Part shown: one piece after another, positions 1 to 10,440 of the stretch
How positions within the stretch are numbered: the stretch's first letter is position 1
How the letters are laid out: every line of letters starts with the position of its first letter
Source: an uncultured Fibrobacteraceae bacterium
GTDB lineage: Bacteria > Krumholzibacteriota > Krumholzibacteriia > LZORAL124-64-63
Assembly (NCBI GenBank): GCA_964559455.1
Contig: CAZLHO010000079.1
Location: 1 to 10,440 of the forward strand
Direction of reading: 5' to 3'
DNA: 10,440 nucleotides
Program-made: the position numbers and the translations under genes
The notes under the pieces: model-generated
The model's input: only the letters and a program-made list of their open reading frames with translations
Told to the model about the DNA's origin: nothing
Database searches by the model: none

Positions 1-94
1 GGGGTATATCTCTGTATCCTCGGGGAAAGTGATCTTGTCACCGTTCGGTAAAGTAATGGCAGAACATTTCATAGGCATTGAGAGACTTAACAGA

Positions 95-116
95 ATCCGC
101 GCTTCCTGGGCGCGAT
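95..116 (-). terminator. weak candidate terminator downstream of the MBL hydrolase gene
   Basis: The inverted repeat CGCGC-ttcctgg-GCGCG (98-114) is followed on the minus strand by GATTCTGTTAAGTCTCTC, which is moderately U-rich. It starts 12 nt after the stop codon at 126-128. Confidence 0.22.
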
Positions 117-125
117 CGGCGTGCT

Positions 126-1031
126 CTAGTCCCCCTGCAGCGACAGGTAGACCATGTGGGTGAATTCCGCGGGCGGGAACATCGCGCTCCCGAACTCGGC
201 GTCCACCTCGGCGGTGGCCTTCGCCGCCAGGATCTCCTCGAGCGACTTGCCCTCGGCCACCAGCGGCGCCACGGCGTCGCGGAAGCGCTGCAGCATGCCG
301 CGGTAGACGCGCAGCTCGTCGAGCGTGCCCACCGGACCGTGCCCCGGCACGATGCGGGTGTCCGGGCCGCACATCCCGATCAGAGTGTCGACGTTCGCGA
401 TCATGCCGTCGATGGTGCCGCCGTGCGCGGTGTCGATGTAGGGGTAGCCGCAGTTGAAGAAGAGGTCGCCGGCGTGCAGCACGTCGGCGCCGGGCAGGTG
501 GACGATCAGGTCGCCGCCGGTGTGGCCGGCGGGCAGATGGCGGATCTCGACCGTCTCGGCGCCCCAGCGGACCGTCAGGGCGTCGTCGATCAGCAGGCTG
601 GGCAGCGCGCCGGCCGGCGAGGCCTCCACGTCGTGGTCCAGCACGTCCAGGTGCTGGGGCGCGGCCATCCAGTCCAGCGCGGTGCGGTGCGCCGCGATCA
701 CGGCGCCGGCCGCGTTCAGGGCCTCGTTGCCGCCGACGTGATCGAAATGCCAGTGGGTGTCGACGACCAGCCGCACCGGGCCGGAGTCCAGGGCGGCCAC
801 GGCGTCGATCTGTTTCCCGGCCATCTCGACGTAGTCCGCGTCGACCAGCAGCACGCCGCCGGGACCGGAGACGGCCATCACGTTGCCGCCGGCGCCGGCC
901 AGGACGTGCACGTTCTCCGCCAGTTCCAGCGTGCGCACCGGGATGGCGCTGAAGTCCTGGGCCAGGGCCGCGCCGGCCCCGCAGGCCGTCAGCGCCGCCA
1001 GGGCGACCATCGAGAATCTCTTCATCCGCAT
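126..1031 (-). CDS. secreted metallo-beta-lactamase-fold metallo-hydrolase
   Basis: The translation has the HxHxDH zinc motif (THWHFDHVGG) and further His/Asp ligands downstream (HLPAGHTGGD, HAGD, GHG). The N-terminal signal peptide is MRMKRFSMVALAALTACGAGAALA. An AAGGAG ribosome-binding site sits 8 nt upstream of the ATG at 1031. Codon third positions are strongly GC-rich. The 356-aa ORF on the opposite strand (78..1148) is a shadow frame. Confidence 0.85.
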   Translation of the reverse strand: MRMKRFSMVALAALTACGAGAALAQDFSAIPVRTLELAENVHVLAGAGGNVMAVSGPGGVLLVDADYVEMAGKQIDAVAALDSGPVRLVVDTHWHFDHVGGNEALNAAGAVIAAHRTALDWMAAPQHLDVLDHDVEASPAGALPSLLIDDALTVRWGAETVEIRHLPAGHTGGDLIVHLPGADVLHAGDLFFNCGYPYIDTAHGGTIDGMIANVDTLIGMCGPDTRIVPGHGPVGTLDELRVYRGMLQRFRDAVAPLVAEGKSLEEILAAKATAEVDAEFGSAMFPPAEFTHMVYLSLQGD

Positions 1032-1063
1032 CGCATCCGCTCCTTGCTCGGGGTCCGATTCAG

Positions 1064-1079
1064 GGCGGGCGCGCCCGCC
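1064..1079. repeat. perfect 16-bp GC-only palindrome GGCGGGCGCGCCCGCC in the divergent MBL/thioesterase intergenic region
   Basis: It is exactly self-complementary. It lies 33 nt upstream of the MBL gene start (on the minus strand) and about 40 nt upstream of the candidate thioesterase promoter. It shares the 10-mer GCGCCCGCCG with the palindrome at 1727-1741. Confidence 0.3.
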
Positions 1080-1120
1080 GTCACGACCTTGCCCCGCGCC
1101 GGGCCGCCGGTCAAGCGCGC

Positions 1121-1149
1121 TCGACGCCTCGCCGCCGACAGGCTATGAT
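1121..1149 (+). promoter_or_regulatory. candidate promoter for the thioesterase gene (TCGACG-N17-TATGAT)
   Basis: TCGACG lies at 1121-1126 and TATGAT at 1144-1149 with a 17-nt spacer. The predicted transcription start is about 30 nt upstream of the preferred start codon at 1187. Confidence 0.25.
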
Positions 1150-1186
1150 CGCCGGGCAGCTCCATTCCCCCTTCTGGGAGGTCACG

Positions 1187-1582
1187 ATGCCCGGTCCTTG
1201 CGACGCTCCGGCGATCCGCGTGCTCATGATGCCGCGGGACACCAACGCCCACGGCACCATCTTCGGCGGCGTGATCCTGAGCCACATCGACCAGGCCGGA
1301 GCCATCGGCGCCTACCGCGCCGGCTGCGAGCGCGTGGTCACCGTCGCCATGGACAAGGTGGAGTTCCACCAGCCGGTGCACGTGGGGGATCTGGTCAGCT
1401 TCCACGCCCAGGAACTGCGCCGCGGCAACACTTCGATCACCATTTGCGTGGAGGTCGACGCCGAGGGTCGGGGCGAAGACACCCCGCGCCGGGTGACCCG
1501 GGCCGAGCTGACCTACGTCAACATCGACGCCGCGGGGCGCCCGACGCCGATCGGGAGTCCAGGCGCCGGAAACGGCGGCTAG
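1187..1582 (+). CDS. hotdog-fold acyl-CoA thioesterase (YciA-like)
   Basis: The translation aligns well with the YciA/4HBT thioesterase family (MPRDTNAHGTIFGGVILSHIDQAGAIGAY..RVVTVAMDKVEFHQPVHVGDLVSF..GNTSITICVEV). I prefer the ATG at 1187, preceded by GGGAGG (1176-1181) with a 5-nt spacer, over the upstream in-frame ATG at 1145. Confidence 0.85.
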   Translation: MPGPCDAPAIRVLMMPRDTNAHGTIFGGVILSHIDQAGAIGAYRAGCERVVTVAMDKVEFHQPVHVGDLVSFHAQELRRGNTSITICVEVDAEGRGEDTPRRVTRAELTYVNIDAAGRPTPIGSPGAGNGG

Positions 1583-1683
1583 AGGCCGATTGGCCGGGAT
1601 TTTTGCCGACAACGCCCCATAAGAGACTAGGAATAAACCATTTATAAAATATCGCCTGTGGCCGAAAAATGCGCCCGCGGGTC

Positions 1684-1713
1684 TTGACGGCAAGCCCTCA
1701 TCGGAACTAGATT
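1684..1713 (+). promoter_or_regulatory. candidate sigma70-type promoter for the speH-SET operon (TTGACG-N18-TAGATT)
   Basis: TTGACG lies at 1684-1689 and TAGATT at 1708-1713 with an 18-nt spacer. It sits in the only AT-rich stretch upstream of speH (1583-1750). The predicted leader is about 110 nt. Confidence 0.3.
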
Positions 1714-1726
1714 TCTCCCCTGTTTT

Positions 1727-1741
1727 GCGCCCGCCGGGCGC
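1727..1741. repeat. perfect 7-1-7 inverted repeat GCGCCCG-C-CGGGCGC in the speH leader
   Basis: The arms are exactly complementary. It lies just downstream of the candidate speH promoter (about +7 to +21). On the plus strand it is preceded, not followed, by a T-run, so it is unlikely to be a terminator. Confidence 0.3.
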
Positions 1742-1832
1742 GACATCATGATGCCGTCCAAAGCCTGGGCCCCCCGGTGCAGACCCGAAGACGGCGACGT
1801 TTTCCGACCTTTCGAAACGGGGGGTTCATGGA

Positions 1833-2204
1833 TTGTACAAGGGCAAACACCTCTTAGTCGATTGCCGCAACGTTCCGCGCGAGATCTGCCTCGACGACCG
1901 GTTCCTGCTGATCGCCCTGGCCGAGGCCGCGGAGCAGGCCGGCGCCACGGTCATCTCCCAGATCCGGTACAAGTTCGGCAGCGAGTCGCCTCCGGGCTGC
2001 ACGGCCATCGTCATGCTGGACGAGAGCCACTGCTCGGCGCACACCTACGCCGACCAGGGCCTGGTCGCCCTCGACTTCTTCACCTGCGGGACCACCGATC
2101 CCTGGCAGGTGTGGAGGCTGATCGAGGCCAAGCTGCCGGGCGTCGAGGCCACCGTGCGCGAAGTCGACCGGTTCACGCCCGCGGGGGAACCCGCGCGCGT
2201 ATGA
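1833..2204 (+). CDS. speH: S-adenosylmethionine decarboxylase proenzyme, class 1b pyruvoyl-dependent (SpeH-like; an arginine-decarboxylase paralogue cannot be excluded)
   Basis: At 123 aa, this has the hallmark motifs of the small bacterial/archaeal AdoMetDC family: GKHLLVDCRNV at the N-terminus, the self-cleavage site DESHCSAHTY (the Glu-Ser bond, where Ser becomes pyruvoyl), DFFTCG and DPW. The start is a TTG at 1833, preceded by GGGGGG (1819-1824) with an 8-nt spacer. It is the first start codon in the open frame after a TGA at 1749-1751. Confidence 0.78.
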   Translation: MYKGKHLLVDCRNVPREICLDDRFLLIALAEAAEQAGATVISQIRYKFGSESPPGCTAIVMLDESHCSAHTYADQGLVALDFFTCGTTDPWQVWRLIEAKLPGVEATVREVDRFTPAGEPARV

Positions 2205-2698
2205 CACCGACGTCCCGGGCGGTCATCGTCGGGGATTGCAGCTTGGGCAAGGGACTCTACGCCGGCAGGCCCTTTTCCGCCGGCGAGAGGATCCTGAACC
2301 TGAGCGGCTGCCGCTTCGACCGCGACGACCCCATCCATCACCTCGCCGTCGGAGCGAACCTGCTCCAGACGGGCCGGCTCACGTATATCCTGCTCGAGCC
2401 GCCCGGCGTCTTCGCGAACCACTCCTGCAATCCCAACGCCGGCATCTTGGGCAACCGCCATCTCGTCGCCATCCGCGCGATCGCCGCGGGCGAGGAGATC
2501 CGCTACGACTACTCCACGACCATGGACGAGGATTACTGGACCCTGGACTGCCGTTGCGGGGAACCGGGATGCCGCGGCCTGGTCCGGGACTTCAAGTACC
2601 TGCCGCCCGAACTGCAGCGCCGCTACCTGGACCTGGGGATCGTGCAGGGATTCATCGCCCGGCGCTGCCGGTCGCGTCTGGCGTCGCAGGCCAGCTAG
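2201..2698 (+). CDS. minimal SET-domain protein methyltransferase with post-SET Cys cluster
   Basis: At 165 aa, it carries the SET-N GxG motif (LGKGLYAG), the SAM-binding/pseudoknot motif FANHSCNPN, the catalytic-Tyr motif EEIRYDY, and the post-SET Zn motif CRCGEPGCRG. The ATG at 2201 overlaps the speH TGA (2202-2204) as ATGA, which indicates translational coupling. The long in-frame N-terminal extension back to 1748 is an R/G/P-rich shadow of speH and was not called. Confidence 0.8.
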   Translation: MTPTSRAVIVGDCSLGKGLYAGRPFSAGERILNLSGCRFDRDDPIHHLAVGANLLQTGRLTYILLEPPGVFANHSCNPNAGILGNRHLVAIRAIAAGEEIRYDYSTTMDEDYWTLDCRCGEPGCRGLVRDFKYLPPELQRRYLDLGIVQGFIARRCRSRLASQAS

Positions 2699-2701
2699 GG
2701 A

Positions 2702-4003
2702 TCAGTCCTCGACTTCGCGCAGGAACCAGGCCAGCCCGCCGCCGGCCAAACCCAGCATGGCGAAGACCAGCACCACCCCGCGGGCGCCGATCGCCGGAGC
2801 CAGCAGGCCGACCGAACCGCTCAGCAGCAGCACGACCCCGATCAGGGTGTTGCTGACCGCCACGTACGAGGCCCGCCGGTCGGCCGGGGCCATGTCCAGG
2901 ATGTAGACCTGGCGTCCGACGCGGATGCCGGTGTGGGCCAGCGCCACCAGCAGGTAGAGCCCGCCGTAGACGGCCAGCGCCCAGTTCCCCGACACTGCGA
3001 AGCCCGAGACCAGGAAGGTGGCCACCCCGATCAGGCCGACGGCCAGGCCGGCCACGGACAGGGTCCGCCGGCTGGAGCGGTCGGCCTGCCAGCCCCAGAC
3101 CGGGGCGCTGAGGGCCTTGGCCGCGCTCGCGGCCACCATCAGCACGCCCAGGCCGGCCAGCCGCCCGGCGGTGGCCTCGCGGGCCAGGATCACGTAGTAG
3201 GGCATCGAGAGCACCGTGCCGGCCAGCAGGGCGCGCGCGATGCAGAAGTTGCGGAAGTCCACGTCGGCGGCCAGGAAGCGCAGGCTGTGCAGGGCCACCT
3301 TCAGGGCGTTGCCGCCCCCCTCGACGGCGCCGGGCAGTTCGACGACCCGCGCCATCGTCAACGCGCCGGCCAGCCAGGCCGCGCCGGCGACCGTCAGCAG
3401 CAGGGCGAACTGCCGCCCCCCGAAGCCTTCCGGATCGCTCACGGCGAAGAAGAGCCCCACCCCCAGGGCGATCCCTCCCGCCGCCATCTCGGCCAGGCCG
3501 CTCAGGCGCCCGCGGCGGGTGCGGGGGATCGTCTTGCCCTGGATATCCTTCGACGAGACCGAGCTCGCCGCGCGTCCGAAGCTGAAGACGGCCAGCAGGG
3601 CGACCGTCGTCCAGCCCGCCGCCGCTCCCCGCAGCAAGGCGGCCGTCAACGCGATCGAGAGCACGGCCGCCGCCTGCACGACCGCGCCGCCCACCCAGAA
3701 ATGCTTGCGGATCGGCCGGCGGCGCAGCGCGCCGCCGATCGCCAACTGGGGCAGCAATGCGCCGGCCTCGCGCACGGGCACCAGCATGCCGATCGCCGCG
3801 GCCGGCGCCCCGAGGACGGACAGCATCCAGGTCAACACGAGCTTGGGATCGCTCAGGGCGTCGCCCAGCTTGGTCGCGGTCTGGGCGCCGAGCAGGCGGA
3901 AGAAGTTGGCGGGCACGTCGGTGCAGGCCGCCTCGGGGATGTCCTTGCAGACGCGGGCGTTCTCTTCCTCGTTCGCGATCAGGGCGTAAAGGCGCTCGCG
4001 CAC
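2702..4003 (-). CDS. MFS-type transporter, 12 predicted TM helices, with a cytoplasmic N-terminal extension of about 45 aa
   Basis: At 433 aa, it shows hydrophobic helix periodicity throughout. A basic loop (RTRRGRLSG) follows TM helices 3-4 and the inter-domain loop (RQVYILDMAPADRRAS) follows TM8, both in MFS-motif-A-like positions. The GTG start at 4003 lies 1 nt after the stop of the upstream POT gene (TGAgGTG), so the two form an operon. It converges on the SET gene with only 3 nt between the stop codons. Confidence 0.78.
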   Translation of the reverse strand: MRERLYALIANEEENARVCKDIPEAACTDVPANFFRLLGAQTATKLGDALSDPKLVLTWMLSVLGAPAAAIGMLVPVREAGALLPQLAIGGALRRRPIRKHFWVGGAVVQAAAVLSIALTAALLRGAAAGWTTVALLAVFSFGRAASSVSSKDIQGKTIPRTRRGRLSGLAEMAAGGIALGVGLFFAVSDPEGFGGRQFALLLTVAGAAWLAGALTMARVVELPGAVEGGGNALKVALHSLRFLAADVDFRNFCIARALLAGTVLSMPYYVILAREATAGRLAGLGVLMVAASAAKALSAPVWGWQADRSSRRTLSVAGLAVGLIGVATFLVSGFAVSGNWALAVYGGLYLLVALAHTGIRVGRQVYILDMAPADRRASYVAVSNTLIGVVLLLSGSVGLLAPAIGARGVVLVFAMLGLAGGGLAWFLREVED

Positions 4004-4004
4004 C

Positions 4005-5351
4005 TCACACCGCCTGGCGCGCGTCCAATCGGCGCGTGACCGCGATGTAGACGACCAGCGCCGTCAGCGAGATCAGGCCGACGACGACGTAGGCGTACCA
4101 CAGGTAGTGGGCCTGGGCGTAGACCTCGGGCATGGGCCCCTGGCCGACCAGGGCCAGGTCGTGGGCGGCGCGAGTGGCCTCGTCCAACGTGCCCGGCTCC
4201 GGGCAATACTTCCTGAGCAGGAATCCCGAGAAGATGAAGCCGAAGATCCAGGCGAAGAAGGTGTTCATGTGGGCGAAGCCGAGGAAAGTGCCCTCCTTGC
4301 CCTTGGGCGCCTGCAGCGAGGCGAACTCCAGCCACTTGGGACTCAGGAAGCACTCGGCGATGCCCTGGATCGAGATGCCGATGATCATCATGAAGGTGAT
4401 CGGATGCATCTGGAGCCCGAAGATGTTGACCATGCCGTGGAACCACGCGGACGCGGCCATGGACACCGCAGAGAGCGGGATCAGCATCATGGCGACCAGT
4501 ATCGCGTTCTGCGGCTTCCACTTGCGAATCAACTGCGTGATCATCACGACGAAGATCACGACCACCAGCGGGTTGATGTTCGCGTACCACTCGGGCTTGT
4601 AGGTCTCGCCGGCCATGCGCAGCACGTAGTCGGGCATCGAGGCGTAGAGCTGGCCCTGGATCGCCCAGAAGCCGGCGGTGATCAGGATCAGGAAGAGGAA
4701 GCGCAGGTTGCTCATCGCCATCCACATGCCCTGGAGCGTTTCCTTCACCGTCCTGCTCTGGCCCTGGCCGTCGCCCTTGTCCGGGAAGTAGATCAGCGCC
4801 ACCAGGATCAACGCGATCAGGGCGGCGGCCGCCGAGAACCAGGGCACGTTCTCGACGCCCAGGTCGATCCGGATCGGGGCCACGATGGTCTTTCCGGTGA
4901 ACGAACCGATGTTCACGACCATGTAGAATATCGAGAAGGCCCGCGCCCGGTTCGCCTCGTCGGAGGACTTGCTCACCGTTCCGGTGATGACCGGCTTGAC
5001 GATCGCGCCTCCCAGCACGATCAGCACGAGGCCGACAATCACCGGACCGAGAGTGCTGAACATCCCCAGCGCGCTGTAGCCCGCCGTCAGCAGCGCGAAG
5101 GCCGCCATCAGGGCGTAGCGGAAGCCGATGCGATCGGCCAGGGCGCCGGTGAAGAAGGGCACCAGGTAGATCCAGCCGCCGAACATGCCGGCCACCAGGC
5201 CGGCCTCCACGTCGTCCAGGCCGACGACGCGGATCAGGTAGGTGCGCAGGGCGATGAAGGTGCCGTAGTAGGCGGCGCGTTCGCAGAGCTCGGCGACGTT
5301 GCCGGTCCAGAACATCCGGGGAAAGCGCCAGGTCGTCGCGGCCTGGGACAT
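4005..5351 (-). CDS. POT/PTR2-family proton-dependent oligopeptide transporter
   Basis: At 448 aa, it has the PTR2 signature ELCERAAYYG near the N-terminus and GGWIYLVPFFTGALADRIGFRYAL, which corresponds to the DtpA/DtpT motif-2 region. About 12 TM segments are predicted. A GGAGG ribosome-binding site lies 6 nt upstream of the ATG at 5351. Confidence 0.7.
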   Translation of the reverse strand: MSQAATTWRFPRMFWTGNVAELCERAAYYGTFIALRTYLIRVVGLDDVEAGLVAGMFGGWIYLVPFFTGALADRIGFRYALMAAFALLTAGYSALGMFSTLGPVIVGLVLIVLGGAIVKPVITGTVSKSSDEANRARAFSIFYMVVNIGSFTGKTIVAPIRIDLGVENVPWFSAAAALIALILVALIYFPDKGDGQGQSRTVKETLQGMWMAMSNLRFLFLILITAGFWAIQGQLYASMPDYVLRMAGETYKPEWYANINPLVVVIFVVMITQLIRKWKPQNAILVAMMLIPLSAVSMAASAWFHGMVNIFGLQMHPITFMMIIGISIQGIAECFLSPKWLEFASLQAPKGKEGTFLGFAHMNTFFAWIFGFIFSGFLLRKYCPEPGTLDEATRAAHDLALVGQGPMPEVYAQAHYLWYAYVVVGLISLTALVVYIAVTRRLDARQAV

Positions 5352-5430
5352 GTCGGTCCTCCGGGAAAGGGATACGGGCCTGCGGTCGCGGCCCTTCGAT
5401 TCAGCGGGTCGGCGTGCGGGAACAAACTTC

Positions 5431-5450
5431 GGGCGATTCTAGGCGGGAAT
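5431..5450. promoter_or_regulatory. related motif GATTCTAGgcgGGAATC (inverted repeat GATTC-N7-GAATC, containing ATTCTAG); CTAGAAT on the minus strand
   Basis: It lies 85 nt upstream of the POT transporter start (5351) on the minus strand and shares GATTCTAG with the 6598 copy. CTAG occurs in this window only at stop codons and in these intergenic motifs. Confidence 0.2.
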
Positions 5451-5478
5451 CAAGCCCGGAGCAACGCAGAAGGCGTCG

Positions 5479-6561
5479 TCAGACTCCCGGGCCCAGGATC
5501 CAGCCCACCAGCGCCAGCGGCGTCAGCGGCAGAATGCCCGCCCACGACAGCAGTTGCAGGGCCAGGGGCCGGTGGTCGGCCCGGTTCAGGCTGTCGCCCC
5601 AGCCGGCCAGGCCCTCGACGAAGATCGACACGCGCAGGGTCCGGAATCCCTCCCCGTCCACGTATTCGTAGCGGGTGCCGGCGCGCTGCAGCCCGGCGCT
5701 GAGGCCCAGCATCTCGACGTAGCCCCGGTGGTAGCCGCCCAGGGCCGTGCCGTAGTCGTAGCCCAGCGTCATGAAGGGACCCAGCAGCGCCGCGCCGAAG
5801 CGGCCGCCGAACTCGCTGTCGTTCCAGTCGGTCTCGCCGCGCCGGTTCTTCAGCGAGACGAAGCCGTAGCCCGCTTCCAGCGCCGGGCGCCAGTCGGCGG
5901 AGAACGAGCCGAAGTGGTGCCGCCAGCCCATCATCGCCGACTCGGAGAAGTTGAAGGGTTCGTCCTCATCGAAGTTCAGCGTCACGTCGGTATGCAGGAA
6001 GATCTTCTCGTTGCCGCGCCAAAGGTCGGCGGCGAAGGCGAAGCCGCCGATCATGCCGTCGCGCTGGGGCGTGCCGGGCAGTTCGGCCTCGTACAGGCCC
6101 CACGAGATGAAGGGGATCACGCCGAAGGAGAGGGTGCGGGGGTTGATGATGCGCCGGCCCCACCAGGGGGTCGCCCACTCGCCCTCGTCGTTCAGGCGCA
6201 TGCCGTCGACGACGACGGCGGCGGGCACGGGGCGGCCGTCCAGGGGGGCGCGCAGCTCGCCGACCAGGCGGTGGAACTCCCCGACCATCCCGGCCCAGCG
6301 CAGGGGCGAGCCCGGTTCGTCGGGCCGGCAGCCCAAGTCCATCACCGGCGGGTTGTCCGAGGGCTTCGCCAGCGAGAAGCGGTGGTCGGACTCGCTCGTG
6401 AAGATGCGCACCGAATCGGGCCGCTGCTCGAAGAACTCCAGGTCGAGCCGGACGATCAGCGTGTCGTTGCGCACCGCGTGGTGGACATCGCCCGTCACGT
6501 TCCAAGCCGAGGCCGAGGATGCAACGGTCAGGAGCGCGAGGATCGGGGCGAGGCGGCGCAT
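5479..6561 (-). CDS. secreted hypothetical protein: signal peptide, aromatic-rich beta-strand-like C-terminal half, hydrophobic C-terminal tail
   Basis: I prefer the internal ATG at 6561 (MRRLAPILALLTVASSASA, a clear signal peptide) over the ORF-track start at 6633. GGGAG lies 6 nt upstream of it. Codon third positions are GC-rich and the composition is W/Y/F/D/E-rich rather than the Arg/Gly/Ala-rich pattern of the antisense frame. The protein ends in the hydrophobic tail LALQLLSWAGILPLTPLALVGWILGPGV. I do not recognise the family. Confidence 0.6.
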   Translation of the reverse strand: MRRLAPILALLTVASSASAWNVTGDVHHAVRNDTLIVRLDLEFFEQRPDSVRIFTSESDHRFSLAKPSDNPPVMDLGCRPDEPGSPLRWAGMVGEFHRLVGELRAPLDGRPVPAAVVVDGMRLNDEGEWATPWWGRRIINPRTLSFGVIPFISWGLYEAELPGTPQRDGMIGGFAFAADLWRGNEKIFLHTDVTLNFDEDEPFNFSESAMMGWRHHFGSFSADWRPALEAGYGFVSLKNRRGETDWNDSEFGGRFGAALLGPFMTLGYDYGTALGGYHRGYVEMLGLSAGLQRAGTRYEYVDGEGFRTLRVSIFVEGLAGWGDSLNRADHRPLALQLLSWAGILPLTPLALVGWILGPGV

Positions 6562-6597
6562 GGTCGACTCCCTGCGGTGGTAACGGATGCGAAGGCT

Positions 6598-6611
6598 GGA
6601 TTCTAGCATCC
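6598..6611. promoter_or_regulatory. near-palindromic motif GGATtCTAGcATCC (core ATTCTAGCAT); on the minus strand it reads TGCTAGAAT, an extended -10-like element
   Basis: The 14-bp sequence matches its reverse complement at 12 of 14 positions, with the mismatches at the paired positions 5 and 10. It lies 39 nt upstream of the start (6561) of the secreted-protein gene on the minus strand, in the divergent region shared with the fRMsr gene. The same 10-mer recurs at 9010-9019. Confidence 0.3.
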
Positions 6612-6653
6612 GGCGTCGAACGGGCACATCCAATTCGCGGCCTCAGCGCGGCG

Positions 6654-6662
6654 TGGTATATT
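6654..6662 (+). promoter_or_regulatory. candidate extended -10 promoter (TGgTATATT) for the fRMsr gene
   Basis: TG lies at 6654-6655 and TATATT at 6657-6662. The predicted transcription start is about 26 nt upstream of the GTG at 6696. There is only a weak -35 (TTCGCG, 6634-6639). Confidence 0.35.
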
Positions 6663-6695
6663 GGAACGCAGCCACCTTATCCCGGAGGATCCGAC

Positions 6696-7169
6696 GTGCC
6701 CCCGAGCCCCGACGCCGCCCTGGCCGGCCGCTACGCCCGCATCGCCGCGCAGCTGGAAGAGCTGTTCCGCAAGACCGACGACCCGGTCGCCCGCATGGCC
6801 ACCGCCGTCGCGGTGCTGCACCACAAGATGCCCCACTTCTTCTGGACGGGATTCTACCGGCTGACCGGCGGCGACCTGGTCGTCGGCCCCTATCAGGGAC
6901 CGGTCGCCTGTTCGGTGCTGAAGGCGCCCGAGGGCGTCTGCTGGGCGGGCGTGGAACGCGGCGAGACCGTTCTCGTGCCGGACGTCGAGGCCTTCCCCGG
7001 CCACGTGGCCTGCGACGGGCGCTCGCGCAGCGAGATCGTCGTGCCGCTGCGCGACGCCGCCGGCGCGGTCGTCGGCGTGCTCGACGTCGACTCGGCCGAG
7101 CTCGACGCCTTCGGCCCCGCCGACAGCGAAGGGCTGCAGACGATCGTCGCCATGATCCACAGCCCTTGA
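6696..7169 (+). CDS. msrC: GAF-domain free methionine-(R)-sulfoxide reductase (fRMsr / YebR family)
   Basis: The translation aligns with E. coli YebR along its whole length (FFWTGFYRL..LVVGPYQGPVAC..GVCWAG..VPDVEAFPGHVACDGRSRSEIVVPL..VVGVLDVDS). I prefer the GTG at 6696, preceded by GGAGG (6684-6688) with a 7-nt spacer. The upstream in-frame residues back to 6519 are R/G-rich shadow. Confidence 0.8.
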   Translation: MPPSPDAALAGRYARIAAQLEELFRKTDDPVARMATAVAVLHHKMPHFFWTGFYRLTGGDLVVGPYQGPVACSVLKAPEGVCWAGVERGETVLVPDVEAFPGHVACDGRSRSEIVVPLRDAAGAVVGVLDVDSAELDAFGPADSEGLQTIVAMIHSP

Positions 7170-7187
7170 GCGGAGACCCGTCCGTCC

Positions 7188-8852
7188 CTACTTCACGAGC
7201 ATCATGCGGCGCGTGACGCGCTCCTCCCCGCTCTCGACCATGCAGAAGTAGGCCCCGCTGGGCAGACCCGCCCCCGAGAAGGGCAGTTCGTGGCGGCCGG
7301 CCGTCATGAACCCGTCCAGCGGCTCGGCCACCACCCGCCCGCGGGCGTCGAAGACCCGCACCCGCACCCGGCCGTCCTCGCTCAGCGTGATGGGCATGAC
7401 CGTGGTCGGGTTGAAGGGATTGGGCCGGACCGCCTCGACGACCAGACGCGGCGCCGGCGTGTCGGCCACGCCCACGATCTCGGCCGACGGTCCGAAGTGG
7501 TAGTCGACGTCCTCGAACCACTGCGCGATCGTCTTGCCCAGCACCGGATCCTGCATCTGGAAGCGCACCTGGTCCACGTGGCCGGGCGCGGTCAGGGTGA
7601 ACCACCCCGTCGCCGTGTGGGCGCCCATCGGCAGCACGGTGCTGCCGTGGGCAGAGTAGTCCGGGCAGAGCTGCCCGTCGCAGAAGGGCCGCGCGTAGAT
7701 CTTCACGCCGCCCATCCAGTCCGTGTCGTACTGGAAGCTGACGTTCACCGGCTCGTCGACGGCCAGGATGGCGGTCGAGCCAGGCGTGAAGTCGAAGCCG
7801 TCCATCGGGTGGTCGTCGAAGCGGATCCTGGCCGGCAGGTCGAGCGAGACGTCGATCAGGGCGGCCGGCAGGTCGAAAGTCCGCAGCCTCACCGTGGCGA
7901 CGTCCATCTCATCTTCGGGGGACGGCGTGAAGTCGGTCCAGGCGGAGCCCGCCCCGGCCGGGAAGCCTCCGGGCGGATGCGGCTGGTGCGCCGTGTCCAG
8001 CAGCGCGCCGTCGGCATCGAAGGCGTAGGGGATCGTATAGACGTTCTCGAACGATTCGTAGTCGAAGTCGAGCCGCACCTGCGTCGTCGTCGACACGCAG
8101 GCCGGCGGCTCCGGCGTGAAGACGACGTTCGACACCCCCCGCTCCCGCCACTTCAGGTCGACCGGCACGTAGAACTGATCGAGCAGCACCATCGCGACGT
8201 TGTAGATCTTGAATTCCACGGCGTCGATGTCCATGTCCTCGTCGAACGAGAAGTACTGGGTGCCGGCCCCCGAACCGTACCCCCCGTAGAAGAGGCCGCT
8301 GGCGGTGTAGCCGGCGGGCGTGACCCCGCCGGCCAGGGGGCGGGCCGAGATCCGCACCGCCGGCCAGCCGGTGGAATAGGTGAAGCCGATGTCCAGTCGC
8401 TGGCCGAAGCGGATGGCGGCCGGCGAATCGTAGCTCATCGTGATGTCGTAGAGGGCGTCCTCCACGTAGTACAGGTACAGGGGCACTTCGAAGATCAGCA
8501 GCACCTCCGTGGTCACCGCGTCCTGCATGAAGATCCGGACGTGGTCGATCTGGCCGACATCCGTCAGCTGGAAGGTGCGGGTCAAGGTGCCCTCGCCGAC
8601 CGGCACGACCGGGCTGCCGGAGTAGGTGCAGCTCGAGGGCCGGACGCCGCCGTGGAGGCCGTAGGCCCAGATGTAGACGCCGTTGGGCCCGGCCACCTTG
8701 TACGAGAACTCCATCTGCACGCCGTAGGACAGGGGCAGGCGGGATCCCGCGGGTTCCGAGAAGGTGACGTCGCCGATGTACTGGGCGGCGGCCGGCGCGG
8801 CGATCAGCAGCAGCGATGACACGAGCAGGAATGCGCGCAGGTGAACGGACAT
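7188..8852 (-). CDS. secreted repeat protein with C-terminal Por-secretion (T9SS-type) / FlgD-Ig-like sorting domain
   Basis: I prefer the ATG at 8852 (MSVHLRAFLLVSSLLLIAAPAAAQ, a signal peptide) with GGGGGG 5 nt upstream. The C-terminal domain is RPNPFNPTTVMPITLSEDGRVRVRVFDARGRVVAEPL..AGRHELPFSGAGLPSGAYFCMVESGEERVTRRMMLVK. The body holds three clear copies, and possibly a fourth, of a roughly 100-aa module ending in (I/V)D.V.F.M/I.D (QIDHVRIFMQDAV, DIDAVEFKIYNVA, HVDQVRFQMQDPV). Confidence 0.75.
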   Translation of the reverse strand: MSVHLRAFLLVSSLLLIAAPAAAQYIGDVTFSEPAGSRLPLSYGVQMEFSYKVAGPNGVYIWAYGLHGGVRPSSCTYSGSPVVPVGEGTLTRTFQLTDVGQIDHVRIFMQDAVTTEVLLIFEVPLYLYYVEDALYDITMSYDSPAAIRFGQRLDIGFTYSTGWPAVRISARPLAGGVTPAGYTASGLFYGGYGSGAGTQYFSFDEDMDIDAVEFKIYNVAMVLLDQFYVPVDLKWRERGVSNVVFTPEPPACVSTTTQVRLDFDYESFENVYTIPYAFDADGALLDTAHQPHPPGGFPAGAGSAWTDFTPSPEDEMDVATVRLRTFDLPAALIDVSLDLPARIRFDDHPMDGFDFTPGSTAILAVDEPVNVSFQYDTDWMGGVKIYARPFCDGQLCPDYSAHGSTVLPMGAHTATGWFTLTAPGHVDQVRFQMQDPVLGKTIAQWFEDVDYHFGPSAEIVGVADTPAPRLVVEAVRPNPFNPTTVMPITLSEDGRVRVRVFDARGRVVAEPLDGFMTAGRHELPFSGAGLPSGAYFCMVESGEERVTRRMMLVK

Positions 8853-9008
8853 GACAACCCCCCGGTTCCCGTCAGGGCCGCACGGGACGGCCCGCACGCG
8901 GCGGCGCACACGAGCGAAACGATGCCGATCGTAGGCCGACGGGACGAGTCGGTTTATCGGGCATGGATTTTCGCGATTCGGCGGCGACCCCCGGATTGAA
9001 TATGTCCT

Positions 9009-9020
9009 CATTCTAGCATG
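9009..9020. promoter_or_regulatory. second copy of the ATTCTAGCAT motif (CATtCTAGcATG); on the minus strand TGCTAGAAT
   Basis: An identical 10-mer (ATTCTAGCAT) lies within a near-palindrome that matches its reverse complement at 10 of 12 positions. It sits 158 nt upstream of the start (8852) of the gene for the T9SS-CTD repeat protein, on the minus strand. A possible -35 (TTGCCC) lies 18 nt upstream on the minus strand. Confidence 0.3.
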
Positions 9021-9044
9021 CGCCGCTGCGAGCGGGCAAGCAGC

Positions 9045-9083
9045 CATCGCAAGAGAAGGGGCGGACGCCGCGGCGCCCGCCCC
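9045..9083 (-). terminator. candidate intrinsic terminator downstream of hflC
   Basis: A 26-nt near-perfect GC palindrome GGGGCGGACGCCGCGGCGCCCGCCCC (9058-9083) matches its reverse complement at 24 of 26 positions. On the minus strand it is followed by TTCTCTTGCGAT, and it lies 25 nt after the hflC stop codon. Confidence 0.4.
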
Positions 9084-9107
9084 CGTTGATCGCGAAACCG
9101 GCGGGCC

Positions 9108-10046
9108 CTAGCGGCCGCCGTCGGCGTCGGTGAGGAATCTGTAGAAGTCCCCCTCGGTGGTCAGCACCAGCGTGCTCTTCTCGTCCAGGGCCACCGGATA
9201 GGTCTCCATCGTCTTCAGGAAAACGTAGAACGACCTGGTGTCGGCCGACCGGTCGTAGGCCGCAGCGTAGATGTTCGTCGCGCCGGCGTCGGCCCGGCCG
9301 CGGATCTCCTCGGCCGTCTTGTAGGCCTCGGACTGGATGCGCAGCAGCTCGCGGTCCTTCTCGCCGCGGATGCGGGAGGCCTCGCCCTCGCCCTCGCTGC
9401 GGAAGCGGTCGGCGATGCGCTTGCGCTCGGCGATCATCCGCTCGAAGACCTTGCGCTCCACCTCGTCCACGTAGTTGATGCGCTTGAACTGCAGGTCGAG
9501 GATCTCGATGCCCAGGTCGGTCGTCCGCGCCTGGGCGTTGGCCAGGATCTCGCGGTGGATGATCTCGCGGCCGGCCTCGATCGCCTCCAGGATCACCTGG
9601 TCCTCTTCGAGCATGCCGCCCAGTTCGGGCTCGCGGTTGGTGCTGCGCACCACCTCGACGACGTCGTACTTGGCGATGGCGTTGCGGGTCTCGCCGTCCA
9701 GGATGTCGTCCAGGCGGGTCTGCGCGCCGCGCTCGTCGCGCAGGCGCTGGAAGTACAGCAGCGGGTCGCTGATGCGCCAGCGGGCGTAGGTGTTCACCCA
9801 GATGAAGCGCTTGTCCTTGGTGGGCAGCTGGTTGGGGTCGCCGTCCCACTCCAGGAAGCGCTTGTCGAAGCGGTTCACCTTCTGGATGAAGGGAGTCTTG
9901 ACCTTCAGGCCCGGCGTGACGACCGGATCGCCCACCGGCTTGCCGAACTGCGTGATGATCACCTGTTCGGTCTCGTTCAGGACATAGAAAGCGTTGGCCA
10001 CGGCGATCAGCACGATGACGCCGATGATGATTCCCAGATAACGCAT
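9108..10046 (-). CDS. hflC: HflC, SPFH/band-7 modulator of FtsH protease
   Basis: It has an N-terminal TM anchor (MRYLGIIIGVIVLIAVANAF), an SPFH domain, and a coiled-coil region (ERKRIADRFRSEGEGEASRIRGEKDRELLRIQSEAY). The C-terminal DFYRFL is typical of HflC. The ATG at 10046 shares one nucleotide with the hflK stop codon (G-TGA-TG). A GTG at 10049 is an alternative start. Confidence 0.88.
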   Translation of the reverse strand: MRYLGIIIGVIVLIAVANAFYVLNETEQVIITQFGKPVGDPVVTPGLKVKTPFIQKVNRFDKRFLEWDGDPNQLPTKDKRFIWVNTYARWRISDPLLYFQRLRDERGAQTRLDDILDGETRNAIAKYDVVEVVRSTNREPELGGMLEEDQVILEAIEAGREIIHREILANAQARTTDLGIEILDLQFKRINYVDEVERKVFERMIAERKRIADRFRSEGEGEASRIRGEKDRELLRIQSEAYKTAEEIRGRADAGATNIYAAAYDRSADTRSFYVFLKTMETYPVALDEKSTLVLTTEGDFYRFLTDADGGR

Positions 10047-10440
10047 CACTGATCACCCCCCTTCACGGCTCCGGAGAGATCGAGCAGGGGCAGCACGCCT
10101 TCCAGGTCGCCGTCGACCACGATCTTGCGCTCCACCTTGGGCAGGATCTCGTTCATCGTCTCGAGGTAGATGCGCCGGCGCGTGACCTCGGGCGCCCGCC
10201 GGTAGGCTTCGTAGAGGGCCACGAAACGGGCGCTGTCGCCGCGGGCGCGGTTGACGCGGTCCAGGGCGTAGCCCTCGGCCTCCTGGATGGTCTGCAGGGC
10301 CTCGCCGCGCGCGCGCGGGATGACCTTGTTGTACTCGCTCTGGGCCTCGTTGATCAGCGTCGAACGCTGCTGCTGGGCCTCGTTGACCTCGTTGAACGAG
10401 GGCTTCACGGGATCGGGCGGGTTGACGTCCTGCAGCACGA
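10046..10440 (-). CDS. hflK: HflK, C-terminal portion (N-terminus lies beyond the right edge of the window)
   Basis: The translation (QDVNPPDPVKPSFNEVNEAQQQRSTLINEAQSEYNKVIPRARGEA..FVALYEAYRRAPEVTRRRIYLETM) matches the conserved C-terminal region of HflK. It lies immediately upstream of hflC and overlaps it, in the canonical hflKC arrangement. Confidence 0.85.
   Translation of the reverse strand, partial: VLQDVNPPDPVKPSFNEVNEAQQQRSTLINEAQSEYNKVIPRARGEALQTIQEAEGYALDRVNRARGDSARFVALYEAYRRAPEVTRRRIYLETMNEILPKVERKIVVDGDLEGVLPLLDLSGAVKGGDQ

What the first reader, a model, noticed from the sequence alone, without database searches (positions are those of the whole stretch)
1833..2698. Translationally coupled operon of a SpeH-like pyruvoyl decarboxylase and a minimal SET-domain methyltransferase
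The stop codon of the AdoMetDC-like gene and the start codon of the SET-domain gene overlap (ATGA at 2201-2204), which implies co-expression at fixed stoichiometry. Small class-1b AdoMetDC genes normally sit next to spermidine synthase (speE), and no aminopropyltransferase is visible within the rest of the window. SET-domain proteins are uncommon in bacteria and, where context is known, are not linked to polyamine enzymes. Both partners bind S-adenosylmethionine or its decarboxylated product, which suggests a functional link. Possibilities are a SET-fold enzyme acting on or with dcSAM, a decarboxylase paralogue repurposed as an arginine decarboxylase (as in Crenarchaeota), or a dedicated protein- or small-molecule-modification pathway. 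I am not aware of this pairing being described.
Basis: partly seen in the sequence, partly recalled or inferred. Interest (0 to 1): 0.72.

Follow-up and report, generated by a model that had tools for sequence, protein, structure and literature searches.

The report
Reduced polyamine operon with SET methyltransferase
A small decarboxylase gene and a SET-type methyltransferase gene overlap by four bases. The pair looks like a cut-down homospermidine (polyamine) operon in which the 'SAM decarboxylase' is probably an arginine decarboxylase, and the SET enzyme is a recurrent partner I found described nowhere.

Summary
A 123-aa AdoMet_dc-fold gene (1833-2204) and a 165-aa SET/post-SET gene (2201-2698) overlap in ATGA, and six independent assemblies show the same pair.

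The SAM/dcSAM rationale does not hold. The decarboxylase belongs to a clade (at least 60% identical) that in related loci heads the operon dc, small charged protein 'X', agmatinase (SpeB) and deoxyhypusine-synthase homologue (SpeY). That is the published agmatine-dependent homospermidine cluster. The protein lacks the proline that marks true AdoMetDC, and no speE is nearby. It is most likely a pyruvoyl arginine decarboxylase (SpeDA).

The SET link is real and I found no description of it. SET ends or flanks that operon in Krumholzibacteria-like lineages. It lies next to SpeY-type polyamine genes in 7 of 43 deep SET lineages, including clusters that use the unrelated PdaD arginine decarboxylase. 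It also shares a conserved leader with no Rfam match, which precedes dc, X-SET or SET alone.

The window is a reduced form: leader, dc, SET. The SET substrate is unknown. I favour a 4-aminobutyl amine of agmatine or homospermidine, with BurB as precedent for a small-molecule SET enzyme. A protein lysine, possibly in X, is the main rival.

The parts
1684..1713 (+). Sigma-70-like promoter match (TTGACG, 18 nt spacer, TAGATT). It lies downstream of a terminator-like hairpin at 1576-1596 that ends the thioesterase gene.
   Evidence: This is a consensus match only (9 of 12 positions). It would place the transcript start just 5' of the leader hairpin.
1725..1743 (+). GC-rich leader hairpin (UGCGCCCG-CCG-GGCGCG). 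Relatives carry a hairpin of different sequence at the equivalent position.
   Evidence: folds show it in the window, L008, L090, L009, L001 and L092. Searches show that the sequence differs between lineages. Covariation was judged by eye, not scored.
1749..1795 (+). Conserved leader core. The window reads GAUGCCGUCCAAAGCCUGGGCCCCCCGGUGCAGACCCGAAGACGGC. The consensus is UGCCGUCCCCAAGCCCUGGACCCCCCGGAACAGAAGCGUAAGGCGGC. The C-run at 1770-1775 is complementary to the Shine-Dalgarno G-run at 1819-1824.
   Evidence: nhmmer finds one copy per locus in 27 loci (window E=4.5e-5). The alignment has 18 invariant and 18 near-invariant columns. The outer stem GCCGUC/GGCGGC becomes GCCGUC/GACGGC in the window, a U.G to U-A change. 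Six of six MFE folds pair the C-run with the G-run. No Rfam 15 family matches at E<=10.
1819..1824 (+). Invariant G-run (GGGGGG), the presumed Shine-Dalgarno sequence of the unit.
   Evidence: One search shows invariant columns. One search shows pairing with the C-run.
1828..1857 (+). Out-of-frame AUG that opens a 9-codon uORF (MDCTRANTS*) overlapping the dc start. Its spacing from the G-run (3 nt) is shorter than that of the UUG start (8 nt).
   Evidence: Read directly from the sequence. An AUG or GUG sits at this position in 19 of 19 related leaders. Its role is unexplained.
1833..2204 (+). Pyruvoyl-enzyme proenzyme of the class 1b AdoMetDC fold, 123 aa. It is most likely an arginine decarboxylase (SpeDA type). 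The Glu64-Ser65 cleavage site is at 2022-2027. His70 and Cys85 are present. Ala73 (2049-2051) replaces the Pro that marks true AdoMetDC.
   Evidence: The diagnostic is described in PMC10407285. Synteny of the clade with Arginase and DS genes is shown.
2201..2698 (+). SET plus post-SET methyltransferase, 165 aa. It carries GxG (G16, G18), NHSC (N73-C76, nt 2417-2428), RYDY (Y102-Y104), the post-SET Cys cluster (C117, C119, C124, with C76), and a conserved C-terminal two-helix extension (136-164).
   Evidence: The AF2 model has pLDDT 89.3.

Best explanation
The window carries a reduced form of a conserved polyamine operon: leader, dc, SET.

Step 1 (inferred, probability about 0.8). The 'AdoMetDC' is a self-processing pyruvoyl enzyme that decarboxylates L-arginine to agmatine. 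This is the SpeDA type, a SpeD homologue that has changed function. In relatives it feeds SpeY, which couples two agmatines to N1,N9-bis(guanidino)homospermidine. A SpeB-type ureohydrolase then releases homospermidine.

Step 2 (shown by comparative genomics, probability about 0.75-0.8). The SET gene is a functional and regulatory partner of this pathway, not of SAM/dcSAM chemistry. It ends or flanks the operon in Krumholzibacteria-like lineages. It lies beside SpeY-type polyamine genes in several other deep lineages. It sits behind the same conserved leader even where it stands alone.

Step 3 (inferred, probability about 0.35-0.4). SET uses SAM to N-methylate a 4-aminobutyl amine. That group is chemically the lysine side chain. 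I favour a free pathway amine (agmatine or homospermidine) over a protein lysine. If so, the window's two genes could form a self-contained route from Arg to agmatine to N-methylated agmatine.

Step 4 (inferred, weak). Expression is set at translation initiation by the leader, whose C-run can pair with the G-run Shine-Dalgarno sequence.

The X, speB and speY genes that separate dc from SET in most relatives are missing here. They were either deleted or moved elsewhere in the genome.
For: Arginine decarboxylase assignment:
- Close homologues of dc (58-72% identical) head the series dc, X, Arginase-family, DS-family in more than 20 loci. They head dc-DS or dc-X-DS in Hydrogenedentota and one other genome.
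- This is the speDA-speB-speY cluster characterised biochemically in PMC10407285 and PMC13625781.
- The window protein keeps the Glu-Ser cleavage site and the catalytic His and Cys. It has Ala where true AdoMetDCs have an invariant Pro, as does every member of its clade.
- The Nitrotoga homologue L046 does keep the Pro, so the position varies among the dc homologues collected here.
- In L075 and L016 the unrelated pyruvoyl arginine decarboxylase PdaD (PF01862) takes the dc position next to DS and Arginase.
- No SpeE-like sequence was found in the 2.05 Mb of sequence collected around dc and SET loci, nor within about 10 kb of the window.

SET link to the pathway:
- After dereplication at 62% SET identity, 7 of 43 lineages (37 with informative flanks) have dc, PdaD, Arginase, DS or AguA within 6 kb. 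At 95% identity the figure is 26 of 122 clusters.
- Gene orders differ between these lineages.
- Chance expectation is roughly 0.15 lineages (my estimate).
- The leader core precedes dc operons, but also X-SET in L001 and SET alone in L009 and L010.

Small-molecule option:
- The top structural match is BurB, a SET enzyme that methylates free methionine.
- The similarity to BurB runs past the post-SET motif into the C-terminal extension.
- In other phyla SET sits in an operon with small EamA-type membrane proteins.
Against: - NCBIfam's equivalog model for AdoMetDC passes its cutoff. The authors of the SpeDA work say that SpeDA and SpeD are hard to separate by sequence. No characterised SpeDA sequence was available for a tree.
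- The window and its longer contigs hold no speB, speY or X. The pathway context is therefore borrowed from relatives that are 58-72% identical.
- speE or speY could lie elsewhere in this unbinned genome.
- Most SET lineages (about 30 of 37) show no polyamine gene within the flanks. Many sit beside GGDEF-EAL or adenylate cyclase genes instead.
- All characterised SET enzymes except BurB/MSMT act on protein lysines. X carries a near-invariant Lys in a basic motif and travels with SET in L001, L007 and L073.
- No methylated agmatine or homospermidine product of bacteria turned up in the literature search.
- The leader's stems are nearly invariant, so covariation support is minimal. Fold z-scores are unremarkable.
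Confidence: 0.45

Rival explanations
1. The operon reading is the same, but SET is a conventional protein-lysine methyltransferase. Its target would be the small protein X (near-invariant Lys in the motif [DE]-x-K-P-x-x-[RK]-R-[RK], followed by a poly-Asp/Glu tail), a pathway enzyme, or another conserved protein.
For: - The family has the canonical SET and post-SET motifs, and its best sequence matches are MLL-type histone methyltransferases.
- X lies immediately upstream of SET in L001, L007 and L073, where dc, speB and speY are absent. It lies inside every Krumholzi-type operon.
- In other phyla SET sits directly downstream of signalling proteins (REC-PAS-GGDEF-EAL, HAMP-cyclase) that could be substrates.
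Against: - X was not found near SET in the window, in L004, L009 or L010, or in most SET lineages. It cannot be the universal substrate of so conserved a family.
- X also occurs without SET (L167).
- The association with biosynthetic enzymes and small transporters fits a metabolite better.
- BurB shows that SET enzymes can take small molecules.
Confidence: 0.25
2. There is no functional link. SET is a neighbour retained by synteny and operon read-through. The window's overlap is a by-product of a deletion.
For: - Most SET lineages lack nearby polyamine genes.
- Within Krumholzibacteria several loci have SET elsewhere (L007, L014, L100, L101).
- dc-SpeY clusters exist without SET.
Against: - Adjacency recurs in 7 deep lineages with different gene orders, different arginine decarboxylase types, and either SpeB or AguA.
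- The shared leader precedes SET alone in L009 and L010.
- SET stays beside the cluster through at least four rearrangement types.
Confidence: 0.12
3. A sulfonium pathway. SET is a BurB-like methionine S-methyltransferase that makes S-methylmethionine. The AdoMetDC homologue decarboxylates this SAM-like sulfonium to DMSP-amine.
For: - BurB is the top structural hit, and the top sequence hit for the C-terminal half.
- S-methylmethionine and SAM are both methionine sulfonium compounds, so an AdoMetDC fold could plausibly accept it (chemical reasoning).
- The window pair would be self-sufficient.
Against: - Identity to BurB is only 27%, and MLL1 scores as well or better overall.
- BurB has LLHSC where this family has the invariant NHSC.
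- No aminotransferase, amine oxidase or aldehyde dehydrogenase for later DMSP steps is near any locus.
- Known S-methylmethionine decarboxylases are PLP enzymes.
- The dc clade is tied to SpeB and SpeY.
Confidence: 0.06
4. One reading: a true AdoMetDC supplies dcSAM, and the SET-fold enzyme uses or processes it.
For: - Pfam and NCBIfam name the protein AdoMetDC.
- One distant cluster (L046, Nitrotoga) pairs a Pro-containing, AdoMetDC-like homologue with a class I methyltransferase, two SET genes and a DS homologue.
Against: - The diagnostic Pro is missing.
- The clade is syntenic with SpeB and SpeY, and never with speE.
- PdaD replaces dc in equivalent clusters.
- SET occurs widely without any AdoMetDC homologue nearby.
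Confidence: 0.04

Closest known systems
speDA-speB-speY agmatine-dependent homospermidine gene cluster (Li, Michael et al., J Biol Chem 2023 PMC10407285 and 2026 PMC13625781)
   Same: The decarboxylase has the same small class 1b AdoMetDC fold with an intact Ser/His/Cys catalytic set and no diagnostic Pro. Relatives of the window gene sit in the same gene set: SpeD homologue, Arginase-family ureohydrolase and DS-family SpeY. speE is absent.
   Different: The window itself has lost, or never had, speB and speY at this locus. This lineage adds three components that neither paper mentions: a SET methyltransferase, a basic/poly-acidic small protein X, and a conserved leader. Activity of this clade has not been tested.
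Class 1b S-adenosylmethionine decarboxylase (SpeD/SpeH; Thermotoga maritima 1TLU, 3IWB)
   Same: Same fold, length and self-cleavage motif (E-S). The His and Cys align (E=5.7e-14). It passes TIGR03330.
   Different: T. maritima reads HTWPE and the window reads HTYAD, so the Pro is Ala. There is no speE partner nearby. The clade's genomic partners are agmatine-pathway enzymes.
BurB/MSMT, the SET-domain methionine S-methyltransferase of bacterial DMSP/malleicyprol synthesis (PDB 9L4V/9L4T; PMC12542666)
   Same: Both are small stand-alone bacterial SET plus post-SET proteins of about 160-180 aa with a C-terminal extension. BurB is the best Foldseek hit (E=7e-10), and the best sequence hit for residues 72-141. 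It shows that a SET enzyme can methylate a free metabolite.
   Different: Identity is only 27%. The model-to-structure rmsd is 6.3 A. The NHSC motif is LLHSC in BurB. No bur- or DMSP-type neighbours are present. The nucleophile here is more likely an amine than a thioether.
Eukaryotic and viral SET-domain lysine methyltransferases (MLL1-4, ASH1L, NSD, vSET)
   Same: The GxG, NHSC and YDY motifs and the CxCxxxxC post-SET zinc motif are all present. The profile scores 57 bits against the MLL1 SET domain. TM-score is about 0.6-0.66.
   Different: There are no flanking chromatin-reader or AWS/pre-SET domains. The family carries its own invariant blocks (DPIH, LLQTG, STTM, C-terminal YL..G.VQGFIA). 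It is found in free-living bacteria, CPR and DPANN. Its context is metabolic and signalling genes.
Shine-Dalgarno-sequestering riboswitches and leaders (for example the guanidine-III class, recalled from memory)
   Same: A short, highly conserved element with a C-rich loop complementary to the downstream Shine-Dalgarno sequence, placed in front of genes that make a guanidino compound.
   Different: No Rfam 15 model matches at E<=10. No ligand is known and there is almost no covariation. It could equally be a protein-binding site, for instance for the arginine-rich motif of X.

Membership tests
SpeDA (SpeD homologue that has become a pyruvoyl L-arginine decarboxylase) | Class 1b AdoMet_dc fold with the self-cleavage Ser and the catalytic His and Cys (T. 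maritima S63, H68, C83) | tested here: met
   PF02675 scores 86 bits. E64-S65, H70 and C85 align with T. maritima E62-S63, H68 and C83. They are conserved in all clade members.
SpeDA (SpeD homologue that has become a pyruvoyl L-arginine decarboxylase) | Loss of the Pro that is invariant in true AdoMetDC (position gamma of Fig. 8 in PMC10407285) | tested here: met
   The window reads HTYAD and T. maritima reads HTWPE. All 15 Krumholzi-type homologues have Ala or Val at this position. L046 keeps the Pro.
SpeDA (SpeD homologue that has become a pyruvoyl L-arginine decarboxylase) | Occurs without speE and with agmatine-consuming enzymes (SpeB or AguA, and SpeY) | tested here: inconclusive
   No speE was found within about 10 kb, or in any collected locus. 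However, speB and speY are also absent from the window. They are present next to the homologue in more than 20 related loci. The whole genome is not available.
SpeDA (SpeD homologue that has become a pyruvoyl L-arginine decarboxylase) | Decarboxylates L-arginine and not SAM | not testable with these tools
   This needs an enzyme assay or complementation of E. coli BL21 speD.
True class 1b AdoMetDC (SpeD/SpeH) | Passes the curated equivalog model | tested here: met
   TIGR03330 scores 86.7 bits against a cutoff of 75.65. The model predates the SpeDA work, so this does not discriminate between the two.
True class 1b AdoMetDC (SpeD/SpeH) | Invariant Pro after the H-T-aromatic motif | tested here: not met
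   Ala73 occupies the position.
True class 1b AdoMetDC (SpeD/SpeH) | Aminopropyltransferase (speE) partner | tested here: not met
   None was found in the window, in L081-L083, or in the 2.05 Mb of related loci. The genome-wide status is unknown.
SET-domain (class V) SAM-dependent methyltransferase | SET fold with the GxG, NHSC and (E)LxY/FDY motifs | tested here: met
   PF00856 scores 34.9 bits. G16, G18, N73-H74-S75-C76 and D103-Y104 are invariant. The AF2 model has pLDDT 89, and Foldseek probability is 1.00 against MLL1, ASH1L and BurB.
SET-domain (class V) SAM-dependent methyltransferase | Post-SET zinc-binding Cys cluster (CxCxxxxC plus the Cys of NHSC) | tested here: met
   C76, C117, C119 and C124 are invariant. 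They align with the MLL1 and BurB post-SET motifs.
SET-domain (class V) SAM-dependent methyltransferase | Protein-lysine substrate | not testable with these tools
   X provides a candidate Lys, but nothing was assayed.
BurB/MSMT methionine S-methyltransferases | Close sequence relationship and bur- or DMSP-type gene neighbours (PLP S-methylmethionine decarboxylase, aminotransferase, dehydrogenase) | tested here: not met
   Identity is 27%. NHSC is LLHSC in BurB. No such neighbours are present. Known S-methylmethionine decarboxylases are PLP enzymes.
SpeY-type homospermidine biosynthetic gene cluster | Presence of a DS-family SpeY and an Arginase- or AguA-family hydrolase in the locus | tested here: not met
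   Both are absent from the window and its 14-20 kb contigs. They are present in relatives. The window is best described as a derivative of such a cluster, not a member.
Known riboswitch or leader families (Rfam 15) | Match to a curated covariance model | tested here: not met
   No hit at E<=10 in window 1600-1850. L008 7130-7400 gave only a spurious sobemovirus frameshift-element match at E=2.4.

The most novel reading that the evidence does not exclude
This widespread bacterial SET family may be a small-molecule N-methyltransferase for the 4-aminobutyl amine of agmatine or homospermidine. It would be the first SET-domain enzyme of polyamine metabolism. On this reading the window's leader-dc-SET unit is a self-contained two-step route from arginine to N-methylated agmatine, and its translation is gated by a new ligand- or protein-responsive leader.
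Probability: 0.2. Interest if true: 0.8.

Novelty: new variant of a known kind. Interest (0 to 1): 0.6.

Why it matters
The function of stand-alone SET-domain proteins in free-living bacteria, CPR and DPANN is an open question. Almost everything known concerns host-histone effectors of pathogens.

This work ties one conserved SET family to a defined and recently characterised pathway, agmatine- and SpeY-dependent homospermidine synthesis. That yields a short list of candidate substrates that can be tested at the bench: agmatine, G44G, homospermidine, and the Lys of protein X.

It also extends the SpeDA/SpeY pathway with three components I found described nowhere: SET, the basic/poly-acidic protein X, and a conserved leader that can pair with the Shine-Dalgarno sequence. 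Together these may show how bacteria sense or modify homospermidine.

For annotation, it is another case where 'adenosylmethionine decarboxylase' is probably the wrong name.

Tried and rejected
- **speE search.** There was no hit.
- **Rfam.** I scanned the whole window and the leaders alone, and found nothing.
- **RNAalifold on the leader alignment.** It recovered only the outer stem and gave essentially no covariation. MAFFT could not align the variable upstream hairpin, so I did not build a covariance model.
- **DMSP / S-methylmethionine reading.** No downstream pathway genes are present, and known S-methylmethionine decarboxylases are PLP enzymes. I kept it only as a low-probability rival.
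- **Literature.** Searches for SET together with deoxyhypusine synthase, agmatinase or homospermidine returned nothing relevant. A search for methylated agmatine or homospermidine also returned nothing relevant.
- **Placing the decarboxylase in a tree with characterised SpeDA proteins.** Their sequences were not obtainable here. The supplement holds accession numbers only.
- **NJ trees of dc and SET.** I used them to ask whether the window and L004 (the two direct dc-SET loci) are sisters. They are not in either tree, but the trees are poorly resolved.
- **CPR and DPANN SET neighbourhoods.** There was no recurrent partner.
- **Stop-to-stop ORF clustering of neighbours.** It was too noisy in high-GC DNA, so I replaced it with a GC3-guided gene pick.
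- **Pfam on protein X.** No family matched.
Full report
**1. The observation**

The window holds two co-directional ORFs. One is 1833-2204 (TTG start, 123 aa) and the other is 2201-2698 (ATG start, 165 aa). They overlap in ATGA at 2201-2204.

The first ORF scores 86 bits on Pfam AdoMet_dc and 86.7 bits on NCBIfam TIGR03330 (cutoff 75.65). The second scores 34.9 bits on Pfam SET.

Six contigs from different samples and assemblers carry the identical SET protein and the same junction. The arrangement is therefore real.

The flanking genes are as follows:
- upstream: a metallo-beta-lactamase-fold protein and a YciA-like thioesterase;
- downstream, convergent: two MFS transporters;
- further on: an unknown protein, a GAF protein, a protein with a T9SS sorting tail, and HflC/HflK.

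None of these is a polyamine gene. The longer contigs add none within about 10 kb.

**2. Both genes are conserved**

The SET protein has 319 database clusters at E<=1e-3. The nearest non-self relatives are 60-71% identical. Relatives occur in 245 species-representative genomes and 297 metagenome stretches.

Nineteen diverse members share 49 invariant positions. These include GxG, NHSC, DY, and the four cysteines of a post-SET zinc site.

The decarboxylase has 482 clusters, and all of the top 120 are at least 61% identical. The pairing is not unique to this genome, and the SET ORF is not unconserved or disrupted.

**3. What the decarboxylase is**

I searched the 80 genome loci and 80 metagenome loci retrieved with the SET family for the window decarboxylase. 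I then searched them for the genes found beside it.

In Krumholzibacteria-like relatives the common arrangement is dc, a small ORF (X), an Arginase-family gene (PF00491, 217 bits), a deoxyhypusine-synthase-family gene (PF01916, 328 bits), and SET. Independent gene calls on L169 show the same five genes.

Other members of the dc clade head dc-DS or dc-X-DS without SET, in Hydrogenedentota and in a 6.45-Mb genome.

This is the speDA-speB-speY cluster of Li, Michael and colleagues. There a SpeD homologue has become a pyruvoyl arginine decarboxylase. SpeY joins two agmatines to N1,N9-bis(guanidino)homospermidine, and a SpeB-type ureohydrolase releases homospermidine (PMC10407285, PMC13625781).

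Those authors give one sequence discriminator. A Pro is invariant in true AdoMetDC and is lost in the arginine decarboxylases. T. maritima reads ESHLTIHTWPE. The window reads ESHCSAHTYAD, so the Pro is Ala73. The cleavage Ser65, His70 and Cys85 are intact.

Every member of the clade shows the same substitution. The distant homologue in the Nitrotoga locus L046 keeps the Pro.

In L075 (Leptospirales) and L016 (Lentisphaerales) the equivalent DS-plus-Arginase cluster carries the unrelated pyruvoyl arginine decarboxylase PdaD (PF01862, 213 bits) in place of dc. This is a non-orthologous replacement, and it points to the same function.

I therefore read the gene as a SpeDA-type arginine decarboxylase, with probability about 0.8. 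The caveats are:
- the NCBIfam equivalog hit;
- the authors' own warning that SpeDA and SpeD are hard to separate by sequence;
- the absence of speB and speY from the window itself.

**4. The SET link to the pathway**

Within the Krumholzibacteria-like clade SET keeps company with the cluster through several rearrangements:
- last gene of the operon (many loci);
- divergent from dc (L013, L102, L103, and L171, which holds the closest dc relative at 72% identity);
- directly after dc (the window; and L004, with a 165-nt gap);
- after X only (L001, L007);
- alone (L009, L010, L014 and others).

The window and L004 are not sisters in NJ trees of either protein. The trees are weak, but this suggests the two direct dc-SET junctions arose separately.

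Outside this clade, SET proteins only 41-57% identical to one another are also adjacent to polyamine genes:
- L021, and L137/L125: DS-like, Arginase, SET, with dc inserted in L137;
- L105: an AguA-type agmatine deiminase (PF04371, 268 bits) directly upstream, with DS 4 kb away;
- L075 and L109: SET convergent with (PdaD)-DS-Arginase;
- L016: PdaD-DS-Arginase about 5 kb away;
- L046: dc, a class I methyltransferase, SET, DS-like, a second SET, and a membrane protein.

After dereplication, 7 of 43 SET lineages at 62% identity (37 with usable flanks) have such a gene within 6 kb. At 95% identity the figure is 26 of 122 clusters. Chance would give roughly 0.15 lineages, on my estimate of about 15 kb in a genome of about 4 Mb.

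The association is therefore real. It is with the agmatine/SpeY pathway, not with SAM decarboxylation. I found no paper mentioning it.

**5. A shared leader**

About 40-90 nt upstream of dc lies a conserved core of about 47 nt. Its consensus is UGCCGUCCCCAAGCCCUGGACCCCCCGGAACAGAAGCGUAAGGCGGC, and the window copy is at 1749-1795.

A GC-rich hairpin precedes it, and the hairpin sequence differs in every lineage (window 1725-1743). An invariant G-run Shine-Dalgarno sequence follows it (window 1819-1824).

The outer stem GCCGUC/GGCGGC becomes GCCGUC/GACGGC in the window. Otherwise the stems are invariant, so covariation support is minimal.

In six of six leaders the minimum-energy fold pairs the C-run with the Shine-Dalgarno G-run. 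No Rfam 15 family matches.

nhmmer finds one copy per locus in 27 loci. These are all the dc operons, including those without SET. The element also lies upstream of X-SET in L001, and directly upstream of SET alone in L009 and L010. SET therefore belongs to the same cis-regulon as the polyamine genes. This is independent support for the link described in section 4.

In the window, a promoter-like site (1684-1713) and a terminator-like hairpin after the thioesterase gene (1576-1596) frame a bicistronic leader-dc-SET unit (consensus matches only).

**6. What SET does**

The AF2 model is confident (pLDDT 89.3).

The best Foldseek hit is BurB (9L4V, E=7e-10, 27% identity). MLL1-4 and ASH1L follow closely. 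Profile search ranks the MLL1 SET domain first (57 bits) and BurB at 47 bits. For the C-terminal half BurB ranks first, and the alignment runs past the post-SET motif into the extension.

BurB methylates free methionine (PMC12542666). A small-molecule substrate therefore has precedent.

Agmatine and homospermidine both end in a 4-aminobutyl amine, which is the lysine side chain. That makes them natural candidates.

Two further points are compatible with a metabolite substrate. In other phyla SET lies in an operon with small EamA-type membrane proteins: 14 loci with a 112-116 aa form immediately adjacent to SET, mostly directly upstream on the same strand, and 5 with a 146-aa form. SET is also adjacent to biosynthetic enzymes.

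Against this, the motifs are those of lysine methyltransferases. Protein X offers a near-invariant Lys. Many lineages place SET directly after GGDEF-EAL or HAMP-cyclase proteins.

I favour a pathway amine at about 0.35-0.4, and a protein lysine at about 0.25.

The S-methylmethionine reading (SET makes it, dc decarboxylates it) is chemically attractive for the isolated pair. It has no contextual support, and known S-methylmethionine decarboxylases are PLP enzymes.

**7. The window's own version**

The window has the leader, dc and SET, but not X, speB or speY.

Both genes keep all catalytic and invariant residues. They are about as diverged from relatives as each other (58-72% for dc, 59-70% for SET). 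Neither looks decayed.

Either the missing genes lie elsewhere in the genome, or dc plus SET work as a pair. This cannot be settled without the rest of the genome.

The ATGA overlap is specific to this lineage. Elsewhere the two genes are separated by three genes, by a 165-nt gap, or are divergent. Tight translational coupling is therefore not a general property of the system.

**8. Verdict**

The pairing is real, and I found no description of it. The arginine decarboxylase option is the right one. The SAM/dcSAM logic and the fixed-stoichiometry argument are not supported.

The decarboxylase is a new member of a known kind. The operon with SET, X and the leader is a new variant of the SpeDA/SpeY homospermidine system.

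Interest is 0.6. The finding gives the poorly understood bacterial SET families a concrete and testable metabolic context.

Noticed in passing
L008 7751-8080; L169 6455-6727; L167 6413-6646; L001 9653-9952; L007 about 9500-9730; L073 143-481 (absent from the window): Small protein X, 75-100 aa, has no Pfam match. It has an N-terminal arginine-rich segment with a near-invariant motif [DE]-x-K-P-x-x-[RK]-R-[RK], followed by a long Asp/Glu/Phe tail. It lies between dc and speB in every Krumholzi-type operon. It is also found between dc and SpeY without SET (L167), and immediately upstream of SET without polyamine genes (L001, L007, L073). It could be a SET substrate, a polyamine-binding buffer, or an RNA-binding regulator of the leader.
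   Followed up: partly
window 1725-1824; 26 further loci: A conserved leader with no match in Rfam 15. It consists of a variable hairpin, a 47-nt core with a C-run, and an invariant G-run Shine-Dalgarno sequence that the C-run can pair with. It precedes dc operons, X-SET (L001) and SET alone (L009, L010).
   Followed up: partly
window 1828-1857: An out-of-frame AUG lies 5 nt upstream of the UUG start of dc and closer to the G-run (3 nt against 8 nt). It opens a 9-10 codon uORF across the dc start. An AUG or GUG is present at this position in 19 of 19 related leaders, including Hydrogenedentota (L168). In the window the uORF stop (UAG) is created by a rare UUA Leu codon in dc. Its role is unexplained. 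It could be a decoy start, or a termination-reinitiation feed to the weak UUG.
   Followed up: no
L046 8662-13256 (Candidatus Nitrotoga sp. CP45): A different cluster with six genes. They are an AdoMetDC homologue that keeps the diagnostic Pro, a PrmA/PRMT-like class I methyltransferase, SET, a divergent DS-like gene, a second SET paralogue, and a 192-aa membrane protein. It may make a multiply methylated polyamine or guanidino compound.
   Followed up: no
L018, L026, L031, L035, L038, L039, L042, L045, L049, L050, L052, L057, L074, L077; L047, L055, L069, L079, L080: In Gemmatimonadales, Nostocales, Verrucomicrobiota and others, SET is flanked by a 112-116 aa four-helix EamA-like membrane protein, usually directly upstream with a gap of 12-57 nt. 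In some loci a 146-aa EamA protein lies downstream instead. Upstream there is often a REC-PAS-GGDEF-EAL protein, a hybrid histidine kinase or a HAMP-adenylate cyclase. This is a second recurrent context for the family.
   Followed up: partly
L001 9424-9560: In L001 the leader is followed by a sequence resembling the first ~20 nt of dc (TTGTTCGCGGCAAGCGATCTCC, against TTGTTCAAGGGCAAACACCTCA in L171). X and SET come next. This looks like a deletion of dc that left the leader in place.
   Followed up: no
window 1748-2698 (+): A 316-aa ORF in the SET frame runs upstream across the whole dc gene. It is a high-GC artefact. SET homologues all start near 2201, and the upstream part has no homologues.
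   Followed up: yes
window 2702-5351 (-): Two MFS-type transporters (433 aa, and a 448-aa POT/PTR2-like protein) converge on the SET stop with a 3-nt gap. They are not conserved next to SET in relatives, so a link to polyamine transport is not supported.
   Followed up: partly
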